NCBI GenBank assembly: GCA_963815215.1
Contig: CAWFFU010000012.1
Coordinates: 1-64,000, forward strand
Direction of reading: 5' to 3'
DNA: 64,000 bases
Source: an uncultured Trueperaceae bacterium
Lineage (GTDB): Bacteria; Deinococcota; Deinococci; Deinococcales; Trueperaceae
Shown here: piece after piece, positions 1-64,000 of the stretch
Position numbering within the stretch: position 1 is the stretch's first letter
Layout of the letters: every line of letters starts with the position of its first letter
The notes under the pieces: model-generated
What the model was told of the DNA's origin: nothing
The model's input: only the letters and a program-made list of their open reading frames with translations
Databases searched by the model: none
Made by a program: the position numbers and the translations under genes

Positions 1-793
1 TTGGTACTAGACCAATGTATCCGTTCTCAACCAGAAAGCCAATCTGTCCCGCAACAAACCAACGCCCAAGTCGTCCTGGAGTCTTATTCGCTACCAGCTC
101 CGGGAACTGCGTGTGACTGACGCCAATGTCGAAGTACCTGCGAAAGAGCAGCAAGGGTGAAGGAATGGGAATGCACAGCCTCTGCGTCAGCGCAGTAGCG
201 TATCGAGAAGCCAGCGTGGACCGCCCGGCATGCGAAGGTGGTGTCCTCGTTCAAGATTGCCCGTTCTGGGAACCCTCCAAGTAGAGAAGAAGGCGCTCTG
301 GCGGATGGCTGGACAAGGTGTTTGAGAAGAAGTATGTTCCGAAGCCCAACTCTGGAAGCGTGGCAAGGGATTGGTCACGACTCTCCAAGGGGTAATTGAA
401 GGTGCGAGCATATCGTTCGAGTGGGGACGCGGAGGCTCGCGGCAACTGTCGGGCGTAGGTAGCTAGCAACTTTGTTGTGGGTGAGAGGTTTCGTCAGTCT
501 TGCAAGGGTTTCGCTTGAAGCTGGCAAGGCGTCCTGAGAAACAAAGACCAGGGATATCGCCGCTTGCCGCGCGAGCGGCCGCGTTGCGGGTGCCGCCATT
601 GATCGAACCTAGGCACGGGACCAATGAACTTACATCCTAGCCCCTCGGCGACTGCTTTCGTACCATTCTCAGGTCCTGAATCAATGACGATGATTTCAAC
701 AGGGGGCGTGGTTTGGTTGCGCAGTTCCGTAACCAGCGAAGGAAGGAATAGGCCACCATTGAGTGTTGGGATGATCACAGAAAACTAGCCCAT
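1..793 (-). CDS. GT2 glycosyltransferase (RfbN/rhamnosyltransferase-like), frameshifted, runs off the left edge
   Basis: Pieces in different frames: SVIIPTLNG..IIVIDSG, FVSQDALP, YARQLP..FNYP..FFSN, FRRYFDIG. Confidence 0.75.
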
Positions 794-2128
794 TGCACCC
801 CCGTCCCTCTTCCCAATCGAGCAGTAGACTGGCGACGCGGTCTGATTGCGGCCCTGGACCAGCGCTTCGACGAAGAGCAAGACTGTGATGGCCGTCAAGG
901 CTTTAACTGTGAACAAGCGCCAAAGGTCTCCCTGCGTGTACGCAGAGTACGCCCAGAGGAGGAATTGGAACGCGATGATGCTCCGAACCACAGTACCAGA
1001 GTCGATCAAGCGGACGATGTATATCGACAGCAATGCCAGGAAGGTTGAAGATAGGGCAAGTTCAACAAGCATCGCGATTGGGCCCAGGGAGTAGAGCGAT
1101 ATAGCTGGGTACCCCATTGTGAAGTGCACCCCCCGTGCCAGGTATGTTTCCACGGCAGAAGTTCCAACCAGATGCATCAAGGCGGGCATACCCACTTCGT
1201 AGTGAACAAGATTGGGAGCCGAGCTACGGGTAACGAGCATGTGATAGCCCCGTTCCCCACCAAACGTGACCTTGAAGCCCAAGAATCCTATACATGATCG
1301 CGCCAATAGGGCTACCGATGTAGGTCGTTAGTTGACTGTGCGCATAATGAATGTAGACAAGGGCTAACCCTGCTGGAATGACAATGACAAGCGCCCTTCG
1401 CGCTAGCGCGAGCGTCTTCTTTCGGAGACCCCGGTTCAAGTACAGTGGAAGCCAATAGCCAATCAAGGCCAACAAGAGCCCGCTGAATTTCTCGGCCCAC
1501 GAGCGCAAGATATCCAAGGTACAGGACGAAGACGACTGCTCCCCCAAACCGTCATTACGCGGCGATAACGTCCTGCGTTTGTTGCCGCTGCAGATACGCC
1601 TAGGGCAATTGCGATGCCGACGGACAAGTGGCCAAGGACGATGCCCAGTGAAGGAAAGTGCGCATAAGTCGTCCAGAAGTTGAAGCGTGTCGCCTCGGGA
1701 CTCAGTAGAGGAATGGCTGAAGAGGCCAAGAGGTTGACAAGGAGAGCGGTAACCGCAAGAGTCGCGACAACTTGCACACAGAAGACTTTCCAGGAGGTGC
1801 CGAACGTAGTCAATGGGGGAGTTTTGTGTGTTGTCCCGCGTGGGCGGTTTCCCAAGAATAGTACTGCAAGGTACACGAAGAAGAACCACGAGTCATAGAG
1901 AAAGAGGTGGAAGGTCGCACCTGTGAATGAGCCATGTAGGCCTTCTTCCGTGATGTATGCGCCGCTCTCGATATAGAGACAGGAACCTAGTGCCCAGGTT
2001 CTTGCGAAAGCGCTATGAATGCCACCGAAGCGAATGTTGAAAGAACGAAATGAAAGTGACACCCAGACCGCAAGAGAGAAGAAGATGAACAGGCCGCAGG
2101 CGATCGCATAGGGCACGAAGTAAGACAT
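785..2128 (-). CDS. wzy: O-antigen polymerase-like polytopic membrane protein (frameshifted into 3 ORFs)
   Basis: ORFs 1463-2128, 1224-1889 (3' part) and 785-1306 form one long hydrophobic protein inside the polysaccharide locus. Confidence 0.6.
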
Positions 2129-3343
2129 GGGAGTGAACCCCCCGTTCCGTCAAGGGACGCGACTATCAGCTTGGTCGTAATTCTGAGCGGAATTGCGCCC
2201 TCGATACCTAGGCTAGACAGGACGCGCTCATAGTATGCCCGTCCGTCGAGGTCTTGGTGCGCGGACAGCGCGACGGACACAACTGCGGCGGCATCGCGAA
2301 ACGGATCTACGCGGTCGCTGTGTACCAAGGCCCAAACTGGCGCAAGAGCACCTCATCCGCGAAGAAGCAGGCCCTTGCTCCGCAGTAAGCGGCTTCAAAT
2401 CCCAGGGTCGACGCGATCGAAACCACAAGTGAACCGCGGGTTAGGCTCTGGAGGAAATGCCCCCGGTGTCATCAAGTGACACCGTACTGTCGAGGAGATG
2501 CTCGTAAATGGACCTATCATCTCGAGGATGGACGCGAATTCTTAGCCCTAGGTCATGGGCAACGGAAGTGGACTTGACTTCCTGGATGAGTGATCCAGAA
2601 GTACTCATTGTTGTTGGTCAGCAGCCGAGTCATTGTGCCAACTAAACGCCTGAGTGAGGAATACGATCTCACGAAAACCGTCAGCAGGCTGTACACGTCC
2701 AGGGTTGTCCTCTTCGTCCACACATCGATCTCCGATATTGGCCCAACAACGGTCACGGTGCTTGACGCCAAGCCCATTCCCACTAGGGCATCCTTGGTGA
2801 CCGTGCCTACGGTGTAGCACTGGTCGCAGGCATATGGCCGCAACATGGCCATCAGCCCCTGGGGAAGGAATGGCGCGACCGCAGCCATTACAGCATCCGA
2901 AGTGCTTCCTCTGCCATCGTTGACAAGCAGGCTGCGGATATAGGCCACATACGTGGTCTTGCGACAGAGTAGCGAAGACAACCTAGTGAACACGAGGGGC
3001 ACGCCCGTGAGACAGATGTCGACCTTGCGCGCCAAGAGCACTTGGGCTAGCCGGACGGCATTCGACAGGGCCAATGCAGCCTTCATCTGAATCGACAGCT
3101 GATGGAATCCTCGCGCAACAAGGGCGATTGGCCGAACTACTGCGTCTTCTGCCCCTATGAAGGGGTAGTTGTGGGCTGACCTCCGTTTGTGATCGAGAAA
3201 GAGGTCCCACGACTTGAACCAAATGACCTGAAAACTGTACGTCTGTCTCAGAGCCGAAACGACTTCTGCCAGGTCACGCAGTTCTTGGTCGTTCTCACAC
3301 GCTATGAGAACGGTCTTGGCGAGCGGAAATCGTTATGGCTCAC
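2110..3343 (-). CDS. Putative CMP-nonulosonate (pseudaminyl/sialyl) transferase, GT-B-like, frameshifted; ends approximate
   Basis: Fragments KTVLIACENDQELRDL.., IVFLTQAF, LRIRVHPRDD (HP motif); lies between wzx and wzy downstream of the pse genes. Confidence 0.5.
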
Positions 3344-3515
3344 TTATTCGTCTTGCCCTGGTGGGCGCACGCAGGTGACTTCGGCCAATCCGCGACAATG
3401 GTGCCGAGAAGCATGCGAGCAGCGTCGCACGAATAGCGATGGCAAGAGGTGAACGCCACGAAGGAGGCATAGGAGCCAACTCGGCTTGTTCTGGATGGTG
3501 ATGAGCTCCGCCCGT

Positions 3516-4835
3516 TCATCCAAACGACCTGGCGCGAACGTTCCTTCCGATGATGCGGTGGCCAATGACCACGAGCCCAAGGGAAAACACCGCGAAGGCG
3601 CCGACCGTTCCGAGGGCTACACCAGCCATTCCGAAAGGCCCCACGAAGAGAAGGCTCATGGCAATGTTCGAAGCCAGTGACGTCAGAATGAGCCCCATAT
3701 AGATGTACTGATGATCCGTGACGTTGAGAACGTTGGCGTATCCCTGGCCGAGGCCGGGAAGAAGGACGGGCGCAGCCAGTCCCACGACCATGGCGGTGAC
3801 GCCGGGCCTATATTGAGGCATGAATGTTTGGACAAACCACGGTCCCGCAATCCAACCAATCGCAACCACAGGGAGTGTAATAAGCAGCGCGAGGAGTCCT
3901 TGTCGCGATGCCATTCTTCCCATCCCTTCCCAATCACGGATGCTCCCCACATTTGGGACATCCTTGGGTAGTACTGTCGGGCAAGCACTTGCGGCAATAG
4001 CGCAGCTGTACCCAGCGCCATGATGGCGATGGAGTACTCTCCAAGCGCCTCTGTGCCAAGGTAGGCCGCGACGACCCATCGATCCACAGTGCTGAACAGA
4101 ACATATAGGACGCCGACCAACATGATGGGGAAGCCGATTCTGACCAGCCTAAGCGAGCGATGCCAATCGTACCGACGCGTGAATCTGGAGGTGTCGGAGA
4201 ACAGAAGAATGGTACATAGCATAGCGAATGCAGCTGCCTGGCCAAGGATGTAACCCACCAGCCCGAAGCGGAACATGAGTGGGAGAGCGAAGATTGGTGG
4301 ACGATGGCCGACAGTGCCTGTATCCGAGCTACCTCGTGAAATTTCACCTCGGCCTTGAGGCTCGTGATCCAAAGGCAAATACCTGCTGTGACAACAATAG
4401 TACGAGAGTAGCAAGATAGTCCACGATGTGCCTTCGGACTGGTTCCAAACAACAGGGCCAGCGCAACGAACGCAGTAGCGCTGGTCAGCAGGAAGCCAAA
4501 GCTTGACCTCCTTAGCATTTCGGCCTCACGGGAGTTCTGTCGCCCAATTTCAACGGGGAATTCACGGTTTAGACCGTTCAACACGCCCAGGTGCGTGAGG
4601 GACCCGTACCTAGGACGAGGTTCAACAGGTACCATGAACCCCAAAGCAGTGGTCCTAGATGAGCCGCCGCGACAAGGCTGACTGCAGTCCGCGAAGCTTG
4701 GTCAGCGAGCGCCGAAGACCCGAACCCCAAGAACTCCAAGAGCAAAGATGACCTTCGTTTGGGTACAGAGCTCGCTGTCGATGGCACGATTGAGCCTACC
4801 CTAGGGGGAGTCGGGTGTGCGCGTGGAATATCCAA
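3516..4835 (-). CDS. wzx: Polysaccharide flippase (frameshifted)
   Basis: Fragments AAHLGP..WG, GVLNGLNRE.P, GFPIML..TVDRWVVAAYLG.EALG.YSIA, PFGMAGVALGT. Confidence 0.8.
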
Positions 4836-4942
4836 GGAACTTGGCCGTGGGCTCGGGATGGTGGCCGCGATGCTTCGATTTCGGACTCCGAAGTGTAGAT
4901 GGCGAAGCGCCCAATCGATTTCGCAGCGTCATTCGGGACACC

Positions 4943-5989
4943 CTAGTCGGGCTCCTCGAGCTGGGCCGTCCATCTAAGCAGCCCCCACGTCAACGGAGTC
5001 CCTTCCGCGTCCCGATCGATCTTCATGCCAAGTACCGTGGTCAAGTGTTTTGGAGATAGTCCGACCCCGGGCCGATAGCGCGAACGTTGTCCGTGGAAAG
5101 TGGTTGCCCTGCTTTTGTGTTCTTGGTGACGTATAGGGAGCGTCGGAAGTGGAGGGAGCCTTGTTCGGCTTGTGGTGGGGCCGAAGTGGGTAGTGCCGAG
5201 GGCTCGCAGGCGCGCTGGGTTTCGTCGACGAGGGTCTTGAGTTCGGGGGGTTCGAGGCAGAAGGCGGCGTCGACTCCGCCATCGCTCGGGAGAGGGTGAA
5301 GTGTTTCTCGAGAGGGTTGCGCCGAGAGCGATGCTGGCGATGGCGGCGCCGATGCCGTGGGTGTGGTCGGAGAGTCCTACGTGGGTGTTGAAGGCGGCGC
5401 GGAGGATGGGGATGGTGAGGAGGTTGGTGGTTTCGGGAGTGGCGGGGTAGGTGCTGGTGCACTTCAGGAGGGTGATGTGGTGGTTGCCTTCGGCGCGTGC
5501 GGTTTGGACGGCGTCGGCGATTTCGCTGAGGGTGGCCATGCCGGTGCTAAGGATGAGGGGCTTGCCGGTTTGGGCGACCTTGCGGATGAGTGGGAGGTCG
5601 GTGATCTCGAAGGAGGCGATCTTGTAGGCGGCGACGTCGAGTTGTTCGAGGAAGTCGACGGCGGTGGCGTCGAAGGGGGTGCTAAGGTACTGGATCCTGT
5701 GTTGGCGGCAACGCTCGAAGATGGGCTGGTGCCAGTCCCAGGGGGTGTGAGCTTCGTTGTACAGGTCGTGGAGGGTCCGGCCGCGCCAAGGGCTGGCGGG
5801 GTCGGTGATGAGGAAGTCGCCGGTGCGGAGTGGGAGAGTCATGGTGTCGGCGGTGTAGGTCTGGAGCTTGACGGCGTGGGCGCCGGCCTCGGCGGCGGCG
5901 TCGACGATGGCGAGGGCTCGGTCAAGGGATTGGTTGTGGTTTCCGGACATCTCGGCGATGATCGTCGGTTCTTGGGTGTCGGTGGTCAT
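4943..5989 (-). CDS. pseI: Pseudaminic acid synthase (frameshifts in the 3' part)
   Basis: IIAEMSGNHNQS, KLQTYTADTMT, STPFD, YKIASFE, LKCTSTYP, GLSDHT, EKHFTL; C-terminal SAF-like RPG.GLSPK. Confidence 0.92.
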   Translation of the reverse strand: MTTDTQEPTIIAEMSGNHNQSLDRALAIVDAAAEAGAHAVKLQTYTADTMTLPLRTGDFLITDPASPWRGRTLHDLYNEAHTPWDWHQPIFERCRQHRIQYLSTPFDATAVDFLEQLDVAAYKIASFEITDLPLIRKVAQTGKPLILSTGMATLSEIADAVQTARAEGNHHITLLKCTSTYPATPETTNLLTIPILRAAFNTHVGLSDHTHGIGAAIASIALGATLSRNTSPSPERWRSRRRLLPRTPRTQDPRRRNPARLRALGTTHFGPTTSRTRLPPLPTLPIRHQEHKSRATTFHGQRSRYRPGVGLSPKHLTTVLGMKIDRDAEGTPLTWGLLRWTAQLEEPD

Positions 5990-6951
5990 GCTTCGAGCTT
6001 CTCCTGGGGTACGAGGACATCGGTGAAGCCTTGCGCGAGGGTGATGTTGGGGTTGGTTGTCTCGTGGATGGTTGTAGCGATGGTGATGCGTCGTCCGACG
6101 CGACGGGTGACTTCGAGTCGGAGGGTAAGGCCTGTGTCGGGATAGGCTGGCGCTAAGAATTCGAGGGTTTGGGATTGGAGGATGGTGCCTGACCGGGGAA
6201 CGTAGTGCCGAGTGTACGTGAGATCGCTGTGGCCAGAAGCGTGCTGGGTGCGAGGGCTGCTCGGAGGCCCGCGTGTCTGGCGGTGTCCGGGTCGTAGTGG
6301 ATGGGGTTGGTATCGCCGGAGGACTGAGCGTAGGCCCGTATCTGAGCGGTTGTGATGGTGAAGGCTGTTTGGTGGTGTGCGCCGATGTCGTAGGGGGTCG
6401 ACTGTTTCGCATCGCCTTCCAGGAGTTGTTCGAAGTAGGGGGCCTGGTACGTTAGCCAGTCCTCGATTGAGAGGGCGAGCCTGATCACGTCGATGCGTTT
6501 GTCGTCGATGACTCGGGCTTTGCGGAAGTTGCCTTCGATCCGGAAGCCGAGCCGCTGATGGTAGGAGAGGGATCGTTGATTGAAGGCCAGGACTTCGCCG
6601 CTGACCTTCTGGAGGCCAAGGTCGCGGAAGGCGTGGTTAAGCGCGAGGAATCCCATAATTGTGCCGAGTCCTCTTCGGGCTGATGGGGGCTTGTAGAAGC
6701 CCCAGAACGCGGTGTGATTCGTGTGGTCGATCCCCGATAGGTTCACCACGCCGTGTCGGTGCGTCGGCGCTGTCAACACAGAGGAAGTACTGCTTTGTCG
6801 GGTCGTCCCAGACGCGTTCGAAATAGTTGTAATGCTCTTCTCTCGTAATGATGCGGGAGGTGTACATGTTGCTGCGAATCTCGGGGCGATTCCGCCATTC
6901 GAGGATCAAGTCGAGGTCTCGTGGTTCCACGGGCCGGAGTCGGTAGTCCAC
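5986..6951 (-). CDS. pseH: PseH-type GNAT N-acyltransferase fused to a MaoC/(R)-enoyl-CoA hydratase domain (two frameshifts)
   Basis: LEWRNRPEIRSNMY, WGFY, EVLAFN..S..YH.RLGF..EG, then in frame SGDTNPIH..LG..FPG/GTILQSQTLEF; its TGA overlaps the pseI ATG. Confidence 0.8.
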
Positions 6952-8097
6952 TACGGTGCTTCCGATTGCGTCTTGGACTTCGCTCGCGTGCTTGTTGCGG
7001 TCTTGTCGGTTGTGTCTGTTCCGGTGGCGGTGAGGGTGTGGTCCGGATCTTTCGTGTTCGAGCGCGGTCGCCACGCGGTAGGCGCCTTCGCCGTCGACGA
7101 TACTCATTCCAGCTCGTGATAGCCGACGTAGTTCTTCGGGGTGGGCCAGGAGCTGTGAGATGGCACTTGCAAGTTGTTCGAGCGTGGTCGTGTTCGCCGT
7201 GCCGAGGTAGTGGATGAGGTTGTCACGGGCTAGGGCTTCGGCTGTGGGTTCTTGGTTGGGCGCGGCGGCGATGACCAGTGAGGGTGTGCCGAGGCAGAAG
7301 CGTTCCCAGGAGGTGGTGCCGCTGGCGCCGATGGCGAGGTCGGCGTGCTGCATGAGTGTATGCATGGTGGTGGTTTGAATGTGGAGCGCGACGGTGTGTG
7401 TCTTGCTGCGGAAGTCTTGGACTTCGTGGAGGTGAGGGTGCGCTTGTCCGATGACGATGTCGAGGTGGAGGGCTCGCAACGCTGTAGTCTCGAGCGCTTG
7501 GAGTGTCCTGAGCGTGAGGCCCTGTTCGTCGATGCCGCCGAAGGAGATGAGGATGCGGTTGACGGTGCCGTCGCGTGGGCGGGTGTGTTGCCGAATGTCG
7601 CGGAACTCTGGGCGGAGCAGCGCGTAGGTCGGCCCGAGTAGGCTTCGGTGGCTGCCTGGGTTTGCGGCGGCATCGTAGTTCTGGTTCAGGACGAGGTCTG
7701 CGTCGTGGAGGCGCGTGGCGTCGTCTTCGATCGCGAGGACGCGCAGGCCGGTGGCCCTTATGGCGTGTTCCCAAGTGTGATCGAGGGCGTAGTGATCGAC
7801 GATCACCCAGTCGGGCCGCTCGAGGTCTTTTGTCGTTGCGAGGACGTCTGCTGCGTCTTGAGTGCTGCTTGCTCCGGCCCAGCTGGTTGGGTCGGCGCCC
7901 GGCGCTTCGACGTTGGGCAAGGTGATAGCTCGGTAGCCGTCTTGTTGGATGCGGTCCGTGAGATTCCCGGGGTGAGGCCGGCAGGCGAAGGTGATGTTCC
8001 CGCCCTGTTCACGGAGTGCGTGGGCGAGGGCGAGGCAGCGCATGACGTGCCCGCTCCCGATGGGGATGCCTGCGTCCGCGCGGATCAGGATGTTCAT
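6951..8097 (-). CDS. pseG: UDP-2,4-diacetamido-2,4,6-trideoxy-beta-L-altropyranose hydrolase
   Basis: IRADA...IGSGHVMRCLALA, IVDHY, LLGP.YALLRPEF, SFGG.D, ADLAIGASG.T.WER, VDG.GA.RV. Confidence 0.9.
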
Positions 8098-8099
8098 GG

Positions 8100-8837
8100 C
8101 TAGATCTGCTTCTGTGCGATGTGGTCGTTGATGTGCGTGAGGGAGGGGTGCTCGCGCACGTAGCGGAGCGCATCTGAATATTCGAAGTGCGGGTTGGTCG
8201 GGTAGAGCGCGTCGTAGATGCGCCGGACGAGTTCCAGATCGTCCAGTGTGTCGACGGTCCAGCGCAGGTCGCTGTTGTCGCTGGTGTCGGTGAGGTCGGC
8301 GAGATGGAAGCGCTGGGGTCGGCGCCAAACGAAGGGCGTGACGTGTTCGCGGTCGCTGGGGCTCGTGGCTTCGCGGTGCGCGGCAGTGAGGGCGCTCGCG
8401 CGGATCGCTTCGACGTCGAGGCCGCGCGGGTACGTTCGCTGCTGGCAGTTGCTGACGTAATCGAGGCTGGGGTCGGCACGGAGCATGGTGATGCAGCGGT
8501 CCACGACGGTGGGCTCGATGAGGGGGCAGTCGGCGGTGATGCGGACCACGATATCGGCGCCGACCGTCGTGGCTGCCAGGTGATAGCGGTCGAGTACATC
8601 TTCTTCGCTGCCGCGCACGAGTTCTGTCTCGGGAAGGGCGCTCGCGACGGCGACGATCGGGTCATCGATGGGATCGGTGGTGGTGGCGACCACCCAGGTG
8701 TCCACGTGCTCGCACCTCAGCAGCCGTTCGAGGATGCGTTGGAGCATGGGGGCCCCATTCAAGTCGGCGAGGACCTTGCCGGGCAGGCGGGTGGAGCCCA
8801 TGCGCGCCTGCACGATGACGGCGACGCGCTCGCTCAT
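8100..8837 (-). CDS. pseF: SpsF-family cytidylyltransferase (PseF function)
   Basis: IVQARMGSTRLPGKVL, GSEEDVLDRY, RITADCP, REHVTP, RWTVDT..D. Confidence 0.8.
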   Translation of the reverse strand: MSERVAVIVQARMGSTRLPGKVLADLNGAPMLQRILERLLRCEHVDTWVVATTTDPIDDPIVAVASALPETELVRGSEEDVLDRYHLAATTVGADIVVRITADCPLIEPTVVDRCITMLRADPSLDYVSNCQQRTYPRGLDVEAIRASALTAAHREATSPSDREHVTPFVWRRPQRFHLADLTDTSDNSDLRWTVDTLDDLELVRRIYDALYPTNPHFEYSDALRYVREHPSLTHINDHIAQKQI

Positions 8838-10003
8838 GCCGTGATCACCTCGGCCACCGCCTGCTGCACGCGCTCGATGACGGAGCCGACGTCATCGTCG
8901 CTCATCTTGGGGTAGATGGGCAGCGAGATGGCGCGTTCGTAGAAGTCCTCGGCGACGGGGCATTGGCCCTTCTGGTAGCCGAGTTCGCGGTAGTAGGGAT
9001 GCCAGTAGACGGGCAGGTAGTGCACTTGCACGCCGAGCCCGAGCTCCCGCAGGCGCTCGAAAAGTGGGCGGCGATGCCGCTTGTCAGCAACGCGGATGAC
9101 GTACAGGTGCCAGGCGGAATCGACGTGGTTTCGGTGACTCGGTCGCTCGATGCCGTCGAGCCCTGCTAGCGCGGTGTCGTAGCTTGCAGCGATCGCCCGG
9201 CGCCGCGCGATGAAGCTGTCAAGCTTGCGGAGTTGGCTGAGTCCTAGTGCGGCTTGGAGATCGGTGAGGCGGTAGTTGTAGCCCAGGTGCTGCATCTCGT
9301 AGTACCAGGGGCCAACGTCGGGCTCGGTGAGGACCTTGGGGTCACGGGTGATGCCGTGCGTTCGGAACACTCGGGCGCGTTCTGCCAGGTTGGGGTCGTT
9401 GGTGGCGACTGCACCGCCCTCGGCGGTGGTGATGGGCTTGACGGGGTGGAAGCTCAGCTCCATCGCGTCCACCAGCGCGGCCACCGGCTGGCCCCGGTAG
9501 GTGGCGCCGAGGGAGTGTGCGGCGTCCGCGACCACGCCAACTCCCGTGGAGCGTGCGAGGGCGTTGAGCGCGTCGTACTCGGCGGGATGGCCGGCGAAAT
9601 CCACGGGAACGATGTACTTGGTCTTGCTGCTCAAGGCGTCGGCGGCTGCGGCGGGATCGAGGTTCCCCGTGTCGGGCTCGACATCCGCGAAGCGCACGCT
9701 GGCGCCAAGGTAGAGCGCGGCGTTCGCGGTGGCCGCGAACGTCAACGGGGTCGTCACGATCTCATCGCCCGCCCCGAGGCCGGCCGCGAAGTACATGGCG
9801 TGCAGAGCGCTCGTGCCGGAGTTCACGGCTACCACGTGCTCTGCCCCCGACGCTGCGCCCACCGCCGCCTCGAACGCTTCGATCGCGGGGCCCGTGGTGA
9901 TCAAGTCGCTGCGCAAGACCTCCACGACGGCTTCGATGTCATCGTCATCCACCCACTGGCGGCCGTACGGCAGGAACGGAGGCTCCTTGGCGCGACTTGG
10001 CAT
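8834..10003 (-). CDS. pseC: UDP-4-amino-4,6-dideoxy-N-acetyl-beta-L-altrosamine transaminase
   Basis: LPYGRQ, NSGTSALH, DAAHSLGA, SFHPVK.ITT.EGG, GYNYRLTD, GVQVHY.PVY. Confidence 0.92.
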   Translation of the reverse strand: MPSRAKEPPFLPYGRQWVDDDDIEAVVEVLRSDLITTGPAIEAFEAAVGAASGAEHVVAVNSGTSALHAMYFAAGLGAGDEIVTTPLTFAATANAALYLGASVRFADVEPDTGNLDPAAAADALSSKTKYIVPVDFAGHPAEYDALNALARSTGVGVVADAAHSLGATYRGQPVAALVDAMELSFHPVKPITTAEGGAVATNDPNLAERARVFRTHGITRDPKVLTEPDVGPWYYEMQHLGYNYRLTDLQAALGLSQLRKLDSFIARRRAIAASYDTALAGLDGIERPSHRNHVDSAWHLYVIRVADKRHRRPLFERLRELGLGVQVHYLPVYWHPYYRELGYQKGQCPVAEDFYERAISLPIYPKMSDDDVGSVIERVQQAVAEVITA

Positions 10004-10006
10004 TCG

Positions 10007-11005
10007 TCAGGGCTCCGCGATCATGCTGCGCAGCTGCGCCTCATCCACCCACCTGTCGTTGCGATCGCTGGTGTACGCGAAGCCGTCCGGGACAGCCTTC
10101 CCGGCAAGGTGACCGTTCTTCCACCACGTCATCTCGGGCTGGATCACGAAGTGATCGCCCAGATCGAGCGTCCGGCGGGCATCGTTGAGGCTGATCATCT
10201 CTTCGTGGATCTTCTCGCCCGGCCGGATGCCCACCACCTTCAGCTCGGCATCCGGCGCGATCACGCGGGCCAGATCCACGATCCGCATGCTGGGGATCTT
10301 CGGCACGAACAACTCCCCGCCATGCATCCGCTCGAGGCTCGCCAGCACGAAATCCACGCCCTGCTGCAAGGTGATCCAGAAGCGCGTCATGCGCTCATCC
10401 GTGATCGGGATGGTGCCGGTGCTCGCAAGCTTCTTGAAGAACGGGATGACGCTGCCGCGGCTCCCCACGACGTTTCCGTATCGCACGACGGCGAAGCGGG
10501 TGCGCTTGCCGCCTGCGTAGGCGTTTCCCTGGATGAACAGTTTGTCCGACACGAGCTTGGTCGCGCCATAGAGGTTGATGGGGCTCGACGCCTTGTCCGT
10601 ACTGAGCGCGACCACGCGCTCCACGTCCTGGTCGATGCACGCATCGATCACGTTCTGGGCCCCGTGGATGTTGGTCTTCACCGCTTCGAACGGGTTGTAC
10701 TCCGCCGCAGGCACCTGCTTGAGAGCCGCTGCGTGCACGACGAACTGAACGTCATGAAGAGCTCGCTGAAGACGGTCACGATCGCGTACATCACCGATGA
10801 AGAATCGCAGGCGCGTGTCGTCCTCGAACTGAGCTCGCATCTCGTACTGCTTGAGCTCGTCGCGACTGAAGATGATTACACGGCGAACACCGGTACGCTC
10901 AAGCAGGGTGCGGACGAACTTCTTGCCAAACGAACCAGTACCGCCGGTGACCAAGACGCTCGCATCGTTGAAGGCGTTGTTGACGCTCACGCTGAAGGCT
11001 ACCAC
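10007..11005 (-). CDS. pseB: UDP-N-acetylglucosamine 4,6-dehydratase (inverting)
   Basis: TGGTGSFG, SRDELKQ, HAAALKQVPAAEYNP, PINLYGATK, RYGNVVGSRGSV, MTRFWITL. Confidence 0.95.
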   Translation of the reverse strand: MVAFSVSVNNAFNDASVLVTGGTGSFGKKFVRTLLERTGVRRVIIFSRDELKQYEMRAQFEDDTRLRFFIGDVRDRDRLQRALHDVQFVVHAAALKQVPAAEYNPFEAVKTNIHGAQNVIDACIDQDVERVVALSTDKASSPINLYGATKLVSDKLFIQGNAYAGGKRTRFAVVRYGNVVGSRGSVIPFFKKLASTGTIPITDERMTRFWITLQQGVDFVLASLERMHGGELFVPKIPSMRIVDLARVIAPDAELKVVGIRPGEKIHEEMISLNDARRTLDLGDHFVIQPEMTWWKNGHLAGKAVPDGFAYTSDRNDRWVDEAQLRSMIAEP

Positions 11006-11476
11006 GGACGCACTTTCTGTTCACAGACTGAGCCTCTAGCTAGCGCCTGGCAGCAGCAATGTATGGCTTGAAGGTGCTATGGGTTCGGGTTCGCTTAGGT
11101 GACCACGCGACTATTGCCGAGATCCTGCGCTTGATCAGGTGGCCTGATCTGATCCCGGAATCTTGAACCTGATAGGGCTGGATGAACGCAGCAGGCACCT
11201 GGATCCCGTTCCCATGGGTCACGTTCAACGCCAATCCAACGCGCTGGCCCACGGTCGCGCGGCTGACAGCCGGCGGCGTGGCGCCGCTGCGGCGTCGAGG
11301 TCGAAACCGACGTCGGTGAAAGTGCGCGTGCGCCAGACGTCGGAGAGGAAGTGCAGCCCACCCTGCTCGAAAAGGTTCGCGACCCTGCTGCTGGATGTTT
11401 CTGAATGTCCAACCTCCCCAGACCGATCACCGCTATTGGCAGGGGGTCACAATCCGGCCCAACCCACGCGGCTTCC

Positions 11477-12389
11477 TTACTCGTCTGCCCGGGCACCCGG
11501 TCTCATCGGGCCATCCGTCATCCCGTGGTCCAGAAGTGACAGCAGATACGTCCCGTAGAGATTCTTACGCATTGGTGCCGCCAGCGTTCTGATTGCCTGG
11601 GCGTCGATCCAGCCGTTCCGGTACGCCACCTCCTCTGGACAGGCGATCTTCAGTCCCTGCCGCGCCTCGACCGTCTCGACGAAGTTGGCCGCCTGCAGCA
11701 GGCTCTCGTGCGTCCCCGTATCGAGCCACGCCATGCCTCGACCGAGCACCTCGACGTGGAGTGCGTCCTCGGCCAGGTAGCGGAGGTTCACGTCGGTGAT
11801 CTCCAGCTCGCCACGCGCGGAGGGCGTCAGTTCCCGCGCGAACTCGACGACGCGCGCGTCGTAGAAGTAGAGCCCCGTGACGGCGTAGCGGCTGCGGGGT
11901 TCGGACGGCTTCTCCTCGAGGCCGACGACGCGCCCGGCCTCATCGAACTCGACGACGCCGTATCGCTGCGGGTCGCGCACGTTGTAGCCGAACACCGTGG
12001 CGCCTTCCTGCCGGGCGACCGCGTTCTTGAGGCGGCCCGTGAACCCGTAGCCGTAGAAGATGTTGTCGCCCAGGATGAGCGCGACCCGGTCACCGGCGAT
12101 GAAGTCCTCACCGATCAGGAACGCCTGCGCCAGCCCTTCGGGCCTCGGCTGCTCGGCGTAGGTGAGCTCGACACCCCATTGGCTGCCGTCGCCGAGGAGC
12201 TCGCGGAAGAGCGGGAGGTCACGCGGGGTGGAGATCACCAAGATCTCCCGGATGCCGCGCAAGCATCAGAACCGACAACGGGTAGTAGATCATGGGTTTG
12301 TCGTAGACGGGGAGGAGTTGCTTGCTGATGGCGAGCGTCGCCGGGTAGAGGCGCGTGCCACTCCCGCCCGCAAGGATGATGCCCTTCAT
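11477..12389 (-). CDS. rfbA: Glucose-1-phosphate thymidylyltransferase (one frameshift near 12262)
   Basis: [57 protein letters not shown]. Confidence 0.95.
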
Positions 12390-12390
12390 C

Positions 12391-13345
12391 TCACGCTTCC
12401 TCCTGCAGCCATTCGGCGAACAGGCGGACGCCCGCCTCGAACGATGTGCCCGGTTCGTACCCGAGCAGCTCTCTTGCCTTGGTGATGTCCGCCCAGGTGT
12501 GGGGCACGTCACCGGGCTGTGCAGGCAGGGACGTCCGCGCGGCGTGTTGGTCGAGGGTCGCCTCGATGGTCGAGATCATCCGGTTCAGGGAGACCGTCCT
12601 GTCGTTGCCGAGGTTGATGATTTCGTACGGCGTGGCGTCGTAGTCCATCGCTGCCCGGGTCGCCTTGACGGTGTCGCGCACATAGGTGTAGTCCCTGGAG
12701 GTGGTGCCGTCGCCGTAGACCGGGATGGGCTCGACCCTCGAGCATGAGCCGGGCGAACTTGTGGATGGCGAGGTCCGGCCGCTGGCGGGGCCCGTAGACG
12801 GTGAAGTAGCGCAGGCCGACGAAACGGAGGCCGTAGAGGTGGCTGTAGACGTGCCCGAGCAGCTCGCCGGCGACCTTGGTGGCTGCATAAGGGCTGATGG
12901 GCCGGAGGACGCAATCGCTCTCCCTCCACGGCGCATTCGGATTGGTGCCGTAGACGCTGCTGGACGACGCGAAGACGAACTGGGGGGTGCCCCACGCTCG
13001 GGCCGCCTCGAGCAGCGCCTGCGTGCCACCGACGTTGTTGTCCATGTAGCCGACGGGGTCCTCCAGGCTGGGTCTCACGCCGGCCTTGGCCGCAAGGTGG
13101 ACGATGACATCGATGGATTGCTCGGCGCAGGCGTCCAGAGCGGCCGCATCTCGGAGGTCGCCCTCGACGATCTTCAGTCGGGGGTGGCCCCGGCGCTGAG
13201 CCAGGTTCCGCTCCTTGATCTCGCGCGGGTAGAAGGGGTCGTAGTTGTCCAGGACGGTGACGTCCCAGGTCCCCTCTTCGAGCAGGAGGTCCACCAGGTG
13301 GCTGCCGATGAAGCCGGCGCCGCCGGTCACGAGCGCATGCCTCAA
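12391..13345 (-). CDS. NAD-dependent epimerase (UDP-glucuronate 4-epimerase-like; one frameshift near 12735)
   Basis: [58 protein letters not shown]. Confidence 0.88.
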
Positions 13346-13392
13346 CGGCAGGCTCCCTTCGAGGCGCAGTTCCCTTCACAGGGCAGTCCCCT

Positions 13393-14748
13393 TCATCGGC
13401 CCACCCCGACGTAGGTGAAGTCGGCTGCCCTCGCCGTCTCGGCGTGGAGCAGATTCCTGGCGTCGACCAGGAGGCTGCCCCGCATCTGCTGGCGCAGATC
13501 GGTGAGGTCGAGGTGCCGATACTCGTTCCAGTCGGTGAGGATGACGAGGGCGTCACAACCGGCCGCGAGACTGCGCGCGTCTTCGCAGTAGGTGATGTCG
13601 AGATCGGGCCTGGTGCGCCGTAGGTTGTCGAGCGCCACGGGGTCGTGAAGGCGGACGTTGGAGCCTTGATCGAGGAGGCGCTCGATGACCGTGAGAGCGG
13701 GGGCATCTCGGATGTCGTCGGTGTTGCCCTTGAAGGCTACCCCGAGGATGCCGATGGTGGCACCGCGGAGGACTTTGAGGTGCTCCTGGAGCCTCTCCAC
13801 GATGTGGGAGCGCTGACGTCGGTTCACGTCGACGGCCGCCTGGACGATGTCCATCGGGTAGTTGTAGGTAGCGGCCGTTGCGATGATGGCACTCGTGTCC
13901 TTGCCGAAGCAGCTCCCACCCCAGCCGGCCCCCGCATGCAGGAAGCGGGGCCCGATGCGGTCGTCGAGACCGATCGCGCGGGCGACCTCGGTGATGTCGG
14001 CGCCGATGCGTTCTGCCAGACCGGCGAACTCGTTGATGAAGCTGATCTTGGTGGCGAGGAAAGCGTTGGCGGCGTACTTCGTCAGCTCGGCGGAGGTGGG
14101 CGTGGTCGTGATGAGAGCCGGGAGCGCGTAACGTTCGGGCCGCGGTGTCTGGGAGGGCGGTTCGAACGTCTGCTCGAGGAGGGGGGCATAGAGTTCCCTG
14201 AGCACGGCCACGGTGCGGTTGGAGGCCGAACCGATGACGATCCGATCGGGGTAGAGACTGTCCCTGACAGCGTTCCCTTCGGCCAGGAACTCGGGGTTCG
14301 AGGCGACGTCGACCTCCGCGTCGATACCCCTCGCCTCCAGTGCGCGCTGGAGGACCCCCTGGACGTGGCGGGCACTGCCGATGGGGACCGTCGACTTGTT
14401 GACCACGACGAGGCGGCTGCCGTCCGCAACGTGCTCGGCGATCTCCTTCGCGGCGGTCTCGACGAAGACCAGATCGGCGTCGCCGTTTTCCTTGGGAGGT
14501 GTCCCGACGGCGATGATAACGACCTGGTCGCCACCCAGATCGGGCAGGTGATCCTGCGCATCGAACTTGCCCCGCGTCTCCCGGAGCATCTGCTCCAGCC
14601 CGGGCTCGTGGATGGTGGGTTCACCTCGACGCAGACGCTCGACGATGGTCGGGTTCTTGTCTACGCAGAGCACATCGTGACCGATGTAGGCGAGCGACAC
14701 TCCTGTGGTCAAGCCTACGTAGCCGGCACCAACGATCGTCACGTTCAT
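13393..14748 (-). CDS. ugd: UDP-glucose 6-dehydrogenase
   Basis: GAGYVG, AVGTP, KSTVP, NPEFL.EG, KYAAN.FLA.KISF.NE, GGSCF.KD, FK.NTDD.R. Confidence 0.93.
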   Translation of the reverse strand: MNVTIVGAGYVGLTTGVSLAYIGHDVLCVDKNPTIVERLRRGEPTIHEPGLEQMLRETRGKFDAQDHLPDLGGDQVVIIAVGTPPKENGDADLVFVETAAKEIAEHVADGSRLVVVNKSTVPIGSARHVQGVLQRALEARGIDAEVDVASNPEFLAEGNAVRDSLYPDRIVIGSASNRTVAVLRELYAPLLEQTFEPPSQTPRPERYALPALITTTPTSAELTKYAANAFLATKISFINEFAGLAERIGADITEVARAIGLDDRIGPRFLHAGAGWGGSCFGKDTSAIIATAATYNYPMDIVQAAVDVNRRQRSHIVERLQEHLKVLRGATIGILGVAFKGNTDDIRDAPALTVIERLLDQGSNVRLHDPVALDNLRRTRPDLDITYCEDARSLAAGCDALVILTDWNEYRHLDLTDLRQQMRGSLLVDARNLLHAETARAADFTYVGVGR

Positions 14749-14851
14749 CGTTCCACGTCCTTCTCCAGTCGGCAGACTGGACCGTTGCCCGTCGCGCAAG
14801 CACGTGAGGCGGGAAGGCCCTCCGCACCGATGCGCGCGGATCCGGCCGGGC

Positions 14852-15914
14852 TCATGCCAGCCTACCGAGTCGTTCGAGCCGGTACCGCCCGGCCGTCACC
14901 GAGGTGCACCAGTCCCCATGCTCGAGGTACCACTTCACCGTCGATGTGATCCCCTCCTCGAAGCTCTGCTGGGGTCGCCATCCGAGCTCTCGCCGGATCC
15001 TCGTTGCGTCCACGGCGTAGCGGAAGTCATGCCCCGGACGGTCGGGGACGAAGCGGATCAGGTCACGATAGTCGCGCTCTGCGGGCACGAGATCGGCGAG
15101 GGCGTCCAAGATCGCGTGAACCACCTGGAGGTTGCTGCGTTCGCTGGAGCCGCCGATCAGGTAGGTCTCGCCCGGACGGCCCCGTCCGAGCACGGCGAGC
15201 AGCCCGTCAACGTGATCCTCCACGTGGAGCCAGTCACGCACGTTGGTCCCGTCGCCGTAGACGGGCACCGGCTCGCCCGCCAGTGCCCTCAGGAGCGTGA
15301 GGGGGATCAACTTCTCGGGGTACTGGTAGGGCCCGTAGTTGTTGGAGCAGTTGGTGACGAGCACGGGGAGCCCGTAGGTGTGCCAGTAGGCGCGGGCCAG
15401 GTGATCGGCTCCGGCCTTGCTGGCCGCGTACGGGGACCGCGGCCGATAGGGGCTGCTCTCGGTGAACGCGCCTTCCGCGGCGAGGCTGCCGTAGACCTCG
15501 TCGGTGGAGACGTGAAGGAATCGGAAGGCGTCTCGGCCGGACCCGTCGAGGGTTGCGAGGTGACGACGTGCGGCGTCCAGCAGGTGTTGCGTCCCGAGCA
15601 CGTTGGTACGTACGAACGCCTCCGGGCCGTCGATCGACCGGTCGACGTGGCTCTCGGCCGCCAGGTGGAGGACGGCGTCGGGCCGTTCCTCCTCGAAGAG
15701 CGAACGCACGCCGGCGGCGTCCGTGATGTCGAGTTGCACGAAGCGATGGTTGGGCGCTCCATCCGCTCCTGCGAGGCTCTCGCGGTGTCCGGCGTAGGTG
15801 AGCGCGTCGACGGTGACGACGCGCCGGTAGCCGTCGCCTACGAGCCGTCGCACGACGGCAGAGCCGATGAAGCCGGCGCCGCCGGTCACCAGGATGGTCC
15901 CTGCCTTCTACCAT
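14852..15914 (-). CDS. rfbB: dTDP-glucose 4,6-dehydratase (frameshift just after the start)
   Basis: [60 protein letters not shown]. Confidence 0.95.
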
Positions 15915-15940
15915 GTCCCCACCGCCCTCTCGAACCCGGC

Positions 15941-16520
15941 CTAGCCGGAAGCGCTCCCCGCGGCCGCACCGTAGGTGAACCCGGAGTCCAGGTGTGCGAG
16001 GACCGGGAGGTTCTGGTCCTCTCTCCGACACGATCGCTTCGACTTCCTCCCAGTCGATACCCAGTGCGGGATCGTCCCAGCGAAGACCGCCTTCCGCCCC
16101 TGGCGCGTAGGGCGAGTCCACCTTGTAGAGCACGTCGGCGACCTCGCTTAGCACCACGAAGCCGTGAGCGAAACCCGGAGGCACGAAGAGCTGATGCAGG
16201 GTGTCGTCGTTCAGGACGGCGCCGACCCATCGTCCGTAGGTCGGCGATCCCACGCGGACGTCCACGGCCACATCGAAGATCTCGCCGCGCGTGACCGACA
16301 CCAGCTTCGCCTGGGCGTGAGGCGGACGCTGGAAGTGGAGCCCCCGGACCGTTCCCCGTTGCGAGCGGGAATGATTGTCCTGGACGAACTCGCAGGCGAT
16401 GCCGGCGTCCTCGAAGGCATCGCGGCGGTAGCGTTCGAGGAAGAAGCCGCGCTCGTCACGGTACACCCGAGGGGTGACGAGCTTGATCTCCGGGATGGCG
16501 AGCGGTGTCACGTCGATCAC
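15941..16520 (-). CDS. rfbC: dTDP-4-dehydrorhamnose 3,5-epimerase (frameshift near the 3' end)
   Basis: DERGFF, FVQDNHSRS..GT.RGLHFQ, QAKLV, PPGFAHGF, RWDDP.LGIDW. Confidence 0.93.
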
Positions 16521-16544
16521 GTGCCGTAGCTTAACGCGCCCGCG

Positions 16545-17307
16545 TCAGGCACCGAGCTTCGCCTTCAACCCCTGCCATCGCGAGACGTCGAGCGTGATGT
16601 CGTCGGGGAGCTCCACGCCCGCCCCGCGCTTGCTCCCCGGCCGCACGTCCGGTCGGCGCCGGCGGGCCAGCTCGAACGCGCTCTTGCGCTCGGTCGCGAT
16701 GTGAAGGGTGTCGTAGGGGACATCGTCGAGATGGCGGAGCGCCAGAACGATGTCCGGCGCGATGACGTCGACGTAGTCTTGCGACGTGAACACGTCCGTG
16801 AAGGCGACCGGATAGGGCCAGGCACCGGGACGGAAGCTGGTACGGAGCACGAGGGTCCGTGGCAGCGTGCGCGCGACCTCCTCCGCCGCCAGCTTGCTCA
16901 GGGCGTAGTAGTTGCGAACCGGCCCCGGCGGGTCGTCCTCGCGGTAGCCGGTCCCGAGGCGTCCCCTGTCCCCGTGGAACACGTAGTCCCCGTAGAACAC
17001 GTAGTCCGTGGAGATGTGCACGAGCCGGGCGCCGGTCTCCCTCGCCGCGGCCACCACGGCGCGCGTCCCCGCGACGTTCACGTTCCAGCACTTGGACCGG
17101 TCGCTCTCTGCGGCACGGACGTCCGTATAGGCCGCGGCGTGCACGATGACGTCGGGACGGTACGCGCGCACGCGTTCGGCCACGCCGGCGGCGTCGAGCA
17201 GATCCAGTTCGCTCCGCGGCGGCGCGTCCATCTCGGGTAGCAGCCCACGATAGCTCGGTCCCGAGGACGCCGCTTCCCCCCGTCAGGAGGATCCTGGGAG
17301 CGCTCAC
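16545..17307 (-). CDS. rfbD: dTDP-4-dehydrorhamnose reductase (frameshift near 17240)
   Basis: ILLTGGSGVLG, HAAAYTDV..AE, HISTDYVF, Y..SK. Confidence 0.88.
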
Positions 17308-17351
17308 GATGGGGTCACGATTAGGGTCGCGATTAGGGTCACGATGGGGGG
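17304..17351. repeat. Four imperfect 11-13 bp tandem units (TCACGATTAGGG-like) between the Wzz-like gene and rfbD
   Basis: tcacgatgggg tcacgattaggg tcgcgattaggg tcacgatgggggg. Confidence 0.85.
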
Positions 17352-17359
17352 TGTCCCGG

Positions 17360-18793
17360 CTAGCGGCGCGGGTGGGACCCGGTACCCATGGACTCCGGCT
17401 GCGCTTCGCGGTGCGCGTCCGCCGTGGCGGCGGCTGGCGACGTCGAGGGCTCGATCGTGGCGCGAGGAGCGGCTGGACCAGCGCTGCCGCGTGGAGGCTG
17501 CTCCGCGGCAGGGTCCTCCGCGACCGCCGCGCGCAGGAACACGAACAGCACCATGGCGAAGAACGTCAACACGAAGGCCACCACCGTCACCACCACGGAC
17601 CGGCGGCTCAATGGCTGCTCCGGCACGGAGGCCGCGTTGAAGACCCCCGCCATGCTGGGCACCAGCTTGTCGGCGATGTCGATGAGCGGCGCCGTCTGCG
17701 AGACCTTGTCGTAGGCCTGGGTGGCGCTATCGAGCTGGCGCTGGAGTCGCTGAGCCGTCTGTTGCTGCGTCGCGAGCGTGGTGCGGAGCTCGCTCGCCTG
17801 CTTGGAGAAGCCGTCGAGCTGTTGGCCGACGGTCGCCCGCTCGGCGACGTAGCCGGCCAGGTCCGCGGTCTGCTGCTGGAGCTGGGCCCGCGCCACCAGG
17901 GTCGCGAGGTCCTGGCCGGAAGCGCCCACGGTGCTCGGTACCGAGGCGATCGCCGCCGAGAGCTGCTGTGCCAGATCCGGCGAGAGGACGCCCTGGTCGC
18001 TCAGCGCCTGCATCTGTGCCGCGAGAGCGGCCGGCTTGCCGAGGCTGCGGGCGTCCACGACCGCCTGCAACAGAGCTTGCTGTGCTTTGGACGTGGCGAT
18101 GTTGCGGTCGAGCTCGTCGAGCTTCTCCTGCGCGGTGGTGGTGCGCGTGTTCAGCGAGTCGAGCTGCGCCTGCAGCGAGCTGCGCTCGTCCTGTTTCTGG
18201 AAGGTCGCCCACTGCGCCTCGGCCTGATCGAGCGCGGTCGACAGGCTTCCGAGCTGGGCGTTCATGGTGGTGCGCACACCCCCGAGGGCGTTGCCGATCG
18301 AGGCGCGCGCGGCGTCGGCGCTCGCCTTGGCCCAGGCGTTGGCCAGGGCGGCGGCGCGCTCCGGGCTCGTCGCCGTCACCTCTTGTGAGACGATCAGGGG
18401 ATCGCTGCCACCGCCGGACACCTTGGTCACCGTGGCGTTCTCGGCGAGCTGCTTCGGTCCGTAGTCGGGCGCCGTCGCGGGCGTCGCCTTCACGGCGCTC
18501 GCCAGCACGCCGTGCGACAGCGCGACCGTCCGGTAGGCATCGAAGCCGATCTGCGTCACCGAGTTGACGTCGATCATGTCCTTCTGGATCTGGCCGTTCT
18601 GGAGCGTCTGTCCCTGCACCTGGAGCGGCGCCACCCGGACCGTGGCGGTCGCCTGGTAGCGCTGCGGCAGCAGGTGCATGACGGCGAAGGCGATCACGGC
18701 CACGGCGACGGAGGCGCCGAGGATCCAGCGCAGCCCCCCCTTGAAGATGAGGTACAGCTCCCGCAGGGAGATCTCGTCCTGGGGCTCACCCAC
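17360..18793 (-). CDS. Wzz/GumC-like polysaccharide chain-length regulator
   Basis: DEISLREL, N-terminal TM, P.RYQATA, long coiled coil, A.VP.QP then C-terminal TM; first gene of the polysaccharide locus. Confidence 0.8.
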   Translation of the reverse strand: MGEPQDEISLRELYLIFKGGLRWILGASVAVAVIAFAVMHLLPQRYQATATVRVAPLQVQGQTLQNGQIQKDMIDVNSVTQIGFDAYRTVALSHGVLASAVKATPATAPDYGPKQLAENATVTKVSGGGSDPLIVSQEVTATSPERAAALANAWAKASADAARASIGNALGGVRTTMNAQLGSLSTALDQAEAQWATFQKQDERSSLQAQLDSLNTRTTTAQEKLDELDRNIATSKAQQALLQAVVDARSLGKPAALAAQMQALSDQGVLSPDLAQQLSAAIASVPSTVGASGQDLATLVARAQLQQQTADLAGYVAERATVGQQLDGFSKQASELRTTLATQQQTAQRLQRQLDSATQAYDKVSQTAPLIDIADKLVPSMAGVFNAASVPEQPLSRRSVVVTVVAFVLTFFAMVLFVFLRAAVAEDPAAEQPPRGSAGPAAPRATIEPSTSPAAATADAHREAQPESMGTGSHPRR

Positions 18794-18921
18794 GGCGGCA
18801 TCCGCCTGGCTGGTGCAGCGTGGCGCAGTTCGTCATCAGTGTCTTCTCCCAGGGCTCCGCTCGACTACGAATGCGGAGGCACGAGTCTCGATTCTAGCGA
18901 ACCGGTCGGTGAGGACCCCCG

Positions 18922-19944
18922 TCACACCGCACTCGCCCGTACCAGTCCTTCGTCCTCCAACCGCTTCAGCCACGGCTTCAGCTCCTGCAGGTCGAGGTGG
19001 AGCTGCTCGGATGCCTGCTCCAACGTCAGCCCGCCGCCGAGCGCTTCCAGCACCTTCTGGCCGGCGCGCCCGAACGAGGTCCGGAAGTGCATGGCCAGCT
19101 CGGTCATGGGGTTGAGGGCGTCCTGGCCGCGCAGCGTCAGGGCGTAGCGCTGCTGCTCCCAGCCCGGCGGCTCGTCGGGGAGGTGGAGGTCGGGCATGGC
19201 AGCGTCGTCCTCCAGCAGGGCGAAGCGGGTCGTCGGGCCGCCGGCGCCGCCATCGATCTGCAGGTAGGGTTGGCCGTTACGCACGAAGCGCGCGCCCTGC
19301 GCCTCCAGCACCAGTCCGTTGAAGGTGCTCGGGTCGGCGCTCGGCGCCGCTCGGCCCAGCGCCATGCCGAGCAGGCTGCGCACCAGCAGCGGATCGAGCG
19401 CATCGAGCTCGAGCTCCGGCCCGTCGGGGTCGAGCCCCGCCCGCTGGAGCACGCGCATGGCGTCGGTACCGACGTGGACGTGCCCCGCCCGCTCGGCCGC
19501 GGCGGCGCCGATGCGCCCCTGTAGGAACAGGGCCGCGGCGCTGGCGCCGTCGGTCGCGAACGACAGCGCGCCGTTGAAGGCGCTGCCACGGAGCTTCTCC
19601 AGCAGCATCCGCAGGTCCACGAGCACCGGCGGCAGGATCTTGGGCGGCGCGAAGCGCGGCATCGCCCGCAGCAGCGGGCTGGCGCTCTCCGGGCAGCGGC
19701 TCGGCAGGCGGGGAGCCTCGCCCGGTTCGTGCGGGTGCAGGTGGAAGCCCTGAGCCGGCGCTTCCAGGCTGTCGTAGTGTCCGAGCTTGTAGCTGGCTTC
19801 GACCTGGCCCCGCGCCACCTGGAGCAGCACCGCGCCGGTGTCGGCCGAGAGCGCCAGGGTGCCACTGGCGCGCAGGGCCCGCAGGCCCTCCAGCAGATCC
19901 TGGCCGCTGAGCGCGCCGGTGGTACCGAGCAGGCCGAAGCTCAC
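18922..19944 (-). CDS. Hypothetical protein with two DUF4388-like segments and a C-terminal winged helix
   Basis: DLL..L.....GTL.L......L....GQV pattern twice; C-terminal LTLEQAS..L.LD...L..WL..LE.EGLV. Confidence 0.5.
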   Translation of the reverse strand: MSFGLLGTTGALSGQDLLEGLRALRASGTLALSADTGAVLLQVARGQVEASYKLGHYDSLEAPAQGFHLHPHEPGEAPRLPSRCPESASPLLRAMPRFAPPKILPPVLVDLRMLLEKLRGSAFNGALSFATDGASAAALFLQGRIGAAAAERAGHVHVGTDAMRVLQRAGLDPDGPELELDALDPLLVRSLLGMALGRAAPSADPSTFNGLVLEAQGARFVRNGQPYLQIDGGAGGPTTRFALLEDDAAMPDLHLPDEPPGWEQQRYALTLRGQDALNPMTELAMHFRTSFGRAGQKVLEALGGGLTLEQASEQLHLDLQELKPWLKRLEDEGLVRASAV

Positions 19945-20447
19945 GCCCCGCCCTCCGACCCGTTGCCGTGGGCGGCCAGCAGCCGCTCGAGCAGGTTCCG
20001 GTCCTCGTGGAAGCTGAGCCGTTCCAAGGCCTCCCGGGGCGGCACGAAGGCGCCGTCGGGGAAGAGGCGCTCGCGCAGCACCGGCTCACGGGCTTCGGTC
20101 CGCATGCGGAACCAGGTGATGCGGCGCAGCTCGCCGCTGGGGTTGTGGTAGCTGGTGGTGAAGGTCGCCTCGGCGTCGTCGCACAGGGCCTGCACGCCGG
20201 CTTCCTCCTCGATCTCACGCAGGGCGGTCTCCAGTGGCGCCTCGCCCGGCTCGATGTGCCCCTTGGGGAAGACCCAGGAGCCGCTCAGATGGCGGATGAG
20301 CAGGACGTTCCCGTCGCTGTTGAAGACCACGCCTCCGGCGCCCCGGACCACGTCGCCTCCCACGCGGGCCGGGCTCACGTCGTCCTCGTCGCTGTGGGCG
20401 CGGTTGCCGTCGGCATCGGACGCGCGGGGTGGAACGGTTCCCGACAT
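19941..20447 (-). CDS. NUDIX hydrolase (Ap4A hydrolase-like)
   Basis: GAGGVV, WVFPKGHIEPGE...ETALREIEEEAG Nudix box. Confidence 0.9.
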   Translation of the reverse strand: MSGTVPPRASDADGNRAHSDEDDVSPARVGGDVVRGAGGVVFNSDGNVLLIRHLSGSWVFPKGHIEPGEAPLETALREIEEEAGVQALCDDAEATFTTSYHNPSGELRRITWFRMRTEAREPVLRERLFPDGAFVPPREALERLSFHEDRNLLERLLAAHGNGSEGGA

Positions 20448-20536
20448 GCTGCGGTCATGCTACCACCTGCCCGACCCGCCCTCAGGCGCGGCTCCCACGC
20501 GAACCGGGACCGTCGGCGATACCCTTGCCGGCAGCC

Positions 20537-22084
20537 TCACCGCTGCGCCAGCATCCCCCCGCCGTGCAGGAACTCCAGGATCCCGGACGCCAGCCCCTGC
20601 GCGAGCTTCTCCTGGTAGCTGGACTCGCGCAGGTCGTGCCCCTCGGTGGGGTTGCTCACGAAGCCGACCTCGACCAGGATCGACGGGATGCGCGCGGTCC
20701 GCAGGACGTAGAACAGGTTCTTGCGAACGCCTCGGTTGGTGGCGCCGGTGGCGGCGATCAAGTGCTGCTGGACGTCGTCGGCCAGCGTCATGGAGAAGTT
20801 GTACTGGGTCTCGCGCAGGATCTGGCCGGCGATGTCGTCCGCCGTCTTGCGCGCCTTCTCGGTGAGCGCCTGGCCCTGCGCCCCCGAGCCGTTCTCCTGG
20901 ATCGCCAGGTTGATGTAGTTGGGGTCGAGGGGCTTGCCGAACACCCAGGTCTCGATGCCCGCGGCGCTCGCCACCGGGGCGCTGTTGGCGTGGATCGACA
21001 CGAACAGGTTGCGCTCGGGGGTCTCGAACGCCGAGCGTTGCGCCAGGGTCAGGAAGGTGTCGTTGTCGCGCGTCATGATGACCTTGACGTTCTGCGCTTC
21101 GAGCAGCTTCCTGAGCTTGAGCGCGACATCGAGCACGACGGTCTTCTCGACCGACCACTTCGACAGGGTGCCGGGATCCATGCCGCCGTGGCCGGGGTCG
21201 ATGACCACCACCTGGGGTTGCGGTTTGGGCGCAGCCAACGCCTGGGGCGCGCTCGGGTCGCTGGAGAGCAGCTTGGCGATGGGCTGACCGCTCAGATCGG
21301 GGGCGAAGTCGACGTAGAGCGTCTTGGTGTCGCCCTTGTCCAACGTGCCGACCTCGAACCCCTTGCCCTCGGGGTCGAGGGCGTAGCTCGTGTGCACGAC
21401 CAGCGACGCCTGCCCTCCGCGCTGCGTGACGTCGATCTCCGTGACGTTGGGGTCGCTCATGGGCGTGCTCTTGGGTGTGGCGTGTGCGTCGGGGAAGCGG
21501 ATCACGAGCGCCTTACCGTCCGCGGCCACGGTGTAGTTGGCGGCGAACGGCAGGTCGATCGCCACCCGAGACACGCCGCCCGACAACCCGGTGCGGGGGG
21601 CGGGCAGAGCGTACCCGAGCTGATCGGCCGTCTCGATGGTGATGACGTGCTTGTCGCCGTTCCACGGACTGATGCCCCCGAACGCGGCCACCGTCGGCGT
21701 GATCGGGACGTAGGCGGTGCCGTCGACCAGGATGGCCATGGGGCTGGCAACGCTGCGCTTGCCGACCGTCAGGCCGCCGTCTTGTTTCACGAGGCCCTTG
21801 GCGATGTCGCCCGTGGCCCGGAACACGGCCGAGGTCGTGCCGTCCGAGAGCGTCAACGTCTTGGCGCTCGGATCGTACTTCACGTCGAGCTTCATGGCCT
21901 GAGCCAGCACCGCGGCCTTGGCGAAGGCGTCGACGTTGTCACCCTGATCGAGGAAGTAGTACGGGCCGGCAGTGTCGAGCAGGACGCCGTTGACCGCGAG
22001 GTAGTTGACCTTCTGCTGGCCGGACGCCAGGCCCGCCAGCGCGGCCACCAGAGCCAGAAGGACCGTGAGGAAGGGACGTTTCAC
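20537..22084 (-). CDS. N-acetylmuramoyl-L-alanine amidase (Amidase_3), secreted
   Basis: Signal peptide; IDPGHGG.D, EK..VL, MTRD.D, SIHAN, LVEVGF.SN. Confidence 0.92.
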   Translation of the reverse strand: MKRPFLTVLLALVAALAGLASGQQKVNYLAVNGVLLDTAGPYYFLDQGDNVDAFAKAAVLAQAMKLDVKYDPSAKTLTLSDGTTSAVFRATGDIAKGLVKQDGGLTVGKRSVASPMAILVDGTAYVPITPTVAAFGGISPWNGDKHVITIETADQLGYALPAPRTGLSGGVSRVAIDLPFAANYTVAADGKALVIRFPDAHATPKSTPMSDPNVTEIDVTQRGGQASLVVHTSYALDPEGKGFEVGTLDKGDTKTLYVDFAPDLSGQPIAKLLSSDPSAPQALAAPKPQPQVVVIDPGHGGMDPGTLSKWSVEKTVVLDVALKLRKLLEAQNVKVIMTRDNDTFLTLAQRSAFETPERNLFVSIHANSAPVASAAGIETWVFGKPLDPNYINLAIQENGSGAQGQALTEKARKTADDIAGQILRETQYNFSMTLADDVQQHLIAATGATNRGVRKNLFYVLRTARIPSILVEVGFVSNPTEGHDLRESSYQEKLAQGLASGILEFLHGGGMLAQR

Positions 22085-22194
22085 TCTACGGCGAGTCTAC
22101 CACGGCATTCCGCCGGTGTTGGGTGGAAGTTCACGCCAGGGGCGGCATTTCTCGGCCCGGGGCGTGAGAAACGTGAAGCCCGCGCGCTCGCCCC

Positions 22195-22584
22195 CTAAGG
22201 GTGACGATCCTCGTCGGGAACGGGTGTTGCCGCTTCTGCCTCGGTGGGGCGTGGCGCTCGGGGCTTGTCCGGCAGCGGGGTGGGGCGTTCCGGAGGGCGC
22301 TCCAGGTCGCGCAGGCGTCGCTGCACCGCCTCCTCGCCGACGAGGTCGACGGCGCGGTCCTCGACCTCACCGTAGAGCTGCTCGAAGGCGCCGCGAAGGC
22401 GACTCAGCAACTCGCCGGTCTGGGTGAAGTGTCGCGCCACCTCCGCCTGGTACTGGTCGTACTCGCGCCTGAGGCGACGGAGCCGTTGTTCGCTGTCGCT
22501 GCCACGCCTCAACAGGGCGGTGATCCCGACGCCCGCCAGGGCACCTGCGATGAAGCTCACGGCCAGCCACAGCCAGACGTTCAT
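22195..22584 (-). CDS. DUF1043/YhcB(ZapG)-like single-TM coiled-coil protein
   Basis: N-terminal TM, then YQAEVARHFTQTGELL..L...F..LY; GGAGG RBS. Confidence 0.65.
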   Translation of the reverse strand: MNVWLWLAVSFIAGALAGVGITALLRRGSDSEQRLRRLRREYDQYQAEVARHFTQTGELLSRLRGAFEQLYGEVEDRAVDLVGEEAVQRRLRDLERPPERPTPLPDKPRAPRPTEAEAATPVPDEDRHP

Positions 22585-22691
22585 GACGACCTCCTGAGCC
22601 AGCATAGCAGCCCTCCTGGTCGCGACTTCGGGCGGCTGCCGGGGGCCCGGCGACGGCGCACGCGCGGAGCGGCCGGTAGACTGGCGCCACC

Positions 22692-23597
22692 ATGAGGGAT
22701 TCCGGGAACGAGTCCGGTGGCGGGAGGGGCGGCGGATCGCCACGCGATCCGGCCGCGCGCGGCGTGTACCTTCGCGCCCTACCCGACCCCCTCGTTCCTG
22801 CCAGACATTCCGTCGGGGCACGCCGTCGCAGCGCCGAGCTGCAGCGCTTCCTGCGCCCCCTGGAGCGCGTTGCGCTGGAGGCGCTGCCGATCCAGGGGTC
22901 GGTTCAAGTGCTGGTGGCGGCCTCGCGGGACTGGCGCCGGTTGTCGAGCTACCCGTACGGATTGCCGTTCGCGCGCACCACCCGCGATTCCGTGAGCCTG
23001 GTGGCGGCCGCCGACTACCCGCCGCGGCTGACGGCGCGCTTCGACGACCTGCTGCTGCGCGCGGGCCGCGGCGGCGTGCGGCCGCCCGGTGACATCCGGG
23101 AGTTCCTGGATCTGCTGCTCGGTCACGAGTGGGGCCACGCCGCGGCCAACCGCTCGGGGCTCCGCACGCGCGTCAAGTGGTTCGACGAGCTGATGGCCAC
23201 CTACCTCTTCGCGCAGGCCCTGCGCGCGGCCGGCGACGCCGCCACGTTGCAGCGCCTGGCGGCGTGGGCGGAGCTGCAGACCGCCGCCACCGCCGAAGCG
23301 CGCAGCGCGCTCGACGGCTTCGAGTACCCGCGCGGCAAGATGCCGCTGACCCGCATGCTGTGGTACCAGGGCGTGTTCACCGAGCGGGCGTTGACACTCT
23401 CGGCGGAGCGCGGCTGGGGCTTCCCCCTGCAGCTCGCCGGGCGGCTGCCCGCGGCCGACCGCGGAGCGCTGGCGCGTGCGCTGGTCGCCGTCGAGCCGGG
23501 GTTCAAGGCCTGGTTCGTAGTGTTCGCGCAGGAGGAGGGGGTGGCCGCGTTCGACGGTGTGGGCACCCCGACTCCGGGCGCCGACACGAGCGCCTAG
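22692..23597 (+). CDS. Hypothetical protein with an HExxH zinc-peptidase-like motif
   Basis: LGHEWGH followed by WFDELMA. Confidence 0.6.
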   Translation: MRDSGNESGGGRGGGSPRDPAARGVYLRALPDPLVPARHSVGARRRSAELQRFLRPLERVALEALPIQGSVQVLVAASRDWRRLSSYPYGLPFARTTRDSVSLVAAADYPPRLTARFDDLLLRAGRGGVRPPGDIREFLDLLLGHEWGHAAANRSGLRTRVKWFDELMATYLFAQALRAAGDAATLQRLAAWAELQTAATAEARSALDGFEYPRGKMPLTRMLWYQGVFTERALTLSAERGWGFPLQLAGRLPAADRGALARALVAVEPGFKAWFVVFAQEEGVAAFDGVGTPTPGADTSA

Positions 23598-25705
23598 GCG
23601 AGCGCCTCGGCGTCGCCCCGCAACCGCTGCTCTACGCGCTCCAGCTCGTCCCGCTCGCCGGCGGCGCTCTGCTCGATCCAGGCGTGGGCGCGGGTCAACG
23701 CCGCGATCGCACGTGTTCGATCGCCGCGGGCCAGCGCCGCGTTGGCGAAGGCGAGAGCCCCTTCGGCCAGCAGGTCGGCGCCGAGGTCGAGGCCCAGCAG
23801 ACGCTCGTAGAGATCGTTGGCGTGTTCCGGGTCGCCGTGCGCGTCCGCCTGGTCGGCGGCGGCAAGGTAGTGGGCGTAGGCGGCGTCCGGTGAACCGCCC
23901 CGCTCGAAGTGCTCGGCGATCAGCTCGGAGAAGCTCAGGGGTGCATGGCTCTCCAGCCAGGTGGCGATCTTCAGGTGCAGTAGCGGGCGATCGGAGAACG
24001 GGATCATGCGCAGCACCGCCTGCCGGAGCAGCTCGCTCTGGAAGCGGTACTCGATGTCTTCGGGGATGGTCGAACGCGTCTCGCGCACCAACAGGTCCTG
24101 ATCGACCAGCTCGGCTACCAGGTCCTGCTCGTTGCCCGCCGCCAGCTCGAGCAGCAGCCGCTCCCAGGTGGCCTCGCCGGTGAGCGCGGCCTGCGCCAGT
24201 AGCAGCCGCGCGGGTGCCTCGACCATGTCGAGACGCGATTGCAGCAACGACGCCAGCGACCCGGAGAAGGAGCCGCTCTGCGTCAACGACAGTGCCCGTC
24301 CCAGCTCGAGCACGTACGCCGGCACCCCGCCGACCTGCCTCACCAGGGCCTCGCTCGCCGTGCGCATCTCCGGGCTCGCGAGTTCGTCGAGCAGCGCTAC
24401 GCTCTCGTGGTAGTCGAGCGGCCCCAGCGCCAGGCTCTCGGCCTCGTCGGGAAGGGTCTCCCAGCGCGACGTGCGAAGCAACAGGATGGGCGCCTCGGCG
24501 GTGCGCAGCAGCGCCAGGAACTCCAACAGGGTCTCGTCGCGCGGCTCGTTGTCGACCGCCACCACCAGCGCGGCGCCCCCGCCACCGGAGCGCGCCAGCG
24601 CGACCAGCAGGTCGCGCCAGGCGAGGTTGGTGCGGTCGACGTTGCGCCGGTCCAGCCGGGTCCAGGCCTTGGTGCTGACCAGATCGAGGCTGCTCAGGAT
24701 CGCCTGGTGCCAGCGCGGCTCGCCGGGGAGGAGCCGCTGCACCACCTCCTGCACGCGCTGCTGACGCACGCGCCCTTCCTCGTCCGCGGCGGCGCCGAAG
24801 AGCTGCGGCTCGAGCGCCAGCCACGAGAACTCCTCGGTAGGGTGCACCTCGATCCAGAGGCTGGTGAGAGCTTCGCTCACCGACTTCAGGAACTCGTTGA
24901 GCAGACGGGTCTTGCCGCGACCCGCCTCGCCGACCAGCCACAGCTCGCGGGCCCGGCCGCTCGCCGCCGTCTGGTCGTAGGCCTCCCGCAGCGATCGCAA
25001 CTCCTCGACCCGGCCGACGAAGCGGATGTCGGCGTAGGGGTCGGATTCGCGCCGCTGCACGGTCGAGACCAGCCGGTGGGCGCGCCGCACGGCCGGGAAG
25101 CCGGGGAGCTGCAGGGGGCCGGTCTCTTCGAACGCCAGGCGGTTGCGGGTGGTCTCGAAGGTCTCGTCCCCGACCCACACCTCGCCGGGGGTGGCGGCCT
25201 CCTCGAGTCGGGCGGCGAGGTTCACGGCGCTGCCCATCACCGTGTAACTGCGGATGCGGCCGGAGCCGACCGAGCCGGCGATGACGACTCCGGTGTTGAC
25301 GCCGGCCCGCCCCTCGAGGCGGATGCCCCGGCTGCGGCCGATCGAGCGGATGGCCTCGAGGCTCGATGAGGCTGCCAGGACGGCGCGGTTGGCGTCGTCG
25401 GGGTGGGAGTGCGGGGCACCGAACAGCGCGATCAGCCCGTCCCCACGGAAGGCGTCGACGTGGCCGTCGTACTCCTCGATGATGCCGGCCACCATGGTCA
25501 GCACTTCGTCCGCCAGGTCGCGCAGCTCCTCGGGGTCGAGGCCGTGCGTGAGGCTGCTGAAGCCTGCCAGATCGACGAAGAGGACGCTCACGCGGCGGCG
25601 TTCGCGGACCGTGAGTTGACGCTCCAAACGGCTGCCGCACATGCCACAGAAGCGCATGCCGGGCGGATTACGGGTGCCGCACGTGGAACAGACCATCGAC
25701 ACCAC
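23594..25705 (-). CDS. Class III nucleotide cyclase with zinc ribbon, P-loop (STAND-like) and helical C-terminus
   Basis: CxxC..FCxxCG; FVDLAGFS, GDG, GVNTG, YTVMG.AVNLAARLE; Walker A GEAGRGKT. Confidence 0.9.
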   Translation of the reverse strand: MVSMVCSTCGTRNPPGMRFCGMCGSRLERQLTVRERRRVSVLFVDLAGFSSLTHGLDPEELRDLADEVLTMVAGIIEEYDGHVDAFRGDGLIALFGAPHSHPDDANRAVLAASSSLEAIRSIGRSRGIRLEGRAGVNTGVVIAGSVGSGRIRSYTVMGSAVNLAARLEEAATPGEVWVGDETFETTRNRLAFEETGPLQLPGFPAVRRAHRLVSTVQRRESDPYADIRFVGRVEELRSLREAYDQTAASGRARELWLVGEAGRGKTRLLNEFLKSVSEALTSLWIEVHPTEEFSWLALEPQLFGAAADEEGRVRQQRVQEVVQRLLPGEPRWHQAILSSLDLVSTKAWTRLDRRNVDRTNLAWRDLLVALARSGGGGAALVVAVDNEPRDETLLEFLALLRTAEAPILLLRTSRWETLPDEAESLALGPLDYHESVALLDELASPEMRTASEALVRQVGGVPAYVLELGRALSLTQSGSFSGSLASLLQSRLDMVEAPARLLLAQAALTGEATWERLLLELAAGNEQDLVAELVDQDLLVRETRSTIPEDIEYRFQSELLRQAVLRMIPFSDRPLLHLKIATWLESHAPLSFSELIAEHFERGGSPDAAYAHYLAAADQADAHGDPEHANDLYERLLGLDLGADLLAEGALAFANAALARGDRTRAIAALTRAHAWIEQSAAGERDELERVEQRLRGDAEALA

Positions 25706-25775
25706 GAGTATACGTAGCCGTGTCAGGGCACCGTGTCCCCGGGCGCGAAGCCCACCGATGGCGGGCGGACCGGAT

Positions 25776-27071
25776 CTACTTGCCGAAGAGCGGTGCCGGA
25801 TCGATGAAGGCCGAGGTTCCGCCGGTGTCGGTGCGCGCGTAGAAGGGCAGCAGGTCGTTGCTGAGCGTGCCTCCGCCGAGGTAGCCGAGCACCTGCCCCT
25901 GGTCGACGCTGTCGTAGAGATGGACCACCGGGGTGCGCAGGTTGGTGTACACGGTGGTGAGCCCTCCTCCGTGCTGAACCGCCACCATGTACCCGAAGTT
26001 GGCGCCCAGGTAGGAGATGGCGACCACCTTACCGGCCTGGACCGAGTGCACCGCGGCGTTGGCGACGGCCGCCTTGATGGCGATATAGGAGTTGTTGCCC
26101 TCGCCGAAGCGGCTCACGATCTTCCCTTTGTCCAGGGGCAACACGAAGCCCGTTGGCAACGGTTTGGAGGGCGCCGTCAGGGCGTCGAGCCGAGCGCGGG
26201 CGGCGTCCGCCTGCTGTTGGTACGTGAGCTGCTTGGCGCGGTCGCGCGCGTAGCTGGCGGCGGCCGCCCGCGCCTCCTGTTCCTGCTTCTTGAGCCGTGC
26301 GATCTCGAGGTCGAGTTGCTGGTTCAGGTCCTGCAGGTTGGTCGCGATCTGGTTCTGCTCCTGGAGCAGGGCCTGCTGCTGGGCGAGCTGCCCCTCCTTG
26401 CTCTTCTGCAGATCGGCGATGACGGCCTCGAGCTGGGAGCGCTTGGCCTCGCGGTCGGCTGCGTTCTGAGCGATCTCGGCCTGCTTGGACTTGAGCGCGG
26501 CCATCTGCTGGGCGAGCTGGGCCTGCGCGTCCTTGAGCTGCCCCAGCACGGCGTCGAGCCGGTTGATGACGTCGACGTCCTGCTTGGACAGCAACGACAG
26601 GTAGTAGTTGTTCACCTGGAACTGGTGCAGGGTCCGGCTGTTCGCCAGGCTGTTGGCGTAACGCGCCACCCGCTGCTGGTAGAGGTTGAGCAGCAGCGCC
26701 TTGACGCGCTCCTTGAGGGCGTCGAGCTGCGTGTTGAGGTCGCCGATCCTCGCCTCGGTCTTGGCGCGTCTGTCGTCGAGCGCCTTGAGCTGATCCTGCA
26801 GATCGGCCTGCTGCGCGCGCAGGTCGCTGAGCTCCTTGTTGACGGCGTCGCGCTGGCGGATCTTCGCCTGCAGCTCCTGGGCAGTGGCGCCGAGCTTGGC
26901 GGTGATGTCCTGGATCTGCTGCTTGCGCGCCGTGAGCTGGTCCGTCGCCTGTTGGATCTCGGACTCCAGGCTCTGCTTCTTGCTGCTGTTCACGGCCTGG
27001 GCGTTCGCCGGCGCGGGAGCCGTCAGGACGGCGCCGAGCAGCATGGCGAGGACGAGCGCGCGCTTCAGCAC
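25776..27071 (-). CDS. EnvC-like murein hydrolase activator (coiled coil plus degenerate M23 domain)
   Basis: Signal peptide, long coiled coil, M23-like C-terminus lacking Zn-binding His (YTNL); follows ftsX. Confidence 0.8.
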   Translation of the reverse strand: MLKRALVLAMLLGAVLTAPAPANAQAVNSSKKQSLESEIQQATDQLTARKQQIQDITAKLGATAQELQAKIRQRDAVNKELSDLRAQQADLQDQLKALDDRRAKTEARIGDLNTQLDALKERVKALLLNLYQQRVARYANSLANSRTLHQFQVNNYYLSLLSKQDVDVINRLDAVLGQLKDAQAQLAQQMAALKSKQAEIAQNAADREAKRSQLEAVIADLQKSKEGQLAQQQALLQEQNQIATNLQDLNQQLDLEIARLKKQEQEARAAAASYARDRAKQLTYQQQADAARARLDALTAPSKPLPTGFVLPLDKGKIVSRFGEGNNSYIAIKAAVANAAVHSVQAGKVVAISYLGANFGYMVAVQHGGGLTTVYTNLRTPVVHLYDSVDQGQVLGYLGGGTLSNDLLPFYARTDTGGTSAFIDPAPLFGK

Positions 27072-27156
27072 GGCGGTAGTCTAGCAACCCCTCACGGAGA
27101 CCGGATGATGGCGGGTCGGCGAGGGCCTCATGAAGAGGTGGCCCGGAGCGGCCGGC

Positions 27157-28020
27157 TCAGGTGGGCTCACGAAGGTGCTGCGACACGGAGATGGCGCTGC
27201 CGACCAGCCCGACCAGCACCGACAGGGCCGCGAGCAGGGCGGCGATCTGCCCCAGCGTGGCGGTGTCGTGGACGAAGGGGATGAATGCCAGCTGGTTCGA
27301 CAGGCGCTGCACGATGAACTGGTAGCCGGGGACCGCCAGGGCGAGCGTGACGACGGCGCTGATGAGACCCAGCAGGAAACCCTCGATGAGGAAGGGCGAC
27401 CGGATGAAGCTGCGCGTCGCGCCCACGAGGCGCATCACCTCGATCTCCTGGCGACGCGCGGTGATGGCCGCCCGGATCGAGTTGACGATGGCGAACAGCG
27501 CCGCAGACAGCAGCACGACGATGAGGATGGAGCCGCCCACGCGCAGCGCGTCGTTGATCGCCAGGAAGGTCTGCACCGCGTTCGAGCCGTCCTCGATGTG
27601 CATCACGCCCGGCAGGCGCGCCAGCTTGGTCCGTACCAGCGGTGTCTGCGCCGGGTCGAGCAGGCGGATCTCGAGCGTGTTGGGCAGTGGGTTGGCGATG
27701 AGCGCGGCCGCCTGGTTCAACGACGGCAGCGACTGCAGCATGTTCGCCAGCGCCTGCTCCTTGGACACGAAGTCGACGCTGGCGACCTCCGGCCAGCTGC
27801 GGACGGTGTCCATCAGTTGCGGTACCTGTGCGTTGTCGTTGAGGAACGCCGAGATCTGCAGTTCGCTCTGGAGGTTGTGCAACACGGCGTTGAGGTTCAC
27901 GCTCACCAGGCTGAAGGCCGCCAGGATGGTGAGCGACAGCGTCATGGTGGTGATGGTGGACACGCTCGCCACCCAGTTGGCGCGGATGGCGCGCATGGCC
28001 TGTGCGAGGGCGTAGCTCAT
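27157..28020 (-). CDS. ftsX: Cell division permease FtsX
   Basis: VSKEQAL, NPLP, IVNSIR..I.ARR.EIEVMRLVGAT..FIR.PFLIEG. Confidence 0.92.
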   Translation of the reverse strand: MSYALAQAMRAIRANWVASVSTITTMTLSLTILAAFSLVSVNLNAVLHNLQSELQISAFLNDNAQVPQLMDTVRSWPEVASVDFVSKEQALANMLQSLPSLNQAAALIANPLPNTLEIRLLDPAQTPLVRTKLARLPGVMHIEDGSNAVQTFLAINDALRVGGSILIVVLLSAALFAIVNSIRAAITARRQEIEVMRLVGATRSFIRSPFLIEGFLLGLISAVVTLALAVPGYQFIVQRLSNQLAFIPFVHDTATLGQIAALLAALSVLVGLVGSAISVSQHLREPT

Positions 28021-28121
28021 GGCGTGATCACGGTTCGATCCAGTCCGGGCCCCGGTCGCGGTGGGCTCGACGGCTCCGGTGGCCTCGGCGGGGAGACTGC
28101 TGGCGAGGCCGGGTGCGTCAC
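28017..28121 (-). CDS. Possible leaderless 34-aa Pro-rich upstream ORF coupled to ftsX
   Basis: TATAGT 6 nt before GTG; its TGA overlaps the ftsX ATG (ATGA). Confidence 0.35.
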   Translation of the reverse strand: MTHPASPAVSPPRPPEPSSPPRPGPGLDRTVITP

Positions 28122-28221
28122 GTCAGCACTATAACCAAGCACCGCGCGCCCGGAGACGGAGCGCCACCTCGCCGGCGGTCCGCTCCCGCGCTCGGGGGCG
28201 CGGCGGCGCCCGGGACCGGCC

Positions 28222-29220
28222 TCAGGCCTCGAGGTAGGCGGCGATGACGGCGTCGGTGAAGCGCTCGGTGGAGGCGTCGCCGCCGAGGTCGGCGGTGCGC
28301 GGACCGCGCTGGAGCACCATGTCCACGGCGCGCTCGATGCGGGCTGCAGCGTCGCGCTCGTCGAGGTGCTCGAGCATCATCGCCGCGGTGAGCATGGTCG
28401 CCGTCGGGTTGGCGGCGCCTCGTCCCGCGATGTCGGGCGCGCTACCGTGGACCGGCTCGAAGATCGCGTGCCGATCCCCGATGTTGGCGCTCGGCGCCAC
28501 CCCCAGACCGCCGACCAGCCCGGCCATGAGGTCGGACAGGATGTCGCCGAAGAGGTTGGTCGAGACCAGCACGTCGAAGCTCTCCGGGTCGCGCACGAGC
28601 TTCATGGCCGCGGCGTCCACGATGATGTCGGTGCTCTCGACGTCGGGATACTGCGCCGCCACCTCCAGCGCGGTCTGCAGGAACAACCCCGAGGTGACGG
28701 GCAGGACGTTGGCCTTGTGCACGATGGCGACCCTGCCCCGCCGCAGCCTCGCTTGCTGCATGGCCACGTGGGCGATGCGCTCACACGCACGCTTCGACAC
28801 CATGGCGTCGGCGATGGCGATGTCGCCGTAGCGCCGTTCGTTCTCGACGTACAGGCCCTCGGTGTTCTCGCGGACCATGAGCATGTCGATCCCCGCCAGG
28901 CTGCCCGGCAGCGGCCGTGTCCTGGCGGGCCGCAGGTTCGCGAACAGGTCCAGCTCGCGGCGCATGCTGCGGATGGCGCCCTTGTGTCCCTCGACCTTGT
29001 GCGTGGGGCTGGTGAAGGCGCCGGCCAGCGTGGCGTCGGCGGCGCGGACCTTCTCGAGGGTCTCGGCCGGCACGCTGATGCCGCGCTTCTCGAAGGTGGC
29101 CCAGCCGGCCTCGGCGTCGATGAACGTGAACGGTATGCCGCTCGCTTCGAGCAAGCGGCGAGTGGCGGGGACGACCTCCTGGCCTATGCCGTCCCCGGGG
29201 ATGAGACAGATGGTGTGCAT
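28222..29220 (-). CDS. Homoisocitrate dehydrogenase (isocitrate/isopropylmalate DH family; AAA lysine pathway)
   Basis: CLIPGDGIG, AEAGW.TFE.RG.SVP, RENTEGLYVE.ERRY, HKANVLP, NLFGDILSDL, EPVHGSAPDIAG; resembles Thermus HICDH as recalled. Confidence 0.8.
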   Translation of the reverse strand: MHTICLIPGDGIGQEVVPATRRLLEASGIPFTFIDAEAGWATFEKRGISVPAETLEKVRAADATLAGAFTSPTHKVEGHKGAIRSMRRELDLFANLRPARTRPLPGSLAGIDMLMVRENTEGLYVENERRYGDIAIADAMVSKRACERIAHVAMQQARLRRGRVAIVHKANVLPVTSGLFLQTALEVAAQYPDVESTDIIVDAAAMKLVRDPESFDVLVSTNLFGDILSDLMAGLVGGLGVAPSANIGDRHAIFEPVHGSAPDIAGRGAANPTATMLTAAMMLEHLDERDAAARIERAVDMVLQRGPRTADLGGDASTERFTDAVIAAYLEA

Positions 29221-29554
29221 CGTCGGCTCCTTCGATCGGTGGGTTGCGGGCCCGGCCTCGTGCGCCGGCGCCGGCGCGTCCCGGCACTCTGGGCGGGGGC
29301 CGACGCGGGCTCCGCCCGCGAGCGCGTTCAAGCTACCACGGCCCTCCTGCAGGACGGCGCTCCTGGGAGGCATCGAGCGGGGGCGCAGCGCCGTCGCGTT
29401 GGTTAGAATGGCGGCGTTCGGGAGAGTCCCCACGGGAGACGCCTGCACGCGTCGCGGCCGGTCCCTGCGCGGGTCCGGTGCCGGCGGGCGGGGGATGCGC
29501 AAAAATCGCTATGGGTACGCGGATCAAGGTCCGTAGGGTAGGGGAGGCGACGCC

Positions 29555-30343
29555 GTGAGCGCGTTGCACGGAGACATCGAGGAAGGGGTGCTGGCGAACC
29601 TGCTTCAGTACCTTGCGCTCAGTCAGGCCACGGGTCGGCTCTCCCTGCGTCATCCAGCCCGGGCGACAGGTGAGGTCTACCTGGAAGGTGGACGTGTGGT
29701 GTACGTGGATGCCGATCCGCACTTCGACGTGGCGGGGCTCATCGAGTTGATGCGCTGGCGGCGCGGCTCGTTCAGCTTCCGACCCGGGGTGGACGCGCCG
29801 CGCCGCACGCTGACCGATTCCACCGAGCGTCTTCTGCTCGAGGCCAGCCGTCGCTTCGACACCGAGCCGGCCGGGAGGGCGGACGAGCCGCTGGAGCCCG
29901 GTACCGTCTTGCGGCCGCGGGCCTCGCCCGACGACGGCCGGACCCTGGTGTCTCTGTCGGCGTTGCACGTGTGGCGCGGGCTCGACGGTCAGCTCAGCCT
30001 GGCCGAGCTGGCCGGCGCCCTGGGGCTGCCGATCCACGTGGTGGTGGGGGGTGCCGCTGAGTTGATGCGGCGCGGCCTGGCGGCGCCCGCCGACCGGGTG
30101 CTGGTCGACCGCGCCTTCGTCGAGGAGCTGACGCGCGAAGCCGTGGACATCCTCGGTCCGGTCGCCGAGATCTTCGTCGAGGACGCCGTCTTCGACCTTG
30201 GCTTGGAGCACGGCCCGCTCGCGCTGACCGCCCTCGACGATCTCGTCACGGCCGTTGCCATGCAGTTCCGTCGGAGCGACTGGCAGGTCGAGTTCCTGCA
30301 GCGCATCGAACGCATCCGTCAAGACTACGGCCTGAGCGCCTGA
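29555..30343 (+). CDS. DUF4388 (PatA-N) domain protein
   Basis: ALHGDI...LANLLQYL.....TGRL.L......GEVYL..G.VV, W..G.F.F. Confidence 0.8.
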   Translation: MSALHGDIEEGVLANLLQYLALSQATGRLSLRHPARATGEVYLEGGRVVYVDADPHFDVAGLIELMRWRRGSFSFRPGVDAPRRTLTDSTERLLLEASRRFDTEPAGRADEPLEPGTVLRPRASPDDGRTLVSLSALHVWRGLDGQLSLAELAGALGLPIHVVVGGAAELMRRGLAAPADRVLVDRAFVEELTREAVDILGPVAEIFVEDAVFDLGLEHGPLALTALDDLVTAVAMQFRRSDWQVEFLQRIERIRQDYGLSA

Positions 30344-30362
30344 TCCGGTACCGGGAGGTCCC

Positions 30363-32191
30363 ATGAAGTACATCGTCGAGGTGCGCGAGCCCGTCCCGAG
30401 CAACCTGGACGAGATCGCGGGCAAGGTGGCCGCCTCGTTCCACATCAGCGAAGACAAGGCACTGGCGCTCTTGCGGCGCGCGCCGGGTGCCGTCACGCGC
30501 GCGGTGAGCGAGCGTGAGGCGGATGTCGTGTCGGGCATCTTCGAGCGTGCCGGGTTGACCGTGGTCAAGCGCCCGGTCGAGGAGGTGCCGAGCGCGCCCC
30601 CTTCGTACGAGTTGCAAGGCGGGGGAGCGGACGCCGACGCCGCGCCCGGCGCGGCCTCGGCCGGGTCGGACGCAGCCGACTCGGACGCAGCCGACGCGTA
30701 CGCAGCCGACGCGTACGAAGCCGACGCGTACGGTTCCGGGGCACCTGGGCGGGAGCCGTCGGATCTGAGCGACGCGGTTCCCGGCGCCGATCCCGTGGCC
30801 GACGCGGACGTGCCGAGCGACCCGGGAGCGGGAGGATCGACGGCCGACGGCCCGCTTCCTGCTCCGTCGGAGGCGGACGTCTGGGACCGGCCGCTGGACG
30901 CCGGTGAAGAACGGCCCGTCGACGCCTTCTCGCGCCGTGAGGGGCTGGCCGAGGACGCCGAACTGGCATGGGGTGGCACGGCCGCGGCTTCCGACGAGCG
31001 CCGCACCGACTCCGAGGACGCGACCGGGGACGGCGACGTGGGCGGCATGGGCCTGGGCGGCATGGCCCTCGCTGGCGAGCGAGCCACCGACGAGGTCCCT
31101 CCGGACGCTTCCGCCGAGGCGGGCGTGGGATCCGTGGCCGAGGACGGCATCGAACTCGACGATGACGTGGGGGCCGATTGGGGGCCGATGTTGAGGCCGA
31201 TGTTGAGGCCGATGTTGAGTCCGGCTTGGGGGTCGCTGCGGCGGCGCTTCCGGACGACGGCGTGGGTCGGCGGTCGCAGACCCCCGAGACGATGCGGAGC
31301 TCCCGCACGCCGGAGACGGTGCGCAGCACGCTCACGCGTGTTCCCGCCACCCTGGAGGGCGGCGGCCTGCGTCGTCGCGTGGCGTTGAGCAGCGTCCTTC
31401 CCGCGCTGCTGACGCTGCTGGTGATGGGCGTGGCCATGTTCGTCACCATGTTGCCGCTACTGCGCTCGCAGCAGGCTTCCCGTGCCGCCGACGCGGCGCA
31501 TGCCGAGGCGAGCACCCTCGAGGCGTTGACGGGCGGCATGCCGCTCGACTCGCAGACACTCCAGACGGCGTTGGTCGACCTGTCGCGGCGCTCCGAGGCG
31601 GTGCTCGGCGGCGGCGGCGTGCGGCTGATGGTCGTCACCGATGCCACCGGTGCGCCCTTGGCGGGCTGGTACGGCGCCGCCACCACGCCGGCGGCCATGC
31701 CGGCCGAGGTGCGCCGCCAGGTCGGCAACGAGGCGCTCTCGGCGGTGGCGGGTCAGGTGCAGGGTGGGGAGAGCCTGACGCAGAGCCTCAAGAACAGCTG
31801 GACATCGGTACTGGCGATGCTGGGTCTGGCCACGGCCGGCGACGTGTACGGCTCGGCACCGGTCCTGAGCGCCGGGCACGCGATCGGCGCGGTGGTGGTC
31901 GGTGTCGAGCCGGCGAGCGCCGGCTCGCTCGTGGGCAACGCCTTCCTGACGACCCTGCTGGTCGGACTGGTGCCCCTGCTGATCGCGATCCTGGTGGCCA
32001 TGGCGTTGACGCGCGGGCTGCGCTCACAGGTGAGCTACCTGCTCGGCGCCGCCGACCGCATCAGCCGCGGAGACCTGGAGGAGCCGGTCGGGCTCGACAG
32101 CAACGACGAGCTCGGGCAACTCGCCCGCGCCATCGAGCGCATGCGGGTCAGCCTGCAGGAGGGCATGGAGCGTCTTCGCAACCGACGCTGA
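30363..32191 (+). CDS. Membrane HAMP-domain protein with no output domain (frameshift near 31179)
   Basis: N-terminal small domain, acidic linker, two TMs, C-terminal AADRISRGDL..PV..S.DELGQLA.A.ERMR.SL. Confidence 0.75.
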
Positions 32192-32239
32192 GCGGAGCCC
32201 GGCGCGCCCGCCGCACAGCGGACGCGCCGGGCCTGCGTC

Positions 32240-33481
32240 TCAGGGCATCGGGTGCGTGCGCGCCAGCGCGCGCACCTCGTGCCTCAGCCCGTCCGGCTGC
32301 TCGCTGCGGAGCGCGCGATCGATGAGGTCGGCGACCGCGTCCATCTCCTGAGGGAGGAAGCCGCGCGTGGCCAGCGCCGGGGTGCCGATGCGCACACCCG
32401 AGGTCACCCAGGGCTTCTCCGGATCGAACGGCACCATGCTCTTGGACACGGTGATGCCGGCAGCGCCCAGGCGCTTGCTGGCGGTGTTGCCGGTCATCTC
32501 GAGCGGCCGCAGGTCGACCACGAACAGATGGTTGTCGGTCCCGCCCGACACGATGCGCAACCCGCGCGAGACCAACGCGTCGGCGAGGGCGCGGGCGTCG
32601 TCGAGGACATTCTGGATGTAGACCTTGAAGGACGGGCGCATGGCCTCGTGGAACGCCACGGCCTTGCCCGCGATGACGTGCTCGAGCGGTCCCCCCTGCG
32701 TCCCGGGGAAGATCGTGCGGTCGAGCTTCTTGCCGATCTCCTCGTCGTTGCCGAACAGGATGCCGCTGCGCGGACCGCGAAGCGTCTTGTGAGTGGTGCT
32801 GGTCACGACGTGGGCGTGCTCCACCGGACTGGGGTGGTGGCCGGTGGCGACGAGTCCGGCGATGTGGGCGATATCCGCCATCAGGTAGGCGCCGACCTCG
32901 TCGGCGATGGCGCGGAAGCGGGCGAAATCGAGCACGCGGCTGTAGGCGCTGGCACCGGCGATGATCAGCTTGGGCCGGTGCTCGAGCGCCAGCTCGCGCA
33001 CGCGCTCGTAGTCGATGCGTTCGGTCTCGGGGTCGACCGGGTAGCTGACCACGTGGTAGTTGCGGCCGGAGAAGTTGACGGGGGAACCGTGCGTGAGGTG
33101 CCCACCGTGCGCGAGGTCCATGCCGAGCACGGTGTCGCCGGGCTCGAGCAGCGCGAAGTAGACGGCCAGGTTGGCCGACGACCCGGAGTGCGGCTGTACG
33201 TTCGCCCAGCGGCAGCCGAACAGCGTCTTCAGCCGCGCGATCGCCAGCCGCTCGACCTCGTCGACGATCTCGCAGCCGCCGTAGTAGCGCTTGCCGGGGT
33301 ATCCCTCCGCGTACTTGTTGGTCAGCACCGACCCCACGGCCTCCATCACCTGTGGCGAGGTGAAGTTCTCGGAGGCGATGAGCTCGAGCCCGTCACGCTG
33401 CCGCTCGAACTCGCGGTCGATGAGGGCGAAGAGCTCCTCGTCCCTCAGGGGAGCGCTGTCTGTGACCTGCTGGCTCGTCAT
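32240..33481 (-). CDS. glyA: Serine hydroxymethyltransferase
   Basis: [45 protein letters not shown]. Confidence 0.97.
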
Positions 33482-33539
33482 GCGCGGAGTATACCAGCGG
33501 GCCCTGGAAGGCCCGGACGCGGGCGCTCCCGTAGTGCCC

Positions 33540-34121
33540 TCAGGCGGACGGATGGGGGTGTCGTCGTGCTCCGGCGCGGTGCGCCGGCACCTTGGGCAGC
33601 AGCGCTGAGAACGCTTCCGCGAAACGGTGGATGTCGCCCCAATCGGTCAGCTCCAGATCGCTCCGGAGATCGGCGTCGATGCTGGCGCGGCGGGCCATGG
33701 CACGCACGAGGCGCGCCTTGAAGAACCCGTAACGGCTGAAGCGTAGCGCCCCGGCGGCGCTCGCGGCGAGGTCGGGGCGCCAGCCCGTGCGGTTCAGGAA
33801 GTCCTGGAGGTAGCCGTCGGCCTCGGTGCGGTTCTGCGGGTCGCTGGCGGCGGCGCACAGGCAGACCGAGAGGAAGGCGCTGGGGAGGTGCTCGAGCACC
33901 CGTCGGTGGACGCGCACGCCACGCACCAGCGCCGAAGGGTGACGGCCTCGATGCACGCTGGCCGCGACGATCACGCCGTCGGCTCCGCTGGCGCCCGGGA
34001 AGGGGGAGGCGGGGGCGATCCGCACCTCATGATCGTCACCCTGCAACTCCAGCGCCAGGCGCTCGGCGATGTGCTGCGTGTGCCCCTCCCGAGAGGCGTG
34101 CACGATCAGCACCTTGGCCAT
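33540..34121 (-). CDS. Flavodoxin-domain protein (HemG-like)
   Basis: S.EGHT..IA.R, AFLSV.L, GAL.FSRYGF, TDW. Confidence 0.75.
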
Positions 34122-34235
34122 GCCGTTCCTTCCGCCGGAGTCGTGCCCCGGTCCGCCCCGGACCGCTTCGACTCAGCCTGCGCGTCGACCCCTGTGTCCA
34201 CCAGAGGCGCATGTCCCTTGCGGCGATCGCCGGCA

Positions 34236-35204
34236 TCAGCGGGCCGCGGCGCCTCGAGCACGCGCGGGCGACGGCAACAGCTTGTCGAGCGCGGCCTCGA
34301 GCGTGCCCCACAGGAACGTGAATCCCTGTTCGTCCAGCCGCGCCGGCACCACCCGCGCACTCTGCAGCAGGACCCCGTCGGCAAGCCGGCCGAGCACGAG
34401 CCGCAGCACCCAGGCGGGCGCCGGGAACCAGAACGGACGGCGCAGGCGCCGGGCGGCCTCCCGAGCCAGGTCGCGCTGGCGCACGGCTTCGGGTGCGACG
34501 GCGTTGTACACCCCCTCGCACGACGGCTGCTCGATCACGAACAGGTAGGCGCGGGCCAGGTCGTCGGCGTCGATCCACGGGAGCCACTGCGTGCCCCGGC
34601 CCAGGCGCCCGCCGAAGCCCAGCTTGATGGGCATCAGCAGGCGTTGCCAGGCGGGCGCATCCTTGGCCAGCACCACGCCGGTGCGCAGCACGCACAGCCG
34701 GACGCGCGCCGCAGCCGGCGCCGCGGCGGCCTCGCTCGCCTCCGCCACCGGAGCGAGCAAGAAGGCCTCTCCCGGCCCCGCGCCTTCGTCGAGCACCTCG
34801 TCGCCGCGCTGACCGTAGTACCCCGTCACCGAAGCCTGGACCAGCACCTCGGGCGGCCGTCGGCACCGTTGGAGCGCAGTGACCAGGGTCGTTGCGCTGT
34901 CGACGCGGCTGCTCAGCAGTCGGTCCCTGTGGGCCGGTCCCAGGCGCCCGTCAGCGATCGAGGAGCCCGCCAGGTTCACCACGGCAGCGGCTCCCTCCAG
35001 GGTGGACGTGAGCCGCGACAGCGCCTCCTCGTCCCCGGCGCGGGCCGCGTCCGGCCTCCAGGCCACCGGTGTGGCGCCGGAAGGCTCGGGGCCGGTGACC
35101 TGACGCGTCAGCACGGTGACGTCGAAGCGTTCGCGGGCCGCGGTGACCAGATGGCGGCCGACCACGCCCGAGGCTCCGGCGATGACGATGCGGGAACGGG
35201 ACAT
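34236..35204 (-). CDS. TIGR01777 family epimerase/oxidoreductase
   Basis: GASGVVG, VVNLAG.SI, SR..S, GYYG, GG.LG.G.QW.PWI..DD. Confidence 0.88.
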   Translation of the reverse strand: MSRSRIVIAGASGVVGRHLVTAARERFDVTVLTRQVTGPEPSGATPVAWRPDAARAGDEEALSRLTSTLEGAAAVVNLAGSSIADGRLGPAHRDRLLSSRVDSATTLVTALQRCRRPPEVLVQASVTGYYGQRGDEVLDEGAGPGEAFLLAPVAEASEAAAAPAAARVRLCVLRTGVVLAKDAPAWQRLLMPIKLGFGGRLGRGTQWLPWIDADDLARAYLFVIEQPSCEGVYNAVAPEAVRQRDLAREAARRLRRPFWFPAPAWVLRLVLGRLADGVLLQSARVVPARLDEQGFTFLWGTLEAALDKLLPSPARARGAAAR

Positions 35205-35379
35205 GCTCCCACGCTAGCAGGGGGACCTCGCCCAGGACCGTACGGCAGACGCTTGTCCCCGCCTCGCGGCGTCGTACCGGCGCGGGAGAGAGGGTCCCGG
35301 CCACGCCCGCGGGGAGATTCGCTATGCTGGCGCCCAGCAACGTCACGTTCGAGCAGCAAGCACGCCTTGGAGGTGTTGT

Positions 35380-35535
35380 GTGTCCGACGACGAGCGAACC
35401 GCTCCGGAGTCCGGGAAGACGACTGCCGATGCGGCGTACAAACCCTACGGCGCCCTCTTCGTGACGATCGTCCTGGGGGCGGTCATCGTCGGCTTCTGGG
35501 CGCTGATGTTCGTGCTGGCACGGCTCCGGGGCTGA
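35380..35535 (+). CDS. cbaD: ba3-type cytochrome c oxidase subunit IIa (51 aa, not in the ORF track)
   Basis: GGAGG RBS; MSDD..KPYGALFVTIVLGAVIVGFWALMFVLARLRG resembles Thermus subunit IIa (KP.GAL...FW...RG); directly upstream of subunit II. Confidence 0.85.
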   Translation: MSDDERTAPESGKTTADAAYKPYGALFVTIVLGAVIVGFWALMFVLARLRG

Positions 35536-35539
35536 GGGT

Positions 35540-36523
35540 ATGGACGAGCGCCAACACCAGGTCATCGCGCGCTGGGAGCGGCGCTGGCTCGCGGCCGGAG
35601 TGGCCATGCTGGTGGTCTTCGTGGTGCTGATCGCCTACTCCCTGATCACGCAGGGCGGGCACATCGTGCACGGCGGGGGCAAGTTCGATCCCAACACCGT
35701 GCGGAACGTTCCGCTGTTCGCCTCGCCGGGGGTGCGCGAGCTCTCCAGCGGGGCCTTCCAGGTCAGCGTCGTAGCACGCGCGTTCGCTTTCGACCCCGCA
35801 GACATCGTGCTCCCGGTCGGGGCCAGGACGCGCTTCTACCTCACCAGCGTGGACGTGCTCCACGGCTACCTGATCCAGGGCACGGCCGTGAACATCGAGC
35901 TGATCCCCGGTCAGCTCGCCTACTTCGACTTCACCTTCGCCCACCCGGGGACCTTCCACGTGGTGTGCGACGAGTACTGTGGCATCAACCACCAGGACAT
36001 GGTGGGCACCATCACCGTGCTTCCGGTGGCGGCGTACCGTCAGCGCCGGGCGGCCGGCAACCTGCCGGGGCACGTCGTCCCCCCCGCAGCGGCCGGGAGC
36101 GCTGCCGCAGCGGCGCAGGCCGCGGCCCCCGTCGACGGTCAGCAGGTCTTCGACGCCAACTGTGCCGCCTGCCATCAGCAGGATGGCCAGGGCCACCCGG
36201 GCGCCTTCCCGCCGCTGGCAGGGCACGCGCCGAAGCTCTACCTGGCCGACCGCGGCTACCCCGTCGACGTGCTCCTGTACGGTCTACAGGGTCCGATCAC
36301 GGTGGCGGGGAAGGGCTACAACAACGTCATGCCCGGCTGGTCGCAGCTCTCCGACGCGCAACTGGCCGCCGTGGCGGACTACATGATGCGCGCCTGGGGC
36401 AACGACGCCGCTCTGGGACCTGACTACCAGCCCTACACCGCCAAGGATTTCGCGGACGCGCGCGCCGCCTCCAAGAGCGCCGCGGACGTGCACGCGCTGC
36501 GCGGAGAGCTGGGGTTGCCGTGA
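35540..36523 (+). CDS. cbaB: ba3-type oxidase subunit II (CuA) fused to a c552-like cytochrome c
   Basis: One TM, DVLHG, CDEYCGINHQDM CuA site; C-terminal CAACH..GAFPPLAGH..VLLYGLQGPI.V.G..YN.VM. Confidence 0.9.
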   Translation: MDERQHQVIARWERRWLAAGVAMLVVFVVLIAYSLITQGGHIVHGGGKFDPNTVRNVPLFASPGVRELSSGAFQVSVVARAFAFDPADIVLPVGARTRFYLTSVDVLHGYLIQGTAVNIELIPGQLAYFDFTFAHPGTFHVVCDEYCGINHQDMVGTITVLPVAAYRQRRAAGNLPGHVVPPAAAGSAAAAAQAAAPVDGQQVFDANCAACHQQDGQGHPGAFPPLAGHAPKLYLADRGYPVDVLLYGLQGPITVAGKGYNNVMPGWSQLSDAQLAAVADYMMRAWGNDAALGPDYQPYTAKDFADARAASKSAADVHALRGELGLP

Positions 36524-36569
36524 GCCGCGTCCCGTACGCCACCTCACACATGTCCGAAGGGAGCCAGGC

Positions 36570-38252
36570 ATGGCGGTAGGTACGTTCTCCACCTCGACGT
36601 CCGCCGCCGCCCGCTGGCGCCCCGAGAAGCGGGTGACGGGCGCGTTCCTGATCACCGGACTGATGGCGCTCCTGGTCGGCGCGCTGCTCGGCCCCTTCCA
36701 GGCCATGAACTACGGCGACGTCAACCTCTACCGCTATCTGCCGTTCCTCAAGTCGTACTACCAGGGACTCACCCTGCACGGCGTGCTGAACGTGTTGGTG
36801 TTCACCACCTTCTTCAACTGCGGGGTGCTCGTCTACTTCCCGGCGCGCGAGCTGGACGTGCGGCCCTCGATGGCGTGGTTGTGGAGCTCGTACGTGGTGA
36901 TGATGGTGGGTCTGGCGCTGGCCGGGATCGCCATCATGTCGGACAGCTCGACCGTGCTCTACACCTTCTATCCGCCGTTGCAGGGGAGCTGGGGCTTCTA
37001 CACCGGCCTCGCGCTGGTGGTGGTCGGGAGCCTCATGGTGGCCTTCGAGGTGGTGCGGCTGCGGGCCCGCTGGCGCCGCGACAACCCCGGCAAGGCCACG
37101 CCGATCGTCACCTTCATGTCGGTCACGACCATGCTGATGTGGGCGCTGGCGTCGGTCGGCATCGTCCTCGAGGTCGTGGTGTACCTGATCCCCTGGTCGG
37201 CAGGGTGGATCACCGGCGTCGATCCCGAGCTCGCGCGCACGCTGTTCTGGTTCACCGGTCACCCCATCGTGTACTTCTGGCTGCTGCCGGCGTACATCTC
37301 CTGGTACGCCTTCATCCCCAAGCAGGTCGGCGGGGAGCTCGTCTCCGATACGCTGACGCGGCTGGCGTTCCTGATGTTCATGCTGTTCAGCACGCCGGTC
37401 GGGTTCCATCACCAGTTCACCGACCCCGGCATCTCGGGCGGCTGGAAGCTCGTCCAGAACATCCTGACGTTCTTCGTGGTGGTCCCCAGCCTGCTCACGG
37501 CCTTCACCGTGACGGCGTCGATGGAGATCGGCGCGCGCCGCAAGGGGGGGCGAGGGATGCTCGGCTGGATCCGCAAGCTCCCCTGGGACGACGGCGGCTT
37601 CGTGGCCCAGGTGCTGGCGATGATCTCCTTCGTCTTCGGCGGCGCCGGCGGGATCGCCCTCGCCAGCTTCAACCTCAACGTGCTGGTCCACAACACCGCC
37701 TTCATCCCCGGCCACTTCCACATCACCGTCGGCACGGCCGTCACCCTCACCTTCTTCGGCATGACGTTCTGGCTCATCCCGCACCTCACCGGCCGCCGGC
37801 TGTTCTCGCCGCGCCTGGCGTTGTGGTCGGCCTGGACCTGGTTCGTGGGGATGATGCTGTTCGCGGTCGGCATGCACTGGGAAGGGTTGCTCGGCGTTCC
37901 GCGGCGCGCCTGGATCTCCAACATGAGCCCGGCGCTCCAAGGCTTCTACGATGGCGCCCGCGTGCCGGAGGTGATCACGGCCGTCAGCGGGGTGATCCTG
38001 CTGCTGGCGGTGATCTTCTACTTCACGGTGCTCTTCGGTACGCTCTTCTCCGCGAAGCGCGTCGAGGAGGACAGTATCGCCATCCCCTTCCCGGACCGCG
38101 AGCCGGCGCACGACGACCGCATGGTGCTGGCGCTCGACCGGCTCGGCCTGTGGTTCGTGCTCGCCGTCGCGATCGTGCTGGTCGCCTACCTCCCCACGCT
38201 GATCCACATGTTCACGACGCAGCTCGGGCTGCCCGGCGTGCGTCTGTGGTGA
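36570..38252 (+). CDS. cbaA: B-family (ba3) heme-copper oxidase subunit I
   Basis: YYQGLTLHGVLN, LFWFTGHPIVYFWLLPAY, GFHHQF.DP, HNT...PGHFH, GVPRR. Confidence 0.95.
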   Translation: MAVGTFSTSTSAAARWRPEKRVTGAFLITGLMALLVGALLGPFQAMNYGDVNLYRYLPFLKSYYQGLTLHGVLNVLVFTTFFNCGVLVYFPARELDVRPSMAWLWSSYVVMMVGLALAGIAIMSDSSTVLYTFYPPLQGSWGFYTGLALVVVGSLMVAFEVVRLRARWRRDNPGKATPIVTFMSVTTMLMWALASVGIVLEVVVYLIPWSAGWITGVDPELARTLFWFTGHPIVYFWLLPAYISWYAFIPKQVGGELVSDTLTRLAFLMFMLFSTPVGFHHQFTDPGISGGWKLVQNILTFFVVVPSLLTAFTVTASMEIGARRKGGRGMLGWIRKLPWDDGGFVAQVLAMISFVFGGAGGIALASFNLNVLVHNTAFIPGHFHITVGTAVTLTFFGMTFWLIPHLTGRRLFSPRLALWSAWTWFVGMMLFAVGMHWEGLLGVPRRAWISNMSPALQGFYDGARVPEVITAVSGVILLLAVIFYFTVLFGTLFSAKRVEEDSIAIPFPDREPAHDDRMVLALDRLGLWFVLAVAIVLVAYLPTLIHMFTTQLGLPGVRLW

Positions 38253-38417
38253 GGGTGCCGGCGTCCGCCTGAACTCCGACAACGTTGTCCGGCATACCGA
38301 CCGGGTTCGCGCAAGGACGCGCGCCCGCTGCCAAGGCCGGGTCGGCCGCATGATGGTGGAGGTGGGACGCGCCCCGACGCACGCGGTGCGGGACGCGGAC
38401 CCCGGAGAGGGGGAGCC

Positions 38418-39173
38418 ATGGCTCTCCTGGAAGGCAAGGTTGGACTGGTCACGGGTGCGTCGTCGGGCATCGGACGCGCGGTCGCCGAGACGTACGCCCG
38501 CGAAGGTGCGATGGTGCTGGTGTCTGACGTGGACGAGCGCGGAGGCGCGGAGACGGTCGAGCGCATCCGGGCGGCGGGGGGCGACGCCTTCTTCGAGACC
38601 GGCGACGTCGCCGACCCGGAGGTGGGCGAACGCCTGGTCGCGCGGGCCGTGGAGCGCTACGGTGCGCTCCACCTGGCCTGCAACAACGCCGGCATCGGCG
38701 GAGCGCAGGCACCGACGGCGGAGTACCCGGTCGAGGACTGGCGGAGGATCCTCGAGATCAACCTCTCGGGTGCGTTCTACGGCATGCGCGCGCAGATCCC
38801 CGCGATGCTCGACGCGGGCGGCGGCGCCATCGTGAACATGGCCTCGATCCTGGGCGCGGTCGGCTTCGCGAACTCGTCGGGCTACGTCGCTGCCAAGCAC
38901 GGCCTGGTGGGGTTGACCAAGACCGCCGCCATGGAGTACGCCGCGCAGGGCGTGCGGGTCAACGCGGTGGGCCCCGGTTTCATCGATACCCCGTTGCTGG
39001 ATCCCCTCAAGGCGGACCCGGCCGTGGTCGACCTGCTGGTGTCGCTCCACCCGATCGGCCGTCTCGGCACGGCCCAGGAGGTGGCCGACCTCGTCGCGTT
39101 CCTGTCGAGTGACAAGGCATCGTTCATCACCGGCGCCTACATGCCGGTGGACGGCGGTTACCTCACACGCTGA
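38418..39173 (+). CDS. Short-chain dehydrogenase/reductase
   Basis: TGASSGIG, NNAGI, Y.AAKHG, VNAVGPG, VDGG. Confidence 0.92.
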   Translation: MALLEGKVGLVTGASSGIGRAVAETYAREGAMVLVSDVDERGGAETVERIRAAGGDAFFETGDVADPEVGERLVARAVERYGALHLACNNAGIGGAQAPTAEYPVEDWRRILEINLSGAFYGMRAQIPAMLDAGGGAIVNMASILGAVGFANSSGYVAAKHGLVGLTKTAAMEYAAQGVRVNAVGPGFIDTPLLDPLKADPAVVDLLVSLHPIGRLGTAQEVADLVAFLSSDKASFITGAYMPVDGGYLTR

Positions 39174-39278
39174 CGGAGCTCTTCCGCCTCACCAGGACAG
39201 ATGGACACCAGGACAGATGGACGCCGGCGGGCCCGGGATGCGATCGTCCCGGGTCCGCCGGCTCGCTATGCGGGGGTC

Positions 39279-40847
39279 TCAGCCCTCGTCGCGCAGCGTG
39301 CGGCGCAGGATCTTGCCGGTGGCGTTCATGGGCAGCTCGCTGCGGAACTCGACGAGGCGCGGGTACTTGTAGGCCGCCATCTGCTCCCTGCTCCAGGTGA
39401 TGAGGACGTCGGCGTCGAGGCTCTCCCCGTCGGCGAGCACCACGAAGGCCTTGATCTCCTCGCCGTGCTCGTCGTGGGGGACGCCCACCACGGCCGCCAG
39501 TGAGACGGCGGGGTGGGTCATCAGCACCTCCTCGACCTCGCGCGGGTAGACGTTGAAGCCGCCGCGCAGGATCATGTCCTTGAGCCGGTCGACGACGCTG
39601 AAGTAGCCGTCGGCATCGACCACGCCGATGTCGCCCGAGTGGAACCAGCCGCCGCGCAGCGCCTCGGCGCTGGCGTCGGGGCGCTTGTAGTAGCCCTTCA
39701 TGACGTTGTGGCCGCGGATGACGATCTCCCCGGCCTCACCGACCGGGACGTCCCGGTCGTCCTCGTCCACCACCCGCATCTCACACCCGAAGATAGGCTG
39801 GCCGATGGTGCCGGGGCGGCGCTCCCGGTCGGCGTGGTTGAAGCTCGCCACCGGGCTGGTCTCCGACAGGCCGTAGCCCTCCATGATGCCGATGCCGTAG
39901 ACCTCCTCGAAGCGTCGCAGGATCTCCACGGGCAGGGCGGCGCCGCCGCTGAGCGCGAACTCCAGGTGGGCTCGGAGCTGCTCCTTGCGGGCGTCGTCGA
40001 GGGTGGCGGCGGCGTTCAGGAGCGCCCAGTACATGGTGGGGACGCCTGCGAACACGGTGATGCGGTGCGCCAGCATGATCTCCAGCGCCCGCCCGGGGTC
40101 GAAGCGGGGGAGCATGCTGATGCTGCCGCCGCCGTAGAACATGCTGTTCATGCCGACCGTCTGGCCGAAGGAGTGGAACAGGGGCAGGGCCATGAGGAAA
40201 GCGTGCTCCTCCGGCGGAAACCTCGAGGTATGCACCAGGCCGTTGCTGTGGATGGCGTTCATGACCATGTTGAGCTGGCTCAGCTCCGCACCCTTGGGCT
40301 GGCCGGTGGTACCCGAGGTGTAGAGGATGACCGCGGTGTCCAGCGCGCCACTGGGATGGATGTCGGTGAGCGGCTCCTGGCCGACGAGGATGGCGCCCAG
40401 CGTGGTGCCACCGTCGACGGGGGAGGGCGCCTTGGGGTCCGACGTCATCACCACCAGATGCCGGCAGGCGGGGGTCTCCTCGAACGCCTGAGCCCCCTCC
40501 CGGGCCATCGGCAGCTCCGGGGTGCCCTCGAACACGAAGTACGCGGCTGCATCGCTGTCGCGCAGATGGTAGCCGATCTCGCGCGCCTTGAGCAGCACGT
40601 TCAGCGGGACCACCACGCAGCCGGCCTTGAGGATGCCGTAGTAGACGACCGGGAAGTACGGCAGGTTGGGGCAGGACAGCGCCACCTTCTCGCCGGGCTC
40701 GACGCCGCGCGCGCGCAGGAAGCCGGCCACCCGGTCGCTCATGGCGTCGAGGGTGCCGTAGTCGAGGGTGGTGTCGCCCATCCTCACAGCCACCCGTTCG
40801 GGGTAATGGAGGGCGTGTTCGCGGACGAAGCGGCCGAGGTTCAGCAT
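39279..40847 (-). CDS. Long-chain fatty acid-CoA ligase
   Basis: YTSGTTGQPKG, EGYGLSETSP, SGD.G..D.DGY..VVDRLKD, P.NATGKI. Confidence 0.93.
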   Translation of the reverse strand: MLNLGRFVREHALHYPERVAVRMGDTTLDYGTLDAMSDRVAGFLRARGVEPGEKVALSCPNLPYFPVVYYGILKAGCVVVPLNVLLKAREIGYHLRDSDAAAYFVFEGTPELPMAREGAQAFEETPACRHLVVMTSDPKAPSPVDGGTTLGAILVGQEPLTDIHPSGALDTAVILYTSGTTGQPKGAELSQLNMVMNAIHSNGLVHTSRFPPEEHAFLMALPLFHSFGQTVGMNSMFYGGGSISMLPRFDPGRALEIMLAHRITVFAGVPTMYWALLNAAATLDDARKEQLRAHLEFALSGGAALPVEILRRFEEVYGIGIMEGYGLSETSPVASFNHADRERRPGTIGQPIFGCEMRVVDEDDRDVPVGEAGEIVIRGHNVMKGYYKRPDASAEALRGGWFHSGDIGVVDADGYFSVVDRLKDMILRGGFNVYPREVEEVLMTHPAVSLAAVVGVPHDEHGEEIKAFVVLADGESLDADVLITWSREQMAAYKYPRLVEFRSELPMNATGKILRRTLRDEG

Positions 40848-40975
40848 GCTCTTCCCTTCCCGAGGCCGAGTTGTGGTTGCCGTTCACGATAGCAGAAGGA
40901 CCACGCCGTGCCCGGCCCGGCCTGCACAGATGACGACACGCCGCCGAGGCCGGTCCGCCCGCGCAGGGTCCGACG

Positions 40976-41611
40976 TCACCAGGTGGCGAGCAGCAGCAGC
41001 GCGGCTGCCCGCTCGAGCTTGTTCACGGGATTGGGAGTGAGCTTCACCACCCCGTCGACGGCCTCGGCGATCAACTCCAGGTCGGCGCGGGGCGTGCCCT
41101 CGCCGGCCTCGATCTCGACCTCGTCGAAGTAGGCGCTGCGCTCGGCGCCGGGCGCGCGTGCGGACACGGCGTCGAAGGCGAGCTGGGCCACCTCGTTGCC
41201 GTCGCGCAGCAGCCGGAAGAGAACGCGCGTGGTGTCGAGCTCGACGCCGGGCCGTAGGGCCGCGGGCTCGACGAGCCCTTCGAGCCGCGCCAGGATGGCG
41301 TCGGGCCAGGCGGCGTCCGGGCCGGCGCCCGTTACGGGGAGCTCCAACTCGTCGCGCTCGTGCAGCGCGGCGTCGGTCGATCCGGCCGACTTGACCCCCG
41401 CCAGGGTGGTCCCGCCCAGGCGTCGCCTGCGCAGGGCGATGCCGGCCTGGCGCAGGTGCCCGGCGGGGTCGTCGTAGTAGAGATCGTGCAGCTCCTGCAC
41501 GGGCGCGGCCACGGCCTCGAAGGGGGTGGCCGCGAGCGCGGCCCGGAGCTCGCTCAACGACGGCACGTAGGCGTCCAGCACCGAGAACTTGAGCTCGCGC
41601 TCGATGGGCAT
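40976..41611 (-). CDS. CYTH domain protein
   Basis: ERELKF (ExExK), D.YYD, LRRR, EVEIE. Confidence 0.85.
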   Translation of the reverse strand: MPIERELKFSVLDAYVPSLSELRAALAATPFEAVAAPVQELHDLYYDDPAGHLRQAGIALRRRRLGGTTLAGVKSAGSTDAALHERDELELPVTGAGPDAAWPDAILARLEGLVEPAALRPGVELDTTRVLFRLLRDGNEVAQLAFDAVSARAPGAERSAYFDEVEIEAGEGTPRADLELIAEAVDGVVKLTPNPVNKLERAAALLLLATW

Positions 41612-41851
41612 GACCGAGTCTACTTCGGGCCGGGCGGCGCCGGCCGCCCGGCCACCGCGGAGGGGTGGGCCGTCGGGCGCGCGCGAACGCCGGAAACTAT
41701 CGTGCCCGACGTGTTGTCGCAAGGGGCAAGCGGCCCTTCGGGAGCGTACCGACCGGTGGTATACTCACCGAACCTAGGCAGCCGTGCCTGGCTTCATGGA
41801 CCTCGTGCCCGTGTTCACCGCGCGTACCAGCACGAAAGGAAGCCGATTCCG

Positions 41852-43900
41852 ATGCCCAACATCCGCAACGTGGCCGTCCTCTCGCACAGCGGAGCGGGGA
41901 AGACGTCGCTCGTCGAGGCGATGCTCTACCGCGCCGGTGCGATCCCCAACCTCGGCAGGGTCGAAGACGGGGGTACGGTCTCCGACCATACTCCCGAGGA
42001 GAAGCGCCGCAAGATCTCCATCTACACCTCGATCCACCCCTACACCTGGAAGGGCGAGACCTTCAACGTCCTGGACACGCCGGGCTACGCCGATTTCACC
42101 GGTGAGATCCGCGGCGCCCAGTCCGCGGCCGATGCTGCGCTGGTGGTGGTGTCGGCGGTCTCGGGCGTGGCGGTCGGGACCGAGCGGGTATGGTCCTCGA
42201 GCGTGGAGCGCGAGCTCTCCAGCCTGTTCGTCATCAACAAGATGGATCGCGAGAACGCCGACTTCTTCCGTACCATGGCCGACATCGAGGCCACCTTGCA
42301 GGGCAACATCGCGGCCATCCAGGTCCCCATCGGCCAGGCCGAGGACTTCCGAGGCATCGTCGACCTGCTCACCATGAAGGCCTACGTCTGGCCCGAGGGC
42401 GAGCCGCAGGAGGTGCCGGTCCCCGACGAGGTGGCCGGGGTGGCGATGGAGTACCGCGACCGCCTCATCGAGGCCATCGTCGAGACCGACGACGAGCTGA
42501 TGATGCAGTACCTGGAGGACGCCGACCTCGACCCGGACGCCCTCATGCGCGCCTTCGACGAGGCGGTCCGGGCCGGTGAGCTCACGCCGGTGCTCCTCAC
42601 CTCGGCCACGCGCGTCATGGGGGTCAGCCTGTTGATGGACTTCATGGTGCACGGTGTGCGCCACGTGCAGGATCATCGGCCGCTGACCGTCGAGAAGGGC
42701 GAGTCTCCGGAGCTCGGCGAGGGGCATCCGTTCGGCGCCCGCGTCTTCAAGACGGTGGTCGATCCCTACCTCGGCAAGGTCTCGCTGATGCGCGTGCTGT
42801 CCGGCACCGTCAAGTCGGGCCAGAACGTGCACGATCCGAACCGTGAGGCCGACATCCGGGTGTCGCACCTGTACGTGCCCAACGGCAAGGACCTCAGCGA
42901 GGTCAGGGAGCTCGGCGCCGGCATGATCGGTGCCATCACCAAGGTCGAAGAGGTCAAGACCGGCGACACGCTGTGCGATCCGTCCCACGTGTTCCAGCTC
43001 GCGCCGATCCGCTTCCCCTCACCCGTCATGGCGCTGGCGCTGACGCCCAAGTCGCGCGGTGACGAGGACAAGATGTCCGATGGGCTCCACAAGCTGCTCG
43101 ACGCCGATCCGACCCTGCTGCTCGAGCGCAACGCCGACACCCACGAGACGGTGCTGTGGGGGATGGGCCACGTGCATCTCGAGATCGCCGTCAACGCCCT
43201 CAAGGACCGGTTCGGGGTCGAGGTCGAGACCCGGCCCCCCTCGGTCGCCTACCGCGAGACCATCGGCGGCAGCGGCGACGCCCGCTACCGCCACAAGAAG
43301 CAGACGGGCGGCGCCGGCCAGTTCGCCGAGGTGGCGCTGCGGGTCGCCCCGCTGGCGCGAGGCGAGGGCTTCCAGTTCAACTGGAAGGTCGTCGGCGGCT
43401 CCATCCCCTCGCAGTTCCACCCGAGCTGCGAGAAGGGGGTCAAGAGTGCCCTGGAGTCCGGGGTGTTGGGCATGTTCCCGGTGCAGGACGTGATGGTCGA
43501 GGTGTACGACGGCAAGGACCACCCCGTCGACTCCAAGGACATCGCCTTCCAGATCGCGGCGGCCCAGGCCTTCAAGGAGGCCATGCACCAGGCCAAGCCC
43601 GTGCTGCTCGAGCCCGTGGCGCTGCTCAAGGTGCGGGTCCCCGACCGTTACACCGGCGACGTCATCTCCGATCTGAACACCCGTCGCGGGCGCATCCTGG
43701 GCATGGACACCGAAGGCTCGGTGAGTGTGGTCAGCGCTCACGTGCCGATGGCCGAGATCCTGAGCTACTCGCCGGACCTGCGCTCGATGACCGGCGGTCG
43801 GGGTGTGTTCTCCCTCAAGTTCGACCACTACGATGTGGTTCCGGCCCAGGTCGCCGAACGGGTCGTGTCCGAGCGCCAGCAGGAGAAGGCGGCCTCGTAG
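41852..43900 (+). CDS. fusA: Elongation factor G-like paralog (EF-G2)
   Basis: HSGAGKTS, DTPGYADF, NKMDRE, YRETI, KKQTGGAGQF, DGK.H.VDS; not adjacent to str-operon genes. Confidence 0.9.
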   Translation: MPNIRNVAVLSHSGAGKTSLVEAMLYRAGAIPNLGRVEDGGTVSDHTPEEKRRKISIYTSIHPYTWKGETFNVLDTPGYADFTGEIRGAQSAADAALVVVSAVSGVAVGTERVWSSSVERELSSLFVINKMDRENADFFRTMADIEATLQGNIAAIQVPIGQAEDFRGIVDLLTMKAYVWPEGEPQEVPVPDEVAGVAMEYRDRLIEAIVETDDELMMQYLEDADLDPDALMRAFDEAVRAGELTPVLLTSATRVMGVSLLMDFMVHGVRHVQDHRPLTVEKGESPELGEGHPFGARVFKTVVDPYLGKVSLMRVLSGTVKSGQNVHDPNREADIRVSHLYVPNGKDLSEVRELGAGMIGAITKVEEVKTGDTLCDPSHVFQLAPIRFPSPVMALALTPKSRGDEDKMSDGLHKLLDADPTLLLERNADTHETVLWGMGHVHLEIAVNALKDRFGVEVETRPPSVAYRETIGGSGDARYRHKKQTGGAGQFAEVALRVAPLARGEGFQFNWKVVGGSIPSQFHPSCEKGVKSALESGVLGMFPVQDVMVEVYDGKDHPVDSKDIAFQIAAAQAFKEAMHQAKPVLLEPVALLKVRVPDRYTGDVISDLNTRRGRILGMDTEGSVSVVSAHVPMAEILSYSPDLRSMTGGRGVFSLKFDHYDVVPAQVAERVVSERQQEKAAS

Positions 43901-43927
43901 CGGGGCGGCCGTGGCTCGCCGCGGGGA

Positions 43928-43953
43928 CGCCGGGGTCCGTGTCGGCCCCGGCG
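43928..43953. terminator. GC-rich hairpin between the convergent EF-G2 and ccdA genes
   Basis: cgccggggtc..ggccccggcg stem; no U-tract. Confidence 0.3.
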
Positions 43954-43963
43954 GATGCCGGCT

Positions 43964-44722
43964 CTAGCGCCTCTGGGGCGTGAGGAGCGGAGCCAGGTTC
44001 ATGCCGCTGAGGTAGGCCAGGAACGACGGCAGGATGGGCAGCACGCAAGGGGAGAGGAACGACAGGGCGCCGGCCCCGAAGGCCAGCGCCAGGGTGGGTG
44101 CGGCCATGGTGCCGAACAGCGCGCTCTCGGCGCTGCCCAGGTTGGCCAGGTAGGGGGACAGGGCGTTGAGCGCTCCGGTCAGCAGCAGCACGCCCACGGC
44201 GATGAGCAGCACCGCCCCGACCTTCTCGAGCATGCCCGAGTAGCGCCGCAGTGCCCGTGTCGCCGGCAGGAGCTGGGACAGCGCCAGGAACGGCAGCGAG
44301 AAGCCCAGCGAGTAGGCGAACAGCAGGAGCCCGCCCTGGGCCCCGCCGCCGCTGGTGGCCGCGATGCCCAGGATGCCGGCCAGGATCGGCCCGATGCAGG
44401 GCGTCCAGCCCGCGGCGAAGGCGACCCCCACGACCGCCGAGCCCAGGTAACCGCTGGGCTTGCGCATGAGGTGGACGCGCAGCTCCTGCTTGAACACGGG
44501 CAGCGGCAGCACGTCGAGCATGATGACGCCCATCACCACCAACAGCGCCCCGGCGACGACGCGCAGGACGCCGCCGTAGGCGAACAGCAGGTGGCTGAGC
44601 AGGCCGGCACTGAAGCCCAGCGCCACGAACACGGCCGACAGGCCGGCGACGAAGGACAGGGTGTGCAGCGCCAGGTGCAGCCGGAGTGGGAGCGCGGCTT
44701 CGGCGCTCGCGTCCGCCCTCAC
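43964..44722 (-). CDS. ccdA: Cytochrome c biogenesis protein CcdA, circularly permuted
   Basis: Central GWTPCIGPIL; the normally N-terminal AFGAG.LSFLSPCVLP motif is at the C-terminus. Confidence 0.85.
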   Translation of the reverse strand: MRADASAEAALPLRLHLALHTLSFVAGLSAVFVALGFSAGLLSHLLFAYGGVLRVVAGALLVVMGVIMLDVLPLPVFKQELRVHLMRKPSGYLGSAVVGVAFAAGWTPCIGPILAGILGIAATSGGGAQGGLLLFAYSLGFSLPFLALSQLLPATRALRRYSGMLEKVGAVLLIAVGVLLLTGALNALSPYLANLGSAESALFGTMAAPTLALAFGAGALSFLSPCVLPILPSFLAYLSGMNLAPLLTPQRR

Positions 44723-44768
44723 GATGGTGCCTTCACGATGGTGCCTTCATAGCGGCGCCTTCATAGCG
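44719..44768. repeat. Four 14-bp tandem units linking the hemC-like stop and the ccdA start
   Basis: tcacgatggtgcct x2, tcatagcggcgcct, tcatagcg. Confidence 0.85.
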
Positions 44769-45654
44769 CGGTGAGCTGACTGCGAACGTCCTGCGCGAGC
44801 TCCCGGCCCAGCTCGTCGGCTTCCTTGGCCTCGCCGCTGACGCTCGCCTGCAGCGTCGTCTCGCCCCGCAGCACGGTGCCGAGGAGGGTGAGCTCGCCAT
44901 CGTCGGTGACGTTGGCCAGCGCGCCGACCACGCACTCCCGGCAGATGTCGTCGCTGTCGGCCGGGCCCTGCCTCAGGGCGCTGGCGAAGCTGCGCTCGGC
45001 ACGGACCCGGTCGAAGCTCGGGCGGTGCTGCAGCGAATAGGCCACTTCGAAGGCGAGGTCGTCGTCGGCGCGCACCAGCAGGCCGAGAGCGCCCTGGCCC
45101 GGTGTGGGCGCGAAGGTCTCGGGGTCGAGCACGGTATCGAGCCGGTTGCGGTGGTCCAGGGCGATGAGTGTGGCGGCCGGGATCAGCAGCCCATCGAGCT
45201 CGCCGGACGTGAGCAGCTTCAGGGTCGCCTCCAACGTGCCGGAGACCTCGACCGCCTCGACCGCCAGGTGCTGGCCCGCCAGGTAGGCGGCGTCACGCGG
45301 TGTCAACACCCCGATGCGGGCGCCCTCCGGCAGCTCGGTGAGCGCGCGCGACCCCTTGGTCACCAACGCGGTGCGCGGGTCCAGGCGCCGGGACACCGCC
45401 GCCAGCGTGACCTCCTCGGGGAGCGTCAACGGCAGCGTCTCGAGCTGGGCCACCGCCACCCCGATGTCGCCCTTCAGCAATGCCTGCAACAGCGGATCGT
45501 CCCCGCCACTCGCCTTCGACTCGACGTCCTTGATGGTGCGGAGGGCGAAGTTCACGTCCGGCCACTCGTCCGTCAGCTGCTCGAGCACATCCCGAGCCTG
45601 GCGCAGCGCGAGTGCGCCGTCGCGGTTGCCCAGCACGATTCTTGCCATGGCCAT
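44761..45654 (-). CDS. Hydroxymethylbilane synthase (HemC)-like protein with a degenerate active site
   Basis: Scaffold motifs retained (R..ALA..Q, DPR.AL, LP.GA.IG, P.PGQGALG, AERSF); catalytic motifs replaced. Confidence 0.75.
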   Translation of the reverse strand: MAMARIVLGNRDGALALRQARDVLEQLTDEWPDVNFALRTIKDVESKASGGDDPLLQALLKGDIGVAVAQLETLPLTLPEEVTLAAVSRRLDPRTALVTKGSRALTELPEGARIGVLTPRDAAYLAGQHLAVEAVEVSGTLEATLKLLTSGELDGLLIPAATLIALDHRNRLDTVLDPETFAPTPGQGALGLLVRADDDLAFEVAYSLQHRPSFDRVRAERSFASALRQGPADSDDICRECVVGALANVTDDGELTLLGTVLRGETTLQASVSGEAKEADELGRELAQDVRSQLTAL

Positions 45655-45738
45655 GTTGTATCACACTCTGCGGCCCCGGCGGATGCGAGAAAACCTCTGT
45701 GGAAGGGCATCGGTGGCGCGCCTCAGGACGCTCCCGGA

Positions 45739-46914
45739 TCAGGCGATCGCCAGCGCCTGTTCCTTGAGCTCGTCCACCCGATCGGTGCGCTCCCAGGGGA
45801 AGCCGTTGCGGCCGAAGTGGCCGTAAGCGCTGGTGGCGGTGTAGATGGGGCGGCGCAGGTCGAGCTGGGCGATGATCGAGGCCGGGCGGGCGTCGAACAC
45901 GCGACCGATGAGGTCTCCGAGGCGGTCGTCGCCCAGCTCGGAGGTGCCGAAGGTGTCGACGTACATGCCCACCGGGTGGGCAACGCCGATGGCGTAGGCG
46001 AGCTGCACCTGGCAGCGTTCGGCCAGACCCGCCGCGACCACGTTCTTGGCGATGTAGCGGGCGTAGTAGCTGGCCGAGCGGTCGACCTTGGTGGGGTCCT
46101 TGCCGCTGAAAGCGCCGCCGCCGTGCGGCACCGCGCCTCCGTAGGTGTCGACGATGATCTTGCGGCCCGTGAGGCCGGCGTCGGCCTGGGGACCGCCGCG
46201 CACGAAGCGGCCGGTGGGATTGACGAGGTAGCGGGTCCGCTCGTCGAGCAGGCCGTCGGGGATCACGGGGCGCACCACGTGCTCCTTGACCTCCTCGCGC
46301 AGGCGCTCGAGCGTCACGTCGGGATCGTGCTGCGCCGAAACGACCACGGTCCGCACGTGCGTCGCCCGGTCTCCCTCGTAGCCGAGCGTGACCTGCGCCT
46401 TGCCGTCGGGGCGCAGGTAGGGCAGAGTGCCGTCCTTGCGGACCGTGGCCATGCGCTGCGTCAGGGCATGCGCGAGCATGATCGGCAACGGCATCAGCTC
46501 GGGTGTCTCGTGGGTGGCGTAGCCGAACATCAGCCCCTGGTCGCCGGCTCCGACGAGGTCGAAGTCGTCGCCGCTGTCGGCTTCCTGGGCGCGATCGACG
46601 CCCAGCGCGATGTCGGGTGACTGCTCGTTGACCGCGATCAACACCGCGCTGTGATCGGCGTCGATGCCGTAGGACGCGTCGGTGTAGCCGACCTCGCGCA
46701 CCGCCTTGCGAACGATCGCCTGGAAGTCGACGTAGCCGTGGCAGGTGATCTCGCCTGCGATGAGGGCCAGGCCGGTGGTGAGGATCGTCTCGGCAGCCAC
46801 CCGCGCATATGGGTCCTCGGCCAGGATGGCATCCAGGACGCTGTCACTGATGCGGTCCGCGAGCTTGTCGGGATGTCCCTCGTTCACCGATTCGGCGGAG
46901 ATGAGTCTGCGCAC
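45739..46914 (-). CDS. metK: S-adenosylmethionine synthetase
   Basis: [48 protein letters not shown]. Confidence 0.97.
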
Positions 46915-47100
46915 GCCTGTGTCCTCCAGGGGGAGCCGTGGTAACCGGGCGCGCCCGCTACGGAACGCGCGCCGTTCGATTCGCCATGCTAGCAGGGCGC
47001 GGGCCGGCGCAGCGTGCCGCACGATGGCGTTCCGAGGCGGCGCCTTCGCCGACGCGGGGCGGGCGCCCGGGACGGACGTTGCCGCCGCGCGGGACGTGGC

Positions 47101-47106
47101 TATACT
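47101..47106 (+). promoter_or_regulatory. -10 box TATACT 5 nt before the GNAT ATG (example of many leaderless-type promoters in the window)
   Basis: TANNNT 5-9 nt upstream of a start codon with no SD, recurring at more than a dozen genes. Confidence 0.7.
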
Positions 47107-47111
47107 CGGGC

Positions 47112-47636
47112 ATGCGGGACACCCACGTGGGGCACGCCATCCGCCGCGCGAACACGGGCGACGCTCACGAGGTCGTTCGGCTGATGCGCACCATCTACCT
47201 CGAGGGCCGCTACTTCGTCGGCGACGGTCCGCCCCAGCCGGAGTCGCTTGCGCGTCGCATCGTCGGGGACGACCCCGTCCATGCGCTGTACCTGGTGGCG
47301 GAGGTCCGGCGCGATTCCGAGCCCGAGCTGGGCGGCTGGCTCGAGCTCCACCGCATGCAGCCGCGTCGGCTGCAGCACGTTGCCGTCCTCACGGTGGCGG
47401 TGGCGCCCGAGTGGCGCCACCACGGTCTGGGCCGCGGGCTGTTGCGGCGCTGCTACGACTGGGCGCGCGACGTCGGCGTCGGCAAGGTGAGCCTCAACGT
47501 GCGCGCCGGTAATACCGCGGCGATCGCGCTGTACCTCTCCGAGGGGTTCGTCGAAGAGGGGCGCGAGCGCGCTCAGGTACGCACCGACGAAGGGGAGTTC
47601 GAGGACAACGTGATCATGGGGCGCTGGGTCGTGTGA
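47112..47636 (+). CDS. GNAT family N-acetyltransferase
   Basis: VAPEWR..GLG..L, N..AIALY...GF..EG. Confidence 0.88.
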
Positions 47637-47714
47637 GACCCGGCCGTGCGTGGCGGGCCGGACCGGGACCGTGGCGCGGCTGCGCGCCGCGCGGCCCTCG
47701 CCTAGACTGGCGTC

Positions 47715-48269
47715 ATGGCTGACCCGATTCCCGCCGCCGCGGCGCGGCCCGGCGTGACGGCCCCCGCCGCACGCGTCGCCCTGTTCGTCGACACCCAGAA
47801 TCTCTACTACGCCGCCCGCGACGGCTACGACGCGAGCGTCGACTATCAGCGCCTGCTCGATCTGGCGCTGCGCGGCCGCGAGCTCGCATCCGCCACCGCC
47901 TACGTGGTGGAGCGCGAAGGGGACAGCACGGCCTTCGGCTTCGTCACCAAGCTCTCCGCCCTGGGGTTCCGTGTGCGGCGCCGCAGCGTGCGGGTGCACC
48001 GCACCGACGAGGGCGGCGGCACCGTCATGGAGGGCGACTGGGACATGGGCATCGCCGCCGACATGGTGCGGTCGCTGCCCTACGTCGAGGTGCTGGTGCT
48101 GGGCTCCGGCGACGGCGACTTCGTGCCCATGCTGGAACTCGCCCAACAGCGCGGCGCCCGGGTGGAGGTGCTCGCCTTCCGTGAGGCCGCCGCTCAGACC
48201 CTCATCGATCTCGCCGACCGCTTCACCCACCTTCCGGACGAGCCCGGCGTCTTCGTACGCAGGTCCTGA
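47715..48269 (+). CDS. NYN domain (LabA/DUF88) protein
   Basis: FVDTQNL, D.D.GIA.D, SGDGDF.P, LAD.F. Confidence 0.88.
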   Translation: MADPIPAAAARPGVTAPAARVALFVDTQNLYYAARDGYDASVDYQRLLDLALRGRELASATAYVVEREGDSTAFGFVTKLSALGFRVRRRSVRVHRTDEGGGTVMEGDWDMGIAADMVRSLPYVEVLVLGSGDGDFVPMLELAQQRGARVEVLAFREAAAQTLIDLADRFTHLPDEPGVFVRRS

Positions 48270-48276
48270 GGCGCGC

Positions 48277-49713
48277 CTAGGTTCGGGTCTCGAACAGGTC
48301 GGCGCCCGCTCCCCCGCCTCCAGCGATCGCGTCCGCGCAGGCGCTCGGCCGCACCGGCCAGGCCCGGGCGGTAGCCTCCCCCGTGGTGCGCCAGGTCCCC
48401 TCCGCTAGCCAGTCGCCGTCGACGAGCTCCAGATAGTCGTAGGTTGCGGTGACCACGTCCAGCCAGGCGCGGTAGACGGCGTTCTCACGTGCCAGCAGGG
48501 CGCGGCACGCGCTCGGCGAGGCACCGGTGGCGCCGGCGTCCCGCCAGGCGCCGAGCTCGGCGTCGAGCAGCGCGGCGGCGTCGTCGACGGCCGTGCGCGC
48601 TCGCCCGACGTCGTCCGGGTAGCCCGCGTCCAGCGCGTCGAGCGCGGCGCCCGCCCGCCGCACGCCTTCGTCTGCGGCCGCCTGGACGTCCTCGGTGCTG
48701 CCGTCCAGGCGCAGGCGGGCGCTCAGCGCCACGCTCCACTGGTCGTCCTCCTGTGCGCCGAGCTGGCCGTCGAGGTCGGCGGCGGGGCGGCCTCGGTCGA
48801 GCGACAGCGAAGCGCTCACCTGGTAGTCGTAGCTGCTCGACTCGTAGGTGGCCACCAGCGTGACGTCCCGCACCACGTCGAAGGGGACGCTGTCGCGCCG
48901 CACGATGGCCCGCTGCAGCTCGAGCTGCAAGCGCTCGCGTTGGGGCGCCCGGGTGCCGGGTCCCGGGAGGGCGAAGCGCAGGGGCACGAAGCGGGCGGCC
49001 CCCTGGAAACCGAGGCGTGCCGCCTGCGCCTGAAGCGCCTCCAGCGCGTGGCGGCGCGCCTCCACCAGCACCTGGGCACGGCGCAGCGCGGGGCTCGGCG
49101 TCGGTGACGCGGCGCTGCGCCGCGTCCGGGCCAGGTCCAGCTCCGCCCGGTGGAGGGCCACCTCGGCCGCGAGCACCTTGCCGTGGAGCCGCAGTGTCGC
49201 CAGCACGTCGTTGCGGCGGTCGTGTCGCAACCGTTCCCGGGCCCGGAGCAGACCGGCGCGATCGGCCAGGATCGCCGCGGGGTCGTGGCGCCAGGCCAGG
49301 TCCAGCTCGACGTCGGCGGTGGCCCCGATCGCCGCCGGGTCCTCGACGTCGGCTCCATAGCTCAGGACCGGCCGAGCCGTGAGCGTGACGTCGGTGCCGG
49401 CGCGGCTCGCTCCCAGCGCACGCTCGGCGGCGTCGACCGCGGCCGCCTGCCGCACGGTGCGTTCCCCGTCGGGCGTGGCCACTAGCGCGTCGGCGGGCGC
49501 GAAGGCCAGTGCGGCCGGCGCCCACAGGAAGACGGCCAGAGCCGCAACGGCGCCCTTGCCGGCGGTACCCCTGCCAGCGGGAACCCTGCCAGCGGGAACC
49601 CTGCCGGCAGGAACCCTGCGCGCGGCGCCGCGCATCGCGGCGGACGGTCGTCGCGCACGGCCACAGGCGCGGCGCCGAGGCATGGCGCAACGGACGAGTT
49701 CCCCCATCTCCAT
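48277..49713 (-). CDS. Exported hypothetical protein, possibly TolC-like outer membrane channel
   Basis: Signal-like segment ending ALA; two repeats of a beta-strand pair plus long helices. Confidence 0.4.
   Translation of the reverse strand: MEMGELVRCAMPRRRACGRARRPSAAMRGAARRVPAGRVPAGRVPAGRGTAGKGAVAALAVFLWAPAALAFAPADALVATPDGERTVRQAAAVDAAERALGASRAGTDVTLTARPVLSYGADVEDPAAIGATADVELDLAWRHDPAAILADRAGLLRARERLRHDRRNDVLATLRLHGKVLAAEVALHRAELDLARTRRSAASPTPSPALRRAQVLVEARRHALEALQAQAARLGFQGAARFVPLRFALPGPGTRAPQRERLQLELQRAIVRRDSVPFDVVRDVTLVATYESSSYDYQVSASLSLDRGRPAADLDGQLGAQEDDQWSVALSARLRLDGSTEDVQAAADEGVRRAGAALDALDAGYPDDVGRARTAVDDAAALLDAELGAWRDAGATGASPSACRALLARENAVYRAWLDVVTATYDYLELVDGDWLAEGTWRTTGEATARAWPVRPSACADAIAGGGGAGADLFETRT
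49565..49618. repeat. 15-bp in-frame tandem repeat (VPAGR x3)
   Basis: accctgccagcggga units. Confidence 0.8.
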
Positions 49714-49804
49714 CCCCCCTTTTCGGACTTGCGAGCTGGTCGCAGTGTAGCAGAGGGTGGGAGCGGCCACGCACCGGCTCTCGCCGGCCCCAGACGGGCC
49801 CGAT

Positions 49805-49856
49805 CGGTGGTCTCAGCCGGTGGTCTCAGCCGGTGGTCTCAGCCGGTGGTCTCAGT
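49805..49856. repeat. Four 13-bp tandem units CGGTGGTCTCAGC containing the gatB stop
   Basis: Read directly at 49805, 49818, 49831 and 49844. Confidence 0.92.
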
Positions 49857-51294
49857 CGGCGGCCGGTAGCCCCAGCCGCTCGCGCAGCAGCCGGCGGACA
49901 GCGTCGGGCCGGGCCGCGCCGCGGCTCTCCTTCATCACCCGCCCCAGCAGCGCATTGATCGCCTTGGGGTGCTCGCGTGCGCTGGCGACCACCTCCGGAT
50001 GGGCGTCCATGACGCGCTCCACCAGCTCGGCCAGGGCCCGCTCGTCGGTGATCTGCGTCAGGCCCCGGCGCGCGACCACGGTATCGGGGTCCTCGCCGTC
50101 GAGCACGTCGGGGAGGATCTCCTTGGCGATCTTGCCGGAGATGGCGCCCTCGTCGATCCGGCCCACCATCGCTGCCAACGCGTCGGGGCGGAGCGCCACC
50201 TCTGAGAGCGTTCGCCCGCGCTCGTTCAGCAGCCCCGCCACGTCGCCGATGAGCCAGTTGGCGATACGTTGGCACGCCCCCTGCGTGGTCCCCCGGTAGG
50301 CGCCGGTCGCGGCGTCGAAGAAGGCGGCGGTGGCCACGTCGAAGGCGATGAGCTCGGCGTCCTCGGCGCGCAGGCCGAGCGCGAGGTAGCGTTCGCGCTT
50401 GGCCTGCGGCAGCTCCGGCATGGCCGCCCGGATGGCGTCGAGCCAGGCCTCCTCGAGAACCAGGGGAGGCAGGTCGGGCTCGGGCATGTAGCGGTAGTCG
50501 GCCGAGGCTTCCTTGCTCCTCAGCAGGTACGTCTTCTGGCCGCCCTCGTTCCAGCCGCGTGTCTCCTGGGTCACGGCGCGCCCCTCCTCGAGCAGCCGCG
50601 CCTGGCGCCGGATCTCGAACTCCAGCGCGGAGGCCACGCTCTTGAAGGAGTTGAGGTTCTTGACCTCGACCTTGGTCCCCAGGCTGCCGTCGGGCGCACG
50701 CAGCGACACGTTGACGTCGGCGCGCATCTTGCCCTGCTCCGGGCTGGCGTCGGAGACGCCGAGCGCGCGGGCCACGGCCTGCACGTGGGTCAGGAAGGCG
50801 CGGGCTTCCTCGGGCGTGCGCAGGTCGGGCTCGGTCACCATCTCGATCAGCGGAGCCCCGGCCCGGTTGAGGTCGACCAGGCTGTATTCGGCGTAGGCGG
50901 GATGGACCAGGCGCCCGGCGTCCTCCTCGACGTGGCAACGGGTGATGCCGATGCGTCGGCCGCCCTCCAACTCCACCCAGCCGTGCTCGCCGACGGGCCG
51001 GTCGAACTGGCTGATCTGGTAGTTCTTGGGGGCGTCCGGGTAGAAGTAGTGCTTGCGATGGAACTGCGTGATCTCGGGGATCTGGCAGTTCAGCGCCAGG
51101 CTGAAGCGTACCGCCTTCTCGATGGCCGTCTCGTTGGTGACCGGGAGACTGCCGGGCAGGCCCAGGCACACCGGGCAGGTGTTGACGTTGGGCTCCAGCC
51201 CGAAGCTCTCGGCCGAGCAGCCGCAGAACATCTTGCTCCTCGTGCGGAGGGCGAGGTGGATCTCCAGGCCGATGACGGGCACGGGCGCGGGCAC
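49852..51294 (-). CDS. gatB: Asp-tRNA(Asn)/Glu-tRNA(Gln) amidotransferase subunit B
   Basis: IGLEIH, YFYPD.PKNYQISQ, EEDAG, DLNRAG.PL.E.VTEP, EVKNLNS, DYRY.PEPDL. Confidence 0.96.
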   Translation of the reverse strand: MPAPVPVIGLEIHLALRTRSKMFCGCSAESFGLEPNVNTCPVCLGLPGSLPVTNETAIEKAVRFSLALNCQIPEITQFHRKHYFYPDAPKNYQISQFDRPVGEHGWVELEGGRRIGITRCHVEEDAGRLVHPAYAEYSLVDLNRAGAPLIEMVTEPDLRTPEEARAFLTHVQAVARALGVSDASPEQGKMRADVNVSLRAPDGSLGTKVEVKNLNSFKSVASALEFEIRRQARLLEEGRAVTQETRGWNEGGQKTYLLRSKEASADYRYMPEPDLPPLVLEEAWLDAIRAAMPELPQAKRERYLALGLRAEDAELIAFDVATAAFFDAATGAYRGTTQGACQRIANWLIGDVAGLLNERGRTLSEVALRPDALAAMVGRIDEGAISGKIAKEILPDVLDGEDPDTVVARRGLTQITDERALAELVERVMDAHPEVVASAREHPKAINALLGRVMKESRGAARPDAVRRLLRERLGLPAAD

Positions 51295-51365
51295 GGGCGC
51301 AGTCTACCAGGGCCGGCGGGGGCGCCTGAGAATCGAACGCGCCGTGCCCTGCGGTACAATGGCGC

Positions 51366-51797
51366 ATGATCGAGGTCGAGCTCGAGGACATCGCGGTGTC
51401 GGGCGACGAGAACCAGTTCCTCGTACTGCTCCGCCGCAAGGACGGCCACGACCTCCTCCCTATCCAGATCGACGCCATGCAGGCCATCTCCATCGCCAGC
51501 GGCCGCGGCAGTGAGCGCTTCGAGCGGCCGCTCACCCACGACCTGATGGTCTCGGTGTTGGAGATGCTGGGGGCCACGGTCACCCGGGTGGAGATCACGG
51601 ATCTGGTCGAGGGGACGTACTACGCCATGCTGATCCTGGAACGCTCGGGCGTGCGTTTCGAAGTGGACGCCCGGCCCAGCGACGCGCTGGCGCTGTCCGT
51701 CCGGGTGAAGGCCCCCGTCTTCATCGCCGAGCACGTGCTCGATCAGGGCGCGTTGCAGGACGATGACTACGACGGCAACGGCGGCGCCGAGGCGTAG
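51366..51797 (+). CDS. Bifunctional nuclease family (DUF151)
   Basis: LPI.I, RPLTHDL, DARPSDA.AL. Confidence 0.9.
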   Translation: MIEVELEDIAVSGDENQFLVLLRRKDGHDLLPIQIDAMQAISIASGRGSERFERPLTHDLMVSVLEMLGATVTRVEITDLVEGTYYAMLILERSGVRFEVDARPSDALALSVRVKAPVFIAEHVLDQGALQDDDYDGNGGAEA

Positions 51798-51873
51798 GCC
51801 CCACCGTCGCCGCGATCGAACGGCCAACGCCGAAGGGGTCGAGGTGGATCGCCGTTCCCGGCGTCAGCGTGGC

Positions 51874-53061
51874 TCAGGCCTCGGGCAGCGTCGCGAGCGC
51901 CGCCCGCAACGCGTCGTCGACCGCCTCCACGCGGGGGCCGGCGCCCTGCACGCGCTCCGGGCGTCCGCCCCCGCGCCCGCCGAGCTCGGCCAGGGCGGCC
52001 TGGAGCGCCGGACGTAGGTCCAGCTCCACGCCGGGTCCTCGGACGAACGCCAGGCGCGCGCGCTCGCCGGCACGGGAGGCCAGCAGCGCGACGATGTCCT
52101 CGCGCTGGGCCAGCGCGTCGAGCGCGGGCTCGAGCAGCGCATCCTCGACCTCGGCGCGCACCACCCGGATCCCGCCACGGCGCTCGGCTCGCTCGACCAG
52201 GCGCGCGGCCAGGTCGTCGGCGCGCGCCTCGCGCGTCGACGCCAGCTCCGCGCGGGCCTCGGCGAGCTCCTGCCGGAGCCGCGCGATGCGCGTCGGCAAC
52301 TCGTCGACCGGGGTGCTGAAGCGCTGCACCAGATCGCTCGCCAGCGCGTGCTTGACGCCGGAGTCCTCGAACGCTTCCCAGCCTGCCCGGAAGGTGACGC
52401 GGCGCAGGCCGCCGCGCACGCGCTCGGAGCCCAGCAGCTTGATGGGCAGGGCCTCGGCGGTGGTGGCCAGGTGGGTTCCGCCGCAGGCGGCGATCTCCAC
52501 GTCGCCCATGGCGACGAGCCGGATGCGGCCGTGCACCTTGGGAGGGCGCCGCAGCGGGTAGTCGGCGAGCTCATCCTCGTCGACCTCGAAGCTCACGATC
52601 GGCTGGTTGGCGTAGCCGAAGGTGTTGGCGAGCCCCTCGGCGCTCAACAGGTCGTCGTCGGCGGGGTCGCCGGCCAGGTCGAGGGTGCACTCCGGCCCTC
52701 GCAGGCTCACGCTGCGCGTCTCGAAGGCGCGTGAGACCCGCACGAAGGCCTGGGACAGCAGGTGCTGCGCGCTGTGGCGCTGCATGTGGCGGTAGCGGCG
52801 CTCCCAGTCGAGGACGCCCTCGACCTCCTCACCGGGTCGCGGCGCGGGGCCTTCGAGCCGGTGCCAGACTTCGTGGCCCCGCTTCGTCACGTCGACGACG
52901 GGCACGCCGCCGAGCCGGCCGGTGTCGTGGGGCTGGCCGCCGGAGGTGGGGTAGAAGGCGCTCGTCTCGAGCGTGACCCAGGCGCCGGCGCCCACGTCCT
53001 CCACCTCGCGCACGCGGCTGCGGAAGCGGCGCAGGTAGCTGTCGCGTTGCTCGAGGCGCAT
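51874..53061 (-). CDS. Alanyl-tRNA editing protein (AlaX-L, with DHHA1)
   Basis: FYPTSGGQPHDTG, HSAQH, CGGTH, GGRGGG...QG. Confidence 0.88.
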   Translation of the reverse strand: MRLEQRDSYLRRFRSRVREVEDVGAGAWVTLETSAFYPTSGGQPHDTGRLGGVPVVDVTKRGHEVWHRLEGPAPRPGEEVEGVLDWERRYRHMQRHSAQHLLSQAFVRVSRAFETRSVSLRGPECTLDLAGDPADDDLLSAEGLANTFGYANQPIVSFEVDEDELADYPLRRPPKVHGRIRLVAMGDVEIAACGGTHLATTAEALPIKLLGSERVRGGLRRVTFRAGWEAFEDSGVKHALASDLVQRFSTPVDELPTRIARLRQELAEARAELASTREARADDLAARLVERAERRGGIRVVRAEVEDALLEPALDALAQREDIVALLASRAGERARLAFVRGPGVELDLRPALQAALAELGGRGGGRPERVQGAGPRVEAVDDALRAALATLPEA

Positions 53062-53377
53062 TCGAGAAGTGTAGCTCGAGCCCCGGCGGCAGCTCTCGCC
53101 CGAACCGTCGGTTGCGATACGGTCACGCATCCGAGCCCGCTCCTAGGATTGCCGCAGGCGGCGTGGCCGCGGCCCGTGTCGGGACACGGCCACGCTCCGG
53201 AAGGAAGAGGCCATGGGTCGGTCGTCCGAACCGAAGGTCGCGGCGGCGCGGGAGCCCGCCTCCGCTGCGGCTACAATGGAAGCTGCGCTCCAACCTGCGG
53301 CGCCCGAGCGGGCCGCCATCGAGCGGGCCGCTGCCGGGCCGGACGAACGCCAGCCGGTCGCAGCCACGGAGGTCAAC

Positions 53378-53983
53378 GTGCGGAGCTCCTCCCACCTCAT
53401 CGATCCCGCCGAGCCCGAGTTCGACGAGGTCGGCGAGACCCAGCTCGACCACCTCGTCGCCGAGTTGCTCACCTCGCTCGGGGAGGACGTCACCCGTGAG
53501 GGGATGCTCCGCACCCCGCAGCGCGTCGAGCGCTCGCTGCGCTTCCTGATGAGCGGTTACGAGGCGTCGGTGGATCGGGTCATCAACGACGCGCTGTTCC
53601 GCGCCGAGGCCTCCGACATGGTGGTGGTGAAGGACATCGAGTTCTACTCGTTGTGCGAGCACCACATGCTGCCGTTCTTCGGCAAGGCGCACATCGCCTA
53701 CATCCCAGCCAAGAGCATCCTGGGCCTGAGCAAGTTCGCTCGCGTGGTCGACGTCTTCGCGCGGCGCATGCAGGTGCAGGAGCGCATGACCTCGCAGATC
53801 GCCGACGCCCTGGTGGAGGTGCTCGAGCCCGAGGGCCTGGCGGTGGTCACCGAGGCCAGCCACCTGTGCATGATGATGCGCGGGGTCGAGAAGCAGGGTT
53901 CCACTACCCGCATCGCCAGCATGCGCGGCGTGTTCAAGACCGACGCGCGCACCCGCCAGGAGTTCCTCGACGCCATCGGCTGA
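53378..53983 (+). CDS. folE: GTP cyclohydrolase I (start placed at the GTG after GGAGG; ORF open from 53213)
   Basis: [32 protein letters not shown]. Confidence 0.95.
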
Positions 53984-53998
53984 GGCCCGGGTCGCGCC

Positions 53999-54769
53999 TC
54001 AGAGCACGTGGCTCTCGAGCCAGCTGGCGACGCCGCCCTCTTCGGGAGAGCCGATGTGCTCCGCCGCGGCGGCCACCAGGTCGGGATGGGCGTCGCCCAC
54101 CGCCACGCCATGGCCCGCCCAGGTGACCATGGTGAAGTCGTTCATGCCGTCGCCGAAGGCGACCACGTCGCTCCGCTCGACGCCCGCGCGCTCGGCGATG
54201 AGGGCGAGCGCCGAGCCCTTGTCCGCGTGGGCGGGGAGGACCTCGAGGAAGCCGTCGCCCCACAGGTAGCGCAACATGTCCGGGTGGCGCGTCGCCACCT
54301 CGCGATCGACCTCGCCGCTGCGTTCCTTCGAGTAGAACACCAGCTTGTCGGCGTTGAGCTCCATGCCGGTCCGGAAGCGGTCGACGCGGCGACTGCGGGT
54401 GTGGGCCCAGCCCCAGCGGTCGTCGTCGGGGTCCCGCACCCAGAGCACGTCGTCGACGATGCAGCTGAACTCGACCATGTCGTCGGTGAGATAGCCGCCG
54501 AGCAGACCGTCGACGTGTTCGCTCGCGATGCGGCGCCGCCGCAACTCACGGCCGCCTTCGCCCATCACGTGGCCGCCGTGGTTGACGCTGAAGGGGCCGG
54601 TGATGCCCAGCTGATCGAGGTAGGGCTTGGCGGCGGCGAGGGGACGGCCGGTCAGCACCGTTACCAGGTGGCCGCGCTCGCGACTGCCGCGCACCGCCCG
54701 TTCGATCGTATCGGGCAGGATGAAGTCGTCGGTGACGAGGGTCTTGTCGAGGTCGAAGGCGAGCAGCAC
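53999..54769 (-). CDS. Cof-type HAD-IIB hydrolase
   Basis: DLDKTL, TGR, DKG.AL, AFGDG.ND..M. Confidence 0.9.
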   Translation of the reverse strand: MLLAFDLDKTLVTDDFILPDTIERAVRGSRERGHLVTVLTGRPLAAAKPYLDQLGITGPFSVNHGGHVMGEGGRELRRRRIASEHVDGLLGGYLTDDMVEFSCIVDDVLWVRDPDDDRWGWAHTRSRRVDRFRTGMELNADKLVFYSKERSGEVDREVATRHPDMLRYLWGDGFLEVLPAHADKGSALALIAERAGVERSDVVAFGDGMNDFTMVTWAGHGVAVGDAHPDLVAAAAEHIGSPEEGGVASWLESHVL

Positions 54770-54812
54770 GATGTGAGCTTACCTCACCATCCGGCGGGCC
54801 CGCGTCGCCGGC

Positions 54813-56072
54813 TCAAGGTGCCTGTGGCGCCTGCCAGGGCGAGGCGTCCAACAGGAAACTCTGCAGCTCGCCGTTGTCCTCTCCGGCGTAGAGCGCGAGC
54901 TTCGCGCCGCGCCAGCGCGCCGCCAGGTTGCTGCTGAGCGGAGCGTCGAGCTTCAGCATCGCGACGGCCGTGCACCCGGCATCGTCGCACGCCACCAGAC
55001 GCACGTTCCGCAGGTCGAGTGTGGGCAGGGCGAGCACGTCGACCTTGGCGCCGGCGGGCGGGGGGAGGAGCAGCGCCAGGTCCAGGTTGCGTGAGCCGAT
55101 CTGGTGGTTGGTCACGTCGAGCGCGAAGCGCGACGTCTGCAAGTGCGCGCCCGCCTTCCGGAGGCGCTCCAGCGGTCCGCCGAGGTGGGGCGTCCGAACG
55201 GCGTAGGCGTGGTCGCCCGTGGCGGCGAAGAGGTTCAGCCAGCGTTCGCCCGCACCGATCGGCGGGGCGCTCGCCACCGGAACCAGCGCGTCCCCCCGCA
55301 GGGCGATCGCCTCCACCCCCGCACCCTCATCGGGCGTCGAGCGCGTGATCAACATGCCGTATGCGCCCGCGGCCGCGAACGGTTGGACGCGGCGCTGCTC
55401 GATGACGGCGGGAGCCGCCACCGTCAACGTCGCGATGGGGGAGAGGTCGTCCCGGCGCAACAACGTCACCGCGGCCGCCTCGATCTCGTCGCCGAGCACG
55501 CCGTGGCGATAGCGCTGGGTAGGGTGCGAGAGCACGGCCACACCGTCTCCCAGCGGGATCGGATCGCCATCGGGGAGGGCATCCAGCGTGTGGCTGGCGA
55601 TCGTCTTCAGGTCGGGGGAGAGCAACAGCACGGAGCGCGCGTCGGAGCTGAGCGCCACCACGCGGCCGCCGGGCAGGCAGGCCGGACGGCTGTGGGGGCT
55701 GACGGCGGGCCCCACCTCTGGCGGCGCCGCACCGAAGGCGCGCAGCCGGCCGTCGCCGTCGACGCCCAGGATCCGCCCGCCACACCACAGCAGGCTGTCG
55801 CCGCGCCCCGAACGGCCGACCACCGTGACGGCGCCGTCCGCGGCGTACCGCCGGACCTCGCCGTCTCCCTGCAAGGTGGCCGCGCCCTGCGCCGTCGGGG
55901 TCACCCAGAGAACGGCCGCGGCGTGGGCGCGCGGGCCGAACACGGCACCGAGCGCGCCGACGAGGAGCAGCGCGCTCATCAACACGCCCGCGGCTCGACC
56001 CGTTCGCGCGCGCCGGCGAGGGGACGCGTCGAGGTCGCCCGGAAGCGTCGGCGGAAGTCGTGTCGTGCGCAT
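54813..56072 (-). CDS. Exported beta-rich hypothetical protein (FG-GAP/VCBS-associated motif)
   Basis: Signal peptide; PT.RY.HGVLGD..EA and IG...RWL, R.PH.GG motifs. Confidence 0.55.
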   Translation of the reverse strand: MRTTRLPPTLPGDLDASPRRRARTGRAAGVLMSALLLVGALGAVFGPRAHAAAVLWVTPTAQGAATLQGDGEVRRYAADGAVTVVGRSGRGDSLLWCGGRILGVDGDGRLRAFGAAPPEVGPAVSPHSRPACLPGGRVVALSSDARSVLLLSPDLKTIASHTLDALPDGDPIPLGDGVAVLSHPTQRYRHGVLGDEIEAAAVTLLRRDDLSPIATLTVAAPAVIEQRRVQPFAAAGAYGMLITRSTPDEGAGVEAIALRGDALVPVASAPPIGAGERWLNLFAATGDHAYAVRTPHLGGPLERLRKAGAHLQTSRFALDVTNHQIGSRNLDLALLLPPPAGAKVDVLALPTLDLRNVRLVACDDAGCTAVAMLKLDAPLSSNLAARWRGAKLALYAGEDNGELQSFLLDASPWQAPQAP

Positions 56073-56256
56073 CCTCTCGACGGTAGCAGGCGGCCGTGGC
56101 GGCGACCGCCTCGCGGCGAACCCGAGCGGGGCTGCTGGGGCGGTGCGGGATTCCAGTGTCGGGAACGGGAGGAATCGCGGGTGGGGTCGGCTGCGAGCGG
56201 TGATACAATCCCGTGGACATGGTTGTGAGCGTCCGCTCGGCCCCGGGAGGTTATTC

Positions 56257-56619
56257 ATGTATCGAGGAAGAGAGGGTCAGTGGGCCTTCGTGCTCCACCG
56301 GATCACCGGTGTAGCCCTGGCGCTGTACCTGCTTCTGCACGTCTTCGATGTCGGCTTGGTGATGTACGGTCCCAAGGGTCCGTTCAACGTGTTCCTGGCG
56401 TTCTATCACCAGTGGCCGTTCCGCATCGGCCTGATCCTGGTGATGGCGGCGGTGGTGTACCACGGCCTCAACGGGCTGCGCATCATCCTCATCGACTTCA
56501 CCTCGTGGGGCATCCGCTATCAGCGCAGCCTGTGGTACGGGGTGCTGACCTTGACGACGGTGATCGGAATCCCCATCCTGATCAAGGTCGTGCCGGAGAT
56601 CCTGGCAGGGAAAGCCTGA
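56257..56619 (+). CDS. sdhC: Succinate dehydrogenase cytochrome b subunit
   Basis: LHRITG, LH, YHGLNGLRI. Confidence 0.92.
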   Translation: MYRGREGQWAFVLHRITGVALALYLLLHVFDVGLVMYGPKGPFNVFLAFYHQWPFRIGLILVMAAVVYHGLNGLRIILIDFTSWGIRYQRSLWYGVLTLTTVIGIPILIKVVPEILAGKA

Positions 56620-57047
56620 TGGCGGCCCGGCCCAAGACCCTCCAGCAAGCGCGCGCCACGTACAACACCAACCGTGAGCTGGCGTGGTGGGTGTTCATGC
56701 GGATCAGCGGGTTCCTGTTGATCTTCCTGGTGTTCGCGCACCTGTTCTTCAACAACATCCAGATCAACGTCGCGACCGTCGATTACGCCTACGTGGCACA
56801 ACGGCTGTCCAAGGCATGGGTGAAGGTCTACGAGTCCTTCCTGCTGGGGCTCGCCATGTTGCACGGCACCAACGGCTTGCGCTACAGCATCGAGGACTAC
56901 TTCAAGCGTCCATCCACCCGGTTCTGGCTCAAGGCCGTGGTGTTCACCGTGGCGGGCGCGCTGTTCGTGATCGGCGTGATGGCGCTGTGGGCCTTCAGCT
57001 ACCAGCAGATGGGCGACGCCATCAGCGCTGCGGGTCACGGCGGCTAG
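56619..57047 (+). CDS. sdhD: Succinate dehydrogenase membrane anchor
   Basis: FMRISG, H, HG.NGLR..IEDY. Confidence 0.9.
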
Positions 57048-57064
57048 GAGGGCTGCACAACGGC

Positions 57065-58804
57065 ATGAAACGAGCTCATAGGTACGACGTGATCGTCGTG
57101 GGCGCCGGCGGAGCCGGGCTCATGGCGGCGCGCTACGCCGCCCAGAACCCCAACGTCTCCGTGGCGGTCATCTCCAAGCTGTATCCGACGCGGTCCCACA
57201 CCGGAGCGGCGCAGGGCGGCGTGGGCGCCGCGCTGGGCAACATCAGCGACGACAGCCCCGAGTGGCACGCCTACGACACGGTCAAGGGCGGGGATTACCT
57301 CACCGACCAGGACGTGGCAACGACCTTCGCCGAGGAAGTCATCGAGTCCGTCTACGAGATGGAGCACATGGGGCTGCCGTTCAGCCGCACGCCCGAGGGC
57401 AAGATCGCCCAGCGCAAGTTCGGCGGGCACACCCGGGAGCACGGTAAGTCGGCGGTCGAGCGCGCCTGCTACGCCGCCGACCGTACCGGCCACATGATCC
57501 TGCAGACGCTCTACCAGCAGTCGATCAAGGACAACGTCACCTTCTTCAACGAGTTCCACGTGCTGGACGTCCTGCTGGAGGACGGCGAGGCGCGCGGGGT
57601 GGTGGCCTACGAGCTGGCGACCGGCGAGTTGCACACCTTCCATGCGAAGTCCACGGTGATCGCCACGGGCGGCTTCGGGCGCATGTTCCAGGTGACCTCC
57701 AACGCCCATGCCCTCACCGGCGACCTGACCAGCATCGTCTACCGCCGCGGCATCCCCATCGAGGACCCCGAGTTCTTCCAGTTCCACCCCACCGGCCTGT
57801 ACCGCATCGGCGTGCTCCTCACCGAGGGCGCGCGCGGCGAGGGCGGGATCCTGCGCAACAGTGAAGGCGAGCGCTTCATGGAGCGCTACGCCCCCACCAT
57901 CAAGGACCTGGCGCCGCGCGACATGGTGAGCCGCGCGATGTACCTGGAGGTACGCGAGGGTCGTGGCATGGGTCCCGACAAGGACCACCTCGTGCTCGAC
58001 CTGACGCACATCGACGCGCACATCATCGAGGAGCGGCTCCCCGACATCACGGAGTTCGCGCGCATCTACCTGGGCGTCGATCCCATCAAGGAGCCGGTGC
58101 CGGTCAACCCCACGGCGCACTACGCCATGGGCGGCATCCCCACGACCATCGACACCAACGTGATCATCGACGGCGCCAACACCATCGTGCCCGGCCTCTA
58201 CGCTGCCGGCGAGGTGGCCTGTGCCAGCCTGCACGGCGCCAATCGCCTGGGCACCAACTCGCTGGGCGACCTGCTGGTGTTCGGCCGGCGGGCGGGCATC
58301 AACGCCGCGGCGTACGCGGCCTCCAACGGCTTCTCGGACCTCCCCAAGGATCCCGAGGAGCGTGCGCGGGCGCAGCTCGATACGGCGCGCGCCGGGTCCG
58401 GCAAGGAGAAGGCCGGCCTGCTGCGCAAGGAGTTGCAACGCAGCATGATGGAACAGGCATCGGTGTTCCGCACCGCCGAGTCGCTGCAGGCGCAGGTCGA
58501 CAAGGTCGCGGAGCTCAAGCAGCGCTACCGTGAGGTCGGCGTCGAGGATACCGGCAAGCAGTTCAACACCGAGCTGATGGAGGTGCTGGAGCTCGGCTTC
58601 CTGCTCGACAACGCCGAACAGCTCACCAACGCGGCCCTGAACCGCACCGAGTCGCGCGGCGCCCACTCGCGTGAGGACTTCAAGGAGCGCGACGACGAGA
58701 ACTGGCTCAAGCACACGCTGGTCTACAAGGACGGCGACGGCGTGCGCATCGACTACAAGCCCGTGACGCTCGGCATCTACGAGCCGAAGCCCAGGGTGTA
58801 CTAG
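57065..58804 (+). CDS. sdhA: Succinate dehydrogenase flavoprotein
   Basis: [45 protein letters not shown]. Confidence 0.97.
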
Positions 58805-58815
58805 GGGGCGCATGC

Positions 58816-59514
58816 ATGGACGTCACGTTCCGAATCAAACGCTTCGATCCCGAGAAGGACACCCGTCCCCACTGGCAGGAGTTCAAGATCCAGGCGGGGC
58901 CCATGGACCGCGTGCTCGACGTGCTCAACGAGCTCAAGTGGGGCCAGGACGGCAGCATCAGCTACCGCCGCAGCTGTGCGCACGGCATCTGCGGCTCCGA
59001 CGCCATGGTGATCAACGGCGTGAACCGGCTGGCCTGCAAGGTGCTGGTGAAGGATCTCGGCGCCGAGATCGTGGTCGAGCCGCTGCGCGGCCTGCCCGTG
59101 CTCAAGGACCTGATCGTCGACATGGAGCCCTTCTTCGATGCCTACAAGGCGGTGCTCCCCTACTTCATCAACGACGATCCCGCCCCCGTCGCCGAGCGCT
59201 ACCAGAGCGTGGAGGACCGCGAGCGCTTCGACGCCACCACCAAGTGCATCCTATGCGCGGCCTGCACCACGAGCTGCCCGGTGTTCTGGACCAACGGGCG
59301 CTACCTGGGGCCGGCGGCCATCGTCAACGCCCACCGCTTCATCTTCGACTCGCGCGACCAGGGCGCCGAACAGCGGCTGCAGACGCTCAATCAGGCGAAC
59401 GGCCTGTGGCGCTGCCGGACCGCCTACAACTGCACCGAGGCGTGTCCGCGCGGGATCCCGATCACGCAGGCCATCGAAGAGGTCAAGCGCGAGGTGTTGT
59501 GGCGGCGCAACTGA
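58816..59514 (+). CDS. sdhB: Succinate dehydrogenase iron-sulfur subunit
   Basis: SCAHGICGSD, CILCAACTTSCP, CRTAYNCTEACP. Confidence 0.96.
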   Translation: MDVTFRIKRFDPEKDTRPHWQEFKIQAGPMDRVLDVLNELKWGQDGSISYRRSCAHGICGSDAMVINGVNRLACKVLVKDLGAEIVVEPLRGLPVLKDLIVDMEPFFDAYKAVLPYFINDDPAPVAERYQSVEDRERFDATTKCILCAACTTSCPVFWTNGRYLGPAAIVNAHRFIFDSRDQGAEQRLQTLNQANGLWRCRTAYNCTEACPRGIPITQAIEEVKREVLWRRN

Positions 59515-59606
59515 CGCCGCGCCGCGCCACCGACCACGCGGCCTGAGGGCCTGTCGGTAGGTCGATCGCGTAACGCCGTCGGCCGGCGGCACGGGAGGCT
59601 TGGTTC

Positions 59607-60530
59607 ATGAGCCTGGTGCTCGTCATCCTCGGCGTCGTGCTCCTCTACTCCGGGGGCGAGGTCCTGGTGCGCTCCGCCAGCGCCTTGGCGTCGCGGCTGG
59701 GCGTGCGGCCCATGGTCATCGGGCTGACGGTGGTGGCGTTCGGGACCAGCGCTCCGGAGCTGGCGGCCAGCCTGACCGCGGCCCTCTCGGGCACGCCGGA
59801 GATCGCGATCGGCAACGTGGTGGGCTCGAACATCGCCAACGTGGGGTTGATCCTCGGCCTCACGGCGATGGTGTACCCGCTGGTGACCGGCAGCCGTTTC
59901 GTGCGGCGCGAGGTGCCGCTGATGTTGCTGATCACCGCGCTGCTGGTGCCGGTGCTGTGGGATGGGGCCGTGCTGCGCTGGGAGGGCGGGATCCTGCTGG
60001 CGCTCCTGGCGGGTTTCCTGTGGGTCATCACGCGGACGGGCTCGACCGTGCTGGAGGAGAGCCGGGATGTCCCTGCCCGGAGCATGCCGGCGTGGCTGGG
60101 GTTGCTCGGCACGGCGGCCGGCATCGCGCTGCTGACGTTCGGTGCCCGCGCCCTGGTGGGCGGGGCCGTGCAGATCGCCACCAGCTTCGGCATCTCGCAG
60201 CGCGTGATCGGCCTCACCCTGGTGGCGGTGGGCACCAGCCTTCCCGAGCTCGCCAGCAGCATGGTGGCGGCCATGCGCCGCGAGACGGACATCATCCTCG
60301 GCAATATCGTGGGCTCCAACGTGTTCAACCTGCTGGCCGTGCTCGGCACCACCGCGCTGGTGCAGCCGATCCGCTTCGACGGCGCCGGCGCCACCGTCGA
60401 CATCGCGGTGATGGCGCTGTTCAGCGTGGCGTTGCTGCCGCTCATGTGGCGCGGTGAACGGCTGGGGCGTACGGCCGGGTTCCTCCTGCTGGTCGGCTAC
60501 GCGGTGTACATCTTCACGTTGGTGGCGTGA
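59607..60530 (+). CDS. Calcium/sodium antiporter (YrbG-like)
   Basis: Two alpha repeats GTS(A/L)PEL and GN.VGSN. Confidence 0.92.
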   Translation: MSLVLVILGVVLLYSGGEVLVRSASALASRLGVRPMVIGLTVVAFGTSAPELAASLTAALSGTPEIAIGNVVGSNIANVGLILGLTAMVYPLVTGSRFVRREVPLMLLITALLVPVLWDGAVLRWEGGILLALLAGFLWVITRTGSTVLEESRDVPARSMPAWLGLLGTAAGIALLTFGARALVGGAVQIATSFGISQRVIGLTLVAVGTSLPELASSMVAAMRRETDIILGNIVGSNVFNLLAVLGTTALVQPIRFDGAGATVDIAVMALFSVALLPLMWRGERLGRTAGFLLLVGYAVYIFTLVA

Positions 60531-60563
60531 GCGCGACGGGCCCGTACGCTTCCGGCGCGCGCG

Positions 60564-61265
60564 TCATGTCGGGGCGTCGCTCCGCAGGAAGCGCTCGAAG
60601 TACGCCAGCGTCCGCCGCCAGGCGTCCTCCGAGGCGGCGGGGTCGTAGCTGCGCGGGTTGCTGTCGTTGAAGAACGAGTGGCGGGCGCCGGGGTAGATCT
60701 CGATGTCGTGGTCGATGCCGGCGTCGTCCAGCGCCCGGTCGAGGCGCCGGCCCATGGGGGCCGTGAAATCGCTACCGGGGTAGGAGCCCACCACCGGACA
60801 GAGGCGCTCGACGGCTGTGAAGGGCCGCGGGTTCTGGGCGTAGAACGGCGCGATGGCCTTCAGACGGTCGTCACCGGCTGCCCAGGCGATGGCGAACGAC
60901 CCGCCCATGCAGAAGCCGACCGCGCCGAGGCTCCCGGCCGCGACCTCGGGCCGAGCCGCGAGCCAGTCGAGCGTGCGTCGCAGGTCGCGGATGCCCTGGT
61001 GTTCCAGGGAGTTCAGCAACAGACCGCTCATGAAGCGCGCCATGCACAACGCGCGGTTGCGGCCGGCGAACAGGTCCACGGCCAGCGCCGCGTAGCCTTC
61101 GGCCGCGAAGCGGTCGGCCACCTCGCGGATGGAGTCGTTCAGGCCGAAGATCTCGTGGACGACCACCAGGGCCGGGTGGGGCCCGTCGCCCGCGGGCAGG
61201 GCCAGATGACCCGTCAGCGTCGTACCTTCGCCGGGCAGCGTGACGTCGATGGCGCGAGTCTGCAT
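60564..61265 (-). CDS. Dienelactone hydrolase family
   Basis: HEIFGL, GFCMGG, YPGA.HSF. Confidence 0.92.
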   Translation of the reverse strand: MQTRAIDVTLPGEGTTLTGHLALPAGDGPHPALVVVHEIFGLNDSIREVADRFAAEGYAALAVDLFAGRNRALCMARFMSGLLLNSLEHQGIRDLRRTLDWLAARPEVAAGSLGAVGFCMGGSFAIAWAAGDDRLKAIAPFYAQNPRPFTAVERLCPVVGSYPGSDFTAPMGRRLDRALDDAGIDHDIEIYPGARHSFFNDSNPRSYDPAASEDAWRRTLAYFERFLRSDAPT

Positions 61266-61273
61266 ACCGATCC

Positions 61274-61651
61274 CTAGCCGACCTCGGCGATCGCCTCGAT
61301 CTCGATGCCCACGTCCTTGGGGAGTCTCGCTACCTGCACGGCGCTGCGCGCCGGCGGCTCGGCCGAGAAGTAGCTGCCGTACACCTCGTTGACGGCCGCG
61401 AAGTCGTTCATGTCGGCCAGGAAGCAGGTGCACTTGACGGCGCGCTCGAGGCTCGAGCCGCCGGCCTCCAGCACCGCTCTGAGGTTCTCCATCACCTGGC
61501 GCGTCTGCGTGCGGATGTCACCCTCGACCAGCGTGCCGTCGGGCGTGAGCGGGATCTGGCCGGCGGTGAACAGCAGCCCGCCGACACGAACGGCCTGCGA
61601 GTAGGGGCCCACGGCGGCCGGAGCGGTGTCTGTCTTCACGACGGTTCTCAT
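61274..61651 (-). CDS. RidA family enamine/imine deaminase
   Basis: APAAVGPYSQA, GQIP, PARS.V.V..LP....IEIE. Confidence 0.93.
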   Translation of the reverse strand: MRTVVKTDTAPAAVGPYSQAVRVGGLLFTAGQIPLTPDGTLVEGDIRTQTRQVMENLRAVLEAGGSSLERAVKCTCFLADMNDFAAVNEVYGSYFSAEPPARSAVQVARLPKDVGIEIEAIAEVG

Positions 61652-61702
61652 GGGTCTTAGCCTAGCAGGGGCACGGGCGCCGGCCGTTGCCGCCCATGAC
61701 CG

Positions 61703-62686
61703 TCAGCCCCGCCACAGGCTGAACAGAAGGAACAGCAGCAGCAGGTAGAGCGACCCAAGGATCCAGATGCGGTAGGGGTACCAGGGGTGCCTGCGAATCC
61801 TGCCGAGCGGGCCGGTGGCCGGGTACTCGTCCTCGATGCGGCGGATGCCGCTCATGGTGTCGCTGATGTCGACCGACTCGGAGCCGGCGGCCACTTCGGG
61901 GAGGGAGTAGCGTTTGGGCCGCGGCTCCACCGCCCGGACCTCCACCACCACCGCGGTGACGTTGTCCGGTGCGCCGCGGTCGTTGGCTTCGGCGATGAGC
62001 TGGCGCGCCGCCTGTTCCGGTTCGGCCTCGGTGACGATCTGTTGCAGCATCGTTTCGGACAACAGCATGCTCACGCCGTCGCTCAGCAACAGGATGCGGT
62101 CGCCGGGCCGGACCTCGAAGTGGAGCACGTCGAGCCGGAACGTGGCGGTGGCGCCCAGAGCGTTGGTGATGACGTTGCGCCAGCGGTGCCGGCGCGCCTC
62201 GTCGGCGGTGAGCAACCCCTGCCGCACGCGGTCGGCGACCCAGCTGTGGTCGGCGGTGAGCTGGAGGATCTCGCCGGCGCGGACCAGGTAGGCGCGCGAA
62301 TCGCCCACGTGGCCGATGAGGCCGACCTGATCGTCGAGGTAGACGGCGGTGAGGGTGGTGCCCATGCCGCGCACCTCGGGGTGCTCGGCGGCGTAGTCGT
62401 AGACCTCGAAGTTCGCCGTCTGGGCGGCCTTGGCCAGTGCAACCGGAGGGAGCAGGCGGCTGCGCTCGAGCTCGCGGCGCAGAACCTCGACCGCCTTGCG
62501 GCTGGCGATCTCGCCCGCCCGGTGGCCGCCCATGCCGTCGGCGACCACCGCGAGGTAGCCCATGCCCGGCACGCGCCCGACGTAGAAGCTGTCCTGGTTG
62601 ACCTGCCTGACGCGCCCTTCCTCTGAGCGCCCAGCCCCCACGATCTGCGTGTCGGAAGGCGAGGGGGTGGGCTTCGGCGGTGACAT
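61703..62686 (-). CDS. PP2C-type Ser/Thr phosphatase with a C-terminal TM
   Basis: R..NQD, VADGMGGH, MGTT, HVGDSRAY, DHS, SDG, DNVT. Confidence 0.92.
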   Translation of the reverse strand: MSPPKPTPSPSDTQIVGAGRSEEGRVRQVNQDSFYVGRVPGMGYLAVVADGMGGHRAGEIASRKAVEVLRRELERSRLLPPVALAKAAQTANFEVYDYAAEHPEVRGMGTTLTAVYLDDQVGLIGHVGDSRAYLVRAGEILQLTADHSWVADRVRQGLLTADEARRHRWRNVITNALGATATFRLDVLHFEVRPGDRILLLSDGVSMLLSETMLQQIVTEAEPEQAARQLIAEANDRGAPDNVTAVVVEVRAVEPRPKRYSLPEVAAGSESVDISDTMSGIRRIEDEYPATGPLGRIRRHPWYPYRIWILGSLYLLLLFLLFSLWRG

Positions 62687-62793
62687 GCCCGTCCATTCTA
62701 GCCACCCGTGGCGCCGGCGTCACGATGAAACAGCGCACTCGAAGCCCGTGCGGGACGTACCTCCTGCTGAGTGCCTCTGGTATGCTCGGCGGC

Positions 62794-64000
62794 ATGACGA
62801 GCGCCTGGGAGTTGGCCCGCGAGGTGCGCGCAGGCAGGCGAAGCGCGGCAGGCGTGGTCGAGAACGCTCTGAGACGTGCCGAGGCGGCGGCGCCTCTGAA
62901 CGCGCTGCTGACCGTCGCCGCCGACCGCGCCCGCGAGCGTGCGCGGTCGGTCGACGCCACGGTGGCGGCGGGCGACGATCCGGGGCCGCTGGCGGGCGTC
63001 CCGCTGGTGGTGAAGGACAACCTGTGCCTGGAAGGGGTGCGCACCACTGCGGGCTCGCGGAGCCTGGAGGGGTTCGTACCGCCATACAGCGCGACCGCGG
63101 TGGAGCGGCTCGAGCGGGCCGGTGCGATCGTCATCGCCAAGGCCAACCTGGACGAGTTCGGGATGGGCTCGAGCAACGAGAACTCGGCCTTCGGCCCGGT
63201 GCGCAACCCGTGGGATCCGGAGCGCGTACCCGGCGGCTCATCGGGCGGCTCGGCGGCCGCCGTCGCTGCAGGGGTCGTACCGCTGGCGCTCGGCACCGAC
63301 ACCGGCGGCTCGGTGCGTCTTCCCGCCGCATTCTGCGGTGTGCTGGGCGTCAAGCCCACCTACGGCCGGGTCTCCCGTTACGGGCTCATCGCCTACGCCA
63401 GCTCGCTCGATCACATCGGCGTGTTGAGCCGCAGCAGCCGCGACGCGGCGTTGGCGCTGGCGGTCATGGCGGGCGTCGATGCCCGCGACGGTACCAGTCT
63501 GGAGGCCGACACGGACGCGTTGCGTGCCGTGGCGGGCCTGGCCGCGGATGGGCAGTCCTCCGCCGCGCCGGTGGCGGCCGACGGCGGAGGCGCCGGCGAC
63601 CTGCGGGGCGTGCGGGTGGCGGTGGTGCGGGAGCTGTCCGGCGCGGGCAACGCTTCCGGTGTCCTGCAGGGCCTGGAGCGTACGGTCGCGGCGTTACGCG
63701 CGCTCGGCGCCGAGGTGGTCGAGGCGAGTGTGCCGAGCGTCGAACACGCCGTGGCCGCGTACTACCTGGTGGCCACGGCCGAGGCGAGCAGCAACCTCGC
63801 CCGCTACGACGGCATGATCTATAGCACGCGCGAGGGCGAGGATTTCGAGGGCCAGGAGGCCGTCATGCGGCGCTCGCGCGGCCTCACCCTCGGCCGCGAG
63901 GTGCGCCGGCGCGTGCTGATGGGCAGCTTCGCGCTGTCGGCCGGCTACTACGATGCCTACTACGGTAAGGCCCTCAAGGTGCGCCGCGTCATCGCCGACG
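62794..64000 (+). CDS. gatA: Asp-tRNA(Asn)/Glu-tRNA(Gln) amidotransferase subunit A (runs off the right edge)
   Basis: Manual translation: VKDN, NLDEFGMGSS.E.S, PGGSSGGS, DTGGSVR.PA, KPTYGRVSRYG, EASSNLARYDG, SAGYYDAYY. Confidence 0.95.
   Translation, partial: MTSAWELAREVRAGRRSAAGVVENALRRAEAAAPLNALLTVAADRARERARSVDATVAAGDDPGPLAGVPLVVKDNLCLEGVRTTAGSRSLEGFVPPYSATAVERLERAGAIVIAKANLDEFGMGSSNENSAFGPVRNPWDPERVPGGSSGGSAAAVAAGVVPLALGTDTGGSVRLPAAFCGVLGVKPTYGRVSRYGLIAYASSLDHIGVLSRSSRDAALALAVMAGVDARDGTSLEADTDALRAVAGLAADGQSSAAPVAADGGGAGDLRGVRVAVVRELSGAGNASGVLQGLERTVAALRALGAEVVEASVPSVEHAVAAYYLVATAEASSNLARYDGMIYSTREGEDFEGQEAVMRRSRGLTLGREVRRRVLMGSFALSAGYYDAYYGKALKVRRVIAD

Follow-up and report, generated by a model that had tools for sequence, protein, structure and literature searches.

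The pseH gene of the pseudaminic acid (Pse) cluster in the 64,000-nucleotide stretch of DNA analyzed here (the window) specifies a GNAT acyltransferase joined to a MaoC-type hot-dog domain, and sequence comparisons indicate that this fusion is a genuine, recurrent architecture occupying the PseH slot of pse clusters and that the gene is a recurrent, so far unnamed PseH variant. The added domain is a single hot dog of PhaJ type, predicted to act as an (R)-specific enoyl-CoA hydratase. Our overall reading, held with slightly less than even confidence, is that of a PseH variant tethered to a PhaJ-type hydratase, which would itself supply the donor for N7-(R)-3-hydroxybutanoyl transfer and whose gene is probably intact in the organism.

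The gene, pseH-maoC, lies on the minus strand and runs from a GTG codon at 6951 to a TGA codon at 5986, a span of 966 nt or exactly 322 codons, which holds GNAT and hot dog as one colinear polypeptide in the ~300-320-aa size class that defines the fusion. A word-indexed search retrieved P0002, an uninterrupted close relative of 322 aa that has both Pfam domains, GNAT and MaoC, and aligns with 92% of the query at 53% identity. The three pieces of the window gene are colinear with P0002 from N- to C-terminus at 79, 53 and 70% identity. As assembled, the gene is not a single open reading frame. It is interrupted by two 1-nt indels (6753 and 6190/6189), translation from GTG 6951 halts at 6637-6639 after 104 codons, and the public gene call on the contig is a 167-aa fragment (P0001). 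The preliminary description of this DNA had claimed a single indel; the break at 6190/6189 is present, but a second indel, an additional base at 6753, falls within the GNAT domain. If base 6753 is ignored, the residue count from CV to GVV is the same as in P0002, and after the break at 6190/6189 the C-terminal half of the hot dog (GTILQSQTLEFLAPAY...) is back in the frame of GTG 6951. The same description's in-frame passage from the PseH GNAT domain into a hot dog carrying SGDTNPIH is borne out on the minus strand, as is the ATGA overlap with pseI: the GNAT-to-MaoC junction has zero stops and a single frame (ORF frame 6156-6905), and the hot dog contains SSGDTNPIH. The coordinates of the gene pieces and of the neighboring pse genes are collected in Table 1.

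Table 1. Positions and supporting evidence for pseH-maoC and its neighbors in the window, in ascending order of coordinates.
Feature	Position	Strand	Evidence
pseI (pseudaminic acid synthase), two frame breaks near 5315 and 5070	4946..5989	-	TIGR03586 profile 2-218/327 in one frame, 228-302 in the frame of 5044-5376; tblastn: ends in frame, middle out of frame
ATGA stop/start overlap of pseH-maoC with pseI (TGA 5988-5986, pseI ATG 5989-5987)	5986..5989	-	Read from the sequence
Hot-dog C-terminal half, 67 codons, stop TGA 5986-5988	5989..6189	-	70-71% identity to P0002 residues 256-321; NF006045 enoyl-CoA hydratase profile 79-147, E 2.9e-5
Second frame break, two bases in place of the homologues' codon (one base missing)	6190..6191	-	P0002 tblastn HSPs switch frame; alignment A1: one residue absent between FPG and GTIL
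PseH C-terminal two thirds, ~13-residue linker and N-terminal hot-dog half with GDTNPIH, 187 codons	6192..6752	-	TIGR03585 profile 61-155/156, E 7.3e-18; PF01575 (MaoC_dehydratas) profile 13-68/123, E 2.9e-9; 53% identity to P0002 residues 68-254
First frame break, one surplus base relative to intact homologues, inside GNAT	6753	-	tblastn of P0002: frame change between 6757 and 6752
PseH (GNAT) N-terminal piece, 66 codons from GTG 6951	6754..6951	-	TIGR03585 profile 2-58/156, E 9.1e-17; 79-80% identity to P0002 residues 2-66
pseG (UDP-sugar hydrolase), ATG 8097	6952..8097	-	TIGR03590 1-280/280, E 3e-84
Cytidylyltransferase, PseF position	8103..8891	-	PF02348 CTP_transf_3, E 3.8e-31
pseC aminotransferase, intact	8837..10006	-	TIGR03588 1-379/380, E 4e-144
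pseB dehydratase, intact	10010..11020	-	TIGR03589 2-323/324, E 1.9e-159

On the minus strand the order of genes is pseB, pseC, cytidylyltransferase, pseG, pseH-maoC and pseI, such that pseH-maoC fills the PseH slot between pseG and pseI, and no second PseH match was identified among the window ORFs scanned. The cytidylyltransferase in the PseF position is matched, among NCBIfam models, only by those of KdsB type, and only over its N-terminal half. No in-frame stop closes pseG ahead of the pseH GTG, which is overlapped by an out-of-frame TAG (TAGTG). The missing pseG stop prompted us to consider a PseG-PseH-MaoC triple fusion as a feature of the family, which was rejected upon finding no protein longer than 545 aa among the best 150 representatives.

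The preliminary description had proposed a search for the GNAT+MaoC architecture in pse clusters, and several collections yielded it. A HMMER scan with P0002 returned 125 cluster representatives at E ≤ 1e-30. Using GNAT and MaoC HMMs built locally from the two halves of alignment A2, both domains were matched in 42 of the 149 non-window representatives listed, with a complete GNAT domain in 27 of these 42. Besides P0002, P0008 (MBW1615137.1) is an example of an intact natural fusion. Among the loci returned from JGI metagenome contigs, both domains were encoded in one ORF in 21 of 45 (L015-L035, which include the near-duplicates L016/L017 and L029/L035). Annotation of nine loci with flanking sequence placed pseI directly after the fusion in eight (L017, L019, L024, L026, L027, L029, L030 and L032) and pseG ahead of it in seven, and identified no additional PseH match among the ORFs scanned in the nine loci; the exception, L018, lies close to an IS3 transposase. 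In a survey of 301 genomes from the phylum of the window, two stood out. The first (G134; same order, 99% complete, 2 contigs) harbors a split form, pseG - pseH (187 aa) - maoC - pseI, in which the pseH stop and the maoC ATG are 2 nt apart and maoC, as part of the pse operon, is a full-length PhaJ-like gene that keeps the motif. The second (G292; same family) encodes, away from any pse cluster, a fusion of 313 aa whose GNAT domain is degenerate at the N-terminus. The existence of a fusion together with a split form at the operon level is classic evidence that two activities work together.

Other collections returned single-domain relatives. The 40 genomes nearest to the window, searched with a window piece, contained no fused homologue, the best matches being single domains at E 5e-8 or weaker, and a search of genome contigs with P0002 returned four loci, each of them single-domain. 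In a tblastn search of plasmids with P0002, coverage of the query stayed below 80% in all 226 matching records; plain PseH genes of Sinorhizobium rkp-3 regions gave the best matches, and the annotated Rm41 rkp-3 region (L060) is a pseBCFGHI cluster that has a PseH of 185 aa and lacks a MaoC gene in its vicinity. One low-GC fusion gene compared with E. coli genomes via blastn gave no match. Database sources label members of the fusion family merely 'PseH', NCBIfam holds no model covering the PseH-MaoC fusion, and literature searches found no paper describing the fusion, none with both PseH and MaoC, and none combining pseudaminic, enoyl-CoA hydratase and hydroxybutyryl.

The frame breaks in pseH-maoC belong to a wider pattern. 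The glycan locus (1-17.3 kb), located at the start of the contig, has a GC content of 55-67% versus ~71% elsewhere and contains at least eight frame breaks, distributed over GT2, the flippase, pseI (two), pseH-maoC (two), rmlA and an epimerase: GT2 is a fragment, the flippase is partial, the N-terminus of rmlA lies in another frame and the epimerase is split. Also broken are probably rmlD, which has a partial profile match, and possibly the 3' end of pseG. Among the 40 ORFs scanned in 16.5-64 kb, a scan in which some matches fell short of end to end and four ORFs had no family match, only rmlD (16548-17282, within the glycan locus) matched no more than part of its profile, and no split profile appeared among the others. 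The frameshifts could be real, reflecting a surface-glycan island that is decaying in this lineage and in which pseH-maoC is a pseudogene without a product. This explanation, which we regard as doubtful though a serious contender, draws on the contrast between the breaks in the island and the absence of split profiles among the ORFs scanned in 17.3-64 kb, on the lower GC content and contig-end position of the island, and on the lack of a fused homologue in the 40 nearest genomes. The breaks resolved in the glycan locus are, however, all 1-nt indels, with no in-frame stop inside the pieces; the pseH-maoC pieces are conserved relative to P0002, and pseB, pseC, pseG, ugd and rmlB yield full-length profile matches.

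An independent contig also counts against decay. Record 1 of X1, a public-run contig of 311 letters, aligns to positions 5916-6225 of the window (310 letters) at ~99.7% identity, the differences being a single mismatch and a single gap, and is longer by exactly one base over the interval that spans the second break, which favors an assembly error. The X1 run may derive from the source sample of the window. The contigs compared came from four public runs and represent small shares of the stretch; most belong to relatives at 90-95%, and they are thin over 6539-7005, the interval that includes the first break, where none is listed. We consider assembly or consensus error a fairly probable origin for the indels, and the organism's own pseH-maoC, judged from these comparisons, is probably intact.

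With its frames combined, the N-terminal domain of the window protein covers the whole PseH profile. The two pieces match TIGR03585 at 61.6 bits (2-58) and 65.1 bits (61-155), in two frames, each falling below the model cut-off of 93.1 bits when taken alone, and intact relatives score 116-190 bits. When a profile built from 12 fusions was searched against the PDB, its positions 4-139 matched C. jejuni PseH (4xpk, E 1.5e-24), and positions 176-306 matched the (R)-specific enoyl-CoA hydratase 5cpg over residues 9-140/155 (E 1.5e-32) and the A. caviae PhaJ 1iq6 end to end (E 3e-26), with HTD2 (3ir3) also among the matches. The AlphaFold model of P0002 (mean pLDDT 90, pTM 0.60) predicts two well-defined domains joined by a linker of pLDDT <50 (residues 173-185) and gives no confident inter-domain orientation, which makes channelling between the two domains a speculation. 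Foldseek superimposed the P0002 hot dog on 1iq6 (TM 0.90, rmsd 2.1, 33% identity) and its GNAT domain on H. pylori PseH (4ri1, TM 0.84), and found no solved chain covering both GNAT and hot dog. The two hot-dog halves of the window correspond to P0002 residues 187-321. The D and H of the P0002 GDxNPxH motif, which in the window reads GDTNPIH, align with those of PhaJ (1iq6), where Asp31 and His36 of the hydratase-2 motif are the catalytic residues. About 15 residues past the motif, the window carries APS instead of the HG dipeptide present in P0002 and most of the family. The MaoC/(R)-hydratase identity assigned to the hot dog in the preliminary description is thus upheld as a prediction.

Conservation of the hot dog varies across relatives. 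Most fusion members retain GDxNPxH and the entire PhaJ fold, and four of the 25 fusions aligned (P0016, P0026, P0028 and P0048) no longer have the motif. A further 17 related PseH proteins carry a C-terminal extension of ~100 aa that no longer scores as MaoC, one of them with a weak match to the 4HBT_3 thioesterase family, which suggests that hydratase activity is dispensable in many lineages. In a quick GNAT tree, whose weak support does not allow gains and losses to be counted, these degenerate-extension forms interleave with the fusions, and 27 of 28 fusions fall in one group of 79 rows. The pattern leaves room for a hot dog that does not make the donor, with PseH still transferring acetyl and the added domain supporting oligomerisation, binding acyl-CoA, playing a regulatory part or acting as a thioesterase. 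To the motif-less fusions and the degenerate relatives interleaved with catalytic forms, this alternative can add the window copy itself, which lacks the HG dipeptide. We nevertheless find it unlikely, if well short of negligible, given that most members keep the motif and the whole PhaJ fold, that the top PDB matches of the hot dog are hydratases and dehydratases rather than thioesterases, and that the split form retains a complete, motif-bearing PhaJ-like gene in its pse operon. It is very improbable that the fusion is an artefact in which an indel deleted a stop between separate pseH and maoC genes, as the indel-rich locus and the split form in G134 might suggest, since the junction lies within one uninterrupted frame (6192-6752) colinear with P0002 and the same single ORF recurs in the 21 metagenome loci.

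Fusions of PseH with formyltransferase domains were also observed (P0110, P0126 and P0134). They are consistent with a link between the partner fused to PseH and the choice of N-acyl group. A formyltransferase, PseJ, is described for Pse5Ac7Fo (PMC11040635).

The reading of pseH-maoC as a donor-supplying acyltransferase can be set out as a sequence of reactions. PseH acylates the C4 amine of a UDP-sugar, and that amine becomes N7 of Pse. In the proposed pathway, the hot dog would hydrate crotonyl-CoA to (R)-3-hydroxybutyryl-CoA beside the GNAT domain, and the GNAT domain would place the (R)-3-hydroxybutyryl group on the 4-amine of UDP-4-amino-4,6-dideoxy-beta-L-AltNAc. PseG, PseI and the cytidylyltransferase would then give CMP-Pse5Ac7(R)Hb in place of Pse5Ac7Ac. 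The product is a known one, as the preliminary description had stated for N-3-hydroxybutyryl Pse: Pse5Ac7(R)Hb has been described from A. baumannii K42/K93 and from S. boydii type 7, and its N7-(R)-3-hydroxybutanoyl group is genetically tied to replaced PseG/PseH homologues (PMC9676051, PMC6586298, PMC3628348). FdhC is described as a GNAT transferring 3-hydroxybutanoyl (PMC4869667), and the enzymes of Pse N-modification are termed 'largely unknown' in a 2024 paper (PMC11040635). An (R)-specific hydratase acting on crotonyl-CoA would account for the (R) stereochemistry of the known glycan, and a role in supplying the hydroxybutyryl donor for Pse5Ac7Hb, which fits the known glycans, is plausible. 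As for other sources of (R)-3-hydroxybutyryl-CoA, the organism's own genome contains one further MaoC gene, and its best match to acetoacetyl-CoA reductase scores 279 bits, below the curated cut-off of 302. More tentatively still than for the window gene, we suggest that the PseH-PhaJ fusions and the split pseH-maoC pair may represent the missing enzyme of the N7-(R)-3-hydroxybutanoyl branch of Pse biosynthesis, self-supplied from crotonyl-CoA.

Pseudaminic acids decorate flagella, capsules and O-antigens, and their N-acyl groups alter antibody and phage recognition. If the proposal is correct, one could predict the N7 acyl group of Pse from sequence alone, according to whether the hot dog is catalytic, degenerate or absent, and the fusion could serve as a sequence marker for the (R)-3-hydroxybutanoyl Pse glycan variant. 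Together, fusion and split form provide a concrete way into the supply and installation of the (R)-3-hydroxybutanoyl group. The window copy is broken as assembled, which lowers the value of this particular copy.

The closest known systems include the PsaG/PsaH pair of A. baumannii KL42/KL93 and the Psb4/Psb5 pair of S. boydii type 7, which are variant PseG/PseH homologues genetically tied to N7-(R)-3-hydroxybutanoyl, and the available portions of the reports mention no hydratase alongside them (PMC9676051, PMC6586298, PMC3628348). Two A. baumannii chromosomes found in the plasmid collection, which may or may not be of type KL42 or KL93, carry plain PseH-type GNAT genes. FdhC/QdhC (5kta) is, like the N-terminal part of the window protein, a GNAT, and its described reaction, transfer of 3-hydroxybutanoyl to the amino group of a nucleotide-linked sugar (PMC4869667), resembles the one proposed here; it differs in acting on another sugar (dTDP-Fuc3N or Qui3N) and in having no fused hydratase; the fusion profile matches 5kta weakly, at the level of the GNAT fold (E 1.4e-8). 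With PseH (TIGR03585; 4xpk, 4ri1) the window protein shares the GNAT fold, a match to the whole profile and a gene position flanked by pseG and pseI within a pseBCFGHI cluster. Canonical PseH is a protein of ~160-190 aa that uses acetyl-CoA, whereas the window-type protein adds a C-terminal hot-dog domain of ~135 aa. This domain shares with PhaJ (1iq6 from A. caviae; 5cpg) a single hot-dog fold that aligns over its full length, including the hydratase-2 motif with its Asp and His, and differs in the window copy by the presence of APS for HG. PhaJ acts on its own, feeding PHA synthesis; the hot dog described here is instead fused to, or in the split form encoded next to, a sugar N-acyltransferase.

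The surface-glycan locus that carries the pseH-maoC gene lies at the start of the contig and has a GC content of 55-67%, as against about 71% in the remainder of the window (17300-64000). At least eight 1-nt frame breaks were identified within this locus, and no split Pfam profiles were found among the ORFs scanned in the adjoining ~47 kb. On the minus strand between 6940 and 7105, pseG presents no in-frame stop ahead of the pseH GTG at 6951, and the junction reads TAGTG, in which a TAG belonging to another frame overlaps that GTG. The 3' region of pseG may thus contain one more indel, near 7040-7050. PseG-PseH fusions occur elsewhere (P0056, 545 aa), and a PseG-PseH-MaoC triple fusion was absent among the 150 best-scoring representatives.

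Features in the window and in related loci
Feature	Location	Strand	Remarks
Surface-glycan locus	window 1-17300		GT2, DUF6418, flippase, pse genes, rmlA, epimerase, ugd, rmlBCD
Cytidylyltransferase	window 8103-8891	minus	PseF position; KdsB-type model match
Split pseH/maoC form	L062 (G134) 1073-2043	minus	complete genome, window's order
GNAT+MaoC fusion, 313 aa	L063 (G292) 1495-2436	minus	genome of window's family
SDR/FabG-like reductase + 549-aa ORF	L027 3157-5575		between pseC and pseG
KidO-like aldo-keto reductase + GSA-aminomutase-like aminotransferase	L024 2229-5892		between pseC and pseG
KidO-like aldo-keto reductase + GSA-aminomutase-like aminotransferase	L029 3019-5921		between pseC and pseG

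In the split form from the window's order, a 187-aa pseH is followed, after a 2-nt gap, by a PhaJ-like maoC bearing the motif GDLNPVH and then by pseI. The fusion from the window's family lacks the first ~50 profile positions of its GNAT domain and is located outside any pse cluster, with a transporter-like ORF on one side and an ORF for a membrane protein on the other. Some fusion-bearing pse clusters of metagenome origin contain additional genes (see table), among them the 549-aa ORF, for which no NCBIfam match was obtained at a threshold of 1e-25. Unlike the cytidylyltransferase of the window, which is covered by KdsB-type models in its N-terminal half only and has no match to the PseF equivalog TIGR03584, the metagenome clusters do match this equivalog.

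PseH-like proteins of 260-290 aa (P0022, P0030, P0032, P0039, P0041, P0051, P0052, P0057, P0065, P0070 and P0076, among others) present a C-terminal extension of ~100 aa without Pfam match. Since these proteins adjoin the true hot-dog fusions in the tree, their extensions are probably decayed hot dogs. Further PseH relatives (P0110, P0126, P0134, P0086, P0092, P0103, P0133) are joined to formyltransferase domains, at either the N- or the C-terminus, or form tandem GNAT-GNAT proteins, and one has a weak PhyH-like N-terminal part. The occurrence of such varied domain fusions among its relatives suggests that PseH is a hub of modular N-acyl variation.

Follow-up and report, generated by a model that had tools for sequence, protein, structure and literature searches.

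HemC* of the Trueperaceae: a putatively non-catalytic protein of HemC fold that occurs independently of tetrapyrrole synthesis

In the 64,000-nucleotide stretch of DNA analysed here (the window), taken from an uncultured Trueperaceae bacterium, a gene next to metK encodes HemC*, a degenerate copy of HemC. The comparisons set out below establish HemC* as a protein of HemC fold that is predicted to be non-catalytic, is held under selection and is present independently of the tetrapyrrole pathway. The best explanation is probably that an old hemC lineage lost catalysis and was retained under selection as a cofactor-free clamshell, serving either in small-molecule binding or as an adaptor or regulator. 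The gene and its start are located as follows:

44761..45654, minus strand: open reading frame of HemC*, the degenerate hemC copy; 297 aa, predicted non-catalytic HemC-fold protein
45648, minus strand: likely true start of HemC* at the second ATG (MARIV...), indicated by homologues that begin MARIV and by an upstream motif

The frame has a GC3 of 0.92 and the codon bias of a real gene. A signal peptide was considered and rejected, given that the protein opens directly with strand 1, and the longer open frames of the region (685 and 408 aa) were not accepted as fusions, being out-of-frame stretches typical of high-GC DNA.

The original prediction described a full-length, intact HemC scaffold, which is borne out by profile, model and structure comparison. 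The NCBIfam hemC equivalog TIGR00212 matches HemC* over profile positions 2-291, and the AlphaFold2 model, built from a 69-sequence alignment, reaches a pLDDT of 94.5 and a pTM of 0.92, its only softer stretches being residues 41-50, which form a shortened lid, and residues 231-240, which hold a CxxC insert (pLDDT 81). All of the top 31 Foldseek ranks listed for this model are hydroxymethylbilane synthases (HMBS), with TM-scores up to 0.86 (1ypn, 1pda), and the first fold of another kind, at rank 33, is periplasmic-binding-protein-like with a TM-score of at most 0.48; AlphaFold2 and Foldseek together thus give HemC* the three-domain HMBS fold. An ESM Atlas search with the HemC families excluded yielded a best score of 0.87, under the useful range. 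The profile scores themselves are those of a divergent member. PF01379 (Porphobil_deam, the HemC cofactor-binding domain) scores 99 bits (E 3.5e-28), above its gathering threshold of 22.1 bits, whereas PF03900, the C-terminal domain, reaches 19.1 bits and falls under its threshold of 26. Likewise, TIGR00212 scores 132.2 bits (130.5 in the genome search) against a curated cut-off of 164 bits. The degenerate type stays below this cut-off in 61 of the 63 genomes that carry it, the exceptions being G086 at 190 bits and G048 at 164.7 bits, the latter reached only with neighbours in frame.

Four altered motifs had been listed in the original prediction, and all four are present in the sequence:

45436..45456, minus strand: AVAQLET (residues 67-73), replacing AVHSxKD; Asp to Thr, Lys to Glu, His to Ala
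45292..45312, minus strand: GVLTPRD (residues 115-121), replacing GTSSxRR; in 79/79 family members the first Arg remains and Asp takes the place of the second
45220..45243, minus strand: SGTLEATL (residues 138-145), replacing RGNxxTRL; both Arg are lost
44932..44943, minus strand: CxxC (Cys238 and Cys241) within DDICREC, in a domain-3 loop and a genus-specific insert; Cys codons at 44941-44943 and 44932-44934

When HemC* is aligned by phmmer with the porphobilinogen deaminase of B. megaterium (4mlq, 5ov4), Thr73 stands at the Asp position of AVHSMKD, and the TxGD...GGKGLFxKE loop, the lid, is deleted. The titles of PDB entries for the B. megaterium D82A/E/N mutants show that the Asp of this column has been studied as catalytic. 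Additionally, GTRGS has become GNRDG. These changes extend over the degenerate family as a whole, taken here as 79 sequences (78 distinct): among the 61 columns that are invariant in both canonical groups, the family keeps 25 and has lost 36. The numbers and roles of R11, D84, R131, R132, R149, R155 and C242 are those of the E. coli enzyme. The catalytic Asp column is non-Asp in 74/79 members, Asp being kept in five; the Lys column before it is Glu or Asp in 78/79, the His and Ser of AVHS are lost, and T127 has become Val in 77/79. Two cleft arginines survive, R11 in 76/79 members and R131 in 79/79, whereas R132 is Asp in 79/79 and R149 and R155 are kept in 4/79 and 6/79. The Gln of the GQG motif (77/79) and the AER helix are also retained. 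An acidic residue comes directly after each surviving arginine (NR[D/E]G in 71/79, xRD in 79/79), and mean net charge falls to -14.7 in the degenerate type A, compared with -10.6 and -4.5 in the canonical types B and C described below. This charge shift and the arginine losses look like a neutralised cleft that would no longer hold the polyanionic cofactor.

It could be argued that HemC* is nevertheless still an HMBS, or else a kindred pyrrole enzyme whose active site is unusual, since its homology spans the full length, one of its cysteines aligns with the cofactor Cys, and JGI names its relatives 'hydroxymethylbilane synthase'. We consider this highly improbable. The catalytic Asp is gone, as are the lid loop, R132, R149 and R155; the protein is rejected by the NCBI curated model, and NCBI names the relatives 'hypothetical protein'. 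Moreover, as the original prediction had suggested looking for, the source genome has a canonical hemC elsewhere: its second HemC (contig C9 of G000) scores 271 bits, has every catalytic residue and lies in a hemA-hemC-hemD-hemB cluster, after which come a two-component pair, hemE and hemH. Finally, HemC* is the sole HemC homologue in 15 genomes that have no ALAD.

This last observation comes from a survey of 81 Trueperaceae genomes at least 90% complete, from which the unpublished G085 was left out to give 80, tallied by hand. HemC* occurs in 63 of them, 48 with both type A and type C and 15 with type A only; the remaining 17 have the canonical type alone. The 15 A-only genomes are precisely those without ALAD, which the other 65 have, and the occurrence of HemC* accordingly does not follow that of the remaining tetrapyrrole pathway. 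In a test of four A-only genomes, all 92-98% complete and one consisting of a single contig, neither URO-D nor HEM4 was found. Genomes that lack ALAD provide no porphobilinogen on which HemC* could act as a deaminase, and its retention there argues for a present role independent of tetrapyrrole synthesis: a protein conserved even in relatives unable to make heme must do some other job. The 15 ALAD-less genomes represent only about five lineages, and the retention of HemC* in 15/15 is therefore not statistically strong. Conversely, the lack of HemC* in 17 of the 80 genomes indicates that it is dispensable in some lineages.

The four tested ALAD-less genomes keep CcmF, CcmC and a canonical ccdA, which implies that they use heme. 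HemC* could be a non-catalytic binder of heme or another tetrapyrrole, a chaperone or sensor that employs the leftover pyrrole cleft in heme users unable to synthesise heme. Its retention by all 15 ALAD-less genomes, the continued heme use of the four, the two surviving cleft arginines with the GQG motif, and an old linkage with a redoxin and ccdA-like gene pair (see below) all fit such a role. However, the cleft has lost most of the arginines that bind carboxylates and has acquired acidic residues; among the possible axial ligands (His, Cys, Met, Tyr) none is newly conserved, Tyr206 and His210 occurring in canonical copies too; and the ALAD-less genomes count for so few lineages. Heme binding thus seems quite unlikely, and we continue to favor a cofactor-free clamshell.

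A third possibility is that HemC* is a remnant that has no function and is being lost, as its absence from 17 genomes, the long stem branch of its clade and a dN/dS above that of metK might suggest. The original prediction held that it is a pseudo-enzyme and not a decaying gene, and the selection data agree, together with its persistence in the ALAD-less genomes. Among eight genomes of the genus (28 pairs), NG86 dN/dS of HemC* is 0.17-0.42, well below 1; this is about twice the value of metK (0.07-0.24) and equal to that of the true hemC (0.16-0.37), the permuted ccdA of the same genomes giving 0.03-0.26, with the provision that dS may be underestimated in these 70% GC genomes. The gene is intact in all 63 carriers, save two copies cut by contig ends, and its genome matches contain no internal stops. 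Across 69 HemC* sequences 30 columns are invariant at a mean identity of 58%; D121, V116, G13, P159, Q209, R211, S213 and Q269 are invariant residues specific to the degenerate type. Relatives were also found in large protein collections: among 8000 candidates scored from a 90%-clustered metagenomic collection, 1244 are found at E <= 0.001, the best 120 of which are all at least 50% identical to HemC*, canonical HemCs being among the weaker ones; in a 50%-clustered library of 1.8 billion proteins about 20 degenerate representatives stand above the canonical plateau. In view of these data and of the very confident predicted fold, decay toward loss has very little probability.

How such a protein could arise is suggested by the three HemC types that can be told apart in an alignment (49 sequences) and in searches covering 41 relatives. 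Type A is the degenerate, full-length type, confined to Trueperaceae in those searches and scoring 100-150 bits. Type B is canonical and full-length, belongs to other Deinococcales families and scores 317-343 bits. Type C is canonical as well (239-287 bits) but its profile match ends near position 260; it lies in the heme cluster and occurs in Trueperaceae and a few other genomes; the best 120 relatives of canonical type C are all at least 58% identical to it, and those with names are Trueperaceae. In a maximum-likelihood tree (LG+C20+F+G4, PMSF), clade A is monophyletic (100/100), its stem being 0.92 changes per site long, and a 100/100 branch separates type C from A and B. The canonical Deinococcales HemCs of type B are monophyletic in just 3% of 200 bootstrap trees. 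Clade A is sister to two half-degenerate, full-length copies (99/96), a grouping to which long-branch effects may contribute. These placements indicate that HemC* is an old, vertically inherited Deinococcales hemC lineage and not a foreign gene. In line with this, HemC* and the type B proteins (loci L023-L032) belong to the same gene lineage, being 36-43% identical by blastp and 39-47% in the genome search, and have in common the EWPD motif and a C-terminal helix; type B differs in keeping every catalytic residue and, in the Thermaceae-type families, in adjoining fur and a Mur ligase gene, whereas HemC* adjoins metK.

The two half-degenerate copies come from G035 and G039, genomes of another family (genus g22) that also carry type C. 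They share with HemC* the lid deletion, T127V, the HRPSF motif and the loss of the catalytic Asp, which is His or Tyr, and of R149, which is Glu. Unlike HemC*, they keep S13, K83, R132, R155 and the loop Cys, and they score 251 bits, above the cut-off. The G035 copy still adjoins fur, as the B copies do; no fur was seen beside the copy of G039.

The history of HemC* may thus be pictured as follows. In Trueperaceae the second, canonical hemC of the heme cluster carries hydroxymethylbilane synthesis, and the old copy would have shed its cofactor chemistry once this second gene had assumed the task or during their coexistence. Missing from the old copy are the catalytic Asp, the lid loop, three of the cleft's five arginines and, for most lineages, the dipyrromethane-cofactor Cys, yet the gene has been preserved by purifying selection. 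What was retained, judging from the fold and the residue changes only, might be a cofactor-free three-domain clamshell binding either a small molecule or some partner. Its former polyanion-binding cleft would be neutralised by the acidic residues after the surviving arginines, and such a cleft would more probably take up a neutral, zwitterionic or cationic ligand than a pyrrole with many carboxylates. Given the Asp kept in five of the 79 members and the alignment of Cys238 with the cofactor Cys, residual chemistry is possible in some members. The CxxC insert would have been added in this genus, as a possible redox or metal switch and not as part of the core function.

This view of the CxxC departs from the original prediction, which suggested that the motif could partner a neighbouring thiol transporter and had proposed its conservation in relatives as a check. 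The Cys pair is found in 9/69 aligned relatives and in 9/79 of the larger set, all nine coming from the closest genus-level clade, and in all nine it is carried inside a lineage-specific insert of 8-12 residues; the loop of 70/79 family members is devoid of Cys. As a general mechanism the proposal therefore does not stand, and a motif present in only 9/79 cannot be what the family is selected for. Within the insert-bearing clade both cysteines are kept in 9/9 sequences while the two residues between them vary, so that the CxxC is probably selected there, although G007, from the genus of the window, is without it. The motif is a lineage-specific addition that may provide a local redox or metal switch in this genus. 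The CxxC sits in a flexible insert, and no thioredoxin-like fold appears among the Foldseek structure matches of HemC*. Its relation to the cofactor Cys depends on the alignment: in that of phmmer Cys238, which opens CREC, falls on the cofactor Cys, whereas MAFFT places the Cys pair in the insert. The claimed change of the cofactor loop from GGCxxP to DDICREC is thus correct as to the sequence present, but the phmmer alignment suggests that the cofactor Cys was possibly retained, and not replaced, in this one protein.

The transporter and the other neighbour of HemC* are encoded on the same strand:

43964..44722, minus strand: circularly permuted CcdA-like membrane thiol-disulfide transporter (DsbD_TM), downstream neighbour (ccdA*)
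45739..47022, minus strand: metK, conserved upstream neighbour; probable true start near 46914

The hemC* gene lies 84 nt downstream of metK and 38 nt upstream of ccdA*, whose permutation follows from the SPCxLP helix at its C-terminus. Across the survey, ccdA* is present in 37/80 genomes, 25 of which also carry HemC*, and in 16 of these 25 it lies at most 1.5 kb from hemC*. It directly abuts hemC* in seven genomes (the genus of the window and G019), and in nine a gap of 0.6-1.2 kb separates the two. In four of four cases checked (G012, G016, G064, G086) the gap holds an AhpC/TSA-Redoxin gene (TlpA/ResA-like). The full co-directional order metK-hemC*-redoxin-ccdA* is seen in G086 and G064, and G089, which has no HemC*, retains metK-redoxin-ccdA*; these orders indicate that the block is old.

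Such an arrangement would suit a redox partnership, in which the CxxC of HemC* exchanges electrons with the permuted CcdA at the cytoplasmic face of the transporter. In the clade where both cysteines are always kept, hemC* abuts ccdA* and the redoxin gene of other genera is missing, and the two genes lie close together in most genomes that have both. Yet loop cysteines are missing from most of the family, G007 and G019 have hemC* abutting ccdA* without any CxxC, and the motif occupies a flexible insert with no thioredoxin fold. The hemC* gene occurs without ccdA* in 38 genomes, including all 15 that lack ALAD, and ccdA* without hemC* in 12, which makes an obligate partnership unlikely. Taken together, the redox-partner role is decidedly unlikely, and the cofactor-free clamshell remains the preferred reading. 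The metK-hemC*-ccdA* module put forward in the original prediction was in part confirmed, in that metK is a neighbour in 54/63 genomes and ccdA* in 16/25, but the 38 and 12 genomes with one gene of the hemC*-ccdA* pair alone speak against a fixed unit.

The metK gene lies within about 0.45 kb of hemC* in those 54 genomes, spanning more than 20 genera; in seven it is elsewhere, and two loci are cut by contig ends. This adjacency could reflect a role of HemC* as a binder or regulator of a methionine- or SAM-related metabolite, tied to metK, with its Arg-Asp pairs holding a zwitterionic, amino-acid-like ligand. Arg-Asp pairs serve zwitterionic ligands in amino-acid-binding periplasmic binding proteins, and R120-D121 is invariant in HemC*, R11 is followed by Asp or Glu in 71/79 members, and the clamshell is periplasmic-binding-protein-like. 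However, adjacency may be mere inheritance, since a whole block is syntenic (NYN-GNAT-metK-hemC*-EF-G2-CYTH, the wider order being NYN-GNAT-metK-hemC*-EF-G paralogue-CYTH-SDR); hemC* is convergent with metK in G023 and G024 and away from it in the seven genomes mentioned, and it seems to own a conserved upstream element. A predicted MetK-HemC* complex, with both proteins given as alignments, scored 0.00, which is no evidence either way. Overall, a ligand of this particular kind is rather improbable.

The upstream element is the following:

45655..45725, minus strand: conserved segment of about 70 nt upstream of hemC*, from an alignment of 10 loci (genera g1 and g11)

The segment is closed by TGnTACAAC, 6 nt before the second ATG, and, unlike it, the DNA that follows the metK stop differs in length among the ten loci, from about 20 to 130 nt. 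The closing motif would fit an extended -10 box, and the segment is possibly the own promoter of hemC*, giving a leaderless mRNA; leaderless mRNAs are common in this phylum. A scan for promoters and terminators gave no minus-strand site and no terminator between metK and hemC*, and in an Rfam scan of 43000-48500 no match came close to its gathering score and a SAM riboswitch was not found.

In its boldest form, the evidence could be taken to mean that HemC* founds an undescribed class of HMBS-derived pseudoenzymes, acting as cytoplasmic sensors or carriers of heme or another tetrapyrrole or of a methionine- or SAM-related metabolite, with an ancestral metK-hemC*-redoxin-ccdA* block and a CxxC switch to CcdA; we regard this combination as doubtful. 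On the more restricted view, HemC* is a non-catalytic variant of a classic enzyme family, real, fairly unusual and clear-cut in its evolutionary history. Full-text searches, with related matches judged by title, found no paper on a catalytically dead HemC or HMBS paralogue, and none of the papers found on heme biosynthesis in Truepera, also judged by title, concerns such a protein. As a pseudoenzyme, HemC* would be an addition to an enzyme family that ranks among the best studied, together with an unusually complete natural series of enzyme repurposing that runs from intact copies in sister families through the half-degenerate copies of G035 and G039 to the fully degenerate type. There is also a practical side. 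Under the JGI label, the 15 ALAD-less Trueperaceae genomes would seem to have a hemC, and metabolic reconstructions could wrongly call heme prototrophy in them. With their cytochrome c maturation genes (four tested), these genomes resemble those of heme auxotrophs, which makes them ecologically interesting in a family that is free-living.

Two groups of known proteins can be compared with HemC*. The type II periplasmic-binding-protein-like binders (MetQ, amino-acid binding proteins, the effector domains of LysR/OxyR) are the next Foldseek matches after HMBS, with TM-scores of 0.39-0.48 and 13-20% identity. They have in common with domains 1 and 2 of HemC* the clamshell fold and are without domain 3; the likeness would be a functional analogy and not membership. 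The closer comparison is with HMBS itself (porphobilinogen deaminase, HemC, EC 2.5.1.61; 1PDA, 1YPN, 4MLQ), which has the same three-domain fold (TM 0.81-0.86, 27-28% identity) and homology over the full length of HemC*. From this enzyme HemC* keeps R11, R131, the GQG motif and the AER helix, and it differs in having no catalytic Asp, none of the neighbouring Lys, His and Ser, no R132, R149 or R155 and no flexible lid loop; most of the family also appears to be without the cofactor Cys, and HemC* falls under the curated family cut-off. In further contrast to HMBS, HemC* is unlinked to the pathway, both in its gene neighbourhood and in its distribution over genomes.

Full-length HemC copies that are half degenerate occur in two relatives of the window's genome, G035 and G039, at the following loci:

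L052 4842-5750, (-) strand: half-degenerate hemC of G035
L053 4521-5411, (+) strand: half-degenerate hemC of G039

In these copies the catalytic Asp is replaced and the lid is deleted, R132, R155 (E. coli HMBS numbering) and the Cys are retained, and the score of 251 bits is still over the hemC cut-off. Both genomes also carry a canonical hemC, and the extra copy of G035 is adjoined by fur. These proteins look like halfway forms in the kind of degeneration undergone by HemC*, the degenerate paralogue in the window.

ALAD (the hemB product) and canonical hemC are both absent from 15 Trueperaceae genomes that are 90-100% complete (G017, G020, G023, G024 and G060, plus a further ten from genus g12). 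In the four of these that were tested, URO-D and HEM4 were not found and CcmF/CcmC are retained; the 15 are probably auxotrophic for heme, with production of c-type cytochromes maintained. The window's own genome encodes ALAD:

Contig C9 15448-16527 (locus L058 7335-8549): hemB, matching the profile in two pieces within one frame

Here, approximately 39 extra codons separate profile positions 210 and 211, and the two-piece match recurs in G019, G042, G044 and G046, possibly reflecting a lineage-specific insertion.

Around hemC*, the window contains the following features:

41360-43900 (+), 40976-41722 (-) and 46938-48269 (+): locus-flanking genes, comprising an EF-G paralogue, a CYTH-domain gene, a GNAT acetyltransferase and an NYN-domain gene
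48277-49770 (-): Ala/Arg-rich ORF of 497 aa with gene-like codon bias
45655-45725 (-): 70-nt element upstream of hemC*, recognized by its conservation
44723-44760 (-): 38-nt hemC*-ccdA* spacer with a short tandem duplication, seen in the sequence
43964-44722 (-): ccdA*, encoding a CcdA-like protein, circularly permuted as judged by helix order

The four flanking genes form one block that is conserved across Trueperaceae genera, and a Pfam search with the 497-aa ORF gave no match. The 70-nt element is closed by TGnTACAAC, 6 nt ahead of the second ATG of hemC*, and may represent hemC*'s own promoter, giving a leaderless transcript; for this reason, cotranscription of hemC* with the upstream metK is not assured. 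On the other side of hemC*, the spacer duplication consists of a unit of ~15 nt, present in two exact copies and a diverged third, and extends into the ccdA* start.

The titles retrieved in a literature search mention no natural permutation of CcdA. Full-length matches to the permuted protein occur in 37 of the 80 Trueperaceae genomes compared, and the G012 protein has the same architecture. The window's genome also has a normal ccdA, located within the ccm cluster on contig C10. The SPCxLP helix, normally the first, lies at the C-terminus of the window protein; correspondingly, in canonical ccdA genes the segment matching its residues 202-244 is located upstream of that matching residues 20-192.
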